A program made the translations under genes and the position numbers. Of a stretch of 64,000 nt of DNA, positions 1 through 64,000 are shown in pieces (position 1 is the first letter of the stretch; the number at the start of each line of letters is the position of its first letter). Under the pieces are notes generated by a model. That model saw nothing but the letters and a program-made list of their open reading frames with translations. It did not search any database and was not told the origin of the DNA. Location of the stretch: the NCBI GenBank assembly GCA_965240325.2, contig OZ251239.1, positions 1,550,001 to 1,614,000 on the forward strand, read 5' to 3'. This stretch comes from Rebecca billardiae RCC1528. Its lineage: Eukaryota > Protista > Haptophyta.

Positions 1-71
1 GCGGACTAGACTCTATCTAGAGCTGAATTTCCGCCTGAATCGACTCACAGAATCGAGGCGCTGCCGGCGGC

Positions 72-1289
72 GCGGCCTAGAACCGAGCTAGTTAGAGTAT
101 GATTGACCGATCCGGACAGCGGGCACTGAGAGCGGGCGCCAGTCAACGTCGGAGAAATCAATAAAACGGAGCCACCGCACACCAAGACATGCACGTCGAG
201 GTCGCCCGATCGCGCTCGGCTCCGCGGCGAGCCCCCGGCCCGGGCACTCGGCGTCGGACTGGAGCGGGCCTGCGCGCCGCGGCAGCGCGCGGCGCGCGGC
301 GCGCAGCGCGCGGCGGGGACTGTCACTTGTCAGTCGTCTCAGACTCTGACCACTGACACGTCGAGGTCGTCATCGCGCTCGGCTCCGCGGCGAGCCCGCC
401 GGGCATGCACGGACTGGAGCGGGCCTGCGCGCCGCGGCAGCGAGCGGCGCGCAGCGCGGTGGCGGCGGCGCGGACGGAGTCTCGGGGCAGCGCACGCGCA
501 GGGTGCGTGATGAATGAATCTTGCAGCAGCTGCAGGTTGTGCGGCTCCGTCGAGCCCATCGTCGCGACGCGAAGGACAGTAGACGAAGACCAGCTTGAGT
601 GAGCACGGCCTGCGAAGTGCGAGCGAGTCGACCGGGAACAGTCACGGGTCGCGAGTGCCACTCGCCCAGAAGCGACGTCTGCGGCCTAGAACCGAGCTAG
701 TTAGAGTATGATTGACCGATCCGGACATCGGGCACTGAGAGCGGGCGCCAGTCAACGTCGGAGAAATCAATAAAACGGAGCCACCGCACACCAAGACATG
801 CACGTCGAGGTCGCCCGATCGCGCTCGGCTCCGCGGCGAGCCGCCCCGGCCCGGGCACTCGGCGTCGGACTGGAGCGGGCCTGCGCGCCGCGGCAGCGCG
901 CGGCGCGCGGCGCGCAGCGCGCGGCGGGGACTGTCACTTGTCAGTCGTCTCAGACTCTGACCACTGACACGTCGAGGTCGTCATCGCGCTCGGCTCCGCG
1001 GCGAGCCCGCCGGGCATGCACGGACTGGACGGCGGGCCTGCGCGCCGCGGCAGCGAGCGGCGCGCAGCGCGGTGGCGGCGGCGCGGAGTCTCGGGGCAGC
1101 GCACGCGCAGGGTGCGTGAATGAATCTTGCAGCAGCTGCAGGTTGTGCGGCTCCGTCGAGCCCATCGTCGCGACGCGAAGGACAGTAGACGAAGACCAGC
1201 TTGAGTGAGCACGGCCTGCGAAGTGCGAGCGAGTCGACCGGGAACAGTCACGGGTCGCGAGTGCCACTCGCCCAGAAGCGACGTCTGCG
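72..1289. repeat. Near-identical tandem duplication, 2 x ~609 bp
   Basis: gcggcctagaaccgagctagttagag starts at 72 and 681; both units end ...agcgacgtctgcg. Only small indels between units; each unit also has an internal repeat. Confidence 0.92.
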
Positions 1290-1668
1290 TGGGGTGCGCG
1301 TCGGGCAGGCCCAAGAAGATGCGCAGCATCATGTTCAGGCCCACTAGGCCCAGCGCCTCGATCACCACCTGCTTCTTCGCTGTGTTGATCATCTTCACTG
1401 CCGCGGTTCGCGCCGAGTTTGACTGGCGGCCGCACGCCCCGGCGGCGGGCGCGGCCCGTGCGCTCGCCGTCCTGACGCGGCGGCGGTCCTGGATGCACTG
1501 CGGCACCTGGCCTGAACCCGCGTGCCACGCCACGCGCCGCCGCCGGGCGAGGCGTCGGCGGCGGCCGCCTCCGCCGCCCACGCGGCACGTCGCGCCATCT
1601 GGTGCGAGCCGACCAGTCCTGAGCAACCGCTTCAAAATCAAATAGCCTGATCGAGTACCCCCATAAAT

Positions 1669-1998
1669 TAAGATCGAATGGATATAGATAGCGATTACGG
1701 TTATCGAATGGAGATAGAAAGCGATTACGGTTATCTTTGTTTTGGCAATAATCAGAACTACACGACGAGATGATAGCGCGCGTTTACGGCGATCTCCATT
1801 AGCGGGCGTAGCTCCCGTAGCTCCAATTACCGGTTTTGCTGGGATCCTTCGCGAGTAAGATCGAATGGAGATAGATAGTGATCACGGTTATCTCTGCTTC
1901 GGCAAGAATCGAAACCAAACGAGATAATAGCGTTTACGGCGATCTCCATTAGGTCGTAGCTCCCGTAGCTCCAATTAAACGGTTTTGCTGGGATCCTT
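1669..1998. repeat. AT-richer diverged tandem duplication (~180 and ~145 bp)
   Basis: taagatcgaatgga...gtagctcccgtagctccaatta...ggttttgctgggatcctt occurs at 1669-1849 and 1856-1998. Confidence 0.85.
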
Positions 1999-2527
1999 AT
2001 TATAACAAGTTTTTGACTCGAAACAATCAAACGTCACTCGGCAAACTCGTACTCCAGCATACACGAAAGACAGGAATACTCACTTGTTTCACCCCCGGGT
2101 ATCTGATCCCACGTCCGTCCATCGACATATGGCGAATTGGCGGGCGCGCTTATTTCGTCAATGCGTCTTGCTAATGCAGAGCAATGGGCCAATGTACCCC
2201 TCGAAAAAGCGAAAACTCACCCTCCAACAGCCCTTAAAATCGTCCCCCGTCCCCCTTTCTTTGATCAAAAGATCTTTTTGACAACGTAGTGAGGGCCCTC
2301 GGCGAGGGCTGCACGCTACGCGCTCCGCCCTGCACCGCGGGCCATGAGTCTAGCCAGCGCACTAACTACTGTACAGTGCGTCTGAGGTCATGGGTTCAAA
2401 CCAGTTTCCAAGGTCTCTCTTCGGAGAGCGTGCGATGAAGGATGGCGCGGCAAGCTGCCACCGTGAGCCTTATTACGCACGTTAACCTCCAAACCACAGA
2501 ACCGGGCCTTGCAATGGAAGTCCCACG

Positions 2528-3667
2528 ATGGCGGCGGCGCCGCCGGCGCGACTTCTACTTGCGCTGCTGCTCCTCGCCGAGGCGGGTGGCATAGGGCGGC
2601 GGCCGCCGGACCTTGTGCACCTCGTCCTCACGAGGACGCGCGTGTGGATGCACTGCGCCGTGCCCAAGGCGGGCACGCGCTCCGTCTCGCAGCTCGTGCG
2701 CGACAGGCGTGTGCTCGGCAGCAGGCGCCATGCGCCGAGCAGCGGCGCGCAGCTGGCGTGCGCGTGGACGGCGTGCAGGCCGAACGCGACGGGGCTGGCG
2801 CACCAGCCCGCGCTGCGCAGCGTGCTCCTGCGCAACCCGTACACGCGCTTCCTCTCGGCGTACCGCGACAAGTTCGAGGACCGCGCGGAGGAGCTGCGGC
2901 CGCTCGTTCCGACGTACGCGGCTGCGCCGCACCCGCCCGACCCCAGCCGCATGCCGCGGCGTGCACGAGACGCGCTCGACATCCTGAGCAGGGCGAGGCT
3001 AAGCAGCAACCAGACCGCTGAGGCACTGCGCGTGGGCGGTCCGCTCGTCCTCGCGCGGCTGCTCGCGGGCGCAGTGCGGCAGCGTCCGGCCCTGCTCACA
3101 GACTTGGACCGACACGTGCGGCCGGCGGTGCACCAGTGCTGGCTCGACAGCGTGGCGCCGCAGTACGTGGGCACCGTCGAGCGCCTGGTGGGGCTGGTGG
3201 CGTGGCTCGCCGCGCAGGGCGTGCTCAGCCTCGAGGGCACCACCGCCGCGTCCTTTGCGCGCGGCTTCCACCATGGCGTCTCCGGACGGCGTAGGCGGCG
3301 GCGGCTGCGCGCGTCGGCGCCGGCCGCGCTCCGCTCGGCCGAGTGGTGTGCAGAGTACTCGACGGAGCTGCGCGCGCTCGTGGACGAGCTGTACGCCGTC
3401 GACTTTGCTTACATCCGGGCGCGGCGGCTGTACCGCGAGGACGAGCTCTGGCCATGCGATTCGCTGCCGACGCTCGCACCTACTGTGTGGGCGCCACCGC
3501 GTCACGAGACTACCCCGAGGCGTCAGCCGTCACGCGCTCTCGCCTCTCGGGCCATCACCGGGCAGCGCCGCCTTGTTGTAACGAGTGGGGGCTCGGGCTC
3601 GAGCGGCGCAGCATCATCGGCTCAACGCATCTATGGCAGCAGGCGGCTCAGGGCAGTCGTATTTTAG
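2528..3667 (+). CDS. Carbohydrate sulfotransferase (Sulfotransfer_2 / HNK-1ST-like), secretory pathway
   Basis: N-terminal hydrophobic signal; 5'-PSB motif CAVPKAGTRS; 3'-PB motif LLRNPYTRFLSAYRDKF; C-terminal LYAVDF. Confidence 0.85.
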   Translation: MAAAPPARLLLALLLLAEAGGIGRRPPDLVHLVLTRTRVWMHCAVPKAGTRSVSQLVRDRRVLGSRRHAPSSGAQLACAWTACRPNATGLAHQPALRSVLLRNPYTRFLSAYRDKFEDRAEELRPLVPTYAAAPHPPDPSRMPRRARDALDILSRARLSSNQTAEALRVGGPLVLARLLAGAVRQRPALLTDLDRHVRPAVHQCWLDSVAPQYVGTVERLVGLVAWLAAQGVLSLEGTTAASFARGFHHGVSGRRRRRRLRASAPAALRSAEWCAEYSTELRALVDELYAVDFAYIRARRLYREDELWPCDSLPTLAPTVWAPPRHETTPRRQPSRALASRAITGQRRLVVTSGGSGSSGAASSAQRIYGSRRLRAVVF

Positions 3668-4340
3668 CGCGCGCGCGCGCTTGACGTCAGCATATCCGAT
3701 CAGTGTCGTAGAGTACTGCGCGATGGCGATCGGCCGATCCGCGTCGAATAATCGATCGCGTCGAGTGATCAGTCGTCCGATGATCATAATAATATATTCA
3801 TATATATATATATATCGATGATATCTTCATCGAATATCGTCAGTACTAGCCGCGCAGCAGTCGTCGACTGCTGGCGCACGATGAATCAGTAGCAGCATGA
3901 GCCAGCGCGCACTATGACTGATCAAGCAGTAATTATTAGAGATCGATGATGATAGCAGATTTGAGGCACGTGTGACGTGAGTATCAGTATACAGGCGCAA
4001 TCGCGGGCAATAAGTCCTTAGAGCTGTCATGTTAAGAAACTGGGGCTTGCTATCTGCGCGGATCTGGCCTAGAAACTGAGACGCTATAGCGATAGTGGCT
4101 GGTTCGCTATACGCATAGTCACACTATAAGAAACCGGGAAGCGTCCTACGTCGTCCCGGCTGACGAGTGGTCCGCCGAGGGCGAGGCGCAGTCGGCCCGT
4201 CGGGGACGCGGCGCGCGGCCCGACTACGAGTACAGGCCAAGTCCCGACTGGCGACTTCTCCTGATGACTGACTCCTGGCCAGTGCGCCGCAGCATCCATG
4301 CAACATCACTTGCCAGCAGATTTGCTCCCAAAAGGCCCAA

Positions 4341-5186
4341 GACCCGTTGCACGGGTGAGTAACCGTGAGCGTATGAAAAAACGACATGCGTATGAAATGT
4401 CGGTTTTGTCACTCGCGCTGCCGCATGGCTGACGCCCGCGCCGATCCGAGCGGAATGGGGCATTGCGAAGCCGATTCGCAATGCCCCAATCCAATCGGCA
4501 TGTCAATCGACCCAACCGTCGCTGAGAACGAACGACAAAACCCAAGGCAGGTGCCCACCAAGCGACGCCGCCCGCGCGCCGGCAGCGTGAACGCGCGGTC
4601 GCGCAGAGGTGGCCAATGCAGAAGGCATCAGCCAATGCTGCTGCCTTCGGCAAGCGCGCCACCTCAGCGTCAGCATCGGGTGGGACCGTGACGATATATG
4701 CCCTGGATGCGGCTCCAGTCAAACGCCCTCGACACGGGGAGCCGCCATCGGCAGCGAGCGCGCCACGGATACATACACGTGCTGTCCTCGTGAATGAGGA
4801 TTCAGGAGACGAGGCGCCGGCGGCTCGGCCCGCGATGCGCAGGCAGGCTGGAGTGGCTCACGCTGCGATCGCGTGTACGGGTACAGAAGGCGTGCGCACG
4901 CAACAACACCGCCTACGTGAAGCGCGTGGGCAAGCTGCTGAAGCTCTCACGATGCGTGCGCGCCTTCCTTCTCACCTCTGCGCTCGCCGACCGCTGCCTT
5001 CCGCGCGGCAGACAGGGGACACCTGCCACCTGGCGCGCACGACGCAGCGTGTAACGCAGAAGGTGGTAGATCCGCTGCCACGCTCCCGCTGCCGCTGCTG
5101 CCGGCGGCAGCGGCATGCCCGAGGCGGCGACGGTGACTATCACTGCCAAAGTGTCGTTTTTTCGGCGCTCACGCGTGCAACTGGTC
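4341..5186. mobile_element. Possible degenerate inverted-repeat element
   Basis: 4341-4386 (gacccgttgcacgggtgag...gaaaaaacgaca) is an imperfect reverse complement of 5151-5186. No intact ORF or TSD seen. Confidence 0.4.
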
Positions 5187-5816
5187 CCAAACTTTTCTTC
5201 GGCCTCGCCGGCCGGGCCTAAAGACTCAGCGGGGGGCTCCCCCTGCGCCCCCCGCGCCTGCGCGGCGGGCGGACTACCTAGCCGTAAGAAACTGATGAGA
5301 CTCCGTAGGCGCTCGGGGCGGCTCGGGCTACCGAACGGCAGCAGTAAGACTGAACCGAGGCTACTGGTGCTAGCCGTGAGACCGAGAAGTCATCATTCAA
5401 TGTCACTACTGATGAGAATCTCTGACTTCTTATTGCCCGCGATTGCCTGTAGCTGATGTAGGTGTCATGCACTCCATCACTGCTATTAGTCTGATAAATA
5501 ATTAGTATATTACGCGGCGCGGTTCACCGCAGTCACGCGCGCTGAGTCCGCGCGCCCGTCCGCGAAGAATAATCCGCTCCAGTCGCGATCAGTGCTCGTC
5601 GTCATCGGCAATAAAGATGATGATGATCGGCAGCACGGTTCGCGGTCACGGCCCTGGTCCACCGATGATGTCGTCGGCGGCGTCAACAGCTTCAAGTGGC
5701 CCGTCGGCCCCGCCTTGGGGCGCGGCAGCAGCAGGGGCTGACACTCGAGGGTTCATCCGACCTGCAAAGCGTGCTCTTCGCCGCTGCGGGCCACGGGGCC
5801 CGCCCGCGCGCACTGC

Positions 5817-6901
5817 TCAGCCCTCGCGCTGCACGACGACCTTGTTGCGGCTGTACGTCGTCATCGCGTCGTTGAGGTCCCTCGCCTTCGCCTCGAGCTG
5901 CGAGCGCTTCTTCTTCTGCGAGAGCGTGTCTGCGACCAGCGGCATGCGCTGCAGCTCTCGCAGCACGCCCGCTGAGCTCTGCTGCAGCTGCGACAGCGTC
6001 TCCTGCCGCTCCGCCTCGGGCACGAGGCGCATGCCGGGCGGGCAGATGCGCCGCTCCTCCTCGTCGCGCTGCTTCTTCTCGCGCGCGAGCGCCAGCTCGA
6101 GCTTGCGCTGCACCAGGTAGCCGGGCAGCGAGCCAAAGTCCGGGTGGTGGGAGACGGGCTCGGGCGGCAGGACCGCCTGCTCGGGCGAGCGGAAGGGCGG
6201 CGGCGCCGCCGGCTTGGCGCCGACGCGCGGCGAGGCGGCGGTGCGCGGGCGCGGCTCGACCACGCGCTTGATGTTCTCCGACACGAAGTCCTTCGACCCC
6301 GCGCCCGCGCGCGGCGTGCTCGGCGCCGCCTCGCCGCGCCGCGGCACGGGCGGCTTGCGCGTGCGCGGCACCTCGGGCTCCTCGAACGGCGTCGAGAGGA
6401 AGACGGGCTTCTGCGCCGAGTTCGGAGCGCGCGGCAAGGGCGGCGCGCGGGCGGGGCGGGGTGAGAGAGAGCAGGGCGTGGCCGTGCGCGGGGGTCCGCG
6501 CGCGCGCGCGCCGTCCCGCACGCACGCACATCCTCCGCCACACGCCCAACAACAAAATGCCCCGTCGCCGAGCTCTTGGGCGGCGCGGTCGCGGGGCGTG
6601 CGCGCGGGCTCGGCTTCTCAGTGAGCTGACGCGCGACGACCGAGCCCACGTGCGTGTACTTGCCGTTCTTCTGCTCGGGCGAGTTGTCCGCGTCCTTGCC
6701 CTCCGCGGCGGTGCGCTTTGCGCGCACGTCGTCGTTCATCTGGCGGAGGCGGCGGAAGTGCTCCGACTGGTGATTCTTGGGCGTGACGCCCCGCCGGCGC
6801 ATCTCGTCGCGCACGCCGTGCGTCGGGTTGAGCAGCGCGCCCATCTGCCCCGAGTTGTGGTGGTGCTGCCTCGCGGCGCTCGTCGGCTGGCCGCCCGGCA
6901 T
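5817..6901 (-). CDS. Enkurin domain-containing protein (ENKD1-like); 2 exons, intron 6411-6529
   Basis: PKNHQSEHFRRLRQM; C-terminal enkurin domain HPDFGSLPGYL...CPPGMRLVPEAERQETL...YSRNKVVV; a GTGCGT..GCGCAG intron joins the frames. Confidence 0.82.
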
Positions 6902-7455
6902 GCCCGCCCACTTCGATGCAAGTTGAATGTCGATCGTGACCAACCGCCCGTCCCAAGAAAAGCGGCCCGGGTCCGGGAGTTGAGAGCCGACCAACGTCCA
7001 ACGAGTCCTCTGCGAGACTGCGACCCAAGGAAAGATCTACAGAATGATCGGGAGATGCAGAGCGTGCCGATCGCGGACCGCAACTGGGTGCCCGCAGACT
7101 CAGAGGCGCGTTAGGGACACGTTACGCCCGCCCGTCGCTGCCGCTCGCACCGTACGGCCGCCTCCGCGCGTCAGGTTCGGTCCGGGTCCGAGTCACCCGG
7201 GCCGTGGCCGCGACCGCGGCGCAGCGGCGCAATCCGCAGCCGAGATCGGACATATCAGCTCGGATTGTCATTGTGCATGCCATGTCGGGGTTGGCTCGAC
7301 ATTGTTGGCTCGACATCCGTCTCCGTACAGCTGCCAGGGCCCGATGCTGCATGCGTGCGCCCGGCTGACGCTCTGACGCTCTACGATTGTCGTGCATCGC
7401 GCTGGGCGGCCATTCTGGAGCCTAGAGCCAAGCCGGCGGCGGCGGCTGGCGCGTT

Positions 7456-7697
7456 ATCTCACCTGCCTGAGCTGAGTGCGACTGTGCGTCTCTTATTTAG
7501 TAAACTGTACAGTCAAAGGAATCAAGGGGGGGTACTGTAGGCGCTGAACATACTGTACCGCGATGCGTGTGCCGAGCGAGCCTGTGAATCCGCGTGATCA
7601 AAAGCGGCGGGTCAGATTTTTGTGCCGACATTTGGCCTGGTGAACGGTACAGTTTACTAAGAATAAGAGACGCACACAGCTCAGGCAGGCGAGATTA
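7456..7697. mobile_element. Back-to-back pair of a ~49-bp terminal repeat (TA|CAGTTTACTAAGAATAAGAGACGCACACAGCTCAGGCAGGCGAGAT)
   Basis: 7456-7511 is an imperfect reverse complement of 7647-7696. The same motif recurs at 41841-41889 and, split, at 37996-38027 plus 39751-39765. Confidence 0.8.
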
Positions 7698-8346
7698 CAG
7701 TGTAAATCCTAGTCATGTCGGGGTAAGACAGTGTTAAATTTTAGCGGCGTGGCTGCCGTGGCATGCAGCGGATCGGGGTAAATGCATATTCGGCCACCGA
7801 ACGCGACGCCTCATCAGCAACGACTTCTGATTGAGCAAATGTTCAATGCTGCGCCTTTTGGCGAAGACAGTTCTTGCGCACGGCAGTGTGTTGATTGTGA
7901 GTTTTAGCCAGCTCTCATCATGCGGGCACATCAGACCTGCCCGGTGCCTCTTGAAACTCGCCGCGGCTACTTGCATCGGAACCGCATCACTTTTCGCCAT
8001 CCCGCACGCGTGCGGGCATCAAGCGGCGCAGGGATTCGATGAATATGGCGACGTCAGGTTACGCGCCAGGCCGGTGCTATTGAAAAACCAGCAGCCGCTC
8101 ACGAATGGCCGCGCACGTTTCCGCCGAACAACGTGCGAAGTGGCAGTGGCACGCCGTCCCGCGACCACACACATGGCGCACCAGGATGCCAGCCGGATCG
8201 GCGAGAACCAGTGGCTCGACATTCCGTACCGGCGGCGCGATAGCGAGCGGAGCATCTCAACGCCAAGCCACTCCGTCGCGGCGTCATCCTCGCAGCGCAT
8301 CAAGCCAGCTGCTCCCCACGCGCCGAGCGCCTCCACGCGCAAGCGC

Positions 8347-9245
8347 ATGTCGACAGCGGCCGGCGGCGGCCCGCAGCGCACCAAGGTGAGGCGGCGGCCG
8401 CCGCAGTTCGTCGCGGGGGCAGCCGTGCCCTGGATGCGCGTGCCCGACGACATGTACGGCCCCACCTTCGACCGCGCCGACGCCACCTCGTGGGAGTCCG
8501 TCGGCAGGCGGAAGATGCTCGCGAGTGCGGCGGCGCACGGCGCGCCGCTGCCCAAGCTCGGCTGCTCGCTGTGCGAGCTCGAGCCCGGGCAGACGATGTG
8601 GCCGTTCCACTACCACCTAGGCTCGCACGAGGCCCTGTACATCCTGAGCGGCAGCGGCACGATGCGCTGGGGCTACCCCGACAATCAGGTGCTGCCCCGC
8701 GCGCGCGCCGCGGTGCCGCCCGTTCGCGCCGTGCCGCGCGCTGCCGAGGCCCCTGGCTCACGCCTCGCCGCGCGCCGGCCGCCCGCGCGCCCGACGCGCC
8801 ACAGATGGTCCCCGTGAGCGAGGGCGACTACATCGCGATCCCGCCCGGCCCGGACCACGCGCACCAGCTCACAAACACGGGCGCGCGCACTCTCCGCTAC
8901 CTCGCCATCGACTCCAAGTCGCAGCCGGACGTGACGGTGATGCCGGACTCGCAAAAGTACGGCGTGGTGGGCTCTGTGCCGCACGTGGACGGGCGCGCGC
9001 GGCATCTGCACACCGCCTTCTTCGACGTGCGCGACGCCCGCCCCTTCTTCGACGGCGAGGACGACTTTGGCCGCGCGCACTTTGGGCACGACGCCGGGCC
9101 GTGCCGGCCGAGCTGCGAGAACGTGTACGTGCTCGGAGGGATGAAGGAGGTGGCGGCTGCGGCGGCGGCGCGCCGAACAGAGGCGAACGCGGCGTCGACG
9201 GTCGAGTCGCCCCGGCACTGCGCGCCGACTGGCTCGCTGCCGTGA
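8347..9245 (+). CDS. Cupin-domain protein of bacterial type; 2 exons, intron 8689-8804
   Basis: Cupin motif 1 ELEPGQTMWPFHYHLGSHEALYILSGSG; motif 2 GDYIAIPPGPDHAHQLTNTG; tail PDVTVMPDSQKYG. Start codon uncertain. Confidence 0.85.
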
Positions 9246-9540
9246 ACGCGCGCGAGGCTGCTTCTCGGCGGGGATGCCGCCGTGTACACTCAGGCTGAGC
9301 TCACTCGATGACGAATGATGCTGAGTCAGGCCGTCAGACCGCGTGACTCGCCCGCGAGACCGAGCCTGCCGACGCTGCGGCGATCGAGCGACTCATCTGA
9401 CCAGGCGCCGCACGCGGTCCCACGCGCCACATCAGCGCTCGGCGGTAGTTATTAGACTCTGTGCCGCTCGCATGAAGCCATGATAATTCTGACGGATGAT
9501 GAGACATGAGTCAATCGGGAATTATAAGGGTCGACTAGGC

Positions 9541-9950
9541 TGTTCGGCCCCGCTCGTCCCGGGCGGGCGCGGCCGGCCCATCGGGCAAAGGATCATCCGC
9601 CTGATCGGATCCAGATCATGCGGGCTCATGCGGGCACCACCGCACTGACAAGGACACCTCCGGGACGGCCCTGCTCGTGGCAGTCGTGCGCGGCGGGCCC
9701 GGCGCGGCTGCGATGACGGCTGTGAGGCGGCTCGGAAGAGTACGTGCTGCTTAAAGTGTTGTTCGGCCCCACTCGTCCCGGGTGGGGGCGCCAGGACCTT
9801 CGGGCAAAGGATCATGCGGGCATCACCGCATTGACAAGGACACCTCGGAGCCCCGCTCGCCTGGCAGTCGTGCCGGGCCGCCGGCTGCATTGACCGGCTG
9901 TGAGGGCGGCTTGGAAGACGAGTGCTGCAAAGTGTTGTTCGGCCCCGCGC
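9541..9950. repeat. Degenerate tandem repeat, ~175-220 bp unit, about 2 copies plus a partial third
   Basis: tgttcggcccc recurs at ~9541, ~9760 and ~9936; gggcaaaggatcat and gacaaggacacctc each occur twice. Confidence 0.7.
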
Positions 9951-10684
9951 GACCATGCGCTCGAGGTCGGCGCGTTGTCATAGATAATGCAGCTGGCAGC
10001 AAGGCCAACGCCGGTCATAGCACGCGGTTGGCAAGCCACCCGCGCGCCCTGCACGTGCTCGAGCTGCGGCATCATCGTCATCTCATGCTGAGCTGCCATC
10101 GTCCCTGTCTTGCCGGCAGCCGAAGGGCGAGCTCGAGCGGCGGCGCGCGGCCGCATCCGAGGCGAACGTCAGCGGATGTGCAGCGAGACGGTTCGATGCC
10201 AGCTGGACGATCATGGAGCAGTGCATGTCCCTGCAGAGCTGGCCGTGCTCTGCGGCGGGCCGGCCGCCGCCGACGCACGACGACACGCCGCAGCGCTGGG
10301 ACGAGTGCTGGCTGGACCATCCGAACGCTCGCGGCCGCGTCGCGCGAGCGAACGCTCGTCGACTTTGACGGCCTCCCTGCGCCCGCCGGCTCGACCGCCC
10401 CGACGACGCCGACGTCGCGAGCACGCCATCACCCAAAGGTTGAGCGCGCGGGGCGCAAGGCACGCCCGCCATCGCTTTGCGCTCGTCGCGCCCAACCACC
10501 GTCCGGACACGGACAGTCCGGGGAGCGCGGCAGATGTCGATCTGGCAGATGTCGATCTGGTGCTTAGTCCCGAAAAAGTCTGAAAGAGTCTGAAAGAGTG
10601 CAGATTTCGCCAGATTTTTTGCGGTCCGGGCGCACTTTCGCGCACTTTTGCCCGAGCGAGCGAGTCGCGCTTTAGTAGAGTGCA

Positions 10685-12058
10685 GATTTTTTTGGCTTCG
10701 GCGCACGGGAGGGCTGGTAGCGCCGATGGGCGCCCATGGCGCCCGTCCGCCCCAGTGGCGCTCCACTGTGTCAAACGCGAGCTCCTGCGCTGCCCTACGC
10801 GGGTGCCGTTGGTCGCGCGCTGGTCGAGCGACCTTGGGCACATGACTGCTCCTCGTGGCGCGCGTCTTGACCGTCGACTGAGCGCGCACTCCTGCCCACG
10901 AGCACGCCGCACCGACCTCGTCGCATCATTCGAACCAGTGGGCCGCGCAAACATGCGCGTGGGTAGGCATGAGTGAGGTGAGCGCGCTCAAACGCTCGCT
11001 TGCCTGGAGGGGAGCTCCGTATCGATGAGTCTCGCACGCGTTTGCCTCGCGTCGAGCCCATCTGGGAGCAGTCACCGCACGCGCAGACACGCGTTGCGAA
11101 AGGATGATCAGCCGGCCACGCGTGCAGAGCAAAGCAGATGACTGCCCGTGCGTCAAACCGCATCAGACTGGTATCCGCCGCTGCGTAGCATGCGAGCCGT
11201 ACCCAGGCGCGACTGCACAGCCAGCAGACGCCGCGCCCAACGCCTTCAAACAGCGCACGCACCGCCTGTTGTCATCCTCGTGGATTGCTCGGAGCCGACG
11301 GTCGCAGCACGCGGATAGCAAACAAGCTCTGGCCGACGTTTGAAGCCCGTAACGATGCCGAGCTGCGCTGTGCGTGTGTAGTATGGGTCGATCGCGTGCG
11401 CGCCACAGCCACGGCACGCACCCCAACTCCACTGTGGGCCCATGATGCGTGCGTACCAACCAGCAGCCAAAAACACACCGCCGAGCACCGTCGACGTGTC
11501 AACCGTGCACACACTCAAGGCGAGTGCGAGCACAGCCGGGTGCAGGTGGCTGGCCGTGGCAGCTGGGGAGAGCGCTGCGTCATGCTAGCCGCCGCTCGCC
11601 TCGATGGCCTCGCAGAGGAGGAGCAGCTTCAAATATTCAAGCTCACCTGCGCGGAGAGCACGTGATGCGTGTGGCGCGCGCAGGAAGGGCATCATGCGGT
11701 TAGGTCTTCCAGTTCCTGTCACAACATCATCTGAACCATCTCAAACTGCCAAACCTAACCGCATGACGCTGTTTCTCGTCCCGCAACGTGGCGCGCAAGC
11801 ATGCGCAAGAATGCAACATCCAAATGCAATCGCTGCGTGTGCGCGAGGCAGACGCGGAGAGGGGCGTGGCGGCGCGCGAGATGGCGCACCTGGGTGTCCT
11901 CGTCACCGCCGACCAGCGCGAGGGGCCGCGCGCCCTTCGCCCGCGTCGCACGACCCCGGCAGCGCGAGCCCCCGCAAACGCAACTTTCGCGCGCTTTCAC
12001 GATGGCCGCTCGTTGACGAGATCGGCGCTCCGTGCGCCGAAGCGAAAAAAATCGACCC
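10685..12058. mobile_element. Decayed TIR element, possibly Mutator-like
   Basis: 10685-10727 gatttttttggcttcggcgcacgg...agcgccgat is an inverted match to 12021-12053; right end ...tcgaccc. Interior has no intact ORF. Confidence 0.5.
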
Positions 12059-12967
12059 ATAATAATAAGTCTGACGATATATCGAATACTGTGATGCCTG
12101 CCGGTGGGCACTCGACTACTCGTCGGTGATGAGTCGTCATATCGTCCGATAGCGCCGCTACGAGTACTACCGGAATGATCGAAGAGTATGAATAAGACTG
12201 CCGCCAGTCGTAGTAGTCGTCAGTAGAGCGCGCGCCACAGGGGCGGCTAATGAGTAATGGGCGCTGGCGGTGTCTGACTCAGTCAGTACCCCCGGCCGTG
12301 CCCGTGCGGAGGACGGTGCCCGCGTCGGTGGTGTGGGTGGCGGTTGGCGGCGCATCGGTACGGCTGGCGCTGCATCCGCCTACAGCCCGGCGTCCTAAGC
12401 TTGAGTGCCCGCCAGACTCGGCAGCGAGACGGAGGCCACGGCTCACGGCTGCGGCTGGAGCTACAGTACGCACGCATTGCAGTGCAGCGTTGGCGCGGCG
12501 CGCCCATTTGTCCGAGCTAGTCTGCCTTTGCCTTTTTGATGTAGCTCAGCCCCAGGCCCGCTGCCGACCATCATGCACCGGATTCATATTCGCGGCACTG
12601 AAATCGTCAGACCGGCGCACCGGTGGCGCGCAGCGCAGTCGTCAGTCGCTTCCGAGTCGTCACTCCGGATATGTTAAAGCAGCGCATGCTGACAACTGCT
12701 AGTTATTATCAGGCGCGTAGTCGCCCGTATTATTATGGGGCGGCGGGCGGGCCGCGACGGTCTGTATGATGTAGTCAGTGTAGCGATCACGATAGAGCGT
12801 GTCTAACATCGTCACAATGACCCGCGCCGGCCGGGGATGTAACGGGCCCAGCAGGAATACTTAGCAGCCGGATCCGGATCCGAATGCCATGATGCCTGTC
12901 GATCCCGCAGACAGCCAGCACGCCGCTGGTCGGCGTGCTGGCGCTGGCCGCGAGCTCTGCTGGCGCT

Positions 12968-13057
12968 GGATGCGGATGGCATATCAGCATGCGCGGCATC
13001 ATCAGATATGCCATCCGCATATCTGATGCTACGCATGCTGATATGCCATCCGCATCC
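12968..13057. other. 90-nt long hairpin / inverted repeat
   Basis: Perfect 26-bp outer stem (12968-12993 with 13032-13057), further inner pairing gcatc/gatgc and agatatgc/gcatatct, 5-nt loop. Confidence 0.9.
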
Positions 13058-13115
13058 TCCGCACGACGTCGTCGCAGCCGATGCGCTGGGCCCGGCATGC
13101 CGCACGCGCGCGAGA

Positions 13116-14540
13116 TCAGCACGGGAACACGTCAAAGCTCGCCACCGGCCCCGGCGGCGGCGCATACGGCTGCGCCGCCATCTTGGCTCCGATCTTGTGC
13201 GCGTCCTGCACAGTCAGCTCCGACTTTATGAAGTCGAACGCGGGCTCGGCGAGCTTGCCGCTGGCGCCGCATGCCGCGTAGAGCTGCTCGAGATCGTCGA
13301 TCGCCGCGGCGACGTCGTCCGCCGTCGGCACACCTCCGGCCACCGTGTTGTACAGCACGACAGTCACGGTCACGTGCTCGTGCGGGTTGCGCGTGGGTGC
13401 GGAGACAGCGAGCCCAGGCCACGTGTCATGCTCGGTGCCGCGCGAGACACGGGCGGCGTTGGACACGCCGCTGCGGCGCGAGCTGGCTGCGCGCCTGGAC
13501 TTGTCCTGCATCATCAGGTTCTTCGCCTCGTCCGCGTCCACGGAAAGGCACTCCCACTCGAGCTGGCTGCAGTCGTCGTCGCAGTCCTCCTCGTCCGACT
13601 CGTCGCAGCACGCGAATGACTCGTCGCAGCAGCCGCCGCTCAAGCCCTGCGCGCCAAAGGCTTCGGGGCTGCAGGGGGCGTAACACATGCCACGCGGTGC
13701 CCGCTTGATCTGCTGCAGCGGCACCTGCACCGTCATGAGCACGTTGAAACGCGTGCCCATGGCGCGCGTGCCGATCACGGAAGAAGTCGCCTTGCCCCGG
13801 CGCAGCGCGTCGGCGCGCTCGGCGCTCGACTCGAGCTGCGCGCCGCCCACCTTGTGGTCCGTGCGTTCCGCCTCGAGCCAGTAGCGGTGGATGACGCCGC
13901 TCTCGTCCACCGCGTGGTGGAACAGCCGCTTTGCGCCCGCGCCGTCCTGCTGCACCGCCACGCCCTGCGTGGTGCAGAGTAGCACGAGGTTTCTCGGGTC
14001 CGAGTCGTCCGTCGTGTTGTAGTTGTACGCCTCCGTGGCGAACTCGAGGGTGGCGCGCGCGTCGCCGCCGTCGATGGGTAGGAAGGTGGTCTGGAAGCGG
14101 ATGGACACCTCCGCGTCAAGCGCGGCGTCGGCGAGGTCCGCGCCCGCCGCGAGCCCCGCGTAGGCGCCGTGGGTGCCGATGCCCTTCAGGAAGTCACGCA
14201 GCGTGACCGGCGCGAGCGAGCCGCCCGGGGCGGTGTGGCCGGCGACGAGCGCGACGTCGGAGGCACTCACCTTGCCGAGCTTCTCGTTCCAGTTGTCCGG
14301 GCGCACGGTGAACAGGCGCGTGCCGTCCTTGCTCTTGAGGTACGTGTCGGTGATGTTGGCGCCCCAGCACGAGAGCGAGCCGCCAACGGTGCCGCGCGAC
14401 ACGTCATCCCACGAGACCACCTTGCACGAGTACTGCGCGTAGTGGCCGCCGCGGGAGCGGCAGGCCTCGTTGATGGCGACGAGCGTGTCGTGCGCGCTCG
14501 CGGCGGCCTCGCTCGCGGCGGTGTGCGTGTTCGGCGGCAT
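13116..14540 (-). CDS. Uncharacterised protein (~474 aa), intronless
   Basis: Long ORF with strong GC3 bias and globular composition (VSWDDVSRG..SCWGANITDT, RPDNWNEKLG); internal Cys/acidic patch. Function not recognised. Confidence 0.8.
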   Translation of the reverse strand: MPPNTHTAASEAAASAHDTLVAINEACRSRGGHYAQYSCKVVSWDDVSRGTVGGSLSCWGANITDTYLKSKDGTRLFTVRPDNWNEKLGKVSASDVALVAGHTAPGGSLAPVTLRDFLKGIGTHGAYAGLAAGADLADAALDAEVSIRFQTTFLPIDGGDARATLEFATEAYNYNTTDDSDPRNLVLLCTTQGVAVQQDGAGAKRLFHHAVDESGVIHRYWLEAERTDHKVGGAQLESSAERADALRRGKATSSVIGTRAMGTRFNVLMTVQVPLQQIKRAPRGMCYAPCSPEAFGAQGLSGGCCDESFACCDESDEEDCDDDCSQLEWECLSVDADEAKNLMMQDKSRRAASSRRSGVSNAARVSRGTEHDTWPGLAVSAPTRNPHEHVTVTVVLYNTVAGGVPTADDVAAAIDDLEQLYAACGASGKLAEPAFDFIKSELTVQDAHKIGAKMAAQPYAPPPGPVASFDVFPC

Positions 14541-14695
14541 GGGTGGTGGGGCGGCCGGAGGACGTCGGCAGGTCGTGTGCGTCAACAGTGTGGTGCCCGG
14601 TCAGAGCCCGCCTGACAAGTCCACCGGAAGCGGTGCCTCCCCGGTCCGGGTGGCCTCCGTTGGCGCTTCAGAAGTCCGGACACGCTCCTTCGAGC

Positions 14696-15796
14696 ATGGC
14701 GACGGTCGTTGGCCGTACCCTGTTGCCCACGCTGCTGCTCGCCGCGCTGCTGAGCGACGGGGCGAAGGGCGAGGGCGAGGGCGATGCAACGCCGTGGAGC
14801 TTTGCCATCGACGCGCCCGACTGGCACGAGCCGGACTGGTCGGAGCTCGATCGGCTCGGCTTCCTCGTCGTGCGCGGCTGGGTCCGAAAGGACGTGGCGG
14901 AGTGGAGCCGGCAGCTGGGCGACAACTGGCTCAAGAACGGGCTCACGTCCGAGCCCTTGCCGTACTCGTGGGCGCCGCACTCACCCGCCACGGCGAGCAC
15001 CGAGGCCGCGGTCGAGCGCCTCCTCCGCGCGATCCGCGCGTCGCCGCGCACGGCCCTGCGGCCCGACACGATCGTGCACTTCAACAGGAACGCGCCGCGC
15101 GGCTCCCCGGCGTGGAGGCCCAACTGCACGTCCGGGCTGAGCTACTACTTCCACAACGGCCAGCCGCCCAACGGCGTGCGGCCGCAGCCCAGGTTCTCCT
15201 TCCACACCGACATGCTCACCGCGTGGGGGCGGTTCATGCCCCCGCGCGGAGGGTCTGACCTGCTCAACTTCTACATGCCGGTGCTCAAGCCGAGGAGGGA
15301 GGACGCCAACCTGCTCGTGCTGCCCTGGCCATCGGTGCCCGAGGCCGAGCAGCGCTGGCTGCGCGGACGCCTCGGCCGCATCTACATCCCGCAGAAGAAC
15401 GACTCGTCGCGCTTGCTCGAGAAGCACGACTCGAGCTGCAAGCGAGGCTGGGACGCGCTCGCGCCGACCGGCCGGTCGCTATCGAGCTGGGTGCTGAAGA
15501 AGAGGAGCGTCTCGCCGGCGCTGGCGGCGGGCGACCTGCTCGTCCTGCTCGGCGACACGCTGCACGCATCGGGGCCTGGCGACCCGGAGCGCTTCCGCCT
15601 CGCGCTCTCGATCCGCGCGAGCTCGCTCGCTTTCGAGCTCGGCGCTGAGCGCGGGCGTAGGCGGCGCGCGATCTGCCTGAAGGGCACCGGCAGGCCGTTC
15701 CCCGCAATCACGTGCAAGCAGGGCGGCCGCGCGTTCACGGTAGACACGAGCTACGCCGACGACGCGGACCTGACCCTCGACGACTACGCGCGCTAG
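14696..15796 (+). CDS. Secreted PhyH-like Fe(II)/2-oxoglutarate dioxygenase
   Basis: Signal peptide; HxD (FHTD); GDLLVLLGDTLHASG with distal His; RLALSIR. Confidence 0.7.
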   Translation: MATVVGRTLLPTLLLAALLSDGAKGEGEGDATPWSFAIDAPDWHEPDWSELDRLGFLVVRGWVRKDVAEWSRQLGDNWLKNGLTSEPLPYSWAPHSPATASTEAAVERLLRAIRASPRTALRPDTIVHFNRNAPRGSPAWRPNCTSGLSYYFHNGQPPNGVRPQPRFSFHTDMLTAWGRFMPPRGGSDLLNFYMPVLKPRREDANLLVLPWPSVPEAEQRWLRGRLGRIYIPQKNDSSRLLEKHDSSCKRGWDALAPTGRSLSSWVLKKRSVSPALAAGDLLVLLGDTLHASGPGDPERFRLALSIRASSLAFELGAERGRRRRAICLKGTGRPFPAITCKQGGRAFTVDTSYADDADLTLDDYAR

Positions 15797-16164
15797 ATGG
15801 GTGCGGGCGCCGGCCGCCGCCCTTAGACTCAAGCCCGCGCACCCGCTCGGCATCACGGCTGGCTAACGTGACTGACGGGCTCAGTGACGCCGCGCGGCCT
15901 CAGCACTGCAGTCAGTATAGTAGCAGGCAGTAGTGTTCGTCACTACGACTACTACTGTTTGCGCGGACGGATGCTATACGACTGCTGCGCTCAGTCGGCT
16001 CAAGTGGCGCGGCCTCCGAGTCGGCCGCGATCATCGTCGCCATCGCTGCCGCCAGACCATCACGCGACACTCGTCTTGATCGATCGTCGACGAATCAGTT
16101 GATGCGTGCGAGTCTTGAGTGACCGCCGGTCGGTCGGCCGAGCCACGACTACGTGCCGTAGTCG

Positions 16165-19100
16165 TCAGGCGGTAGTGGGCCCCCCGCCGCCGCCTGGCGG
16201 CATCGTCGTCGTCGACGACGACGGCGGGTCGGCAGAGTCAGACGGCTGCTTGGCCTCGGCCGCCTTCGCCTGCTCGCTGCGCCACGCCATCGCGAGCACG
16301 GCGGCGATGCCCTTGAGGCTGGGCTTGATGCGCAGCGTCTTGCGCATCACCTCGCGCTCGACGCGCGAGTTGGTCTCGGCTGTCTCGAGCTGCGCGGTGA
16401 CGAGCTTGCGCACGGCCGAGTCTGCTCGCACCACGTCCTCGGGCACGATGAAGGTGCTGGACGCGCTCTCGCCGCGGCGGCGGAGGGCGGCGCGCGAGCC
16501 GGCGGCGGCGGACTGCGCGGTGGGCGCGGTGGGTGCGAGCTGCTTTGTGTTTGCCAGCACGGTGTGCAGGAAGGCCTCGGGGAGGAGCGCGTCGCCCACG
16601 TTTGGGTCGAGCTGCTCCGAGACCGTCTGCACGACCACGAACAGCTCCTCCACGTGCGGCTGCCGCAGGTGCGGGTACAGCCGCGTGCACAGCTCGTGGA
16701 ACTCGCCGAGCGAGAGGACGCCGTCCTGGTTGGCGTCGACCGCGCGGAACGCGGCGAGCAGCTGCTGCCGACTCTCCTGCGGGGGGGGGGAAGGGGCGGG
16801 CGCGCGGCGGCGGCGGCGGCCGGGGCGGCCGTATGTGGTCAATGTCAGGCGCTGCGCGCGCGCTCGGCCGCTTTGCTTCTCCGCCCGCGTGCGCGCGCGC
16901 ACGTGTATGGTGAGGTCGTACGCCTCCATCGTGCGGCGCATCACCACGTCAATGTCCACCTGCACGCCGCGCGTGTGCCCGCCCACCACGTGCGGCGTCG
17001 CCACCTCGTCGATGAACTCGGCCAGCTCGTCCGAGTGCTCGGCGAGCTCCTTTGCGGAGCAGATGATGCGCGTGACGGGCGCGGCGGGGTAGTTTGGCAC
17101 GAGCAGCGCGCCGTCCTCCGCGGAGAGCTGGCCGAGCAGCGGGTCCTCCGCCTCGCCCGGCGGCTGCGGCCCGAGCGCGCTCGCGGACGTGCGGCGGGAG
17201 GGCCTGCGCGGGCCGAGCAGGTTGCGCAGCAGCTGCGGCGCAAAGGGGGGGAGGAAGGGCGGGGGGGCGCGCGGCGGGGGCGCGTGGGTGCACGCGTCCG
17301 CGCCACACGGCTTGGGGCAGGCGCGCGCGCGGGGTGCGTGCGTCCGCGCGCACGTCAAAGAAGAATGTGATGCGCCCCTCATCGTACTCGCTGTCCCTGA
17401 GCACGCCCAGCAGCGAGGCGAACATGTGGCAGCGCGCGGATGCGGGCGCGTGCACGCGGCTCGCCTCGAGCAGGTCGCGCAGCGCGCGCGCCGCGGTGGA
17501 CTTGAGCCCGTGCAGCGCGAGCAGCTGCATGTACACAAACTTGCGGAACGGCGTGGCGCGCGCGAACGCGCCGGCCGACGACTTGGCGGTGAAGGAGAGG
17601 CCGCGCAGCCGCTCTGCGTACAGACGGCCTATCGTGCCAATCACCTCGGCCAGCGGCAGGCGGCGCGCGGGGCCGGAGACGGCAGAGGTCCAGCGCTGCC
17701 AGACGTTGGACGGGCGGTGGGCCCACGCGAGCGGGCGGTCGTCGTCGGCGCCGCCGCCGCCGCCCGCCGCGGGGTCGAGCGAGGCTGAGCGCCCAACGCC
17801 CGGCTCGGCGCCCGCGGGCGCGCCCGCGTCGCCCTCCGCTTCGCCAGCGCCCTCCGCTGCCGCGCGCTCGCCCCACAGCTCGTCCTCCTCGACCTGTGCG
17901 CCCACCTCGGCGGTGGAGGTCTGCTGCCGCTGCAGCCGCACGCGCTCGGCGCGCGCCTTCTCCTCCGCCTCGATCTGCGCGAGCACCGGGTCGGGGCTCT
18001 GCGGGTCGGCCAGCAGCTCGGCCTCGTCGAGCAGCGGCCGCATCAGCTGCACCTCGCGCCCGCGCATCTCGGCGCCCATCGCGTCGAAGACGGCGAGGCG
18101 GGCCTGCTCGTCGAGGCGGACGATGACGTGCATGGCCATGCGCTCGGAGGTGCCCGGCGCGCCCGCCTCCCACGCGCGCAGCACGCACTGCGCCAGCCGG
18201 TGCATCTCGGGCCCCTCCCGCGGCAGCCGGTGCAGCAGCGCCGCCCAGCCGCCGCTCAGGTTGAGGCCGGGCATCGTCGCCTTGTACACCTCGGCGGGCT
18301 GCACGAGCGCGCAGTTGGCGTGGAGCACCATGCAGCGGGAGGGGCGCTCGAGGCGGAAGAGGCACGAGGCGAGCACGGCGAGCGTCTCGTCCAGCGCCAC
18401 CTTCTCCCCGCGCAGCAGCGAGTACACCGCCAGCTCCCGGTCGGTGCCGAACAGGCCTTCCAGCCGCTCGAGCACGCGCCGCACGCAGCGAGCGTCTGTC
18501 TGCTCGGAGAGGGCGAACTTGTCGAGGACGGTGGAGGTCATCTTCTCCTCGACGCGGCGGTGGAGCGAGCGCGCGGTGGCGCCGAGGCCCTGCAGCTCGA
18601 TCGCGAGCCGGCCGATCGTGTGCTCCGCCTCGGCCAGCAGCGTCTCGAGCTCGTGCAGCCGCGCCAGCCGCGACACGCCCGAAGCGACCGCCTGCCGGTA
18701 CGCGCGCCGCAGCCGGCCGAGCAGCATGCCGCGCTCGGCGGTGTGCACGAACATCTGGCGCGCGAGCTCGGACATCACGCGGTCGGCCATGTCGAGCGCG
18801 TCGTCCTCGAGCGACGCCTGCGCGTGCGCGGTGAAGTACGGGTCGAGCGCGCGGTCGAGCATCCTGCTCAGCTTCTCCGCCTCCGAGCGGTTGGACGGGC
18901 GCGTGGCCGGCTGCACGCGCAGCACGTCGGCGGAGGTGCGCGTGGGCGGGGCGCGCGAGAGGACGCCGACGGAGCGCGCGCGTGAGCCCGCCAGGTAGAT
19001 GTGCGTCTCTTGGTCGAGCACCTCGTTCCACGCCGACGCCAGGTCGGGCGGCGGCTGGCCGCTCGAGTCGGGCACCGCGCCACGAACCGCCGCCTCGCGC

Positions 19101-19428
19101 GCGTGCGTCACCGGCTCGTCAAAGGCGCGCGAGGCGCGCGGCCGAGCGCCGCCGCCCGCGCCGCCGCCGCCCGCCGACGCGGAGGTGGACGGCCGGCCGG
19201 CGGCGGGCGAGCGGCGCGCGCCACCGCCCGCGCCGCCGCCGCGCGGCCTGCCCGCCGGCGCCGTCGACGGCGGCTTGGGCAGCGGCGAGCCCTGCCTGAG
19301 GGCAAACCGGGCCCACGGCGGGCTGCCTGGGGGCAGCTCGGGCGGCGGCGGCTGCGCGGCGTCCTCGGCGGCGGTCTGTACCGTCGCGGACGAGGGCGCG
19401 CTCACGAGCGGCGGCGGCACCGCCCCCG

Positions 19429-19490
<62 letters not shown>

Positions 19491-19825
19491 TGCAGATAGG
19501 AGGAGGAGGGGGTGGTGGTGCTCGAGGCGGTGTGCGTGGTGGTGTGCAGGGTAGACGACGAGCTCTGCTCCAGCCGCACGCCGCGGCCCCACCGGCTCGG
19601 GCTCGGCGTCGCGCGCACGAGCTGCGCGCGCGGCGCCGCCGTGTCGAGCATACGCGGGCGCAGGAGCCGGCCGCCGCGCGCGCCCGCCGCTCGCCGGCCG
19701 GCGAGCGGCTGCTCCGGCGCGGTGGTCGGGCGGAGCTGGGCCGCGCCGCGCGGGTGGAGACGGTCCGTCAGCCACGGCGCGACCGCCTCGAGGTCGGCCG
19801 CGCTGTGCGTCGGCGCGTAGGACAT
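16165..19825 (-). CDS. Axonemal dynein light chain-domain protein with C-terminal EF-hand; 3 exons, introns 17233-17353 and 16777-16902
   Basis: ELARQMFVHTAERGMLLGRLR resembles the p28/Ax_dynein_light core; EF-hand DANQDGVLSLGEF; polyA/polyQ N-terminal region. Confidence 0.72.
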
Positions 19826-20047
19826 CTTGCGCGCCCCGCCGCCAGTGGCGCCAATCGACGTTTCCTCAGTGTAGGCGGGCGAAACCACCTCGTCCAGCCA
19901 AAGGAAGAACAGCTGAGCACGAAAAGCAAGCTGGCTTTTTATTGCCTTTTTCCCCGCCGCAGCGCGGGAAAATCACGCGGGGCAGCCCTGGGCACACGGC
20001 ACACGACGCGGCACGTAGCAGCCCGTCGCGTCGGCGCGCCCGGCACG

Positions 20048-21724
20048 ATGGCGAGCGATGGCGGCGGCGCGGAGCAGCAGGTGATCGTCCGGCTCGTCTC
20101 CGAGCTGCCCGAGCTGCAGGTCGCCGACGAGCCCCTCGAGATCCCCGCCAAGCTCACGCGCTTCGGCCTGTCCGAGCTCGTGAATCATCTGCTCGCGCGG
20201 AGCCCGCCGATTCCGTTCGACTTCCTCGTGGAGGGCGAGCTGCTGCGCACCTCGCTGCGCAAGCTGATGCTGCTGCGCAGCATCTCCGGGGTGCGTGGCG
20301 GCCGCGCCCCCCTGCGCGCGCGCGCCGCGCGCCGCCCCTGCCTGCCGGCGTGCCGCGCGGCTCGCGCGCGCGCCGCGCTCACTCGCGCGCGCGCGCGATC
20401 CGCGCTGGCACGCCGGCGCGCGGCCTGGCGCGCAGGAGTCGGCCGTGGAGCTGCGCTATTTCCCGATGCTGCAAGAGCCCGAGCAGGCCGTCGAGCGGCC
20501 GCACGAGGACTGGGTCTCCGCCCTCCACAGCCGGGGCAGGTGCGCGCGCGCGGGCGCGACATCGGCAGGCGCCCTCGCACGGGCGAGGCGCGCCGCACCG
20601 CTCCCGCGGCCACACGCGCGCCCGCCCGCCCGCGCGCCCGCTGCGGCGGCCCGCACGCCCGCAGGCTCGTGTCGACCGGGAGCTATGACGGCGTCGTGCG
20701 CATCTGGGACGGCGAGCGCGTGCACGCGCTCATCCCCGCGCACGGCGCGCCGGTGAAGGCGGTGGCGCTGCTGGCCGCAGCGCACGGCGCGGCCGGCGGC
20801 GCGCTCGCGGACGATGCGGACGGCGACGCCTTCGGTGCGGACGGCGAGGGGAGCGTGCTCGTCGCGTCGGCGTCGCAGGACGGGACGGTGCGCGCGTGGG
20901 CGGTGGACGCGCGCGGCGAGAGCGTCGCGGCCGGCGTGTGCGCCGGGCACGAGGGCTCAGTCAACGCGCTCGCCGCGGCGGCGGCGCCGGGCGGCGGCGG
21001 CGGCGGCGGCGCGCGGCTCGCCAGCGGCGGCTGGGACGGGACGGTGCGGCTGTGGGAGCTGGGGGCGAGGGCGGGCGGCGCGGCGGCGGAGGCGGCGGCG
21101 CACGCGGGCGCGACGCCGCGCGAGCGGAAGCGCGCGCGCAAGCCCGAGCCCGCCGCGCCGCCGCCGCTCGCCGCCTCCGCAGTGCTGCGCGGGCACACGC
21201 AGCCGGTCTCGGGCGTCGCGTGGGCGGGCGCGGAGCCGGGCGGCCGGCTGCTGAGCTGCAGCTGGGACGGCAGCGTGCGGCAGTGGGACGTGCTGGGCGC
21301 GCAGTGCGTGGCGAGCGTGGGCAGCGTGAAGGGCGCGCTCGCGCTCTCCGCCGCGCACGCCGACCCCACGCGCGTCGCCACCGCGCACGACAACGGCGCC
21401 GTCCAGCTGTGGGACCTTCGGGCCAAGCCGAGCGAGGCCGCGACCGCACGGCTGGCCGCACACGACGGCTGGGCGAGCGCCGTGGCCTTCTGCGCCGCCG
21501 CGGAGCACCAGCTGCTCAGCGCGGGGCACGACGGCGCGGTGAAGCTGTGGGACGCGCGCGGGCGGCTCCCGCTGCACACGCTCGCCGAGCACGCCGACAA
21601 GGTGCTCTGCACCGGCTGGGGCGGCGCAGACGGCCGCGAGATCCTCAGCGGAGGCGCCGACTGCAAGCTGCTCGCGCGCGCGCTGCCGCCGGCACACGCC
21701 GAGAGCCTCGCGCAGAGCCGGTGA
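20048..21724 (+). CDS. WDR12: Ribosome biogenesis protein WDR12/Ytm1; 3 exons, introns 20291-20435 and 20540-20664
   Basis: NLE domain LTRFGLSELVNHLL...PIPFDFLVEGELLRTSL; HEDWVS; TGSYDG; WD40 repeats ending HADKVLC...SGGADCKL. Confidence 0.93.
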   Translation: MASDGGGAEQQVIVRLVSELPELQVADEPLEIPAKLTRFGLSELVNHLLARSPPIPFDFLVEGELLRTSLRKLMLLRSISGVRGGRAPLRARAARRPCLPACRAARARAALTRARARSALARRRAAWRAGVGRGAALFPDAARARAGRRAAARGLGLRPPQPGQVRARGRDIGRRPRTGEARRTAPAATRAPARPRARCGGPHARRLVSTGSYDGVVRIWDGERVHALIPAHGAPVKAVALLAAAHGAAGGALADDADGDAFGADGEGSVLVASASQDGTVRAWAVDARGESVAAGVCAGHEGSVNALAAAAAPGGGGGGGARLASGGWDGTVRLWELGARAGGAAAEAAAHAGATPRERKRARKPEPAAPPPLAASAVLRGHTQPVSGVAWAGAEPGGRLLSCSWDGSVRQWDVLGAQCVASVGSVKGALALSAAHADPTRVATAHDNGAVQLWDLRAKPSEAATARLAAHDGWASAVAFCAAAEHQLLSAGHDGAVKLWDARGRLPLHTLAEHADKVLCTGWGGADGREILSGGADCKLLARALPPAHAESLAQSR

Positions 21725-22182
21725 GGAGGATGGCACTCGGCGCGGCACGACGCGCGCCGGCACGGTGCCCGTCATGGGCATCCCCCCGGTCGTCGCGTCA
21801 GCGCGCCGCCGCCGCCGACGGGTCTCTGAGTCTGGCCGGAGTCGGCCCAGGGCCGACGGTAGCGTATAGCCGCGCGGCCATGATGGGCGGTCTTCGTCGG
21901 GTGCGCTGCGCTGGGAACTGATATGACGACGCGATGATGAGTATAGTCTGAGGACGATCGGCTGTACGAGATCGGCCGGTCGCGGCAACGACGACAGCGC
22001 AGTATAGTCGTATATAGCATCATCACGCGTCGTCGCCACTATTACGTACACTGTGCGCGCTGACACTACTGATCGGCTCAAGCGAGCCGCATCAGCGATA
22101 TATATCGAGCAGTGACAGCAGTAGCAGTACATACAGCAGCAGCAGCAGCAGCAGTCCTCGTCAGACTCTGACGTCAGAGTCG

Positions 22183-23571
22183 TCAGACGACAATCCAGCT
22201 GGTCGCGGCCTTGAGCGCGCTCCCCGCCGCCTCGGCGCGCATGCCGTGGATGTGCGCGGAGAAGGAGGAGCGAGCGTCCCCCAGGAAGAGCGCGGCGCGC
22301 GCGCACACCAGCTTCTCCGCCATCGCCGCCTCGAACGCGAGCTCGCGCGCCGAGAAGCCCAGCGCGCCGCCCGCGCTGCCGTTGGGTGCGTACACGTCGA
22401 CAAACGCCGACACGGCGAGCGGCGCGCGCGCCAGCCGACCCAGCTCTGCGCGCAGCGCGGCCACGTTGCGCACGCCCGCGCCCAGGTCGATGCGGCCGCG
22501 CGGCAGGGAGGCATGCGGCGGCGTGATCACGAGGAGGGAGCGCACCGCGCCGCCCGCCGCGGAGGCGTCCAGCTCCCTCACCACCGCCGCGGCGATGGCT
22601 GCCGGACTGACGAGGCGCTGCGAGCCGCCCCCGTGCAAGTCGCCGGTGCGCCAGTGCACGCACGCGTAGGGCGCGCGGAGGCCGTGCGCGCGGATGGCGC
22701 GCTCGAGGCGGAGCGCGACGGCGCGCGCCGGCGGCGTGAGCGGCGGGTGGCTGCACAGCTGGAAGAAGGGCGCCAGCCGCAGCTTGTACCGCAGGTCGAA
22801 CGCGTTGGCAACGAAGATGTCGCCCCCTCGCGCCTCGCGCAGCACCTCACCCACCCAGGGCCAACGCCCGCCGCCGCCGCCGCCGCCGTCGACGCCGCCG
22901 CCGCCGCCGCCGCCGTCGCCGCCGCCGCCGCCGTCGCCGCCGGTTGCACTCGCGTTTGAGTTGGAGTGGTGCGGTGGCGGCGCGGGGCGCATATACGGCA
23001 CGCGCGCGGCCGACGGCGGGTGCAAGGGCACGAACCACCGCCCCTCCACCGGCACGACGTGCACGGCGCGCAGCCGCACCGCACCGGGCGGCAGGCCACT
23101 GCCCGGCGCGTCGCGGCCACACGCCGCAACGTCGCACGCGCCATGCTCATTGTGCGCGCCCACGCCGTGCAGGTTGAGGCAGAGAGCGGTGGCGGCGGGC
23201 GCGCGCGCGCGCGGCCCGCCGGCGTCGACGCGCAGGGCATCTTCCGCGCGGATGGCCGGCGGCGGGCCGCCCTCCGCGCCGCCGGCCGCGCGGCCGGCCG
23301 CAGGCGTCGTCAGCGCGGAGCAGCGGCCGAGCGGCTGCGGCTGGAACAGCTCGAGGGCGGAGGGCAGCCGGCGCCGTTGGCCGCGCACGAAGGGCAGGCG
23401 CATGCCGCCGCACGGCGGCACGACGAGCTGGCGGCCGAGGAGCTCGGCGAGGAACCGGCCCATCTCGAGGGTGTAGAAGCAGTTCGACGCCTGGCCCGAG
23501 TCGGCGCTGAGGAAGAGCCGCGGCCACACGGACGCGCCCCGCTCCGAGCCCCGCTCCGAGCCCGGAGCAGC

Positions 23572-23647
<76 letters not shown>

Positions 23648-25020
23648 CCCTCCAGCCGCCGCCGCCGCCGCCACGCCCTGCTGAGCGCGCCGCGCAGCCG
23701 GCGCCGGGCACGGGCGAGGCGGCCTTTGGCCCGCTTCAGCGCCTTCTTCTTCCCCGACGCGTCGAGCGCGGCGATCTCCGCGGCGCCCCGCTCGTCTGTC
23801 GTGCACGGCACGGCTGCCCGCTGCTGCTGGGGCGCGGCCGCCGGCGCGGCGGCGGGCGCGGCGGCGGGCGCTGCGGCCACGAGCGCGTCGGGCACGTCGA
23901 GGGCGCGGCGATTGCCGTGCAGCGAGAGCCACGCGCCGTCGTGCATGCGGTTTGGGTCCGCGTCGAGCCCGCCGAGCTGCGACATCGCCACGCCCGCCTG
24001 GCGCCACACGCACGCCGCGACGCGCACGTCACCGCCTCCGCACAGCAGCCGCTGCGAGCACTCTGCCCACGCGCGCGCGTCGATGGCGTCGAGCAGGCCG
24101 CGGGAGAGGACGTACCCGCCGCCGCCGTGCGGCCAGACGCTCGGCGCGTCGAACGCCGAGGCGCACGCCGCCGCCCGCTCTCGGCACAGCGTCCACCCGC
24201 CGGCGTACTGCGCCCACGCATCTGCAGACGCGTCGGCGGCCGCGCCCGCGAGGCCGGCGGCCGCGCCCGCGCGCGCGCGCGCGAGCTCGGCGCTGCCGTT
24301 CCGCCCGCCGACGGGCCTGTTGGGGCAGTGGCCCCGCGGCAGCGGCGCGGCGGGGCCCCGAGCCGCCGGGTCCACGAGGCACGGCGCGAGCAGGGGCTCC
24401 GCGCAGCAGCTGCGCGTGCCGCCCCGAGGCACAAGCCGCCGCCCTCGCAAGCGGACGCGCGCGGACGCGCGCCGCGCCGCGCCGCCCGGCGCGCGCGTGG
24501 GCACCGGGCTGGCGCCCTCGCACGCGAAGGCCGGGCCGAACGGGCGGCCGAGGAACCACGGCTGCGTGTGGTCCAGCCGGCCCAGCGCGCGCGCGAGCCG
24601 CGGCAGCGCGAACGCCGTGTCGTCGTCGCCGACCACCAGCCACTTGAACGCGCGCTCGCGCGGCGCGCGCGCGTCGAGCGCGCGCGCCGCGCCGCGCGTG
24701 GCGTTGGCGAGGGCGATGGCGAGCAGCGGCCGCAGCGCGGACTTGCCGTCGGGCGCGGCGTTCGCCCAGCCCACCGCCGGGAACATGCCGTGGTCCGGCA
24801 CGGCCACCTGCGCGCGCGACGCGTTGGGCGCGTCCGACGCCACCATGTAGCGATAGCCGCGCAGCCACGTGGCGGTGGCGCGCGCGATGAGGGCGTCGCG
24901 GTTGCCGCAGAGGACGACGAGCAGGTCCTTGCGCGCATCCGGACGCTGCGCCGCGACACGACCGCCCTCGAGCTGCGCGCACAGCAGCAGCACTAGAGCG
25001 AGCCCGACGGCCGGCGCCAT
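22183..25020 (-). CDS. Two-domain glycosyltransferase: Fringe-like GT31 plus O-fucosyltransferase (POFUT-like)
   Basis: Signal/TM at N-terminus. GT31: KWLVVGDDDTAF, GGGGYVLSRGLL, GDVRVAAC. (PA)n linker. O-FucT: GQASN..LAELLGRQLVVPP, YACVHWRTGD, EKLVCARAALFLGDARSSFS. Confidence 0.8.
23575..23646. repeat. (GGGCGC)n hexamer repeat encoding the Pro-Ala linker
   Basis: About 12 direct copies visible. Confidence 0.9.
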
Positions 25021-25242
25021 CGTGATCCGGGCGTTCATCTCGGCAATCAATTAACGTCGAACGAGATTTACGAGAATACTAGATCCGGCGGTTCGCGACG
25101 CTATATTGCGCTGATGTACGTACATATTGCAGTAGCAGTAAGTACTACTACGCGACTATGTACACTCCGCGACTACGACGACTATGCTGATACTGCTACA
25201 GCGAACGACTCAGCAGCGCATCCGGAAGCGACGCAGCCGTCA

Positions 25243-26853
25243 TCATCCAGCCGTCCGAGCTATGAGGAGGCGTGTGCCCTTGCCCCGCGCGCACACGGCG
25301 GCCATCTCCGGGTCCACCGGCCGCGGGGGCGCATCAGTGCCACCCGCGCCGTGCGCGCTGCGGCGCCGCGTGCGCAGCGCCCCGCCAGCGCCAGCAACGA
25401 CGTCGGAGTCAGCGCCTGAGGCCGAGGCGTCATCGACACCTGCGGCTGTGGCGCTGCCGCGCGCGCAGCCCGCCGCCGGATGCGGGGGCGCAAACCGCCG
25501 CCGCGCGCACCGCTCGGCCTCGACGCGCGCGCGCGCCGGCTCGCCTCGCCCGCCACGCCCCGGACTGCCCAGGCAGGCGGACAGGACTCGGTCGTCCCAG
25601 ACAGCCGAGCGCTGCTCGGCGGCGCCTGCCCGCAGCGCGCTGGCCGCGCCACCGCCGCCGCCGCCCGCCGCTGCGGCGACGGCGTCCGGAGGCGCGGCCG
25701 AGTGTTGTTGGCGCACGCGCCGCGCCGCGGGGTGGCCCTCCCAGCCGTGCGCCACGGCGTACGGCTGCGGCGCGTCGGCGGCGAGCGAGACGAGCCGCGC
25801 CGCCGAGCCCTCGCCGCCGTGCGCCGCCGGCCGCCCCGCCTCCGCGCGCGCCCACGGCGCCAGCCCCAGCGCGCCCAGAGGGCCAAACTCGGCGGTGGAG
25901 AGCAGGACTGGGTGGGGCGCGCTGCCAGCGGTGGCCCACGCGGCCGCGAGCGCGGCGAGGCTGGGCGCACAGCGGGCGGCCGTCGCGTTGGCCACGCGCT
26001 CGAGCAGGCCGAGCACCGCACCGGCCGCGCCGTACATCGCGCGGGCGCTCACCAGCGGCAGCTCCGCCAGCGCGGCGCAATCCGCCGCCGCCGCCGCCGC
26101 CGCCGCCGCCTCCCGAGTCTCGCCGCCGCCGCCGCCGCCGCCGCGCGCGGCGAGCGCGCGCAAGCACGCGGCGCACGCGGCCTGGAGCGCCGGGCAGTCG
26201 CCGAGGTAGGCCGAGGTGCTCTCTGCGGGCAGCAGCACGCCGCCAAAGCTCGGCGTGCCAAACGGGTCGCCCTGCACGAGCGAGCCGCCGTCGAGCGCGA
26301 GGACGGCGTCGGCGGGCGGGGGCAGGCCGGCCGTCCCGCGCGCGTGGCGGCGCAGGTAGCGGGCCCACAGGCTGACGGCGGGCGGCGCCGCGGCCATCGC
26401 CGCGTCGGGCGCGCCGAGCTCGTCGGCGCGCACGCAGCGGACGCGCACGGCGGCGGAGGGCGCCGTCGGCAGGCGGCGCTCCACGTCGGCGCACGCGTCC
26501 GGCGCGTCGCGCGCAGGCGCCGTACTCAGGAGCAGGGCGATGTCCGCCGACGCGCTGCCGGCGCTGAGCGCGCGCACGAGCGCCTGGGCGGCGTCGGCGG
26601 CGTCGGCGGCCGAGGTGGCGAGGAGGACCAGGCCCCGCCCGCGCTCGTCGGGCGCGCGGTCCGCGTACGGCTGCGGCGCCAGCTCGAAGCGGCCGCTGCG
26701 CAGCACGCACGGCTGGCCAGGAGACACGCGCTCGGCGCTCGCGGCGCTGTCCTCGGCATCCATCGCCGCGACGGCGTCGGCGAGGAGGCGCACGAGCGCC
26801 GCGCAGCAGAGCAGGGTGAGGACAAGCGGCGCCGTCCTCAACGACGCCGCCAT
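25243..26853 (-). CDS. Secreted or type-II membrane protein, divergent glycosyltransferase-like
   Basis: N-terminal hydrophobic segment; VLALDGGSLVQGDPF and AVAHGWEGHP resemble degenerate GT-A family motifs. Confidence 0.55.
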   Translation of the reverse strand: MAASLRTAPLVLTLLCCAALVRLLADAVAAMDAEDSAASAERVSPGQPCVLRSGRFELAPQPYADRAPDERGRGLVLLATSAADAADAAQALVRALSAGSASADIALLLSTAPARDAPDACADVERRLPTAPSAAVRVRCVRADELGAPDAAMAAAPPAVSLWARYLRRHARGTAGLPPPADAVLALDGGSLVQGDPFGTPSFGGVLLPAESTSAYLGDCPALQAACAACLRALAARGGGGGGGETREAAAAAAAAADCAALAELPLVSARAMYGAAGAVLGLLERVANATAARCAPSLAALAAAWATAGSAPHPVLLSTAEFGPLGALGLAPWARAEAGRPAAHGGEGSAARLVSLAADAPQPYAVAHGWEGHPAARRVRQQHSAAPPDAVAAAAGGGGGGAASALRAGAAEQRSAVWDDRVLSACLGSPGRGGRGEPARARVEAERCARRRFAPPHPAAGCARGSATAAGVDDASASGADSDVVAGAGGALRTRRRSAHGAGGTDAPPRPVDPEMAAVCARGKGTRLLIARTAG

Positions 26854-26946
26854 CGTGAAGGCCGTGGCGCCGGGCGCCGAATGGCCAGGCGCCGTTCGCC
26901 CAACGGTTTGCGCAGGCACGGCCCGGGGCCCGGGCTCGTTCGAGCG

Positions 26947-28488
26947 ATGGCGGCTGACGACGAGCTGCGCGCGCCGCTCAGGGCGCACGCCGAGGTCGCG
27001 CCGCGCGCGGCGAGCGCGGAGGAGGCGCGGCTGCACCGCCGCGTGACGGCGTTCGCGTGCGCCGTCATCTTCTTCGACGCCGTCGAGGTCGGGCTCATCC
27101 TGCCCTCGCTGTTTGCGTACATCCAGGAGGCGGCGGGCGGAAGGCTCTCGGCCGCGCACGCGTCGCGCACGTTCGGCGTGGCGCTCTCGGTGTTCTCGGC
27201 GTCGAGCCTGGTGACGCAGCCGCTGCTCGGGTACATCGCCGACCGCACCTCGTACCGCCTCATGTACGCCGCCTCCATCGCGCTCGCCGTGCTGGGCAAC
27301 GGCGTGTACGCGTGCGCCGGCCAGTGCGGCGCGCTGTGGATGATAGTCGCCGGCCGTGCGGTCGCCGGCGTCGGCTGCGCGAACACGTCGATCACGTACG
27401 CGTACGTGGCAGCGGTGCTGCCGCGCGAGGTGTGCACGCGCACGATGGCCGTCGTCCAGGCCTTCTTCTCCGTCGGCCTCATCCTCGGGCCCGCACTCAA
27501 CGTGCTCACCGCCGCGGCGCGCGGCTCTGTGCTCGGGCTGCGGCTCGCGCCCACCAACGCGCCCGGGCTGCTCGTGGCGGCGCTGCTCGTGGTGCTGCTC
27601 GGGTGGGTGCTGCTCGCGTTCCCGGAGCCGCCGCCGCCGCCGCGCGCCGCCGCCGCCGCCGCGCGCCCCGCCCGCCTCGGCGACGTGTGGCGGCGCGAGT
27701 GGTGGCGCGGGCTGCGCGCGGAGCTGTCCGGCTCGCTCGCGGGCGTGAGCCTCGCGACCGGCTTTGCGTTCATGGGGACGGTCAGCCTGATGAACAACCT
27801 GTGCGTCGCGGCGGCGAGCCTCGCGTTCGCGCTGCGCCCGCTGCACGTCTCGCTCCTCTTCGTCGGCAGCGCGCTCGAGGTGCTCACCCTCTCGCACGCG
27901 GCGGTCGTGCCGCTCGTGCGGCGCGGCGCGTCCGACCGCGCGCTCGTGCTCGGCGGCGGCGCGTGCGCGACGCTCTCGCTCGGGTACGCGGCGCTCACGT
28001 GGCGGTACGGCATGCGGCTCGTGCACCTGGCGGTCGGGCTGGCGCTCTCGTGCGCGGCGATCCCGTTCGTCTTCGCGCCCAACCGCGCGCGCTTTGCCAA
28101 GGCGGTCGAGGGCTCGCCCAACCACGCGCTGCTGCAAGGCGTGCAGGGCGTGGCGAGCGACCTCGGCGCCATCGCCGCCCCGCTCTACCTCGCCGCCTTC
28201 CTCGGCGCGCCGCCCGCGCCCGGGAGGGGCATCGCGACCGGCGCGACCGGCGGCATGGCGGTGCTGTACGCCGTGCTCGTCGCGTGGGACGCGCGCGCTA
28301 CGAGCGGCGCGCCCGCCGCCGCCGCCGCGCGCGCGCGCTGGAGCCGCGCCGCCGAGCAGGATGGCGCCGATGCGTCGGAGGCGCGCGGAGCGGCCGCCCT
28401 CACGCGACCGCCGCCGCCGACGGTGCCGATGCAGCCGACGGGCAGCCTGGGCAGGGGCGGGCGCACGCCGCCAAGTGCGACGGCCTGA
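26947..28488 (+). CDS. Major facilitator superfamily transporter (MFSD8-like)
   Basis: About 12 hydrophobic segments; motif A PLLGYIADRTSYR; GRAVAGVG; GLILGPAL. Confidence 0.9.
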   Translation: MAADDELRAPLRAHAEVAPRAASAEEARLHRRVTAFACAVIFFDAVEVGLILPSLFAYIQEAAGGRLSAAHASRTFGVALSVFSASSLVTQPLLGYIADRTSYRLMYAASIALAVLGNGVYACAGQCGALWMIVAGRAVAGVGCANTSITYAYVAAVLPREVCTRTMAVVQAFFSVGLILGPALNVLTAAARGSVLGLRLAPTNAPGLLVAALLVVLLGWVLLAFPEPPPPPRAAAAAARPARLGDVWRREWWRGLRAELSGSLAGVSLATGFAFMGTVSLMNNLCVAAASLAFALRPLHVSLLFVGSALEVLTLSHAAVVPLVRRGASDRALVLGGGACATLSLGYAALTWRYGMRLVHLAVGLALSCAAIPFVFAPNRARFAKAVEGSPNHALLQGVQGVASDLGAIAAPLYLAAFLGAPPAPGRGIATGATGGMAVLYAVLVAWDARATSGAPAAAAARARWSRAAEQDGADASEARGAAALTRPPPPTVPMQPTGSLGRGGRTPPSATA

Positions 28489-28846
28489 CGAGGACTGATG
28501 GCCGCGCTGCTACTGGCGCGCGCGGCCGTCCGACTAACTACTGCCGACGACCGCCTGATGGTCGTCGGACTGCTGCGCGTATCGTCAATTTATATTATTC
28601 CGTCATCAAATCAATATAATGTCGTTATATTATGAATATATAATATATATAGCTATATATAGCTAGCTATATAGCTATATATATATACACAGCAACGACT
28701 TCTTTTTTAAAGCGGCCGTTAGCGTGTCCATCGGCCGGATTATTTTACGGAAAATTACTATGCGCTGCGCGCGCGCGCCCAGCGGGCGGCGCGCGCGCGC
28801 GACTAGTCCCCCCTGCATGCCCTAACCGTCAGCTGCCTGATTCCCG

Positions 28847-31800
28847 CTACCCAGCCCCGCTGCCGTCGCGCGCGACATCCGCGCCGTCGCTCACCGTCGC
28901 CGAGGCCGAGCGCGCCGCCGCCCTCAATTTGCTCTTGAGTGCCGACAAGTCCTCCTCCGGAAGCCCAGCCTCCTCGCGCACGAGCTTGCGCGCCGCGATG
29001 TACTCGTCGACCAGGTCGTGCGCGCCGGCCTTCGCCTTGCGCTGCCATTCGCGCTGCCGCTTGCCCTCCTTCTTCAGCCAGAGCCGCCGCACCTTGTCGC
29101 CGAACTCCTCCTCCGCCCACGTCGCAAGCGACACGCGGCGCAGGAGCTGCGCGGCCGTCGAGATGTGCGGCTGCACCGTCGACTTCTTCCCCTCGGCATA
29201 CTCGCGGACGAACGAGTCGAGCGACTTGCGCGCGTTCACGAGCGGCATCGCCCGCTTGGTCACCTGCACGAAGTGCTCCTGCACCTGCTCGTCCGCGAGC
29301 TGCACGAGGTGGCCCCACCGCCTGATCAGCAGAGGCAAGACGAACCGCGCGATCGTCTTGTACTGCGAGGTGACCGGCTTGAGGACGAACAGGTCGAGCG
29401 CCTCGACCCACGCCGTCGCGGCTGCCTCAACCTCGTCCGCACGCTTCGCGCGGCCATCGTCATCGTCCGTGTAGCCGCGCGAGGAGACGAGGTCGTGCAG
29501 CTGCCACGTGAGCATGAGCAGGCGGCAGAAGAGTGCCATGCGCGGCATGTCCGCGATCTCGGCCTTCAACTGCGCCTCGTCGTCAAAGCCGATCTCGTCC
29601 ATCATCTCGCGCTCCTCCTCGTCCTGCATGTCCGAGATGCGCGCGTCCTCGTCGCCGCTGTCCGCCGCGCCCGCGCTGCTCGCGCCGTCGAGATCCGCGT
29701 CGATCTTCCACACGACCTGCACCAACGCCCAGAAGACCGCGTGCGTGCGCAGCAGCGAGATGCCGTCGCCGCGGAGGTCGGGCACGCCGATCTCGTTGGT
29801 GCGCGTGCGCCGCTTGGGCACTCGCACAGGCACGCCCGCGTTCTTGAACAGGACGATCAGGTCGTACTTGGTGAGCGGCGCGTCGCGGCCGTACAGCTCG
29901 TCCACCTCCCTCCACAGCGCCGACAGCACCGGCTTGAAAGTGTCGTGCTTGAAGTGCATGATGCCGGGGAAGTAGTTGACGTGCTCGAGCTCCAGCTGCG
30001 GTAGCAGCCACTGGTTCTCGTGCAGCTTCTGGTCGACGATGCGCTCGGCGTCCTTCGAGTCGTCGGCGAGAAGGCGGCGGCGCTTGGTCATCTCGGCGTC
30101 GCACTCGCCCTGGTCGGCAGGCGTGACCTTGCACGCAGGGCACGTCACGCCCGGGTCCGCGTGGCACAGCGCGCGCGCGCGCTTGTACGTGCGCAGCCGC
30201 CACTGAGGCGAGCCGCCGTCCGCGCCCGCCTCCTTGACCGCCCACACGTTGAAGCGGAGCGGCGAGACGTTGTGCGAGCCCTGGCCGGCGAGGCTGGCAA
30301 GGTTGACATAATCGCCGGTGTACGTGATGATGGCCTTCTGCTCCTCCGCGTAGTCGGCCGCCTCGCCGCCGCCGCCAAAACCGCCGCCGGCCGCGCCGCC
30401 CGCCGCGCCGGCAGCGCCGGCCGCGCCGGCCGCGCCGGCCGCGCCGGCCGCGCCGCCGGCCGCGGCGGCCGCGGCGGCCGCGGCGGCCGCGGCGGCCGCG
30501 CCGCCGGCCGTGCCCGCGCTCGGGTTGCCAGCCGCGCTGCTCGCCGCGCCGCCGGCCGCGCCACCGGCCGCGCGGACGCCAGCGCCGGCGGTGCCGCCAG
30601 CCACGCCGCTGCCGCTGCCGCTGCCGCCCGCGCCGCCCGCGCCGCCCGCGCCGCCGCCAGCGCCCGCGCCCGCGTTACCAGCCGCGCCGCCGGCCGCGCC
30701 GCCGGCCGCGCGGACGCCAGCGCCGGCGGTGCCGCCAGCCACGCCGCTGCCGCTGCCGCCCGCGCCGCCCGCGCCGCCCGTGCCGCCGGCCGTGCCGCCG
30801 GCCGTGCCGCCGGCCGCGCCGCCGGCCGCGCCGCGGGCCTCGCCGCGGCCCGCGCCGCCGGCCGCGCCGGCTGTGACGGCCGCGGCCGCGCCGCCGGCCG
30901 CGCCGGCCACACGTGCGGTGGCGGCAGCAGGCGGCGTCGGTCGCGGCGGAAGCAGGCCGCTCCGGATCACGTCATTGATCGCGTCGGCGTGCGCACTCCA
31001 TAACTCGGACATGTCCGAGTCCGGCCGCTCCGAGATGGCGATCGCCTCTGACGACGCGAGCGCGCCGTAGTTGACGCCCCAGCCGTTGCGCACGATGGCG
31101 ATCGTGGCCGTGCGCGAGTGAGCCGTGTTGCCCGCGTCCGCCGAGAGGAGGAGGACGTGCGGATGCCCGCGCGGGCGCGCGGACTTGCCGTTGCGCTCCG
31201 AGCGATCCAGCACGGCGTGCACGGCCTGCGCCCACGGCCGCGCCGCCGACTCGCTGCCGATCATGAGCACGCCCGCGCCCGCGTGCTCGCGATCGCGCTG
31301 CGCGACCTCTCGAGAGCCAGCCGCCGGCGGCGGGATCGGGTGGCGGATCGGCTCGCGGCCGAAGCCGCCGCGGAAGACGGTGCGAGCCGAGTGCTCGCCC
31401 GTCACCGGGTGGATCTCCTTCCCCACCCACTCGCGCCACGTGTCGAACTGCGCGTCCGTGACGTTCTTCGAGACGAGGTAGCCGGCGACGTCGTGGTGCG
31501 TCTGATGAGATTGAATCTCGCGCACAACGCCCACTGCGCCGCGGCGCTGCTGGAGGTAGGCGTGCCTCGCCCACGGCTTGCGCGAGCCGTCGTCTGCGCC
31601 CTCGAGCATCTCGTGCAGCACGAGGTCCATCACGTCGTCGGGCGTGCCACGCAGGATGTGCTCGATATGGTCCGCCTCCCCCCGCCTGCGCTTGCGGCAC
31701 GCGTTGCTCGAGACCGAGAGAGATGGGCGCTGAGCGCGCTGCCGATGAGCGCCGTCCAGCCCGTTCAGCTCGGCGAGGTGCTCGAACTTGCCGGCGGCTC

Positions 31801-33592
31801 GGTCGGCGCGCTTGCGCGCGGCGTCCTTGTCGCGCTTGAGCTCGACAAGCTGCGACTGCTGCTCGTCGCAGAGCGACTGGGCGTGCGCGCACTGCTGCTC
31901 GAGCAGCTGCTGCGCGTGCAGCGCAGCCGCGAGCTCGTGCTCGACGCCGCTCAGCGCGTCAGCGGCGATGTGCTCGGTCGCGGTGAGGCGGCGCTCCAAC
32001 TCGAGGGCCCGATCGCGCTGCGCGTCGGCGGCGCGCTGCGCAGCTGCGGCCCGCGCGTTCGCCTCTTCGAGATCGCGCCGAAGCTTCGCCTGCGCCTGCT
32101 CCGCCTCGGCGTCGTGGCGGGTGCGCGCATCCGCGCTGTGCCCGGCGCGGTACCCGGCGAGCACAGCGCGCCTCTCCGCGGCAGCAGCGGCGGCGCGCGC
32201 GGCGGCGATCCGGTCGAGGGCCTCGCGCTCGATGTTCTCGCACTCGAGCTTGACGGCGGCGATCACCACGTCGAGAACCGGCTCGAGATCGACGGCGGCC
32301 GAGTTGACGATGTCCTCGCGCTGCCGCACCGCGTCGTCGCGCTCGCGCTCGAGCTCGCCGTTGAAGTGCTCGAGCTCGGTCACACGTGTGCGCAGCGAGG
32401 TGAGCTCGAGCTCGGAAGGGACGCTGCGCGTGCTGTGCGAGCGCCGCAACTGCTGCTCGAGCTCGGCCACGTGCTGCAGCTCGGCCATGCGCCTTCGACC
32501 CCGTGCTGTCTGCTCGTCCGCCTCTGCCTCGGGCGTCGGCGCCACGCTGCCAGCCGAGCGCGTGAGAGGCCGCTGGCGGGTGGGCGCGGCCGAGAGCAGC
32601 ACGGCAGGCGGCGGCGACATGAAGGCGGGCGAGGCGACGGCAGGTGACCTCGGCGGCAGCAGCTCTTCCGCCGACCCACCGACGAACGGCTGCGCCGCCG
32701 CGCCAGCGAGGAGGAGTGGCGGCGCGGGCTGGCGGGAGGCGCTGCGCGTGACCGCGGGCGACGGCGCAGCGGCAGCAGGAAAGCTCAAGGCGGAGGAGGC
32801 GTTGGTAGTGGCGGGCGAGAAGACGAGGTGGTCGGCGTGAGCGGGAAGAGACGAGAAGCGGGCAGCGACGACGGCGGGAGACAAATCGGCGGCGGCGGCG
32901 GCGGCTGATGCCGCCGCCTCGCCGCCATCAGCTCGAAGGAGAGCGAGCGCGCGCGCGGTCGGTGGACGGGCGGCATCATGCGGCGAGGACAGCGGCTGCG
33001 GCTGCGGCCGCGGCCGCGGCCGCGGCCGCGGCTGCGGCGGCTGCACGAGCGGCGGAGGCAGGTGCGGAGGCGCCGACGGCAGCTGCGGCGGTGGCGGAAG
33101 CGACGGCAGCGGCGGCGGCCCCAACGGAGGCAGCGGCTGGGTGTCCGCGACCGCGTAGGGCATCACGGCGGCGGACGATGGATCGGATGGCGCGTCGGCG
33201 CAGAGGCCGGGCGTGAGACCGAGGACTGGAACATGCGAGAGAGGCTGAGAATGAGAATGCAGATGGGCATGCGTGGGATCGAGGGCAGAGAGATCGAGGG
33301 GGGGATGCGGCGCGACCGCGCCGTCACCAGCTGGCGCGCGACGCCATCGGGCGCTGCTCGCTGCTCGGCGAGTGGCGGTCAGCTGCTCGCGCTGCGCGCG
33401 GCGCGCTTTCCAGTCCGCGCGCTTGCGCCGTGAGACGTCGGACTCGGGCGGCGCCGCCGGTGCCGCCGCGGCGGGCGCCGCGGCAGGCGCTGCCGGCGGC
33501 GCGCCCGTGAGCTCCGACGGGCCCTTCGTCACAGACGGCGTGCGCCGCCAGCCCCGCCTCCGCCGCGGCGCATCGAGACGCCCTGCGCGCAC
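28847..33592 (-). CDS. Putative RAG1/Transib-like DDE transposase (first in-frame ATG at 33163)
   Basis: Ordered motifs LSADAG, ERPDSDMSEL, YTGDY..L...G, CPAC, FPGIMH, TSQYKTIARFVLPLLIRRWGHLVQLADEQVQE; N-terminal Pro-rich and coiled-coil region. Confidence 0.72.
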   Translation of the reverse strand: MRAGRLDAPRRRRGWRRTPSVTKGPSELTGAPPAAPAAAPAAAAPAAPPESDVSRRKRADWKARRAQREQLTATRRAASSARWRRAPAGDGAVAPHPPLDLSALDPTHAHLHSHSQPLSHVPVLGLTPGLCADAPSDPSSAAVMPYAVADTQPLPPLGPPPLPSLPPPPQLPSAPPHLPPPLVQPPQPRPRPRPRPQPQPLSSPHDAARPPTARALALLRADGGEAAASAAAAAADLSPAVVAARFSSLPAHADHLVFSPATTNASSALSFPAAAAPSPAVTRSASRQPAPPLLLAGAAAQPFVGGSAEELLPPRSPAVASPAFMSPPPAVLLSAAPTRQRPLTRSAGSVAPTPEAEADEQTARGRRRMAELQHVAELEQQLRRSHSTRSVPSELELTSLRTRVTELEHFNGELERERDDAVRQREDIVNSAAVDLEPVLDVVIAAVKLECENIEREALDRIAAARAAAAAAERRAVLAGYRAGHSADARTRHDAEAEQAQAKLRRDLEEANARAAAAQRAADAQRDRALELERRLTATEHIAADALSGVEHELAAALHAQQLLEQQCAHAQSLCDEQQSQLVELKRDKDAARKRADRAAGKFEHLAELNGLDGAHRQRAQRPSLSVSSNACRKRRRGEADHIEHILRGTPDDVMDLVLHEMLEGADDGSRKPWARHAYLQQRRGAVGVVREIQSHQTHHDVAGYLVSKNVTDAQFDTWREWVGKEIHPVTGEHSARTVFRGGFGREPIRHPIPPPAAGSREVAQRDREHAGAGVLMIGSESAARPWAQAVHAVLDRSERNGKSARPRGHPHVLLLSADAGNTAHSRTATIAIVRNGWGVNYGALASSEAIAISERPDSDMSELWSAHADAINDVIRSGLLPPRPTPPAAATARVAGAAGGAAAAVTAGAAGGAGRGEARGAAGGAAGGTAGGTAGGTGGAGGAGGSGSGVAGGTAGAGVRAAGGAAGGAAGNAGAGAGGGAGGAGGAGGSGSGSGVAGGTAGAGVRAAGGAAGGAASSAAGNPSAGTAGGAAAAAAAAAAAAAAGGAAGAAGAAGAAGAAGAAGGAAGGGFGGGGEAADYAEEQKAIITYTGDYVNLASLAGQGSHNVSPLRFNVWAVKEAGADGGSPQWRLRTYKRARALCHADPGVTCPACKVTPADQGECDAEMTKRRRLLADDSKDAERIVDQKLHENQWLLPQLELEHVNYFPGIMHFKHDTFKPVLSALWREVDELYGRDAPLTKYDLIVLFKNAGVPVRVPKRRTRTNEIGVPDLRGDGISLLRTHAVFWALVQVVWKIDADLDGASSAGAADSGDEDARISDMQDEEEREMMDEIGFDDEAQLKAEIADMPRMALFCRLLMLTWQLHDLVSSRGYTDDDDGRAKRADEVEAAATAWVEALDLFVLKPVTSQYKTIARFVLPLLIRRWGHLVQLADEQVQEHFVQVTKRAMPLVNARKSLDSFVREYAEGKKSTVQPHISTAAQLLRRVSLATWAEEEFGDKVRRLWLKKEGKRQREWQRKAKAGAHDLVDEYIAARKLVREEAGLPEEDLSALKSKLRAAARSASATVSDGADVARDGSGAG

Positions 33593-34386
33593 ACCTTGAG
33601 CAGCTCGCCGCTCACGTCAGCGCGCCCCTTCTCCTTCTTGAAGCGCCATGGCTGCATCAGCGCGTAGCGCTCGGCGTCGACGCTCACGCCGCCCTGCGCG
33701 TCCTGTGGCGCGTGCAGGCCGCCCTGCGCGTTGAGCGAGATCACGCCCACGCGCACGTGCGCGAACTGCTGGTACGCGCCGTCCGGATCGAGCCGATGCA
33801 TCTCGGTGTGCTCGATCGAGAGCGAGTGCACCGTGTTGATCGCCGAGAGGTGCCGGTCCGTGCGCGCGCCGCCGAGCGCGTTCGCCCGCAGCGGCTTCGG
33901 GACGCGGCGCATGCCCAGGTTGAGCCACGTCGAGATGCGCTCGGGCTGGTACGAGCTCACGGTGCGCCGCGTGCGGTCCTTCTCTCGCGTCTCGTGCACG
34001 ACGCCCTGGTCGTCGAGCGAGGTGAACATCGGCGAGTAGAGGGCGTCACGCGGGAACAGCGCCAGCTTGGCCTTGCGCAGCAGGTTGCCCTTCTTCCGGC
34101 TGCCCTTGATGGCGACGAAGTTGTTGACCTTGCGCTTGACCTCCGCCAGGTAGTTCTCGTTCGGCATGATCGAGTGGTCCACCTCGCTCGCCGCCTCGCG
34201 CGCGCGCAGCATGAGCGTCTCGTGCTCAGCCGCCTTCTCCGCGGCCGCCGCGGCCATGCGCCGCCGCACAGATGCGGCAGAGACCTTGCGCCCGATGCCG
34301 TAGCCGCCCTTCCGCTGCAGCTTGACCTTCTTCGGCTTCGCGCAGGAACGCTTGCCCTTGCCCACGGTAAGCACAGCCGTCGTCAT
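33529..34386 (-). CDS. Transposon ORF1, basic protein of unknown function (may be the frameshifted N-terminus of the transposase)
   Basis: 285-aa ATG ORF inside the TIRs, Lys/Arg-rich, overlapping the long ORF by 64 bp. Confidence 0.7.
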   Translation of the reverse strand: MTTAVLTVGKGKRSCAKPKKVKLQRKGGYGIGRKVSAASVRRRMAAAAAEKAAEHETLMLRAREAASEVDHSIMPNENYLAEVKRKVNNFVAIKGSRKKGNLLRKAKLALFPRDALYSPMFTSLDDQGVVHETREKDRTRRTVSSYQPERISTWLNLGMRRVPKPLRANALGGARTDRHLSAINTVHSLSIEHTEMHRLDPDGAYQQFAHVRVGVISLNAQGGLHAPQDAQGGVSVDAERYALMQPWRFKKEKGRADVSGELLKVCAQGVSMRRGGGGAGGARRL

Positions 34387-35483
34387 TGCTGCGCGCGGCG
34401 AGCGCGGTCCCGCGCGGCCGCCGCCGGGCGCAGCCGCAGCAAGTTAGTCTGATGCAAATTCCCGGTCACCCATGCAAAAGTAAGCGTTCCCGCTGAGCAT
34501 GTGCGTGGATCACGAGTAACCCGCCGCCTGAATACAAACTCCGCGCCCCTCCATACACTTCCTGCATCCCCGCGCGCGGCGGCGTGCAGGCGGGCGCAGA
34601 TTCGCACCGTGTTACGAACAGACCTAGCAAAGTAGATCGGCGTGGCGGGTCGGGACGCGGAGCGGGTGCGGGGCAGGTGGGGGATAGGTTGGGGAACACC
34701 CGCGATTAGAGCACCGGTGGCGCAGCGGCGACGTGGACGCCGCCACACGCGCACGCACGGCGCACGCGCGCACCGGGACTTTCAACTTCGCGTCGGAGCT
34801 CTGGACGACCGTCGGTTGGTCCGAGCGGCGCGAGGAGGCTCTCGGGATTGTGGCCGGACGCCCGGGTTGAGCCGTTAACGGCCGAAAATCAATTTGTTGG
34901 AGTTTCCTTAACGGCCGCTTTAAAAAAGAAATCGTTGCTGTGTATATATATCTGATGATTAGATGCGGATTCTGCTGATTGACTTGGCCGATTGATGACA
35001 TCATCACTTAGTTAAATATAGCTATATATCTGCTATTACTATACTATATATATTATAAATAATATATATATATATATATATATACTATACTTATACATAC
35101 AGTGACACGAGCTTGCGCACTGGCGGCCGCCTGCTACAGTAAAATACACGCTGATATGCTCTGCTTATTGTCATCGTCTTGACCGTCGGCGTTGGACCGG
35201 TCTGAGAGTGAGACTGATCCAGTCATAGCTAGTGATTCTGAGTGATGGCGGGCCGTAAGCCTAAGCCTAAGGCCGGTGCGCGAGTGTCGGCGCGGGGACG
35301 ACGGCCGCCGGCCGGCGCGGACCGGCTCCAGGCGCGTCGAGCGCCTGCACTGTCAGTCACATGATGTGAGTGAGGCCGCGAGCCATCGTCAGCCTCGCGC
35401 GTCGTTGTTCATCATGCTCGCGGCGGATGCTCTGTGCGCCGCGTTCCGCGGCCGCCCGGTGGTCGGCCCGTGCCACGCCAGCC

Positions 35484-35832
35484 TCACGTGCCATCACCCA
35501 TGCACACCTTGAAAGCTTCGCCATAGCATCCAATTGCGAACGCAGAGTTGACGCTGCGCACGCTGAAGACGCTGTTCACGCTGAAGACGCTGAAGGCGCT
35601 GTTCAAGCTGAGCACGCTGCCCACAGCGTTCACAGCGCAGATTGACAGAATCGCGTTCACGCCGAGGAGGCACAGAAGCGCGTTGAAGCCGCCCACGGAC
35701 AGGATCACATTCACACCAAATGGCAAATGCCGCGTGGGAGCTCTTCCCCCTCGTGTAGTACGTCGCTTTGCCGAACGTCAGTCCTCCGTTGAAGTGGGAG
35801 GCGGCGTTGTCTTCTTGACCTCCGCGCGCCAT
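35484..35832 (-). pseudogene. Small Ser/Val/Asn-repeat membrane protein with 1-bp frameshift near 35718
   Basis: Removing one T from gccatttggtgtg joins MARGGQ...SHAAFAI to GVNVILSV...SVFSVNSVFSVRSVNSAFAIGC. Confidence 0.6.
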
Positions 35833-36229
35833 CGCGGCTGGGTCGGGGCGGGACCGGGTTTTGCTCGATCTAGTTTCGAGTTTTCCTGGAACCTACCGGA
35901 GTCTTACCAAGTGTGCACGTTAAAACATATAGTAAACTGTATATAGGCTGATTCTCTGACGAATCCACATATATAATTATTGTTCGTCAGTGCCAGTGGG
36001 CTCCGGCGGCGGCGCGCTCGCCGGGCCGCACCCGCACGTGCTCGGCGCGCCGATCCGCGGGCAGCCGGCGCCCGCCGCCGCGCGCACGCCCTCGATCGCG
36101 CGGCCTCACGCCCGACACGCGTGCGCGCTCGCGGCGCGCGCCGCCCTCGAGTCGAACCGGGCGAGCAGCGCGCGGCGGTGGAGGGCGCGGGGTGCAGCTT
36201 GGCGTGCGCGTCCACCGCCCGCGCCCGCC

Positions 36230-37035
36230 CGCGCGCGGGCGCGCCTCCGCGTCGCTCATGCGCTCCTGCAGCTCGGAGGGCGCCTCGCGCAGCGCGACGC
36301 ACAGCACGTGGCTGAGCTGGTGGATCCGCCACTTGTGCTGCGGGAAGTGGTTGTACAGCGTGGAGCCGTGCACGTGCCGCTTCTCCGCCTTGCTCACCTC
36401 GCCGAGGTCGACGCGCGCGACGTCGCGCAGCGCGCGCAGCAGCGCGGCGTGCAGCGAGCCGTCGCGCTGCACCTCGCCGGAGACGAGCCCGCCGAAGCTC
36501 GTCTCGAGCGTCTCGGGGCGGCGCAGCGCGAGGCGCACCACCTCCTGCACGACGGACGCGCTCGCGTCGCGCCCCTCCCTCGATGGCGCGGCCCGTGGCG
36601 ACCATCTGCGCGTGCACGTGCGCCTCGAGCGAGCGCACCTCGGTCGCCATCTCGTGCAGCTCGCCCATCGCGCCCTGCGGCGCGCTCCCCGCCTCGGTCA
36701 CACTCGTGCAGCTCCGCGCCCTGCAGCGCGCTCTCCGCCGCGGTCGCGGTCTCCTGCGCATCCGCCAGCTGCTTCGACGCGGTCTCGTGAGTGTGGTTGA
36801 CGAGCGCCGGCGTCTTGGAGAGCGCGACGTTCTGATCCTTGAGCATCTGCAACGTGGTATTGAGCTCGGCGAGCGCGGTCTCGGCCTTCTGGTGGCGCAG
36901 CTCCGCCTCGGCCGGCAGCGCGTGGTGCGCGGCCTCGACCTGCTTGCACGAGCGCTTCTCGTCCTGGAGCCCCCAGTGAGTCAGCCCGCCCACCAGCACG
37001 CGCAGCGCGGCGGCCGCCTGCTTGGCGCGCGCCAC
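36230..37035 (-). pseudogene. Coiled-coil gene fragment with two apparent frameshifts
   Basis: Begins after acceptor-like cacacag at 37036; coding-like sequence switches frame near 36710 and 36570. Confidence 0.55.
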
Positions 37036-37059
37036 CTGTGTGGGGGCGGTGCGATTCGG

Positions 37060-37958
37060 TCAGGCTGCCGCCGGTCCGGGTGGGACCGTCGCGATCACAA
37101 AGTACGCACTCGCGTCAAGGCCGATGACAGTACTCGTGCTAGTACCCGGAGTGAGCGGCTCCTCAGGGCTGGCCGCGCCTCCGCCGGGCGGCGCGGCCAT
37201 CTGGGAGAGGCGCGCGAGCACGCTCGCCTTGAGAGCATCGGCATCCGTGGGGGCGAGCGCGGCGAGGAGCGCCCGCGTGCCAGGCGCGCCGCGGGAGAAG
37301 CGCTCCCAGTACGCCTCCGCCGACGCCACTTGCAAGGTGCGCACGGCGGGCCCCACCACGCGCACGTCCCGCAGCCCCAGCTCGCGGGCCAGCTCGGCGA
37401 CCTCCTCCGCGCCCAGCCGAGCGCTCTTTGGCACGGCCCCCAGGGCGTCGGCCGCCGACGGGCTGGTGCGCGCGAGCTCGGCGGCCGCAGCCGGGATGAC
37501 CTGAAAGGCGGGCGTCTCGCTCGCAGCGCCCCACGCACCGATCGCGACATTGCCGCCGGGCCTGACCACGCGCGCCATCTCGCCGAGCCCGGCGCGCGCA
37601 TCGGCAAAGAAGATGAGGCCAAACAGCGATGTGGCCGCGTCGAACCTTCCGGTCCACGCCGCGGGGAGCGCCTGCCCGTCGGCCACGACGGCGTCGACCG
37701 ATCCGGTGAAGCCCTCCGAGGAGGCAGTCGCGGCAACGCGCTCGACCATCCCATGCGCAATGTCCGACGCTGTGACTTGGCGTGCACCGCGGCGCACTGC
37801 CTCGGCGATGATTGCGCCGGTGCCGCACGCGACATCCAGCAACTCCATATCAGACAGCGGCCCCAAGAGCTCGAGGAGCGGTGGAGCGAACTGGGACGTG
37901 AACGCTGCACCAAGGCCTCGTAGGCCTCGCTCACGTCGCTCCAAGCGTCCGCCGCCAT
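37060..37958 (-). pseudogene. Class I SAM-dependent methyltransferase with 1-bp frameshift near 37905
   Basis: MAADAWSDVSEAYEALVQ is out of frame with FTSQFA..LLDVACGTG, ADGQALP, FDAATSLFGLIFF, EMARVVRPGG. Pseudogene or sequencing error. Confidence 0.8.
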
Positions 37959-38029
37959 CCTGCGACCTGCTGTGCCGACCACTCGCTAGCCGACTATTCG
38001 CCTGCCTGAGCGGTGTGCGTCTCTTATAA

Positions 38030-39744
38030 TGGGCAGAGCGCGGCGCCGCAGGAGGCAGAGGCCTCGAGGGCCTCCACCCCCCCGACACCGCGCGCACCCA
38101 AGGCCATGCCCACCCAGCAACCAGCAGGGTGGGAGGGCAGGGAGAAACAACTCCCAGAGGAGGAGCAGCCACCAGCGCAGCGGTGACCAGAGCAGCCACG
38201 CCGGCCGCCGCGCCGCGGGTGCAGCCAGCGAGCGCGGCCGCACCCAGACGCGCATCGCTTGCCAAGCTGCTGAGCCAATCCAGGCCCGCGCCCAATCCGG
38301 GCCTGGCTCGGCTTGACGACCGGAAAACCTCCAGGCAGCCGGACCCTGGCTGCCAGCCCGCCCTCATGAGGGCTACCGGTGAGTTATACCCGCATAACCG
38401 AGCGGTTATACAACCATAACTCACTCGGTAGACCCACATGAGAGTAGATTGAGGTGGGGGCCGCGTTGATAAACGCGTGAGGTGACTAGGTCACACCCCC
38501 GAAGCCGTCCAGGATGCGACGCCGACCAGGAAGGACTCGCCGATGCATTCGAGCAACTACGCCGACAGAAGCCGATGACCGCCTAGACACCGAAGAGGAA
38601 GTACTCGATGGAGCACGTAGACCGCAGGCGCTGGCAGCCGACGCCCCCCCCCAACGCAAGTTTGGGCAGAGCGCGGCGCCGCAGGAGGCAGAGGCCTCGA
38701 GGGCCTCCACCCAGAAGGAGGTGTGGAATGCCACACCCCGCAGGGGTGGTGGCCGGGGGCCCGAAGAGGCCGAGGCCGCCGAAGGAGTAGCGCGAGGACC
38801 GAAGGCGGCAGAGGCCCAGAGGGGCTCCCCGCAGGGTTGTATGAGTAAGGACGATCCAGACGGCATGAGACAGTGGGCACGAAGACATGCGCGGCGGCGG
38901 CGGCGCAGGCGGGAAGCAGGCGCGAGACACGCACGCGTAGCGTCAGATAAGGTAGCAGGTCGCATCCCACACACAGCAGTGCACGGCAGACTGCAGAGGA
39001 GGCGGCAGAGAAGGAGAGAGCAGCACCCACCCGCCAGGCGATGAAGGCAAGCGAGACTGCGAAGCGTGAGAAGATTGCAGACGGGGACGCCTGGGAGCGG
39101 TTCCCAGGCGCCCCCATCGAAAGCAGAGCATGAGAAGATTGCAGACGGGGACGCCTCGAAGCGGTTCCGAGGCGCCCCCATCGAAAGCAGAGCATGAGAA
39201 GATTGCAGACGGGGACGCCTCGAAGCGGTTCCGAGGCGCCCCCATCGAAAGCAGAGCATGAGAAGATAGATTGCAGACGGGGACGCCTCGAAGCGGCTCC
39301 GAGGCGCCCCCATCGAAAGCAGATAGAGCATGAGAAGATTGCAGACGGGGACGCCTCGAAGCGGCTCCGAGGCGCCCCCATCGAAAGCAGAGAGCAAGCA
39401 GGGCAGGTGCACGAGTGGAGAGAGCGAGGGCTGAGGGCGGCCTACCGCCGACGCACACGCACCTGGAAGAAACAACTCCCAGAGGAGGAGCAGCCACCAG
39501 CGCAGCGGTGACCAGAGCAGCCACGCCGGCCGCCGCGCCGCGGGTGCAGCCAGCGAGCGCGGCCGCACCCAGACGCGCATCGCTTGCCAAGCTGCTGAGC
39601 CAATCCAGGCCCGCGCCCAATCCGGGCCTGGCTCGGCTTGACGACCGGAAAACCTCCAGGCAGCCGGACCCTGGCTGCCAGCCCGCCCTCATGAGGGCTA
39701 CCGGTGAGTTATACCCGCATAACCGAGCGGTTATACAACCATAA
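38030..39744. mobile_element. Non-coding element with split direct repeats A1-B1-A2-B2
   Basis: A is 50 bp (38030-38079, 38663-38712); B is 277 bp (38143-38419, 39468-39744). It interrupts the 49-bp terminal motif. Confidence 0.75.
39067..39390 (-). repeat. 5 x 64-bp tandem array, each unit with a 17-bp stem-loop
   Basis: Units start at 39067, 39131, 39195, 39259 and 39331; the fourth is 72 bp with two 4-bp insertions. Confidence 0.95.
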
Positions 39745-40299
39745 TTAATTATTAGTAAACTGTACGCTCGGGTCCGCAGCAGGGTGCTGCAATTGCGGTC
39801 GCTTGCCGTGGGCGTGGTGGTGTGAGAGTGATGGCAGCCCGGGCGCCCGCCCGGGTGCGCCCAGCACGACGAAGCTAGACCGCTGAAACGGACGAGTCTG
39901 TCCGCGGGCGCGGTGCGGCGACGATATCATATCCGATAAGCGCCTCGCTGCGTCGTGCACGCTGAGTCGCGGCTCAGAGCAAGATGCTGAGAGGCGAGTG
40001 CCTGCCACTGCTCGGCATGGCATCACAATTCACATGCGCGGGACCGGTGGTCCAGATTCCAGATCTATTATTAGTGGGTAGACTCCAGACGGACCAGACA
40101 TAACTGCTAACAATTCGCAGTCCTGAGTGCCGCCCAGGCCGGCGGGGCGGCAGCACGGCTCAGCACGAGCACCGACTGGCGGCTGTGACATTTACACCGA
40201 CAGAGTCCGAGCCGGCGTCAAGCGGCGTGGCCGGCGTGAGGGTCGGCGCGGCCCGCGCATCATTCACGACACACCGTGGGCACCGGCTTAGTGCTACTG

Positions 40300-41817
40300 C
40301 TACGACCGATGATGAGATGGACTGGCGCGGGCAGCAGCGCCCCTGCCAATCAGCGGAACCGCCGCGGCGCAGTTGAGCGTGCTCAAGGATACGACGTGCG
40401 GCGTATGCGGTCTGTGGCGTTTATTCGATGGCGGCGCCGGTGACGTGGTTGGCGGCGTGGGCGCTGCCGCTGACGGCCCGTTTGATGCCGCGTCGGCGCG
40501 GGCCGGCAGCGGCACGGGCGATGCGTCCCCGCGGGGTGGCGCGAGCTCGTCGGCACACGCGCATGGCAGGCTCGCGCGCCAGCCCGTGCGCAGCTCGACG
40601 CCCGGAGGGGTGCAGGCGCGCAGGGGCCCCGCCTGGCCGGGGAGCGTGCACGCGGGCGTGGCGAGCAGGAGCTCGGCGCGGAGGGCGATGGAGTCGAGGA
40701 TCTGCAGGCTGTCGTAGCCGGCCGTTTGTAGGCAGAGGGCCCAGAGGTGGTCCGCGCCCTGGGGCTCCTTGAAGAGGTTGTGCGCGCGCAGGGCGGCGAA
40801 GTAGGCGGCGCGGAACTCCTCCATCTCTGCCGGGGTGTCGGCCGAGGGGCGCAGGCTCGCGACCGGGCAGTCTCGCACGGGGTGCGCATCGTACCTCGAG
40901 GTGGCCACGGTCGTGCGGCCCAGGTTGACAAAGACGCCCGTGCCGCGGTCGCGAGGCGGGAGCAGGGGCCAGGCCCAGCACCCGTAGCCCCTGCCCTCGA
41001 AATCGGCGGTGGGCTGACGCGCCACCTCCACCCACGCACCCGAAGCGTGTGAGCGCCGCGCGCGCGCGCGCGCGCGGAGCCGCGCTCCAGGGTCACCCGC
41101 GAGGTCCCAGAGGAGGAGGATAAAGGGCGCGTGGGGCAGCGGCCGGGGCGCGTTGGCTGTCGACGCGCGCCCGAAGAGGACCACTGCGTCTCCCGGGCCC
41201 CAGCGCGGCCAACGGGACGCGTTTGTGTTTTGTCGGCCCATCGATGTCGAGCCGTGAGCCGGAGATGCCGCTGTCGTGCCGCCGACGTGCAGCGTGTACC
41301 CCTGCCGCACCACGTCGCCGAGGCTCCAGCCATGGAGGCCATCGAGCGCCGGGTGCCGAATGGGTTCGCGCTCGAGGTCCGCGATCTCCCGGCTGCGCGC
41401 ATCGCTCATATCGAGCCAGCGGGCGCACTGGGCGGAGGGACACGAGGGAGCAATGCTGCGACCCGTCTCGCGCGAGCAGTTCATGTACAGCGGCACGCTC
41501 AGGTTCCATTCGACCGAGCGGTGCGGCGGAAACACGAACGCGCCAAACGACCGGAGGTCCACGGGCAGGGGGATGCCTGCACCTGAGCCTGGCCGTGCGC
41601 TGTACAGCGCGCTCAGGTATGTCGCCCATGGCGACTCGCGGCTCAAGACCACGGGGAGGCGGAGGAGGAAGGATCGCAGCTCTTCCGGATGACAGAGATG
41701 AAAGCACGTGCAGTCATTAGGGACCCGCCGTGCCGTTGAGAGGGCGGGCGCCAGGGCGGCGAGGATCGTGAGGACGAGGCCTCGCCGTGCCCAGGACCGG
41801 GCGGTCGTGGCCGCCAT
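40300..41817 (-). CDS. Secreted protein of unknown function, intronless
   Basis: Signal peptide; motif-like blocks WVEVARQ, GYGCWAWP, GTGVFVNLGRT, AGYDSLQI; multiple Cys. Confidence 0.72.
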   Translation of the reverse strand: MAATTARSWARRGLVLTILAALAPALSTARRVPNDCTCFHLCHPEELRSFLLRLPVVLSRESPWATYLSALYSARPGSGAGIPLPVDLRSFGAFVFPPHRSVEWNLSVPLYMNCSRETGRSIAPSCPSAQCARWLDMSDARSREIADLEREPIRHPALDGLHGWSLGDVVRQGYTLHVGGTTAASPAHGSTSMGRQNTNASRWPRWGPGDAVVLFGRASTANAPRPLPHAPFILLLWDLAGDPGARLRARARARRSHASGAWVEVARQPTADFEGRGYGCWAWPLLPPRDRGTGVFVNLGRTTVATSRYDAHPVRDCPVASLRPSADTPAEMEEFRAAYFAALRAHNLFKEPQGADHLWALCLQTAGYDSLQILDSIALRAELLLATPACTLPGQAGPLRACTPPGVELRTGWRASLPCACADELAPPRGDASPVPLPARADAASNGPSAAAPTPPTTSPAPPSNKRHRPHTPHVVSLSTLNCAAAVPLIGRGAAARASPSHHRS

Positions 41818-41840
41818 AATTTCGCCCGGGCGGAGATGGC

Positions 41841-41889
41841 TACAGTTTACTAAGAATAAGAGACGCACACAGCTCAGGCAGGCGAGATT
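41841..41889 (+). mobile_element. Copy of the TA|CAGTTTACTAA... terminal repeat
   Basis: Identical to the copy starting at 7648. Confidence 0.85.
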
Positions 41890-42891
41890 GACGCCCGCCA
41901 ACTGTCACCTGAAGCTTGTGACTCAAACCCGTGAAAGGCGGCACCGTGCCCCCGGTGCCGCTGCGAGCGGACCTCGCGAGCGTCGGTGCGGACGAATACG
42001 GCCCGTGCGCGCGGACGCGACGAGCCTGGTAGTCGACCAAGGTCATACGTAGTCCCCAGGTACGCGTCGGCGGTCGCTCCTCGCCTCTCTCCGCCAACGC
42101 GAGCAGCGCGCGCAAAGGCGTCGCGGCTCGGATGCAACTCGCACCGCGCACGCACGTGCACTGCGCCCACCTGATGACCGTGCAGGACCCAAAATCGTTG
42201 GTGTCGGGTAGGTCTACGGTTACTGCGACCAGGCACGCGCGTGCGCCCGCAACCTGAGGACGTACACTGCCCACGCACGGGCATGACAGAGTGCGTCGAC
42301 ACGCGCAATTCAAACGCAGTCGTGTAGCAGAGCCAACAACTCACTCTAGAGACGCCTCGAGACAGACCACTGAGCGCGGGGAAGACGCATAACATCCATT
42401 TGCACGCTGCCCACCGGGCGCACCAGGGGCTAGAGCGCAGCTCGGCCTCTGGGTGCAGCTTCTCATCCGGCGTGTGCAAGCTGAGTCACGTCGCCGGCGT
42501 CGCACGGCGCCCGCGCTGAGCAACGCGGGTGAGATGAGGTGACGAGCGGCGGCAGAGGGCGGCAGTACACGTGCTCTTGCTCGGCGCACCACGCGCCGCG
42601 CGCGCGGGGACGTCCTCGCGGCCTACGTCGCGTTCTCGCGCGGCGGCGCGACGTGGGAAGGGCGACCCGGACTCAAAGCTCGCAGCGCCCGCGGCAGCGG
42701 CGGCCGCGTCCGGACTCCAGGGATTGCTTAGGAGGCCCCCCCCCCCCTCCTAAGCAATTCGCTTCACGCGTTTGTCTCAGAAGCCTGAAGTTTACTAACG
42801 GAGACGCAGACTACGGGTGGAGACTGGAGATCAAGCCGATCAAGGTTGAAGGTGCGGGTTCTCGGAAGAAGCCCCTTCGGCCCCGGCGCGG

Positions 42892-44445
42892 ATGCGCGAC
42901 GCCAAGGCCGGCCTCTGCGCCTGCTGCGTCGGCGCGATCGGGCTCGTGCTCCACGGCGCGCTGGCGACCGTCTCGACGCCCGTGCTCTACAACCACTTCG
43001 CCGCCCTCTGGTTTGCCGCGCTCCTCGTGCTCGCCGGCAGCGACGTCGCGCTCACGAGCGTGGCCGGCGCCGCGCGCTCGCGCTCGCGCGCCGCCTACTT
43101 TGGCGCGTGCGCGTGCGCGTGCGCGGTCGCGGCCGTATGCTATGCGATCGACCTGCGCTTCGACATCACCGCGTGGGCGCTGCTGCAGCTCGCCCTCCTC
43201 GCCGCCGCCGCGCGTTCGGCTGCGCTCGGCAGCGCGCCGCCGGCCGCCGGGGCGACGAGCTCGGCCGGCATGTCCGACCTGCACGCGCGGACGGATCAGC
43301 CGGCGCGGGCGCGCCCGCGGCTCCGCGCGTGCTTGCACACGAGCCTGCGCGGCGCCCACCTCCTCCTGCTCCTCGTCCTCGCGTACGGCAGCGTGATCGC
43401 GGCGTACGCCAAGGGTGCGCACCCGGCCGAGGGCGAGGTGGCGAGCGTCGACGCGGGCGGCGGCCGCGCGCTGCGGCTGCACTACCACTGCGTGGGCCCG
43501 GCGCGTGGGTCGGGGGCGCCCGGCGTGGCGGGCTCGGCGCCGCCCATTTGGATCGCCTCCTCGCCCGCGCACGGCGTCGCCGACTTCCTCGGCCTGCAGC
43601 ACTTCCTCAGCGCGCGCGGCTGGCGCGCATGCAGTTTCGACCCGCCCGGCTTCGACCACTCGAGCCGCGAGCACGGCGCCTTCCACGCGCTGCAGGCGTA
43701 CCTGCCGCCGCTCGTGCGCGCGGTGGAGGGCGAGGGCGCGCGCGTCGTCCTGGCCGCGTGGGGCGGAGGCGGCTCGGGCGTCGCCGCCGTCGCCAAGGCG
43801 GGCTCGCTCCCGCTCGCCGCCGTGGTGTTCATCGCCGTCTCTCCGCCCGACCTCGAGTGGACGGCGCAGCAGCGCGCGCGCGGCCTCACCGACGCGCAGA
43901 CGGAGGCGTACCGGGAGGCGCAGCTCGCCGCGCGCGAGAGCCTCGCGCGCACGATCCTCGGGCTCGCCGTGCCGTGGGGGCTGATGCCCGCCTTCGTGCC
44001 GCTCCTGCCGCCGCCGCCGCGCTTCCACCCGCAGGCCAAGTACGGCGCACTGCGCGTCGCGGCGTGGCGGCCGAGCATGTGGGTAAGCCAGTACTGGGGC
44101 ATCCGCCACATGCGCCGGAGCGCGCCGGCGGACGACCCGCTGTACGCGGTGGGCGCGCTGCCCAGTGCGGTGCCGCTCGCGGCCGTGCTGTGCAGGCTGA
44201 GCGGCGAGCAGCCCTGCGCGCGCCGAGCGCCAGGCCGCGACCTCGAGGGCGCCGCGTGCGCCGAGGCCAAGCTGCGCGCGGGGCACGAGCTCAGCGAGCA
44301 GCAGCGGCTGGCGCGCAGGCTCGACCGCGGCGCGCGGCTCCTGTACAACACGGCCGATCACTGCAGCCTCGCACTGCCGGTGGAGGAGCCCAAGTGGACG
44401 GCCAACGCCGTCAGCGGCGCGCTCGAGGAGCTGCTGTCGCGCTGA
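42892..44445 (+). CDS. Multi-pass membrane protein with C-terminal alpha/beta-hydrolase-like domain
   Basis: About 5 N-terminal hydrophobic segments; LRLHYHCVG; ACSFDPPGFDHS; elbow region VVLAAWGGGG; late His (DHCSL). Confidence 0.7.
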   Translation: MRDAKAGLCACCVGAIGLVLHGALATVSTPVLYNHFAALWFAALLVLAGSDVALTSVAGAARSRSRAAYFGACACACAVAAVCYAIDLRFDITAWALLQLALLAAAARSAALGSAPPAAGATSSAGMSDLHARTDQPARARPRLRACLHTSLRGAHLLLLLVLAYGSVIAAYAKGAHPAEGEVASVDAGGGRALRLHYHCVGPARGSGAPGVAGSAPPIWIASSPAHGVADFLGLQHFLSARGWRACSFDPPGFDHSSREHGAFHALQAYLPPLVRAVEGEGARVVLAAWGGGGSGVAAVAKAGSLPLAAVVFIAVSPPDLEWTAQQRARGLTDAQTEAYREAQLAARESLARTILGLAVPWGLMPAFVPLLPPPPRFHPQAKYGALRVAAWRPSMWVSQYWGIRHMRRSAPADDPLYAVGALPSAVPLAAVLCRLSGEQPCARRAPGRDLEGAACAEAKLRAGHELSEQQRLARRLDRGARLLYNTADHCSLALPVEEPKWTANAVSGALEELLSR

Positions 44446-47168
44446 CCGAGGCAGCGACCACTACAGCCTCTGCCGAGAGATGACACCGTGCGGGCGCCGG
44501 CCGCGCCGCCGCGGGCTCGGCCCTCAGCCCTCAGGCGCCCTCGGCGGGCTTGATTCCGTCACGGGTGCGGCTCCGATACCCGACGCGGTCACTCGCTGAC
44601 TCCGCGCCGCGGGGCCCGGGATGATGCGGCGCCCGCGGCTGCAGACTCTCCGATCCGCGCCTGGATTAGTGAGACGGCCAGTACGGACTGAGCGCGCGGC
44701 GGATCGAAGCAAAACGACGACGACACTCGTATCGTGGCGAGCGAACGTGCGCGTATAGCACAGCTGCTCTACACACGGGCTCGGTTCGGCCGCGTCACTG
44801 CATGTGGCGCTATTGCGCGCGCATGTTGTAGGGCGTGACGGCGAGTCGGCTGAGGCAGCCGCCCGCCCGGGCGCCCGCGGCGGCCATCGTCGTTTGAACG
44901 CGCTCATCAACTTTGATCACATATGGGGGTACGCCGGCCTTTCTCGGTGACGATAGATACTGCTATGATATGGCGGGCCGTAGGTCCGCCCCTTGTAGTG
45001 CCCGGGAAAAAGATAAGAAAAAGAAAAAGAAAAAAGAAAATCGCCTCGCAAAGAAAAGAAAATCGCCTCGCTCACTGCCGGGTCGCTTCGCTCACTACCG
45101 GGCGCCCTCGCAGCTCCCACTGGGGACGCTCGGCCGAAAAAGAGTTGCGTCATGGCGCGGAGCGCATGGGCGGCGCGCGCCAAATCCAACGCCGGCGCGG
45201 ACATCGTGAGAGGACTCCCGAGGGGGGTTTTCGCCCGATTTGCGATTGCTGCCCTCGTCGTCTCGCGTGCAGGTCGAACGGGGGCGAAATCGACGCGTTT
45301 GGAGCGGTACGCTCGGCGCGTCGACACGATCGTGCGACCTGGGGCGGTCCTCGCCTGACTTGCACGTCGAGCGCTCGCACCGGCCATAGTAGCAAGCGCT
45401 GCGCATGACAGCCACCTCGCGTGATCCACCGTCGCGCGTCGGGCTCGGTGCGAGAAAGCCCTCATCACGAGGCGTCTCGCGGGCGGGAAGCGCCATCGCA
45501 CGCGACGCAAGATTTGGCGCGGCCTTCTGAACTCGATCGCCGGAATCCGCGCACCGGACTGTCGCGTGCCACAACTTCTCAAGGAACGGGCGCATGCAAA
45601 TCCGTTTGCGTACAAGACCCGGTAGCGATCATCTTTCGCGATCGCGGCCAAAGATCGCTCAACCCACGTCCGGCCTGCATTGCGTCGACGGTGGCCAATG
45701 CGACGGAGGCGCAGCGCAAAGCGGCGTACGAGGCGCACCGCACGCACCTGCTGGGTCTGCCGCCGTGGCAGGAATCGCGTCTTCGCGAGTCGACGACTGA
45801 GGCGACAGCGCGATACAACCGTTCCAGGGCGCTCACTCGCAAAGAGATGCAACGTCGCGCGTGCAAGATCGCCGCGCCATCCTCCACCATGGCACGGGCG
45901 CTGCGGGACGAGGCCGACGTCGTGAAGCCAGTGGCACATGCGCTGCGCTTCATGTGCCTGCTCGAGCAGCTCGTGCCCACCCTCGCCATCGCGAGTGGCA
46001 CACGCTCTCGCACTGCGCGCGCGCGCACCACCGAGAGCTCCTGATACCGCCGAACGTGCGAGTGCCGGACCTGGCGCGCGGAGCGGCGAGCGCCGACGAG
46101 CGCGTGCCCGGTGCGGACATTGGCATCCTGGCGACACACGATCTCAGCTAAATCAACATAGAGAGACAGAGAGACAGAGAGACAGAATTCGGTAGGATGC
46201 ACTAACTTCCGGACGACCTGAACAAATGAATCATGACATCACACTCCGCCACAACTTGAACTGTTTTCGTGTTTAGCTCCAAGAACAAACCGTCACCGTC
46301 AGGCGTACATGAGCACGCCGCCGTCGCACGGCAATCAGTTGGCAGTGCGTGCGCGCAGTCGAAGGCTCCGCGGGCACGATGACGAGTAGCGCAGTGGGTG
46401 CACGAATACACGCGCAATCACACTGTCGGTGAGCTCGCACCAGAGTCATCTGTCGCGTTATTATTCGTCAGTGCCGTCGGGTAGCTCACCATCATCTGTA
46501 TGTCGCATTGTTATTATTCGTCATCCTGCCCGTCAATCCGCTAAAAGACGCGAACCCGCTGGGGAAATATTGCGACAGCACTGGCACGGCCCGCCGACCC
46601 CCCCGCCCGCCAGGGCAGAGTTTATTCTCATATTATTTTCTGCTTCCACCGCCCACTAATATAAAGGCCGAGTGATTGATGCGGATTATTAGCAGCCGTG
46701 CCAGCTGCTACTAGCCTAGCCCCGGAAGCGTCAGTCGTGCCTTAATTAGCACAGGCGGACCGTGGCCCCATCGGCGGCGGCAGCGGCCACCTGACGCCGC
46801 GCGACCATGCGACGCGTCTGTCTGTGTTGATCACTCCGTCGGAACCTGCATCAGCCTCAGGTCTGGCAGCCGATGCGACCGGATCCGCTGCACTGTCGCA
46901 CTGGCACGAGCCGCCGCCCTCGCTTCTAGGCCGCGCGCGCCGCTCTCTGCGGCCGCGTCGCGGGTCGGATGGAGTGGCGCGCCCGGGGCGCACGCACCGC
47001 GCTCGCTCGCACCCTGGCGAGCCGAGCGCGGGCGGCTCGGGATAAATAGCCACGCGGCTTCTCGGCCGCTGCCGCGCGGACGGCGGGCAGCGCGCCGCCG
47101 AGTCGTCGCGTGTGTTTGAGCCTCTGGGGTCCGGAGTCCTCGGGGCGGGGAGGGTGCGCGGCACAGGC

Positions 47169-48432
47169 CTATCCCTTCTTGCCCCACCAGCACGACGGCC
47201 GCGCGTTTCCGAGCGCGTAGCTCTTCTTCTCGTCCGAGACGCGCAGCATCACCTTGACCACCTCCTTCTTCTTCTCCGTCGCCACCTCGAGCGCCTTCCC
47301 TTCCCACCAGCAGTCGTCCTCAAACACCTCGATCAGCTCGCCCTTGGTCGGCTTCCACTTGGGGCCGCCGCTCTTGGGCTGCTTCGGTCGCAAGCGGCCG
47401 AGCTCGATGCCCGACTCGGTCAGCTTCTTCTTCCCGTCCATGAAGTCGTCGAACTCGACGTCGTACCGCCCGGCCTTGCTCACCTTGGTCACCTGCGCGC
47501 GCGCGAGCGGCGGCGCGCGGCGGCACGGGCGGCGCGCGCGCTGAGCCGCGCCGCGCGCCGTGCTGGCCGAGCTTCCGCGCCCGCCCTCTCCGCCCCCGCG
47601 CCACGCGCACGCTCCCGCGCTCTCCCGCTCGCTCCCGCTCGCTCTGTGTGCGTGGCGCACCTTGGCGGGCGCCCAGCTGTACTCAAAGCCGTCCGACTCG
47701 CCCAGCACCTCGACCGACGCGCCGACCGCGTACTTGCCCGAGGAGGGCGCCATCTTGACGAGCTTCGACTTCATGTACTCGTCGATGAGCGTGTCGTCGA
47801 GGATGTGCGCCTCCGGCTCCCACGTGTTCTCGCGCGGGTTCAGTCCGGTCCACTTGATGAGGAACTCGGTCTCGCCCGCCTTGTTGGCCTTCACGCCGAC
47901 GATCCGCTCAACCTTGCGCACCTCCTCCTCCTTCTCCGCCTTGGGCGAGGCCTTCTTCTTGGACGAGGCGGGCGAGGCCTTGGACGCAGCCGCGGGCTTG
48001 CTCGCCGCCTTCGGCGCGGGCGACACCTTCGTCTCCTTGGCCTTGGCGGCCTTGGGCGCGGGCGCCGCCTTGGGCGCGGCCGCCTGCGCGCGCGAGCGCG
48101 CGCGTGCGCGCGCAGCGGCGGCGGCGCGGCCGTCAGCGCGCGAGGGCCGGCCAGACGGCCGAGCGTGCGCGAGGCACTCGCGCGCCGGAGCGCACCTGCT
48201 TCGGCTTCTTCGCCGCAGGCGCCGGCGCCGCGGTCGGAGCGGGCCGCTTCTTCGCGGCCTCGGATTTCGTGGCCCCATCTGGCTTGGGCTTGGGCTTCGG
48301 GCCCGGCTTCGCCCTCGGAGGCAGCTCGACCTCCTGGTCGGGATGCTCGATGCGCTGCTGCGCCATCATCACCACCTTGTCCATCTGCGTCGCCGTGAAC
48401 TTCTTCGGCATCACTGCCGCGGGCGGGGCCAT
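47169..48432 (-). CDS. Chromodomain plus tandem Agenet/Tudor protein; 3 exons, introns 48084-48195 and 47493-47660
   Basis: Chromo VERIVG..EFLIKWTGL..ENTWEPEAHI; Agenet VGASVEV..GFEYSWAPAKV..RLRP and GELIEVFEDDCWWEG; Lys/Ala/Pro-rich N-terminus. Confidence 0.88.
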
Positions 48433-49621
48433 GGTTGAAATTTCAAGTGGGTCCAACGATGGGCTCTCCAGCTTTCGGGCTTGGCACCGGTCACGCACAG
48501 GCCTTCCGCTGCGCTGGGTTTCGGTCGTTGTTGACCAGTGACCACGCTCGAGCACCGGACGCACACGCACGGCTTCACGCGACGGTTATCGAAACTGGAC
48601 GGGTTCGAACCTGGCCGATACACCCGGCCGCTCTGCGCGTGGTGGAGGTCGGGGCTAACCTCAGAGATCGGGCCCGTGACGAAACATGGCAGCGCCTCGG
48701 GACGCGTGGCCGGCGCTGGGGGGCGACACGCGTGGTGCTCGTTTGGCGTGGCGCGGTGTCGGACCGGTCGCGCGCTTGGAAGATGGACGCACCTTCACGT
48801 TGTTCGGGCACTCCCGCATCAGGTCTATGCACGCGCGTCTCTCTCGCCGCCCGCGCGGGGCTCGCTTTCACCCGCCGCCTTTGCACCCGCCTCACAATCG
48901 AGCCGCTGTAACTCGTTATGGGCGGGAATGGGCGGGCTCAGACGCATTCTGCGCGGTGGTCTAGTGGTATGTGAGAAGGTTGGATGCGGCCGTTTTCTCG
49001 TCGTGGCTTGTCGTCGCTCACACGCGTCCACTTGGCTACCAGTGCGCACTGCCTGTGACTGCCCGTGTGCGCACGCGCTCTGACATCTCGGCTGGGGAGG
49101 GATCGGCATGCCGGTGTCACGACGAGCCCGGGCACACGGAACTAATCGTCTACTCCCAAGCCGCGCGCACCTGGCTGGAAGTGGCTGGCGAGCAAGTTGG
49201 AACCGAATGCAATCATGATGGCACTCTACGCTCTGCTCAGCCTTGTCAGTGCGAGCACGACGGGAACGCCGTACGCGAGGCGAGGCGGCGCAATGAAGCG
49301 CGCCCCGATGGCGGAGAGCTCACCAACATGATCGAAGAGCCCGCCCGCACCCTCAGGTGTGGCCGCGGGGCGCGCGTCCGGGACCGCCTCAGGCCCCTGA
49401 GATTCGCCCCGGCCGCTCTGCGAGCATGGGTTCCCCATGCGCAGAGCGGTAAGGGTGTGTATGGCCAGGGTTCGAACGACTTCAGACTTCATTCACACTC
49501 CGACGCTAATCTGAGTAATCTCCGAGATCTCCGCGCAAAAAGGCGAAAGGACGCTGCACGAAAAGGTCGCCCTTCGCGCATGGCGACGCGTCGGTGACCC
49601 CGCGCCCCGCGTGCGGCCGCC

Positions 49622-51400
49622 ATGGAGCGGTACGCGATGCTCGAGAAGGTGGGCGAGGGCACGTTCGGGCAGGTGTTCCGCGCCAAGCTCCGCGAGACGG
49701 GCGAGGTCGTCGCGCTCAAGAAGGTGCGCCTCAAGCGCGCGGAGGACGGGCTGGCGGTCGCGACGCTGCGCGAGATGAAGGCCCTCGAGCGGCTGCGGCA
49801 CGCCAACGTGGTGCGGCTGCACGAGGCGTTCCCGCACGGGTCGAACGTGGTGCTCGTGCTCGAGTACGTCGCCAGCGACCTCGCGCGGCTGATGGAGCAC
49901 GCCGACGCGCCGCTCCCCGAGTGCCACGTGAAGGGGTTGATGCTGATGACGCTGCGCGCGCTCGGCGTCTGCCACGCGCACGGCATCCTGCACCGCGTGC
50001 GTGCGCACGCCGCGCGACGAGCGCCGCGCCGCGGCGTTGCGCGCGCGCGCGCGCGCACCGCGCCGGGAGGGCGCGGGCGGGGGAGAGTCCGCTGACTAAT
50101 ACGCCGCGGGCCGCGCCGTGCGCGCGCCGCCGCGGGTGGCTTGACTGCATCCACGGCGGGCCGCGCGCGCGGCGCGCCACTGTGCCCACCGGCGCTTCGC
50201 TTCCGGACGAGAGCGCGCGCGCGCCGCGCGACACGGAGGGAGAGTGGCGGCGAGCAACGCCCATGCCGCTCGCCCGGTCGGCTGCGCACACGCATGCACG
50301 CGGGGGCGCTTCTGCTGCTGGGGGTGCGCGGACGGCCGCGGCGCTCACCGCGCCGCCCTGCCCTGCCGCGCCCACGGCGGTGCACGCGGCGCGCTCCGGC
50401 GCTCCCTGCCCCTTGGCGCCCGCCGCGCGTGGCCCGCGGGCGCGGCGCGACGCGGCAGGACCTGAAGCCGTCCAACCTGCTGCTCACCGCGCGCGGCGTG
50501 CTCAAGCTCGCCGACTTTGGGCTGGTGCGCGCGCGGTGCGCGCGCACGGGCCGCCCGCCCCGCCCCGCCCCGCCCCGCGCGCGCGCGCCCGGAGTGCAGC
50601 CGGCACAGCGCGCGCGGGGCACGCCACGCCGCCGCGCTGCTCACGGGAGAGCGCGCGGTGCTCGGTGCGCGCAGTCGCGGCTCCACGCGCACGGCAAGGC
50701 GGCCGCTCCGCCGGACGAGCCGTACTCGCACCAGGTGGCGACGCGCTGGTACCGCGCGCCGGAGCTGCTCTTTGGCGCGCGCCGGTACGGCACAGGCGTC
50801 GACCTGTGGGCAGCGGGCGCGATCTGGGCGCAGCTCGTGCTGGGCGCGCCGCTCTTCCCCGGCGAGAACGACATCGACCAGATCTTCCGCGTCGCGGCGG
50901 TGCTCGGCACGCCGTCGGAGGCGGTGTGGCCCGGCGTCTCCGAGCTCCCGGACTTTGGCAAGGTGAGCTTCCCGCACTTGCCGCCCGTGCCGCTCGGCCG
51001 CGCGCTGCCGCGCGCGCCCGCCGCCGCGGTGCAGCTGCTCGACCGGCTGCTCGCGTACGCGCCCGCGCGCCGGCTGTCGGCGGACGAGGCGGCGGCCGAT
51101 CCGTACTGGTACGTCGCGCCGCCGCCCAGTCGTCCGCGGCAGCTGCCCGTGCCCGGCCGCGCGGGCGGGAGCGCGCCTGTGAGCGCGTGGCTGCGCGCGC
51201 CCACCGCGCCGCTCGACGACCCGCTGGAGCCGCTGCCGTGGGGCGCCGCCGCCGCCGCCGCCGCGAGCGGCGGCGGCGCCGGGCCGGAGAGCGCGAGCGC
51301 GGTCTGCGGTGACCCGGGCTCCGACTCGTCGCTGTCGTCGCTGGCCGACGCGGGCGCGGTGAGTGACACCAGCTCCGAAGCGCCGGGCCGGCGGCGCTGA
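49622..51400 (+). CDS. CDK20: Cyclin-dependent kinase 20 (CCRK/LF2)-like; 3 exons, introns 49997-50458 and 50525-50674
   Basis: GEGTFG; [20 protein letters not shown]; AFPHG; HR|DLKPSN; DFGL; [22 protein letters not shown]; [11 protein letters not shown]. Confidence 0.85.
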
Positions 51401-52308
51401 GGCGGCAATGGCCGCCGCGGATGTGCCGCGAGGCTGCGCAACTACTTGAACTTTCAATAATACTCATGCTGACTCCAGATGGTCCGGCCCGGGGCTCCGG
51501 GCGGTTGCCGTCGGCCCACCTGGCCGGCGAGGACTACGCCAGCTGATTAGGGCCCGACCGCTGCTTCTGACGAATATATTGCGATAAGGCACACGGCCGA
51601 GTCGCGCGGCGCCGGACGTCGCGGGCGGCCCGACCCGCGACCGCTCGCGAGCGCGACCGGTGCCGTCCGGTGTCAGTGACGCGCCGGACGTGACGGTGTG
51701 ATTGTCGCGCGCGCGGACTGAGTAGTGCTGATGAGTCGTCGTCGTAGTCATCGCTCAGCCCGCTCAGGGTCCTACTCAGGACCGCCGGACGACCGGGAGC
51801 ACGGCATCGTGAGTGGCGTGACCGTGGCCGCGCTCGGCGGTCACGCACTCACGATGCCAGCGCCAGCGGCACTCCGGTGCAGGGACTGTCAGGGTACGAG
51901 TGACAACATTGTCGCCCGTCGGGTGTGGCGAGACGGTCGGGCAGGGACCTGGCGGCCTGGCCGCAGGGCCGGCGCCGGTGGCGCGTGGCTCACGCTGCCG
52001 CGGCCGTCGACCATGAGAGCGGTAGCTACCATGCGCTTGATTTCGGAGTACTTCTACCCTTTCGCGAAACGCTGCTTTTTCTACATCACAGTATTGATGT
52101 TTGGGAGGATGATTCGACGGCCCTATGGGGGTACTGCCTCTTATTTTCTCAGTTAACTGCACTTCTCTGAGAACGATCTCAAGCCATCTCCCGTTAGTCT
52201 CAAACTTTGAATGATGAATCCATGCCTTACTGCTATAATATACTTTTACCGAACGACCGAACCCGCCCTAGTATAGTGCGGTAGTAGTCAATCAAGTGAG
52301 AGTGCTTG

Positions 52309-53437
52309 CAAGGGCGGTAAGGGCTGTCAACTCCCAGTGGCGGCGGTGGCAGAGGTTGGTCGCCGCTTCGTCGCTGCGCGGCCTCGCTCCAGCGACTAAC
52401 TCTCGTGGGCGCCCGCCCTGGGGGGCGAGTGGGGCGCGCACGGCGCGAGCTCCTGTGGCCGTGTACGCGCGCGCGGAGGCGGCGCGCGTGGCTGGGCAGG
52501 TGCTAAGGAGTGTATGTCGCCCTCCCACGCCGCGCGCCTTGCTCGCCGCCGCTTTCGCCGCGCCTCAGGCCAGCGCGCACGCGTGCGCCGCCTCCAGAGC
52601 CAGCCTCGGGCAATCGGCAGCCGCCCGCGCATGTGTGGTGCGCGGTCTGGTCGGCGCGAGTCGGTCGGGGCCATCGGGCGAGGCTCGCATACTATAGACG
52701 CGCGCCATGCTGCCTCGCGCCGCCGCGCGTGGGTTGTCATGGGTCGACACGCAAGCATCTTAGGTCTGACACGAACTGCAGCACGAATGCGAAAATGCTC
52801 ATGTTTGGACGCTCATGGAGACGCTGGAGAGCACAATAGACGCGCGCAGGCGACGAAGAGCGGGGCAATGCACTCATAGGACGCCGTACACGCGCCCAAT
52901 GCGGCCGCCTATCACGCGCATGTGCGCTCACTGTCACGTATTCGAGCTCATTTCTGCTTGTCGTGCATTCATCGATCAGCTTCCTTCAACAGCTTCACGG
53001 GATGGGACCGGGCCCATGCGCGGCGGCGCGAGGCAGCATGGCGCGCGTCTATAGTATGCGAGCCTCGCCCGATGGCCCCGACCGACTCGCGCCGACCAGA
53101 CCGCGCACCACACATGCGCGGGCGGCTGCCGATTGCCCGAGGCTGGCTCTGGAGGCGGCGCACGCGTGCGCGCTGGCCTGAGGTGCGGCGAAAGCGGCGG
53201 CGAGCAAGGCGCGCGGCGTGGGAGGGCGACATACACTCCTTAGCACCTGCCCAGCCACGCGCGCCGCCTCCGCGCGCGCGTACACGGCCACAGGAGCTCG
53301 CGCCGTGCGCGCCCCACTCGCCCCCCAGGGCGGGCGCCCACGAGAGTTAGTCGCTGGAGCGAGGCCGCGCAGCGACGAAGCGGCGACCAACCTCTGCCAC
53401 CGCCGCCACTGGGAGTTGACAGCCCTTACCGCCCTTG
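52309..53437. mobile_element. Non-autonomous foldback element, 425-bp arms, 7-bp TSD GTGCTTG (P/Galileo-like)
   Basis: 52309-52733 is the reverse complement of 53013-53437 (about 2 mismatches seen); termini CAAGG...CCTTG; gtgcttg at 52302-52308 and 53438-53444. Confidence 0.92.
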
Positions 53438-54118
53438 GTGCTTGGAACCTCTACGCCGATTGCCGTCATCAAATTGCAGAAATTGATGAAATCATCCAAT
53501 CATCTGTCAGTGATGACGTGTCGTGAAGATCGACGAACGACGTCCGCCCTATCTACTTGATCGACCGCAGCGGCACGCAATACCCGCATGAGAGTAGGCG
53601 CGTTTACTAGCCGTAGTATTGATACGTAGATAGGTCTAATTCACCGACTGTTTTCCGTCACGCGCGCCCCGACGCGACGGTCAGCTGAGCACAGCGACAC
53701 TGAGCGGCGGCGGCTCACGGCGCGCACCGGGACGCGTCTGCAGCCCAGCGCGGCCCGGGCCGGCGCCGGCGGCGCGAGTAGCGGCGCGCGCCACGGCTGA
53801 CCGCCGGGACTTGTACTCCGCCCGTCTCACGGCCGCCTGCACTCGGAATCGGCGAGTCCGGCGGCAGCGCACGGCGGCGGTCGGGCCGCGGGCGGAGAGC
53901 ACCCGTGGCGCAGCATGCGGCGGGCTCAGAGAGGAGCGGGCCCGCAGAAGGCACGATGCACATGCGGACAGGAAGAACTAGCCGCGCGCAGATCGAGGGC
54001 GTGCGGCGGGCGGTACGCCGAGGCGGCACTCGCCCGCCGCCCGGCCGGAGCAGCGTGGGCGCGCTGCCGGCGGGGGCGGTACGGGCCAGCCCCAGCGGGC
54101 GGGCGGGCGGGTAGCGGC

Positions 54119-54976
54119 TCACGTCGAGCCGAACGGCCGCGGCATCCCCCCGTGCGGGTTCGGCGCGTTGCTCGCCTGCCCCTTGTCCGGCCTCGAGCCG
54201 ATGATCTTCTCCGTCGCCGTCATCGTCTGCGCCACCATCATGTAGGGCACGATGTCGGCGGCGTCGCCCTCGGCGTTCGCGTTGTGCGCGTCGCGCATGT
54301 GCGCCATGTCGGCCTCGAACTGGCGCTTGTACGCGTCCACCTCCGCCTGCCTGCGCGCCAGCTCGCCCGGGTCCGTCACGTTCGCCATCGCCGACTCGAG
54401 CAGCGTGAGCGAGGCCACAAACTGCTCGTGCTTCTCGTCGACCTCGGTCTGCAGGCACTCGAGGCAGACCTTCTTGAGCTCGCGCTGGCACTCCTCCGCG
54501 GTGGGGCTCGCGGTGGAGCGGTTTTCGCGCTTGCTCCGCACGATGTTGCTCAGGAACATGCACGACTGCGCGCACGCGCGCGCGGCGCCGCGCGCGTGCG
54601 CGAGCGGCGCGCCTCAGCGGCGGCGCGCGGCGGCGCGCGGGGGCGCGCGGAGCGCGCGCGCCGCGCGCGGCGCGCACGCGGGCGCACCTTGGCGAGCTTG
54701 GACCAGAGGGTGGACACCTCGTTCTGCAGCCGGTCCCGGTCGGCCTTCACCGTATCCACCTCCTGCTGCAGCTGGCGCACCTGGTCGACCAGCCGCAGCA
54801 TGTCGTCCTCGCGTGGCCGGTGCTGGAGGCTGCACCGGCCCCGGTGGCCGTTCTCCTTGACGCACTTCTCGTCGCGGGCGCAGCGGACGCGGACCTCCGG
54901 GAGCGGCGGCGGCCGGCGCAGCACCACGTACTGGTCGCTGAGCACGGGGTGCGCTGGGTTGCGCATCGCGCCGGGC

Positions 54977-55009
<33 letters not shown>

Positions 55010-55161
55010 ATCGGCTGCTGCATCGGCTGCATCTGCTGGTAGCCCTGCTGCTGCATGGGCTGCATGGGCATCTGCTGCATGGGCATCTGCTGCATCCCCT
55101 GCTGCTGGTCATACCCCGGGTGGTAGATGAAGCCCGGGGGCGGCCCGTACGACGGCTGCAT
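54119..55161 (-). CDS. Gln-rich coiled-coil protein with a small Cys/His motif; 2 exons, intron 54566-54687
   Basis: Q/M/P-rich N-terminus; CARDEKCVKENGHRGRC; heptad region; intron restores frame to SCMFLSN. Confidence 0.72.
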
Positions 55162-58113
55162 GGCGGCGTGTGCTGGGCTCGGAGCCGAGCGCGGGGGGCC
55201 TCTTTCGCTCTTGCACGCAGATAAAGCGTGCAACCTGTTCAATATTGCGGTCATCGGGGGAGGGCTTCATCCGAGCGCCGAGGACCCCTCTTCTTTCGAT
55301 CCAACTTGAAGACTGGATCGTGTGGGTAAGAAGCGCGCCGGGCACTCGCGAGAAATCGCGGCAGCCCACACATAAGCGGCCGAGAAATCGCTGCGGCCGA
55401 CCGGCGTGTTCTGGCCTTGCACCTCCCCGTTGCTGCGCGGGCGACGATGCCGCGATGCCGCCGCCGCCCGCCCGCTCCGGCCGGCGACTCTGGCATCGTG
55501 GCCGGAGTGACGGCTAGAGCAGAGCGCCGCGCGGCAGAGCGCTGCGCAATCCGCTTGCTGGCCTCGGGCCCCATCGCCGCTGCGCCCGTCGCCGTGGCCA
55601 GCGTCGCGCGCCGTGCACTCACGCACGAGCCCGGCCCTGCCGGCGCGGCGGACGGAACTGCTGCCGGCCGCCCGGGTCACCGCGGGAGCGAGCGGCGAGC
55701 AACGACGGAGAGCTGCACCGCAACGCGCGTGTTCCGGGTTGACGCATCGCCCCCATGCTCTGCGCTGTTGCGCCCAACCCCACGCGCATCGTCCTGGCGC
55801 GCTGCAGGTGTGTCTCGTCACCCAGCACGCGGGGTAGTGTCGCGCGCGAGGACTGCGCGCGTGCACATCGAGGGCTGGCGGGCCCGACGGATGGGGCCCG
55901 AACGAAGGGTGCGACGCGGCGATCTGCCCGAGGTCCAGTCCGAAGCTCACCGCCCGTGCGCGCGCGCTGCCGGTGCGCACAACCGCCCCCGCGAAGGCGC
56001 GGCGCCCGACGCCATGCGAGGGTGCCGCCGAGAGATGGCTGCGTGCGCCCTGCGCGTGGCCGCCGCGCTCCAATGCGGTTTGTCGCGAAGACGCCTTGGC
56101 TCTGGGTCCAGCTCCGAGAGTGGAGAGATTTTACCGGCGAATGCGGGTCGGCCGCTCACTAGCTGCGCGTTCATCTCCCAGCGGTGGTAGAATTACAGAA
56201 TGAGATCGTCAGTTGGAAGCATGCACGGATGGCGCGAGCCGATTGGCTGGGAAGGACGTCGCGACAGCCAGTTTCAATTTTCGCGGGCACAGATAGGAAA
56301 GAGAAGCGTGGGCATCGCGCCGAGGACGCAATCCGAAGATTTTAATCACGTTCGGAAAAGGCGCTCCGCGGCCAATCGCAGCGGGCGCAATCGCGTTGGT
56401 CGTGTGGCTGAAGCGGTAAATTGCTCGCAGTTTTGGTGATCCATTCAAGATACCTTTATCGGGCCTGAAGAATCCAGCCGGCGAGCAAGTGACGAGTCGC
56501 ACGCACTCAAGATACCCTTGCGAAACCATTTCCGGAAAAGTCGTCCGTTATTTGCCGGATTGTGCGGTCCGTGCCAAAAATAGACGCGCATTGACGATGC
56601 ATGCCGCCGGGCGTTGAGCGACTGGCGAGGTCGCCGAATCGCGTGGCGTGGTCCCAGAGAAGGCTGCTGCCAGCCCTGACCAGCTCGCTAGCCATGTCGG
56701 TCGATGATCGCCCTGCCGTTGACAGGCGCGCACACGCCACGCGTACTGCTTAATGCGCGGGCCGGCAGCCGTGTCGGACACGGGCCGGTCGCACCGGCCA
56801 CGACTTCCGCGCAGCCAACATTCAGATCGTCAGACTCACGGCATGTGAGGGCAGACGGAACATTGGTAGGTCTGCGCCCTCGCATGGCATGTCCCAGGTG
56901 TCAGCACGGCCTCCAGAAGGGTGATATTCGCCCACCACTTACCCATCCTTCCCATTGGCACAGCCTCAGCCCTCACGTAAGTCCGACGGCGGCGGCGGCG
57001 TAATGCCGGGTCGCGCGAGGGCGTGGACGTGGACACGAGAGTGGTCGAAAAGTCGGAAGGGAAGCTGTCACTCACGCACACGCGCTCGTATGACCTCACC
57101 AACCTGCCTGCACCACACACACCCGGTGACCCGGCCGTGGCGCTGGGGCCTTGTCTGGGACGGCGCGACACTCTCCGCGAGCTCGGCGCCCGCCCGCCCA
57201 GCCCAGACGGCGGGTACTAGATAACTAGCCGTACTGAGACTACTGTGAGGGGCCCCCAGCCGCAGGGCCAAGGCCAGTATGAGTAGTACAGTAGCCCCGA
57301 GTAGGCGCGTGCGGCCGTGCGGCGAGTGGGTCAGTGATGCGCCCTGAGACCGCGCGCGCGGCGCCCACGAGCCCACGGGCACGGTCGAAGATGCGGGCAG
57401 CCGAACCGCTCACTTAGAGCTAGTTAGATCACATATACATATACATATATATGTATATATATATACTATACATACTATATATAGTATATATAATAATCCC
57501 GATTACTGCCGAGTATTGCATGCGCATATCATCATCATATACGGGCCTCTGGGCCGCCACTATCCGAGGAGGGACACGGCGACACGGTTCTGTCGCGGTT
57601 ACGCGGGTTACGGGTTACAGCAGCCCGCCGGCGGGCCGGGCTGCGGCATCGACTACAAACTCATCTGCTTCATCGCCCAGAGCGCGCTAGGCGGCGCGCT
57701 CACTCTCCAAGCCCCTCTTCTGCAGCTGCGCGCCGCTTGGCCGGCGCGCGGCGACGCGTACTACGACCTCACTTCCTCATCCAGGCGCCCACGCGGGCGC
57801 ACGGGGGCGACAGCCGCGGCTGCCGCTTGCCGGAGCTACTCGCCGCTAGGTCGGCGGGCGGCGACATCGACTACGACCTCACCCTCATCCAAGTGCTCCG
57901 GAATAAGGCGCTCGGCCGCGGCGGCATCTGTCGTCGCCGCCGCGTGCCCCAGGCCGAGGCGGTGCTCCACCCCCGCGGTCCCCGTCCCCGCTCCCGTATG
58001 GGGGCAGGGCTGCGGGTGGCGCACTGTCTGACCTGGACGGAAGGCGCGGATACGCATTCTATGTGTCTGCTGCACTCTGAGCCTGACGCTTGTTCGTTGC
58101 TGCCGCCACGTCG

Positions 58114-58116
<3 letters not shown>

Positions 58117-58203
<87 letters not shown>
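58117..58203. repeat. (TA)n microsatellite
   Basis: About 43 perfect TA units. Confidence 0.98.
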
Positions 58204-58207
<4 letters not shown>

Positions 58208-58275
58208 TATTGAGCAGTGACGGGCCGCCGCGGAATCGGATCAGATTCGTGCCACTCAGCCTGCGACGCCGCCGC

Positions 58276-59700
58276 TCAGAAGTCATAGGGCGGCTCGTCA
58301 TGCCAGCGGCCTGCGGCGGGATCGGCGCCGCGCTGCAGATGCTGCTGCGGCTGCTGGCTGGCCCGCGCCTCGAGCTCGCGCAGGTACTGCAGCGTGGCCT
58401 GGTGCTCAGCCTCATCTCGTGTCGCGGGGCCGCAGCGTGTGCCGCCGCCCGGTGGTGCACCAGTGGTCTCGGCCTCGCCCTCCATGACCAAGCGCAGCAC
58501 GCGCAGGTGCGACGGGTCGGCCGCCTGCTCGGCGAGACGCAGCCGCATGCGCGCGCGCACGAGCTCGGCGCGCATGCGCTCGGTGGCGGCGCGCTCGGCG
58601 GCGAGCTCGGCGGCAGCGTCGGCGTGCCGCGTGTCCACGGCGGGCTCGACCAGCCGGCCGAGCAGCGGGGCAGCTGCGGCATGCTCCCCGCTGCCACTGC
58701 CGCCTGGACCGTCAGCAGGCGGGGCAGTGCGCAGGGCGGGCTGTGCGCGCGCTGCATGCGTCCTGCTCGGCCCCGCGCGCTTGCCCGGCCCATCGCCGCG
58801 GCTGTGCAGGCCAGTGCCGCCCCCGGCAGCAGGGCGACGCGGAGGGCGAGCCTCTGCGCGAGCCGTGGCCTTCGGTGGCTGTGGGTGCGGCTGCGCGCTG
58901 GCAGCAGCGGCAGCTGCTGCTGCCGTGCTGCCACCGTCCCGCTGCAGGCGCCTTCGCTTTACGCTGCCGCCCTGCTGAGGCTCAGGGGCTGCAGCACGCT
59001 TGCGCTCGCGCATGGCGCGATCGCTGATCATGCCGGCCAGCTTGTGTTTGGCGCAGCGACTGAGACGTCTGTCACCCGGCATGCCAAAGGACGGCACCTT
59101 GTCACAGCCGGCATGCTCGCACATGCGGTGCTTCACGTCGACCATGCCGGCCAGCTTGTGCGTGGCGCAGCGGCTGGCACGTGTGTCACCCGGCATGCTG
59201 AAGGACGGCACCTTGTCACAGCCGGCATGCTCGCACCTGCGGTTGTGCACGTTCACCATGCCGGCCAGCTTGTGCGTGGCGCAGCGGCTGGCACGTGTGT
59301 CGCCCGGCATGCCGAAGTGCGGCCGCTTGTCACAGCCGGCATGCTCGCACCTGCGGTTGACCACGTCGACCATGCCGGCCAGCTTGTGCGTGACGCAGCG
59401 GCTGGCGCGTTTGCCGCCCGGCATGCCAAAGGACGGCACCTTGTCACAGCCGGCATGCTCGCACCTGCGGCTCCTCACGTCGACCATGCCGGCCAGCTTG
59501 TGCGTCGCGCAGCGGCTGGCGCGTGTGGCGCCCGGCATGCCGAAGTGCGGATGCTTGTCGCAGCCGGCATGCTCGCACCTGCGGCTGACCACGTCGACCA
59601 TGCCGACCAGCTTGTGCGTGGCGCAGCGGCTGGCACGTGTACCCGGCTTGCCAAACGAAGCATACTTGTCACAACCAGCTCGGCCGCACGTGCTGGGCAT
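58276..59700 (-). CDS. EsV-1-7 cysteine-rich repeat protein (6 x ~38-aa repeats)
   Basis: CEHAGCDKxPxFGMPGxxRASRCATHKLAGMVDV tandem units (114 bp), then basic NLS-like and helical C-terminus. Confidence 0.85.
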   Translation of the reverse strand: MPSTCGRAGCDKYASFGKPGTRASRCATHKLVGMVDVVSRRCEHAGCDKHPHFGMPGATRASRCATHKLAGMVDVRSRRCEHAGCDKVPSFGMPGGKRASRCVTHKLAGMVDVVNRRCEHAGCDKRPHFGMPGDTRASRCATHKLAGMVNVHNRRCEHAGCDKVPSFSMPGDTRASRCATHKLAGMVDVKHRMCEHAGCDKVPSFGMPGDRRLSRCAKHKLAGMISDRAMRERKRAAAPEPQQGGSVKRRRLQRDGGSTAAAAAAAASAQPHPQPPKATARAEARPPRRPAAGGGTGLHSRGDGPGKRAGPSRTHAARAQPALRTAPPADGPGGSGSGEHAAAAPLLGRLVEPAVDTRHADAAAELAAERAATERMRAELVRARMRLRLAEQAADPSHLRVLRLVMEGEAETTGAPPGGGTRCGPATRDEAEHQATLQYLRELEARASQQPQQHLQRGADPAAGRWHDEPPYDF

Positions 59701-60261
59701 CCTCGCGCGCGTCAGCCACGCCGTAGCGTATGCGCCGTGCTACTCGAAGGGAAGCGAAGATCAAGGATAGATCTAAGATCTTGCTGGAGGCTGCCGAGGC
59801 GAGGCCGCCATCGTGCGCCTGGCTTTTGCCTTTCGTTTTTCGAATTTCGCTGGCGGTGAGTGGCGGGCCCTGGCCAGCCTGGCGCAACCTGATTGGCTCT
59901 TCACTCTTCCCTCAGACCCTCTCCCCAAGTCCCCAACCGCAGTACTGTCACCCCGGCCGCCAAGGCTGCGGACACCGCGTCAATAAAGGCGGTAGTGCCT
60001 GCAGTGCTTCGCGAGCAGCTGCAGGCCCAGCGCGCGATTGAGTCGGGACACTTATGTCTACAATGATCCGCGGACCGCCGGCGGCGGCGCCAAGCTGCGT
60101 TGACGCCCGTGTTGGTTACACTGCCGTGTTGACCGCCGACTCAGAGTCTCAGTACACGGCCGGCACTCGGCTTGAGCAGACAGTCATTGGAGGCTCTGGA
60201 CGTGCCGCGAGCACCGGCCCGACAGGCGGGGTCGCGCCGCCTGGCGCGCACGCGCGCGCGC

Positions 60262-60337
60262 CTAGTCGAACAGACCGAAGCCCGTGTCCTCCTCCTCCTC
60301 CGACTCCGGCTCGGGCTCGGCCGCCTTGGCCGCGGCC

Positions 60338-60379
<42 letters not shown>

Positions 60380-61393
60380 ACCGGCGCCGCGGCCGCCGCG
60401 GCCGCGACGAAGGCCTCCGGGTTGTCGATGATCTCCTTGACCTTCTCGATCTGCTCGAAGATGTAGTCCGCCGCGAGGCCGACCGCCGCCAGCTCCTTGA
60501 AGCCGTTGAGCACCGAGTAGGGCAGCGACGCCTCGGTCGGGTAGCCGGTGACGAGCGAGACGGCCGCCACGTTGCCGCAGCCCTGCATGAAGTAGCCGAG
60601 AAGGTCCGCCTCGGAGATGTCGAGGACGGACGGGTCGAAGACGGAGCCGCTCTCGTACACGTGCTTGATCACCAGGCCGTAGTTGAACGGCTTCTTGCCC
60701 AGCTTGTTCAGCAGCGCCGCCTCGGACTGGCCGACCTGCGCAGCGGCGGCAGCACGGCGGCGCACGGGCGGCGGCGGCAGGCGGCAGGCGGGGCGGTGAG
60801 GCGCGCGGCCGCGCCCGCAGAGCGCGTGCCCCCAGGCGGCCCGGCCCGAGCAGCGCCCGCCCGCCCCGCGCGCTGCGCCCGCTGCGCCTTTTGTGCGCAC
60901 GCACCCGCGTGTCCTTCTTGACGACCTGCACGTCCTGGATGATCTCAATGGCGCCCTTGTTGATCTTGGTCGGGATGTTGAGCGCCTGGAAGAAGGAGGT
61001 CTGCGCCGGGTCGAGGCCCGTGGGGCCGGACGGGATGAAGACGTCGACGGGCGCCATCGCCCCCGCGCGCGCCGCGGCGGGCACTTGGTTCTCGTCGATC
61101 ACCTTGCGCACGTCGCCGAGGTCGCCGTTGGTCATCACGAACGCGAGGTTGGTCTTCATGATCTTCACGATCGGCGTGAGGTCGGGGCGCTCGTCGAGCA
61201 TGTTGCTCAGCGCGCGGCGGATCTGGGTGTTCTTACCGTTGAGCACCTCCGCCTTCCCGCGCAGCGTGATCTTGATGTCCTGCATCTGCTTCGAGCCGAC
61301 GTTGTCAACGCCGACGATGAACATGCGCTCATACGTGCCGAACAGCTTCTCGAGCTTGGCGAAGTACTTCTCCTTGCGCGCGCGCGACGGCAT
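60262..61393 (-). CDS. RPLP0: 60S acidic ribosomal protein P0 (uL10); 2 exons, intron 60736-60904
   Basis: VDNVGSKQMQ, GKNT, PAAARAGAMAP, TSFFQALNIPTKI, Ala/Gly hinge, C-terminal EEEEDTGFGLFD. Confidence 0.97.
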
Positions 61394-61763
61394 GGCTGCG
61401 GGCTGTGCAGGCGGGTGTGCTGCTCGGGAGCTTCGGGGGCGGGCGTCGGCACGCGGTCCACGGGCGAGACAGGCGCTTGGCTCTCTGCCGCCGTGCGCGG
61501 GGCAGTATGCTCTGGCGCTGTGCCTTGCTCTTGCTGCGTGAGCGCGCGAGCACGTGGCTGCCACCCGCTTGCTGCTGAATCGCTGCCCACACTTGGGCGT
61601 CAGCATGGCGGCCGTCCGCCATGCTGGAAAAGGATGGGATCACGTGCTCTTGATTCGTCATCGCTTTTGCCTGCGCTCGCGGCCACAAGCCCGGGCTTGC
61701 GTGGAAGTCGGGGCCGACCGACGAGACTCGCGCGCTCGGGAGCGCGCGGCGCGGCGCAGGGCG

Positions 61764-63287
61764 ATGGCGGAGAGCGCCGAGAAGAAGGGCAAGAAGAAGG
61801 CGCGCACCGACGCCGCCGACGCCGACGCCGCCGAGTTCACCATCAAGCCCGACGCCAACCCGCCGCCGATTGACTCGTCGAGCTGGCCGCTGCTGCTCAA
61901 GAACTACGCCAAGCTCAACGTGCGCACGGGGCACTACACGCCGATCCCGTGCGGCCACTCGCCGCTGAAGCGGCCGCTGCGCGAGTACCTCAAGTACGGC
62001 ATCATCAACCTCGACAAGCCCGCCAACCCCTCCTCGCACGAGGTCGTCGCGTGGCTGAAGCGCATCCTGCGCGTGGAGAAGACGGGCCACTCTGGCACGC
62101 TCGACCCCAAGGTGACGGGCTGCCTGATCGTGTGCATCGACCGCGCGACGCGGCTGGTGAAGTCGCAGCAGAACGCGGGGAAGGAGTACATCGCCGTCGT
62201 CCGGCTGCACGAGGCCATCTCCGGCGAGGCCGAGCTCGCCAAGGCGCTGACGACGCTGACGGGCGCGCTCTTCCAGCGGCCGCCGCTCATCTCCGCCGTC
62301 AAGCGCCAGCTGCGCGTGCGCACGATCTACGAGTCGAAGCTGCTCGAGTACGACCCGGAGCGCAAGCTCGGCGTGTTCTGGGTGTCGTGCGAGGCGGGCA
62401 CGTACATCCGCACGCTCTGCGTCCACCTCGGCCTCGTGCTCGGCGTGGGCGGGCACATGCAGGAGCTGCGGCGCAACCGCTCGGGCACGCTGCACGAGGG
62501 CGCGCACATGGTCACGATGCACGACGTCCTCGACGCGCAGTGGCTGTACGACAACAAGAAGGACGAGGCGTACCTGCGCCACGCGATCAAGCCGCTCGAG
62601 CTGCTCCTCACCAACTTCAAGCGGCTCGTCGTCAAGGACTCCGCCGTCAACGCCATCTGCTACGGCGCGAAGCTGATGCTGCCCGGGCTGCTGCGCTTCG
62701 AGTCGGGCGTCGAGGTGGGCGAGGAGGTGGTGCTGATGACCACCAAGGGCGAGGCGGTGGCGGTGGGGATCGCGCAGATGACGACGGCGGACATGGCGCA
62801 CTGCGACCACGGCGTGGTCGCCAAGATCAAGCGCGTGATCATGGACCGCGACACGTACCCGCGCAAGTGGGGCCTCGGCCCCAAGGCGCAGGAGAAGAAG
62901 GCACTGATCGCCGCGGGCAAGCTCGACAAGTTTGGCCGGCCCAACGAGAGCACGCCCGCCGGTTGGACGCAGGGCGGCGCCGCCAACGGCGCCGCGGCGC
63001 CGCCGACGCCGGCGGCCGGCGAGGGCGCCGCGCCGGCGCCCACGCCCGACGCCAAGAAGGAGAAGAAGGAGAAGAAGTCGGAGAAGAAGGAGAAGAAGGA
63101 CCGGGAAAAGGTGCGCGCGGCGCGCGCGCGCGCCCGACCGCGCGCGCGCGCTGGCTGGCTGGCTGGTGCTCACCGCGGCGGCGCGGGCCCCGGCACGCGC
63201 GCGCTCGCGCCCACCTGCGCGCAGACGGACGCGGACGGTGGCAGCGCCGAGCCCGACAAGAAGAAGAAGAAGAAGGACAAGGGATGA
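61764..63287 (+). CDS. DKC1: H/ACA snoRNP pseudouridine synthase dyskerin/Cbf5; probable in-frame intron 63111-63224
   Basis: [49 protein letters not shown] domain, KKE tail. Confidence 0.97.
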
Positions 63288-63535
63288 TGCCCGCGCCCGC
63301 GGCCCGGCCGGGGCCGTACGTCGCGGCGTGACGTAGTGGCTGACGTGCGGCACTGGCGTGCGGTGTGCCACTGGGTGTGTGCGTACAGTCGTGTCATTCA
63401 CTCCAGTGCTGAGCGACGCCAGCGCTGATGAGCGCATCAATCGTCTATGACGACTACGCGATTACTATATTTAAGTACGTACTCGCACTGCCGAATCTGC
63501 ATGCCGATCTCACGCTGTGGCAGCTTGAGTCACTG

Positions 63536-64000
63536 GCGGGTCCAGCGGCCAGATTAATTTTCGAAAAATTACTATGCGCTGCGCGCGCGCCCCTAGGGGG
63601 CGGCGCGCGCGCGCGGCTGGTCCCCCCTGCATGCCCGCACCGTCAGCTGCCTGATTGCCGCTACCCAGCCCCGCTACCGTCGCGCGCGACATCCGCGCCG
63701 TAAATCACCGTCACCGAGCGGTCCTGAGCGCGCCGCCATCAATTTGCTCCTGAGTGATGCCGAAAACTCCTTCTCCGGAAGCCCAGCCTCCTCGCGCAGG
63801 AGCTTGCGCGCCGTCATGCACTCCGCGATCAGGTCGATCGCGTCGGTCTCCGCCCTGCGCTGCCATTCGCCTGCCGCTTGGCGTACTTCTTCAGCCAGAG
63901 CCGCCGCACCTTGTCGCCGAACTCCTCTGCCCACGTCGCAAGCGACACGCGGCGCACGAGCTGCGCGACCGTCGAGATGTGCGGCTCCGCCGTCGACTTC
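63536..64000 (-). mobile_element. Diverged, decayed copy of the 3' end of the CACAG transposon (runs off the window)
   Basis: Colinear with ~28722-29186; 1-bp and 3-bp deletions in the coding part; TIR not seen. Confidence 0.88.

Follow-up and report, generated by a model that had tools for sequence, protein, structure and literature searches.

Does a single algal polypeptide combine two glycosyltransferases that act on one glycan? As far as we know, extension of O-fucose in animals always falls to a GT31 enzyme, with Fringe following POFUT1 and B3GLCT following POFUT2, and these enzymes are separate proteins. A preliminary description of the window (the whole 64,000-nucleotide stretch of DNA analysed here) had proposed that a Fringe-like GT31 domain and a POFUT-like O-fucosyltransferase domain are encoded there in one uninterrupted ORF behind a signal anchor.

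Gene structure and N-terminal segment

The coding sequence lies on the minus strand at 22183..25020 and comprises 945 amino acids plus the stop codon, with no intron detected in the ORF list, the sequence, or the GC3 profile. It runs from an ATG at 25020 to a TGA at 22183-22185. The first ATG in the frame is found slightly upstream, at 25038, and gives a 951-aa alternative, and the open frame is bounded at its upstream end by a TAA at 25051-25053. ORF length alone is weak evidence here, because at 77% GC ORFs of 300 to 900 codons occur in all six frames. Scored in 90-nt windows between aa 6 and aa ~930, GC3 in this frame never leaves the range of 0.80 to 1.00 and is 0.90 to 1.00 across the interdomain linker, and GC drops to 46 to 60% on both flanks of the gene. 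The measure was validated on the neighboring WDR12-like gene, where it detects an intron or frame switch as a collapse of GC3 to 0.37 to 0.70. Given this profile and the independent homologues of both halves, the observation of a single, stop-free fused ORF is confirmed as more than chance. We rejected a continuation from the upstream same-strand ORF (25243-26706) on account of the stop at which that ORF ends, the spacer of 46 to 56% GC behind it, and the separate signal sequence predicted for the fusion protein.

The protein begins with a hydrophobic segment (aa 1-20; 24961..25020, minus strand) that is predicted, from Kyte-Doolittle hydropathy, to be a signal peptide or short signal anchor. 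The 19-residue mean exceeds 1.5 at aa 1-5 only, and no second peak occurs elsewhere, the linker included. Since the hydrophobic stretch spans just ~13 residues (aa 5-17), the segment resembles a cleavable signal peptide more than it does a type-II anchor; the hydrophobic N terminus of the earlier proposal is thus present, but its assignment as an anchor is not favored. Read from its sequence, the locus is a single nuclear gene without introns, belongs to a eukaryotic alga of high GC content, and encodes a predicted secretory-pathway protein of ~945 aa.

Identity of the two domains

The N-terminal half carries a GT31 (Fringe/B3GLCT-like) domain of the predicted GT-A fold at aa ~30-365 (23926..24933, minus strand), recognized by Pfam Fringe, phmmer, and a search of PDB with the profile of family alignment A2. 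The Pfam Fringe model (PF02434) scores 29.9 bits on the whole protein and 33 bits on the N-terminal half, against a gathering cutoff of 21, with an alignment confined to a core of 43 residues at the DDD motif; 11 of the 13 A2 family members also match this model. In the phmmer search, the N-terminal half matched human B3GLCT. Among solved structures, profile A2 retrieves B3GLCT as the best match (E value, 1.9e-14), followed by CHSY3 (1.8e-8) and Manic Fringe (2.8e-5), and it also matches a fungal GT31 and C1GALT1.

Three motifs, all on the minus strand, characterize this domain. The DDD (DxD) motif (aa 132-134; 24619..24627), by family a metal- and nucleotide-sugar-binding site, has D132 and D134 invariant in A2 and aligns with the DDD of B3GLCT in both phmmer and the profile comparison. 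GGGGYVLS (aa 299-306; 24103..24126), with G299, G300, and S306 invariant, aligns in the profile comparison with the GG-rich motifs at the equivalent place in B3GLCT and CHSY3. Downstream of it, the GT31 acidic motif GGGDVRVAAC (aa 328-337; 24010..24039), in which R333 is invariant and D331 and C337 are nearly so, is aligned to EDVEVGRCV in CHSY3. A variable Cys-rich insert separates DDD from GGGG, and its CC/C anchors are conserved in homologues. By these sequence criteria the N-terminal half is a GT31 domain, nearest to B3GLCT among solved structures and with its DxD and GG motifs preserved, and the GT31/Fringe identity originally proposed is upheld.

The domain is followed by a low-complexity, repeat-rich linker of ~125 residues (aa ~376-500; 23521..23895, minus strand) that contains no Met, stop, or hydrophobic segment. 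In order along the protein it holds an (AAAP)4 repeat (23830-23877), a highly basic predicted helix (23653-23751), and an (AP)12 tract (aa 459-482; 23575-23646) encoded by a perfect 6-bp microsatellite of 12.5 copies, all on the minus strand. The linker also contains RRRRR, at which the protein may be processed.

The C-terminal half (aa ~501-945; 22186..23520, minus strand) is a POFUT-fold GT-B domain, assigned through profile, AF2, and fold matches, that belongs to an unnamed family outside Pfam. It fails the Pfam O-FucT (PF10250) threshold, with 10.4 bits (E value, 0.48) against a cutoff of 31.5, and of 10 homologues of the domain 2 match that model at an E value of ~0.05 and the others not at all. 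At least 20 homologues are found among the 150 matches listed; they are shorter proteins, mostly of 380 to 540 aa, and none of those listed contains a GT31 domain. When the profile of the C-domain family alignment (A1) is compared with PDB, POFUT2 chains are the only significant match (E value, 4.7e-4), and hhalign relates the domain to a PF10250 protein of the same genome (E value, 2.7e-5).

Structure prediction points in the same direction. Single-sequence AF2 gave a pLDDT of 34, and the model used was the one built with alignment A1 (pLDDT, 67; pTM, 0.72). With this model, Foldseek places POFUT1 and POFUT2 on top, and VIA-align yields Z scores of 20.4 for POFUT1, 19.5 for POFUT2, 15.8 for FUT8, 14.6 for NodZ, and 13.1 for AtFUT1, with the next unrelated fold below 9. 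All matches with a Z score of at least 12.7 (rows 1 to 43 of the list) are GDP-fucose-dependent fucosyltransferases. Viral fold matches of the domain are annotated as O-fucosyltransferases, and the nearest ESM Atlas clusters, commonly haptophyte, carry PF10250.

The conserved positions of the C-domain, again all on the minus strand, follow this fold. Its N-lobe motif LFLSADSGQASNC (aa 502-514; 23479..23517; family consensus, GRxSNC) is conserved across A1, although the fusion protein has Q where most relatives have R, and is followed by LVVPPC (23410-23427); the family shares this order, a G-x-x-S/T-N-C loop and then L-V-x-P-P-C. G42 and N43 are named N-lobe loop residues of CePOFUT1 (PMC13010939), and the GRxSNC loop, compared by eye, may be equivalent to the loop that they occupy. 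Between the two lobes lies a poly-Gly/Asp insertion (aa 694-718; 22867..22941) encoded by a CCG trinucleotide array, predicted as a loop with pLDDT below 50 and missing from most homologues in A1. CVHWRTGD (aa 787-794; 22639..22662), with its C, H, W, and R invariant in 19/19 A1 sequences, holds Arg791, a candidate catalytic and phosphate-binding residue. The predicted C-lobe phosphate-binding motif RSSFSAHI (aa 917-924; 22249..22272) has an invariant H and nearly invariant S, F, and S. In the profile comparison these two motifs align with the HxRRxDF and S(T)F(S/T) motifs, respectively, of human and Caenorhabditis elegans POFUT2, and the H-x-R and S-x-F-S/T positions also align with the PF10250 protein of the same genome.

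Judged from the model, the C-terminal half adopts the GT-B fold of POFUT1 and POFUT2 and retains the HWR arginine and SSFS; together with its relatives it makes up a small POFUT-fold family that has no name and lies outside Pfam. The O-FucT identity first put forward consequently stands at the superfamily level, through the POFUT2 profile match and fold Z scores of ~20, and fails at the level of Pfam PF10250. The overall architecture was correctly described as one polypeptide with an N-terminal GT31 domain, a repeat-rich linker, and a C-terminal POFUT-fold GT-B domain, and all of the motifs named at the outset (DDD, GGGGYVLS, the (PA)n linker, HWRTGD, and SSFS) are present. Two catalytic-type glycosyltransferase domains, each with its motifs intact, are encoded in one frame and predicted to lie on the same side of the membrane.

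Occurrence and genomic setting

None of the 150 matches listed (206 at an E value of ≤0.001) in a search of 1.84 billion representative proteins is a second fusion of GT31 and POFUT-type domains, and our literature searches found no description of one. Fringe was not found beside the GT31-free homologues of the C-domain in the four loci inspected (L006 to L009), of which L006 and L008 have short upstream DNA and are indecisive. Metagenome scans with the whole protein and with alignment A4 returned nothing apart from one incomplete locus (L010), and a scan of viral contigs returned no match. Word-index protein searches, whether by the whole protein, its C-lobe region, or A1, were uninformative, probably as low-complexity words filled the candidate lists. 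As the fusion was found in no other organism searched, the Rosetta-stone argument made for it rests on one gene.

The genome fuses glycosyltransferase domains freely. Algal relatives of the N-domain are joined to other glycosyltransferase-like or methyltransferase domains, and the varied fusions seen in this genome and in relatives include Fringe with a weak GT47 signal, Fringe with methyltransferases, and TPR with O-FucT. The C-domain itself has a copy number of 1. The gene is flanked by the ribosome-biogenesis WD40 gene (WDR12-like) and an MFS transporter, and we rejected a viral or foreign origin because its composition matches that of these neighbors. With regard to donor supply, the genome encodes a GDP-mannose 4,6-dehydratase above the family cutoff. 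With regard to acceptors, a six-frame search of the genome detected no TSP_1 (thrombospondin repeat) domain; this weak negative leaves a TSR acceptor unsupported.

Proposed function and its alternatives

We favor, with a probability of roughly 55%, a fused enzyme in which both domains are active, tethered in one lumen, and acting on the same glycan. Tethering in the ER or Golgi lumen would bring both domains onto one glycan, either on protein Ser/Thr or as a glycan acceptor in its own right. The sugar moved by the C-domain would be a 6-deoxyhexose in alpha linkage, most likely fucose donated by GDP-fucose, and catalysis would be inverting, metal independent, and reliant on Arg791; we infer 6-deoxyhexose transfer because all solved relatives of this fold carry it out. 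The GT31 domain, using a UDP-sugar and the metal bound by DDD, would attach a hexose or HexNAc in beta-1,3 linkage. Together they would yield Hex-beta1,3-Fuc, the unit that POFUT2 and then B3GLCT make in animals. In general terms, the enzyme would transfer a 6-deoxyhexose (probably fucose) and a beta-1,3-linked sugar, either one after the other or in alternation. Plant GT106 enzymes of the POFUT fold transfer rhamnose from UDP-rhamnose onto polysaccharide (PMC13010939, PMC7343896), so that the sugar transferred need not be fucose and the acceptor need not be a protein.

Of the known systems, POFUT2 (GT68) followed by B3GLCT (GT31), which act on TSRs in animals and apicomplexans, provides the best solved sequence match of each half. 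POFUT2 shares the H-x-R-x-x-D-F spacing of the C-domain, whose profile significantly matches no other PDB chains, and the pair is lumenal and combines the same GT-B and GT-A folds that are predicted for the fusion protein. In contrast, POFUT2 and B3GLCT are separate, whereas here one chain carries GT31 and then POFUT, with a C-domain too diverged for Pfam O-FucT. The pair acting on EGF repeats, POFUT1 (GT65) and then Fringe (GT31), includes the top fold match of the C-domain (POFUT1, with ~300 of 350 residues aligned), and the N-domain passes Pfam Fringe, yet Manic Fringe is a weaker match than B3GLCT. These two are likewise separate proteins in animals, unlike the fusion, and to our knowledge a Notch-type system is not expected in an alga. 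Two transferases in one chain, working on one glycan in succession or in alternation, are familiar from chondroitin synthases (GT31 and GT7), LARGE (GT8 and GT49), and EXT (GT47 and GT64); of these, CHSY3 has a GT31 domain that the N-domain matches significantly. A beta-1,3 transferase and a fucosyltransferase also share one chain in PgtA of Dictyostelium and Toxoplasma, whose beta3-GalT and alpha2-FucT domains (GT2 and GT74) act on Skp1 in the cytosol. We know of no pairing of GT31 with a POFUT-fold domain in any of these. Plant GT106 enzymes (RRT, FRB1) together with RGGAT (GT116), likened here through published descriptions, offer a POFUT-like GT-B domain with an equivalent arginine, a second glycosyltransferase, and a disaccharide repeat, but differ in donor (UDP-rhamnose), acceptor (pectin), their separate proteins, and a partner that is not GT31 (PMC13010939, PMC7343896).

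The same two activities might instead alternate in a single-chain co-polymerase. It would build the backbone of a polysaccharide of the cell surface or of scales from a repeating disaccharide of 6-deoxyhexose and a sugar in beta-1,3 linkage. Parallels exist in CHSY, with its GT31 and GT7 domains, in LARGE and EXT, and in the plant pair of RRT and RGGAT, which polymerises RG-I. The significant match to CHSY3, the fusion of algal N-domain relatives to glycosyltransferase-like or methyltransferase domains, and, as a weak negative, the failure to find a TSR acceptor domain in the genome would all agree with such a role, as would the polymerization of RG-I in vitro by POFUT-fold FRB1/RRT8 with RGGAT1 (PMC13010939). 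However, the closest sequence and fold matches, B3GLCT and POFUT1/2, are enzymes of protein glycans and no polymerases, and we consider polymerization possible but doubtful, although the sequence does not separate it from priming followed by extension.

The fusion may also be opportunistic, with the two domains acting uncoupled on unrelated substrates or with one half serving as a noncatalytic binding or chaperone module, a chaperone role being known for Drosophila OFUT1. Such an origin would fit the many glycosyltransferase fusions with varied partners in this genome and its relatives, the uniqueness of the join in the data searched, and a linker made of young, perfect microsatellites. We nevertheless think it quite unlikely, as neither half has lost its catalytic motifs, which agree with the positions invariant in the respective family, and the uniformly strong codon-position bias over both halves argues against decay. 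Far less probable still is a gene-model artefact, in which two adjacent genes or an intron-bearing gene read as one frame at 77% GC. Spurious ORFs of 300 to 900 codons do occur here in all frames, and the WDR12-like neighbor stays stop-free through its intron or frame switch; at that site, however, GC3 collapses, whereas in the fusion it never falls, and the low-GC spacer seen on both flanks is absent between the halves. The C-domain also lacks a Met from which to start, given that no in-frame Met occurs between aa 359 and aa 520, the latter already beyond its first conserved motif, and there is no second hydrophobic segment. The long insert between DDD and GGGG is a family feature with conserved cysteines, and, with both domains in the same frame, any intron would be a multiple of three and the fusion retained anyway. 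On the strength of the GC3 continuity, the missing Met, and the neighbor-intron control, we rejected the two-gene and intron models.

Returning to the coupled enzyme, what is new is the combination of GT31 with a POFUT-fold domain, two-domain glycosyltransferases being known as a class. A true Rosetta stone, whether it performs POFUT2-type O-fucosylation and then B3GLCT-type beta-1,3 extension in an alga on an acceptor other than TSR or makes, as one chain, a new repeat polymer that contains fucose, seems to us unlikely; if true, the pairing of POFUT fold and GT31, which animals show twice, would be a more general, possibly older functional module. The fusion in a distant alga would provide genetic evidence for cooperation of the two folds outside animals, and a single compact protein would allow their coupling to be tested in vitro. 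A further result is a small POFUT-fold family, as yet unnamed, that Pfam misses, and the work adds to the picture of an algal genome that builds its glycan assembly enzymes via domain fusion.

A single reading frame for two domains

The fusion gene lies in a stop-free frame on the minus strand (window 22183-25050), preceded by a TAA (25051-25053), with in-frame ATGs at 25038 and 25020 and a TGA at 22183-22185; counted from the ATG at 25020, the protein comprises 945 aa. The GC content of the window is 60-78% and ORFs of hundreds of codons occur in all six frames around the locus, so the length of the fusion gene alone is no evidence of a gene. As a coding test, GC per codon position was computed in 90-nt windows. 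In the fusion-gene frame, position-3 GC keeps within 0.80-1.00 between aa 6 and aa ~930, with position 2 staying below, and total GC drops to 46-60% directly upstream (25050-25240) and downstream (<22215). The neighboring, convergent WDR12/Ytm1-like gene (NLE plus WD40 repeats; window 20039-21724, plus strand) served as a control. Its ORF continues without a stop across an intron or frame switch at ~20350-20530, and ORF length is therefore misleading in the Rebecca billardiae genome. Over that same interval its position-3 GC goes down to 0.37-0.70, precisely where the frame is left, so in this genome the measure does respond to an intron or a frame switch.

It is very improbable that two genes, or a gene-model artefact, have been read as a fusion. 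Codon-position GC, with the WDR12-like gene as positive control, reveals no intron or frame switch inside the fusion gene, and no 90-nt window within it resembles the low-GC flanks. The sole hydrophobic segment of the protein is aa 1-20, with none in the linker, and the in-frame Met codons at aa 346 and 359 are followed only by one at aa 520, which is already beyond the first conserved motif of the C-domain (aa 502-514). Both domains share a frame, and therefore an undetected intron would be a multiple of three and keep the fusion regardless. The single uninterrupted ORF proposed in the preliminary description is thus borne out.

The linker (aa ~376-500, minus strand) consists of (AAAP)4, a segment at aa 424-456 that is strongly basic and closes with RRRRRL, and (AP)12, the last encoded by a perfect 6-bp microsatellite (window 23573-23647; 12.5 copies, 100% identity). 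In addition, a 25-copy CCG array (window 22868-22942) encodes a stretch of poly-Gly inserted at aa 694-718, within a C-domain loop that AF2 models with low confidence. Both coding repeats are likely length-polymorphic; as every repeat has a period divisible by three, slippage preserves the frame.

A tandem ORF of 487 aa (window 25243-26706, minus strand) lies ~220 bp upstream, with a signal-peptide-like start and position-3 GC at 0.90-0.98 along most of the ORF. It has no Pfam match; the ESM Atlas clusters closest to it often consist of hypothetical proteins from haptophytes, and there is a single faint Nucleotid_trans (GT77-like) hint. It may encode another glycosyltransferase adjoining the fusion gene. 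Divergent from it is an MFS/sugar-transporter-family gene (window 26869-28488, plus strand; MFS_1, E 6.7e-21).

Family and fold of the two halves

The Fringe-like GT31 assignment of the N-half proved correct. Pfam Fringe (PF02434; cut-off, 21 bits) scores 29.9 bits with the whole protein and 33 bits with the N-half alone, in an alignment that spans only ~43 residues around DDD, and phmmer against the PDB matches human B3GLCT. Most of the 206 matches in an exhaustive phmmer scan covering 1.84 billion representative proteins fall on this half, and those sampled show Fringe or DUF604 signals. An alignment of 12 such matches with the query has D132, D134, G299, G300, S306, and R333 invariant and D331 and C337 nearly so. 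As a profile against the PDB, it ranks B3GLCT first (E 1.9e-14), followed by chondroitin synthase 3 (1.8e-8), a fungal GT31 (7.7e-7), C1GALT1 (2.6e-6), and Manic Fringe (2.8e-5). By sequence, the N-half is a GT31 domain whose motifs are intact. DDD and GGGGYVLS lie unusually far apart in the family as a whole, separated by a variable insert that is rich in Cys and anchored by conserved CC and C residues; the reading of this insert as an intron was rejected on this ground. The nearest relatives of this half are themselves fused: one (P0008) carries a weak GT47/exostosin signal, two (P0004 and P0009) have long C-terminal extensions of no assigned family, and another (P0058) has two methyltransferase domains. 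In algae, the Fringe-like module is a frequent fusion partner.

For the C-half, described beforehand as a POFUT-like O-fucosyltransferase, the relationship to POFUT stands, whereas the Pfam O-FucT family assignment does not (10.4 bits, E 0.48; cut-off, 31.5). About 20 proteins in the scan match it, the best (P0001) at 42% identity. Their alignment (19 sequences) contains an N-lobe loop with the consensus GRxSNC (GQASNC in the fusion protein) followed by LVVPPC, an invariant C-x-H-W-R, and AEK...C...RSSFSxHI. Its profile retrieves only POFUT2 chains from the PDB (E 4.7e-4 to 1.8e-3), covering the H-x-R-R-x-D-F and S-T-F-S/T motifs, and hhalign relates the family to a genuine PF10250 member encoded in the same genome (E 2.7e-5). 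The nearest ESM Atlas clusters belong to PF10250 or other fucosyltransferase families. An AF2 model built with this alignment (pLDDT 67, pTM 0.72) places POFUT1 and POFUT2 first in Foldseek, then FUT8 and AtFUT1. In VIA-align, POFUT1 scores Z 20.4 (296 residues, rmsd 3.5), POFUT2 19.5, FUT8 15.8, NodZ 14.6, and AtFUT1 13.1, with unrelated folds at Z <9; viral fold matches are annotated as O-fucosyltransferases. Because the POFUT2 profile match, the PF10250 alignment, and the fold matches agree, we assign the C-half, as modeled, to the GT-B fucosyltransferase superfamily as a diverged member nearest POFUT1/POFUT2, of a subfamily missed by Pfam.

Occurrence of the pairing

A protein with both domains would sum both scores and therefore top the scan; none was found among the 150 of 206 matches listed, the top ones having one domain each. 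A local HMM search finds the C-domain in 20 of these 150 and not in the other 130, and the GT31 domain in none of the 20, the longest of which has <=542 aa. These homologues come from ENA, Logan, JGI, and one NCBI assembly, under uninformative names. No Fringe-like sequence surrounds the four whose loci were extracted (L006-L009): L006 and L008 hold too little upstream DNA to weigh as evidence, L009 has 8 kb, and in L007, a compact 372-kb eukaryotic contig, an opposite-strand gene lies 96 bp upstream. Neither the fusion protein nor any close relative occurs in the public collections searched, where the best match covers one domain at 42% identity, and metagenome and viral scans add nothing further on the fusion.

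In its own genome (72 Mb, 41 contigs), the C-domain is single-copy, GT31-family matches occur at ~8 further loci, and four other ORFs pass PF10250, with no GT31 in the two examined. On the contig of the fusion gene, an 805-aa ORF (L013:1260-3677, minus strand; G000:C22:232936-234630) has two tandem Fringe-like GT31 domains, recalling the two-domain layout of B3GLCT. A 913-aa ORF (L011:2363-5104, minus strand; G000:C3 about 2230479-2231606) combines TPR repeats with an O-FucT domain (PF10250) recognized by Pfam, a layout like that of SPINDLY, which is TPR plus GT41 and differs in its fucosyltransferase fold.

Two-domain glycosyltransferases are already known (CHSY, LARGE, and EXT); PgtA is another. 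The pairing of GT31 with a POFUT fold is new relative to the literature searched, where it was not found, and to the protein set sampled.

Proposed activity

From sequence and model, the product is a predicted single lumenal chain that links a GT31 module of GT-A type to a POFUT-fold module of GT-B type, with putative catalytic motifs intact in both. The C-domain would transfer an alpha-linked 6-deoxyhexose, most likely fucose, since GDP-fucose is the donor for all solved relatives with Z ~13 or above. The genome encodes a GDP-mannose 4,6-dehydratase, which makes a supply of GDP-fucose plausible; a six-frame search of uncertain power found no TSP_1 repeat. The GT31 domain would add a beta-1,3-linked sugar, and tethering would let both domains act on the same glycan. 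We favor, at a probability of roughly 0.55, the two domains acting consecutively on a single glycan, and take prime-and-extend as the default mode: acting once, the enzyme would yield a Hex-beta1,3-Fuc unit, the product type of POFUT2 then B3GLCT.

Repeated action of both domains would instead build a disaccharide-repeat polymer. We consider this less probable, yet it has good precedent: the GT106 enzyme FRB1/RRT8, which has a POFUT fold and UDP-rhamnose as donor, polymerizes RG-I jointly with RGGAT1 (PMC13010939; PMC7343896), and chondroitin synthases carry a GT31 domain. Sequence does not separate polymerization from prime-and-extend. That the domains are uncoupled or partly noncatalytic seems unlikely.

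The weight of the finding is limited in that the fusion comes from one genome, of a lineage with a habit of domain fusion, and is known here as DNA. Its main draw for glycobiologists is a striking coincidence: the halves match both enzymes of a single animal pathway, the C-half best matching POFUT2 and the N-half B3GLCT.

Follow-up and report, generated by a model that had tools for sequence, protein, structure and literature searches.

RAG1 assembles the antibody and T-cell receptor genes and descends from Transib-type transposases. The reach of the RAG1 fold across eukaryotes, and the features that are ancestral to it, are still being mapped. EnSpm, Mirage, Chapaev and Transib have been joined in a CACTA-Mirage-Chapaev-Transib (CMCT) supergroup, characterized by CA..TG ends and duplications of 2-5 bp (Kojima 2025; PMC12730594). 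One of its lineages, ESTA of rust fungi, makes TA duplications and displays HHpred similarity to RAG1 (PMC12730594). Duplication length also varies within Transib according to a 2026 preprint, which describes relatives whose duplications are 3 bp or TA (10.64898/2026.08.26.747230). Among the algae, AanRAGL of Aureococcus anophagefferens carries RAG1L and RAG2L genes between asymmetric ends and makes 5-bp duplications (Tao et al. 2022; PMC9435367).

The element described here lies in a stretch of 64,000 nucleotides from the haptophyte Rebecca billardiae RCC1528 (contig OZ251239.1, positions 1,550,001 to 1,614,000), referred to as the window. It is probably an autonomous-looking cut-and-paste transposon whose sequence has no counterpart among the families covered by Pfam and the PDB and whose predicted structure puts it in the supergroup of RAG1/Transib and CACTA-Mirage-Chapaev. 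As such, it is an algal branch added to a known group and not a new kind of element. The original prediction of a possibly undescribed lineage has to be qualified, as the CMCT supergroup, including ESTA, has already been published (PMC12730594). Like AanRAGL, the element is a RAG-type transposon of a GC-rich unicellular alga, has bipartite ends that begin with CAC and shows signs of having been active recently; the recognisable RAG1L/RAG2L genes, asymmetric ends and 5-bp duplications of AanRAGL are all absent from it (PMC9435367).

Table 1. Features of the transposon and its surroundings (window coordinates; roles of residues are proposed)
Feature	Position	Strand	Remarks
Whole transposon	28688..34942	- (gene strand)	6255 bp, 73% G+C; bounded by inverted ends
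Terminal inverted repeat, 3' side of gene	28688..28721	+	Starts CACAGCA, ends GCGGCCGTTA
Terminal inverted repeat, 5' side of gene	34909..34942	-	33/34 identity with the other arm
(TA)6, left flank	28676..28687	.	Candidate duplication TA; 4, 6 or 8 bp also possible
(TA)4, right flank	34943..34950	.	Other copy of the candidate duplication
Main ORF	28847..33592	-	1581 aa: Pro/Ala-rich stretch, helical coiled-coil-like stretch, predicted RAG1-fold DDE core
Upstream ORF	33529..34386	-	285 aa, ATG start; 64-nt overlap with the main ORF, other frame
D819 codon, proposed first catalytic Asp	31136..31138	-	Beta-1 (model strand 181-191); conserved 8/8
Gly/Ala-rich low-complexity insert, residues 885-1075	30368..30940	-	Between beta-3/alpha-1 and beta-4; pLDDT <50
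D1094 codon, proposed second catalytic Asp	30311..30313	-	End of beta-4, after model strand 454-462; conserved 11/12
Candidate local zinc site (inferred), H1144, C1151-x2-C1154, H1191	30020..30163	-	Conservation 12/13, 14/16, 14/15, 14/14
E1435 codon, proposed catalytic Glu	29288..29290	-	Helix N-terminus (model 805-820); conserved 22/23
Second family copy, degenerate, partial	63536..64000	+	Matches element positions 35-499 with 88% identity; runs off the window end

The analysis confirms the claim that a DNA transposon, with terminal inverted repeats that begin with CACAGCA, lies in a (TA)n tract. The sole mismatch between the 34-bp arms is at base 12 (C versus T), and shuffling the window 100 times never produced a comparable inverted-end match. 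The G+C content of the flanks is 18% and 32%, against 73% inside. Termini read CACAG...CTGTG in this element and CACTG...CAGTG in its relatives, which gives the 5'-CA..TG-3' ends of the CMCT clade. An inner block, G..G.CGTTA, also occurs in ends of the type found in the metagenomic relative L003, which has perfect 33-bp inverted ends starting CACTGC. The element looks young as well as autonomous. The second family copy in the window contains indels that shift the frame, and no terminal repeat can be recognised in it.

The predicted RAG1-fold DDE core spans residues about 720-1500 of the main ORF. In the Gly/Ala-rich insert the protein deviates from most of its relatives, which have a Cys-rich segment at this place that is missing here. 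The upstream ORF likely encodes the N-terminal domain of the family: in hhalign, it aligned with the corresponding domains from L003, P0025 and P0029 (E 1.2e-4, 151 columns, probability 55%), the alignment compared containing no window sequence, and the L003 ORF itself matches P0029 with an E-value of 2e-18. The two ORFs may be joined by an intron or a frameshift. One intron candidate between them, GTGAG...CAG, was rejected by eye because its length of 33 nt is both too small and divisible by three. The element contains no RAG2-like gene and has no space for one.

When 1.84 billion representative sequences were searched exhaustively with phmmer, 31 relatives came up. They originate from Pavlovales sp. 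CCMP2436, the only named species among the relatives looked up, from MMETSP transcriptomes and from JGI/ENA marine metagenomes, and most are metagenome or transcriptome fragments. A protein-alignment scan of metagenome contigs returned four loci, while terminal-repeat scans of viral contigs and of bacterial and archaeal genomes gave zero matches. Convincing inverted ends were not found at the Pavlovales loci L001 and L002, where the copies look truncated or decayed. Word-indexed homologue searches gave nothing, or family members only when the profile was cleaned; the null runs were probably swamped by Gly/Ala words. Pfam and PDB sequence searches with the main ORF gave nothing past low-complexity noise. 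None of the 32 family members matches a Pfam model for RAG1, Transposase_21, Plavaka or DUF1280, and for the window protein, the 32 members and the family profiles alike, the RAG1/Transib profiles PF26100, PF26101, PF26104 and PF26025 and the PDB chains gave no match up to an E-value of 10. The link with RAG1 is structural only.

This bears on the motifs with which the resemblance was originally argued. All of them are present in the order given, namely LSADAG (816), ERPDSD (855), YTGDY (1091), CPAC (1151), PGIMH (1209), SQYKT (1408) and ADEQVQE (1433). However, the motif-by-motif resemblance is without statistical support in sequence: since profiles of the family (of the whole core and of the Glu-motif block) found no RAG1 or Transib match in the PDB, no significance can be claimed for these motif matches.

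The predicted structure, in contrast, does support a RAG1-like fold. AlphaFold2 models of the window protein (core pLDDT >90, pTM 0.62) and of the relative P0041 (pTM 0.75) were predicted from an alignment that was shallow, with 32-33 rows, and in which many sequences are fragments. In Foldseek searches of the PDB, the top 42 matches of the first model were all RAG1, the amphioxus RAGL protein BbRAGL or HzTransib, and the top 44 of the second (E 7e-6) were RAG1, RAGL or Transib without exception. With VIA-align the window model aligned to RAG1 with a Z-score of 19.1 over 422 residues (RAG1 480-1007), to BbRAGL with 16.1 and to HzTransib with 15.0, the next folds being the P element transposase (9.3) and Hermes (7.2). 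For P0041 the values were 16.7 for RAG1 and 13.9 for HzTransib, and about 9 for the next fold. Language-model features, which are alignment-independent, likewise lead to RAG1 clusters, with values of 0.90-0.94 and as many as 182 features in common. RAG1, the ProtoRAG RAG1L protein and HzTransib share the predicted domain order, from pre-RNase H through RNase H, ZnC2 and ZnH2 to the C-terminal domain, the succession D ... D ... CxxC ... E, ends that start with CAC and, presumably, a DDE cut-and-paste reaction. The model-based evidence thus upholds the original prediction of a RAG1-like transposase within the Transib/RAG/CMC radiation.

D819, D1094 and E1435 occupy, in the model, the secondary-structure positions expected of an RNase H-type DDE triad and are the putative catalytic residues. 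E1439 (19/21) and K1446 (18/20) are conserved as well. The zinc ligands had been predicted to be replaced, and this is correct for one half of the set. The CxxC cannot be regarded as replaced, since CPAC has this very spacing and its two Cys are conserved in the family (14/16 and 14/15), although it stands 57 residues after D1094, versus about 19 expected. The His pair (H-x4-H) that in RAG1 and Transib just precedes the catalytic Glu is absent before E1435. Conserved in its stead is a local H/C/C/H set, the candidate zinc site, which a C2H2-finger-like profile matches weakly (E 0.55). The CMCT clade (EnSpm/CACTA, Mirage, Chapaev, Transib, Plavaka, ESTA, Lanisha) likewise has a C(2)C that lies after the second Asp and before the Glu, and there, too, RAG1-like similarity is visible only to structure-aware methods. 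In contrast with that clade, and with ESTA, the H(3-4)H motif defining CMCT was not found in the family sequences, which only have an H(2)H spacing (H1213-x2-H1216, conserved), and there is no TET/JBP passenger gene.

The window flanks fit duplications of 2, 4, 6 or 8 bp only, as was predicted, and a 5-bp duplication fits none of the five complete elements, that is, the window copy and four metagenomic relatives. Of these relatives only one shows a duplication of any kind: L005 has TA/TA flanks, which allow 2 bp only and rule out 8 bp. In L003, L006 and L012 no length of at least 2 bp fits, and their contigs may be chimeric metagenome assemblies. The duplication is most likely 2 bp long, TA in the window copy, which would place it within the 2-5 bp range of CMCT elements. 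For the proposed targeting of TA microsatellites, the single window copy is the only basis. L009, a 76% identical relative, adjoins AT-rich non-repeat DNA with AT beside its end, junction dinucleotides in the L003-type family are diverse, and CA, AT, GC, GG, AG, AA, CC, GA and TT all occur among the relatives.

How the element relates to the branches of the supergroup can be read in several ways. A bolder version of our interpretation, tentative and on balance doubtful, is that it represents an independent deep lineage of the RAG1 fold in haptophyte-type marine algae, neither Transib nor a named CMC branch, still transposing and equipped with a private N-terminal domain, a 2-bp stagger and its own zinc site (H1144/C1151/C1154/H1191) where RAG1 has the C2-H2 bridge. 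If this were true, it would provide an outgroup to Transib and RAG1 together and help to polarise the ancestral features of the RAG1 core.

It is unlikely that the element instead belongs to the Transib superfamily, as a very divergent but true member that shares the branch of RAG1 and works just as HzTransib does apart from a shorter target stagger. The top PDB matches, with their clear gap to other transposases, fit this explanation, as do the language-model neighbours, which are RAG1 and Transib-like clusters, the five of seven bases that CACAGCA shares with the RSS heptamer CACAGTG, the single-gene layout of Transib, and the TA duplications of some Transib relatives (10.64898/2026.08.26.747230). 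The window protein differs from RAG1 and Transib by its extra N-terminal family domain and long helical region, and from both the family is separated by the lack of detectable sequence homology, with Pfam RAG1 models matching 0 of 32 members. The missing His pair, the symmetric ends, which show no 12/23-like asymmetry, and the misfit of a 5-bp duplication in every copy also argue against it. To our knowledge, no CMC transposase structure has been solved, and the PDB therefore cannot separate a Transib from a CMC placement. In an atlas of predicted structures, the shape neighbours of the transposase include Transposase_21 (CACTA/EnSpm), Plavaka and DUF1280 besides RAG1, and for P0041 the same three are listed with no RAG1 cluster among the top rows. 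Because the predicted-structure neighbours extend to these groups, we place the element in CMCT and not in Transib proper.

Next in rank, and likewise improbable, is an assignment to a CMCT lineage that already has a name, such as ESTA, Mirage (with its 2-bp duplications) or Lanisha, which would leave only an extension of the host range. The TA flanks of the window copy and of L005 would fit the TA duplications described for ESTA, clusters bearing DUF1280 are among the nearest neighbours by features and by shape, and the nearest atlas cluster is a eukaryotic family without a name that includes plant members. ESTA has been described from rust fungi, and the hosts here are GC-rich marine algae (haptophyte relatives). 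On the other side, the exhaustive search of sequence representatives recovered nothing beyond the 31 relatives, with Pavlovales sp. CCMP2436 as the sole named species among those looked up, and no member matches PF06918, PF02992 or PF18759.

A Tc1/mariner-type element (with TA flanks) or a hAT-type one (with an 8-bp duplication), resembling RAG1 through the shared RNase H fold only, is very improbable and was rejected on fold scores and on the L005 duplication: both flank patterns are possible at the window site, but Hermes reaches a Z-score of only 7.0-7.2 versus 19.1 for RAG1, L005 leaves room for 2 bp alone, no Tc1/mariner structure was among the matches listed, and many junctions are not TA. 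Hardly credible at all is a long ORF that is a mere by-product of high G+C in a non-coding or dead element, with the AlphaFold model as an artefact, since against the ease of long ORFs on several frames at 73% G+C, the 190-aa Gly/Ala tract, the frame split from the upstream ORF and a dN/dS of 0.70 relative to L009, which indicates weak constraint, stand homologues from other organisms in which the D, D, E, Cys and His positions are conserved, two models that are confident in the core and MMETSP transcripts among the relatives.

A mode of action can be proposed for this algal CMCT branch. Its single gene would encode an N-terminal domain specific to the family, a low-complexity linker, a coiled-coil-like helical region and a DDE RNase H-fold core with the domain order of the RAG1 core. 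The transposase would bind bipartite ends, consisting of the terminal CACWGC and the inner G..G.CGTTA, and would cleave exactly at CAC, with D819, D1094 and E1435 as the presumed catalytic residues. As in RAG1, Transib and hAT, the flanking DNA would probably pass through a hairpin stage, and reinsertion would occur with a short stagger, most likely of 2 bp and at TA in this case.

In this family of GC-rich marine algae, the RAG1 fold is predicted in a guise to which sequence searches are wholly blind. Pfam-based annotation pipelines will overlook such elements in algal genomes and marine metagenomes, or call them 'hypothetical'. Given that there are intact-looking copies as well as mobile deletion derivatives, the family could serve as a bench comparator for the chemistry, end recognition and target stagger of RAG and Transib. 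The L003-type relatives are mobile, with many distinct insertion junctions: a 3.46-kb internal-deletion derivative of L003 occurs with at least five distinct left and at least six distinct right junctions, and its end is always exactly CAC.

The window contains a real DNA transposon, the main features of which are listed below together with those of its closest derivatives. The original prediction of inverted ends starting with CACAGCA and differing at one base is confirmed; the arms finish GCGGCCGTTA. When they were searched for with up to 3 mismatches, just these two sites were found in the whole window, and 100 shuffles gave 0 matches. The near-identity of the ends suggests that the insertion is recent. 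The element has a G+C content of 73%, its flanks of 18% and 32%, and the insertion site is an AT-rich island, a kind of sequence that makes up less than 1% of the window. Other short AT-rich islands (at most 35% G+C, in a window of about 70% G+C) are seen at 1661-1760, 3741-3850, 57381-57550 and 58061-58260, and may be landing sites or spacers between genes.

Features of the window element, its partial copy and the deletion derivatives of a relative
Feature	Sequence	Position	Strand	Remarks
Window element	window	28688-34942	gene on minus	bounded by two 34-bp inverted arms
Main ORF	window	28847-33592	minus	1581 aa
Upstream ORF	window	33529-34386	minus	285 aa, ATG start; overlaps main ORF in another frame
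Conserved H-x6-C-x2-C-x36-H set	window	30020-30163	minus	family conservation
Gly/Ala tract	window	30368-30940	minus	stands in for relatives' Cys-rich segment
Second copy, partial and degenerate	window	63536-64000	plus	88% identity to element positions 35-499; runs off window end
3.46-kb internal-deletion derivative of L003	L005	124-3586		near-identical, marine metagenome contig
3.46-kb internal-deletion derivative of L003	L006	100-3553		near-identical, marine metagenome contig
3.46-kb internal-deletion derivative of L003	L012	764-4215		near-identical, marine metagenome contig

The protein encoded by the main ORF has no match in Pfam, and a sequence search of the PDB gave nothing meaningful. 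With the C-terminal 506 residues as query, phmmer was run exhaustively over 1.84 billion representatives and yielded 31 relatives, 14 of them at E <1e-10. Two are gene models of the haptophyte Pavlovales sp. CCMP2436, and the others come from marine metagenomes (JGI, ENA), MMETSP transcriptomes and a Logan assembly; no Pfam domain was found in any relative. All motifs quoted in the original prediction occur in the window protein in the stated order, and the family alignment (A3) shows what is conserved around them. S-x-D-A-G is kept, with D819 in 8 of 8 sequences, as is T-G-D, with D1094 in 11 of 12; D858 is a second conserved acidic position. Conservation extends to H1144, C1151-x2-C1154 and H1191, to M-H-x2-H (H1213, H1216), to R1282 and to the block S-Q-Y-x-T ... 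P ... G ... N-E-Q-x-Q-E ... K (E1435 22/23, E1439 19/21, K1446 18/20). The H-x6-C-x2-C-x36-H set, at which the family profile has a weak C2H2 finger likeness (ZFP57, E 0.55), could be a local zinc site. A Cys-rich segment that most relatives have between the first Asp and the second is replaced in the window protein by about 190 residues of Gly/Ala repeats; by eye, the translated tract shows an internal tandem duplication of about 45 residues.

A RAG1-like fold of the transposase is well supported by structure prediction. AlphaFold2 models were built for window residues 632-1581 with alignment A3 (pTM 0.62; pLDDT >90 in most of the core, the Gly/Ala tract being disordered) and for a compact MMETSP relative of 646 aa, P0041 (pLDDT 77.7, pTM 0.75). 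In Foldseek searches of the PDB, RAG1, amphioxus RAGL and HzTransib account for all of the top 42 matches of the window model (best E 5e-3, probability 1.0), and RAG1 and BbRAGL for all of the top 44 of P0041 (best E 7e-6). This comparison, which had been proposed as a check of the original prediction, supports a RAG1-like fold with both models. VIA-align gives the window model and P0041, respectively, Z scores of 19.1 (over 422 residues, RAG1 480-1007) and 16.7 with RAG1, 16.1 and 15.2 with BbRAGL, 15.0 and 13.9 with HzTransib, and 9.3 and 9.6 with the P element; ISCth4 (7.9) and Hermes (7.2) follow for the window model and are not among the matches listed for P0041. Furthermore, alignment-free protein-language-model features place RAG1 and Transib-like clusters top among named families (the window protein scores 0.90; P0041 scores 0.94, with 169-182 shared features). 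The first long strand of the window model (181-191) contains D819; D1094 comes just past strand 454-462, and E1435 opens helix 805-820. These are the positions expected for the DDE triad of an RNase H-type fold in which a large helical insertion precedes the Glu, and the three residues are inferred to cluster in space.

To our knowledge, no transposase of the CACTA, Mirage or Chapaev groups has a structure in the PDB, and RAG1 may therefore just be the nearest relative with a solved one. In a shape search of the ESM Atlas, unnamed eukaryotic families form the clusters closest to the window model, followed by RAG1 fragments (TM by row 0.58-0.72) and, after these, by Transposase_21 (CACTA) clusters and one DUF1280 cluster. 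The neighbours listed for P0041 include Transposase_21, DUF1280 and Plavaka, and no RAG1 row is among them. At the sequence level, no RAG1 or Transib chain in the PDB is hit up to E 10, either by a profile of the whole core or by one of the Glu-motif block. The proposed pairing of motifs with those of RAG1 is therefore compatible with the structural match, but has no statistical support of its own. There are also differences. The His-x4-His that RAG1 has ahead of its Glu is absent, as originally predicted; the CxxC, which was thought to be replaced, is present 57 residues past the second Asp. Ends and gene content differ as well: the two ends are symmetric, and the element has no room for a RAG2-like gene.

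The family is therefore assigned to the CMCT supergroup and not filed under Transib proper. This clade comprises EnSpm/CACTA, Mirage, Chapaev and Transib together with Plavaka, ESTA and Lanisha, and its common traits are CA..TG termini, duplications of 2-5 bp and C(2)C plus H(3-4)H motifs (Kojima 2025, PMC12730594). ESTA, from rust fungi, makes TA duplications and has a transposase whose likeness to RAG1 is detected by HHpred only (PMC12730594). Transib relatives with 5-bp, 3-bp and TA duplications have been described (2026 preprint, 10.64898/2026.08.26.747230), and the alga Aureococcus carries a bona fide RAG1L/RAG2L transposon with 5-bp duplications (Tao et al. 2022, PMC9435367). The findings fit a family inside the known supergroup. 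Of the suspected undescribed lineage, the lineage itself and its algal hosts appear to be new, as does its invisibility to sequence profiles, whereas the supergroup has already been published (Kojima, PMC12730594).

Mobility is evident in relatives. A complete relative of 5957 bp on contig L003 (JGI Ga0181565_10011449) has perfect 33-bp ends starting with CACTGC, and its 3.46-kb derivative joins L003 positions ~1293 and ~3780. Across many samples, this derivative (L005, L006, L012 and others) is found with at least five left and at least six right flanks, all different, and homology among the copies stops exactly at CAC in every case. This is direct evidence that the family is mobile, its non-autonomous copies being mobilised too. 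Window-type and L003-type ends, the two end types on which this bipartite pattern is based, share a terminal CACWGC and, about 17 nt further inward, a G..G.CGTTA block. The core of this inner motif, CGGCCG(TTA), is seen by eye in additional copies just inside both ends of the window element, at 34872-34890 and 28710-28745, and may be further transposase-binding sites.

The target duplication is not 5 bp and is probably 2 bp. As (TA)6 closes the left flank of the window element and (TA)4 opens the right one, direct duplications of 2, 4, 6 or 8 bp fit and 5 bp does not, which agrees with the even lengths proposed earlier. For L005 only 2 bp (TA) fits; L003 fits no length of at least 2 bp, and L006 and L012 fit none. 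In these three, copies of a multi-copy repeat may have been assembled into chimeras. Targeting of TA microsatellites, also proposed, is not supported: the L003-type family has diverse dinucleotides at its junctions, so that TA is no obligatory target there, and in L009 (GCA_046766215.1), a relative with 76% identity to the window element, AT adjoins the end in an AT-rich flank. On the basis of two sites, those of the window element and L009, a preference of the window subfamily for AT-rich DNA is plausible.

The 285-aa upstream ORF matches a profile built from the N-terminal domains of L003, P0025 and P0029 (hhalign E 1.2e-4, 151 collinear columns, probability 55%), and the upstream ORF of L003 resembles the N-terminus of P0029, a Pavlovales gene model (E 2e-18). 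It follows that the N-terminal domain is a module of the family; it is probably united with the core by splicing. In Pavlovales sp. CCMP2436 (GCA_026770615.1), the gene models KAJ1620815 and KAJ1628803 (L001 and L002), which are annotated as "hypothetical protein", are truncated or decayed family copies around which no inverted ends were found. A dN/dS of 0.70 between the window element and L009, computed over 260 codons, points to weak constraint. The second copy in the window belongs to the same family; it carries 1-nt and 3-nt indels and has unrelated sequence in place of the 34-bp end.
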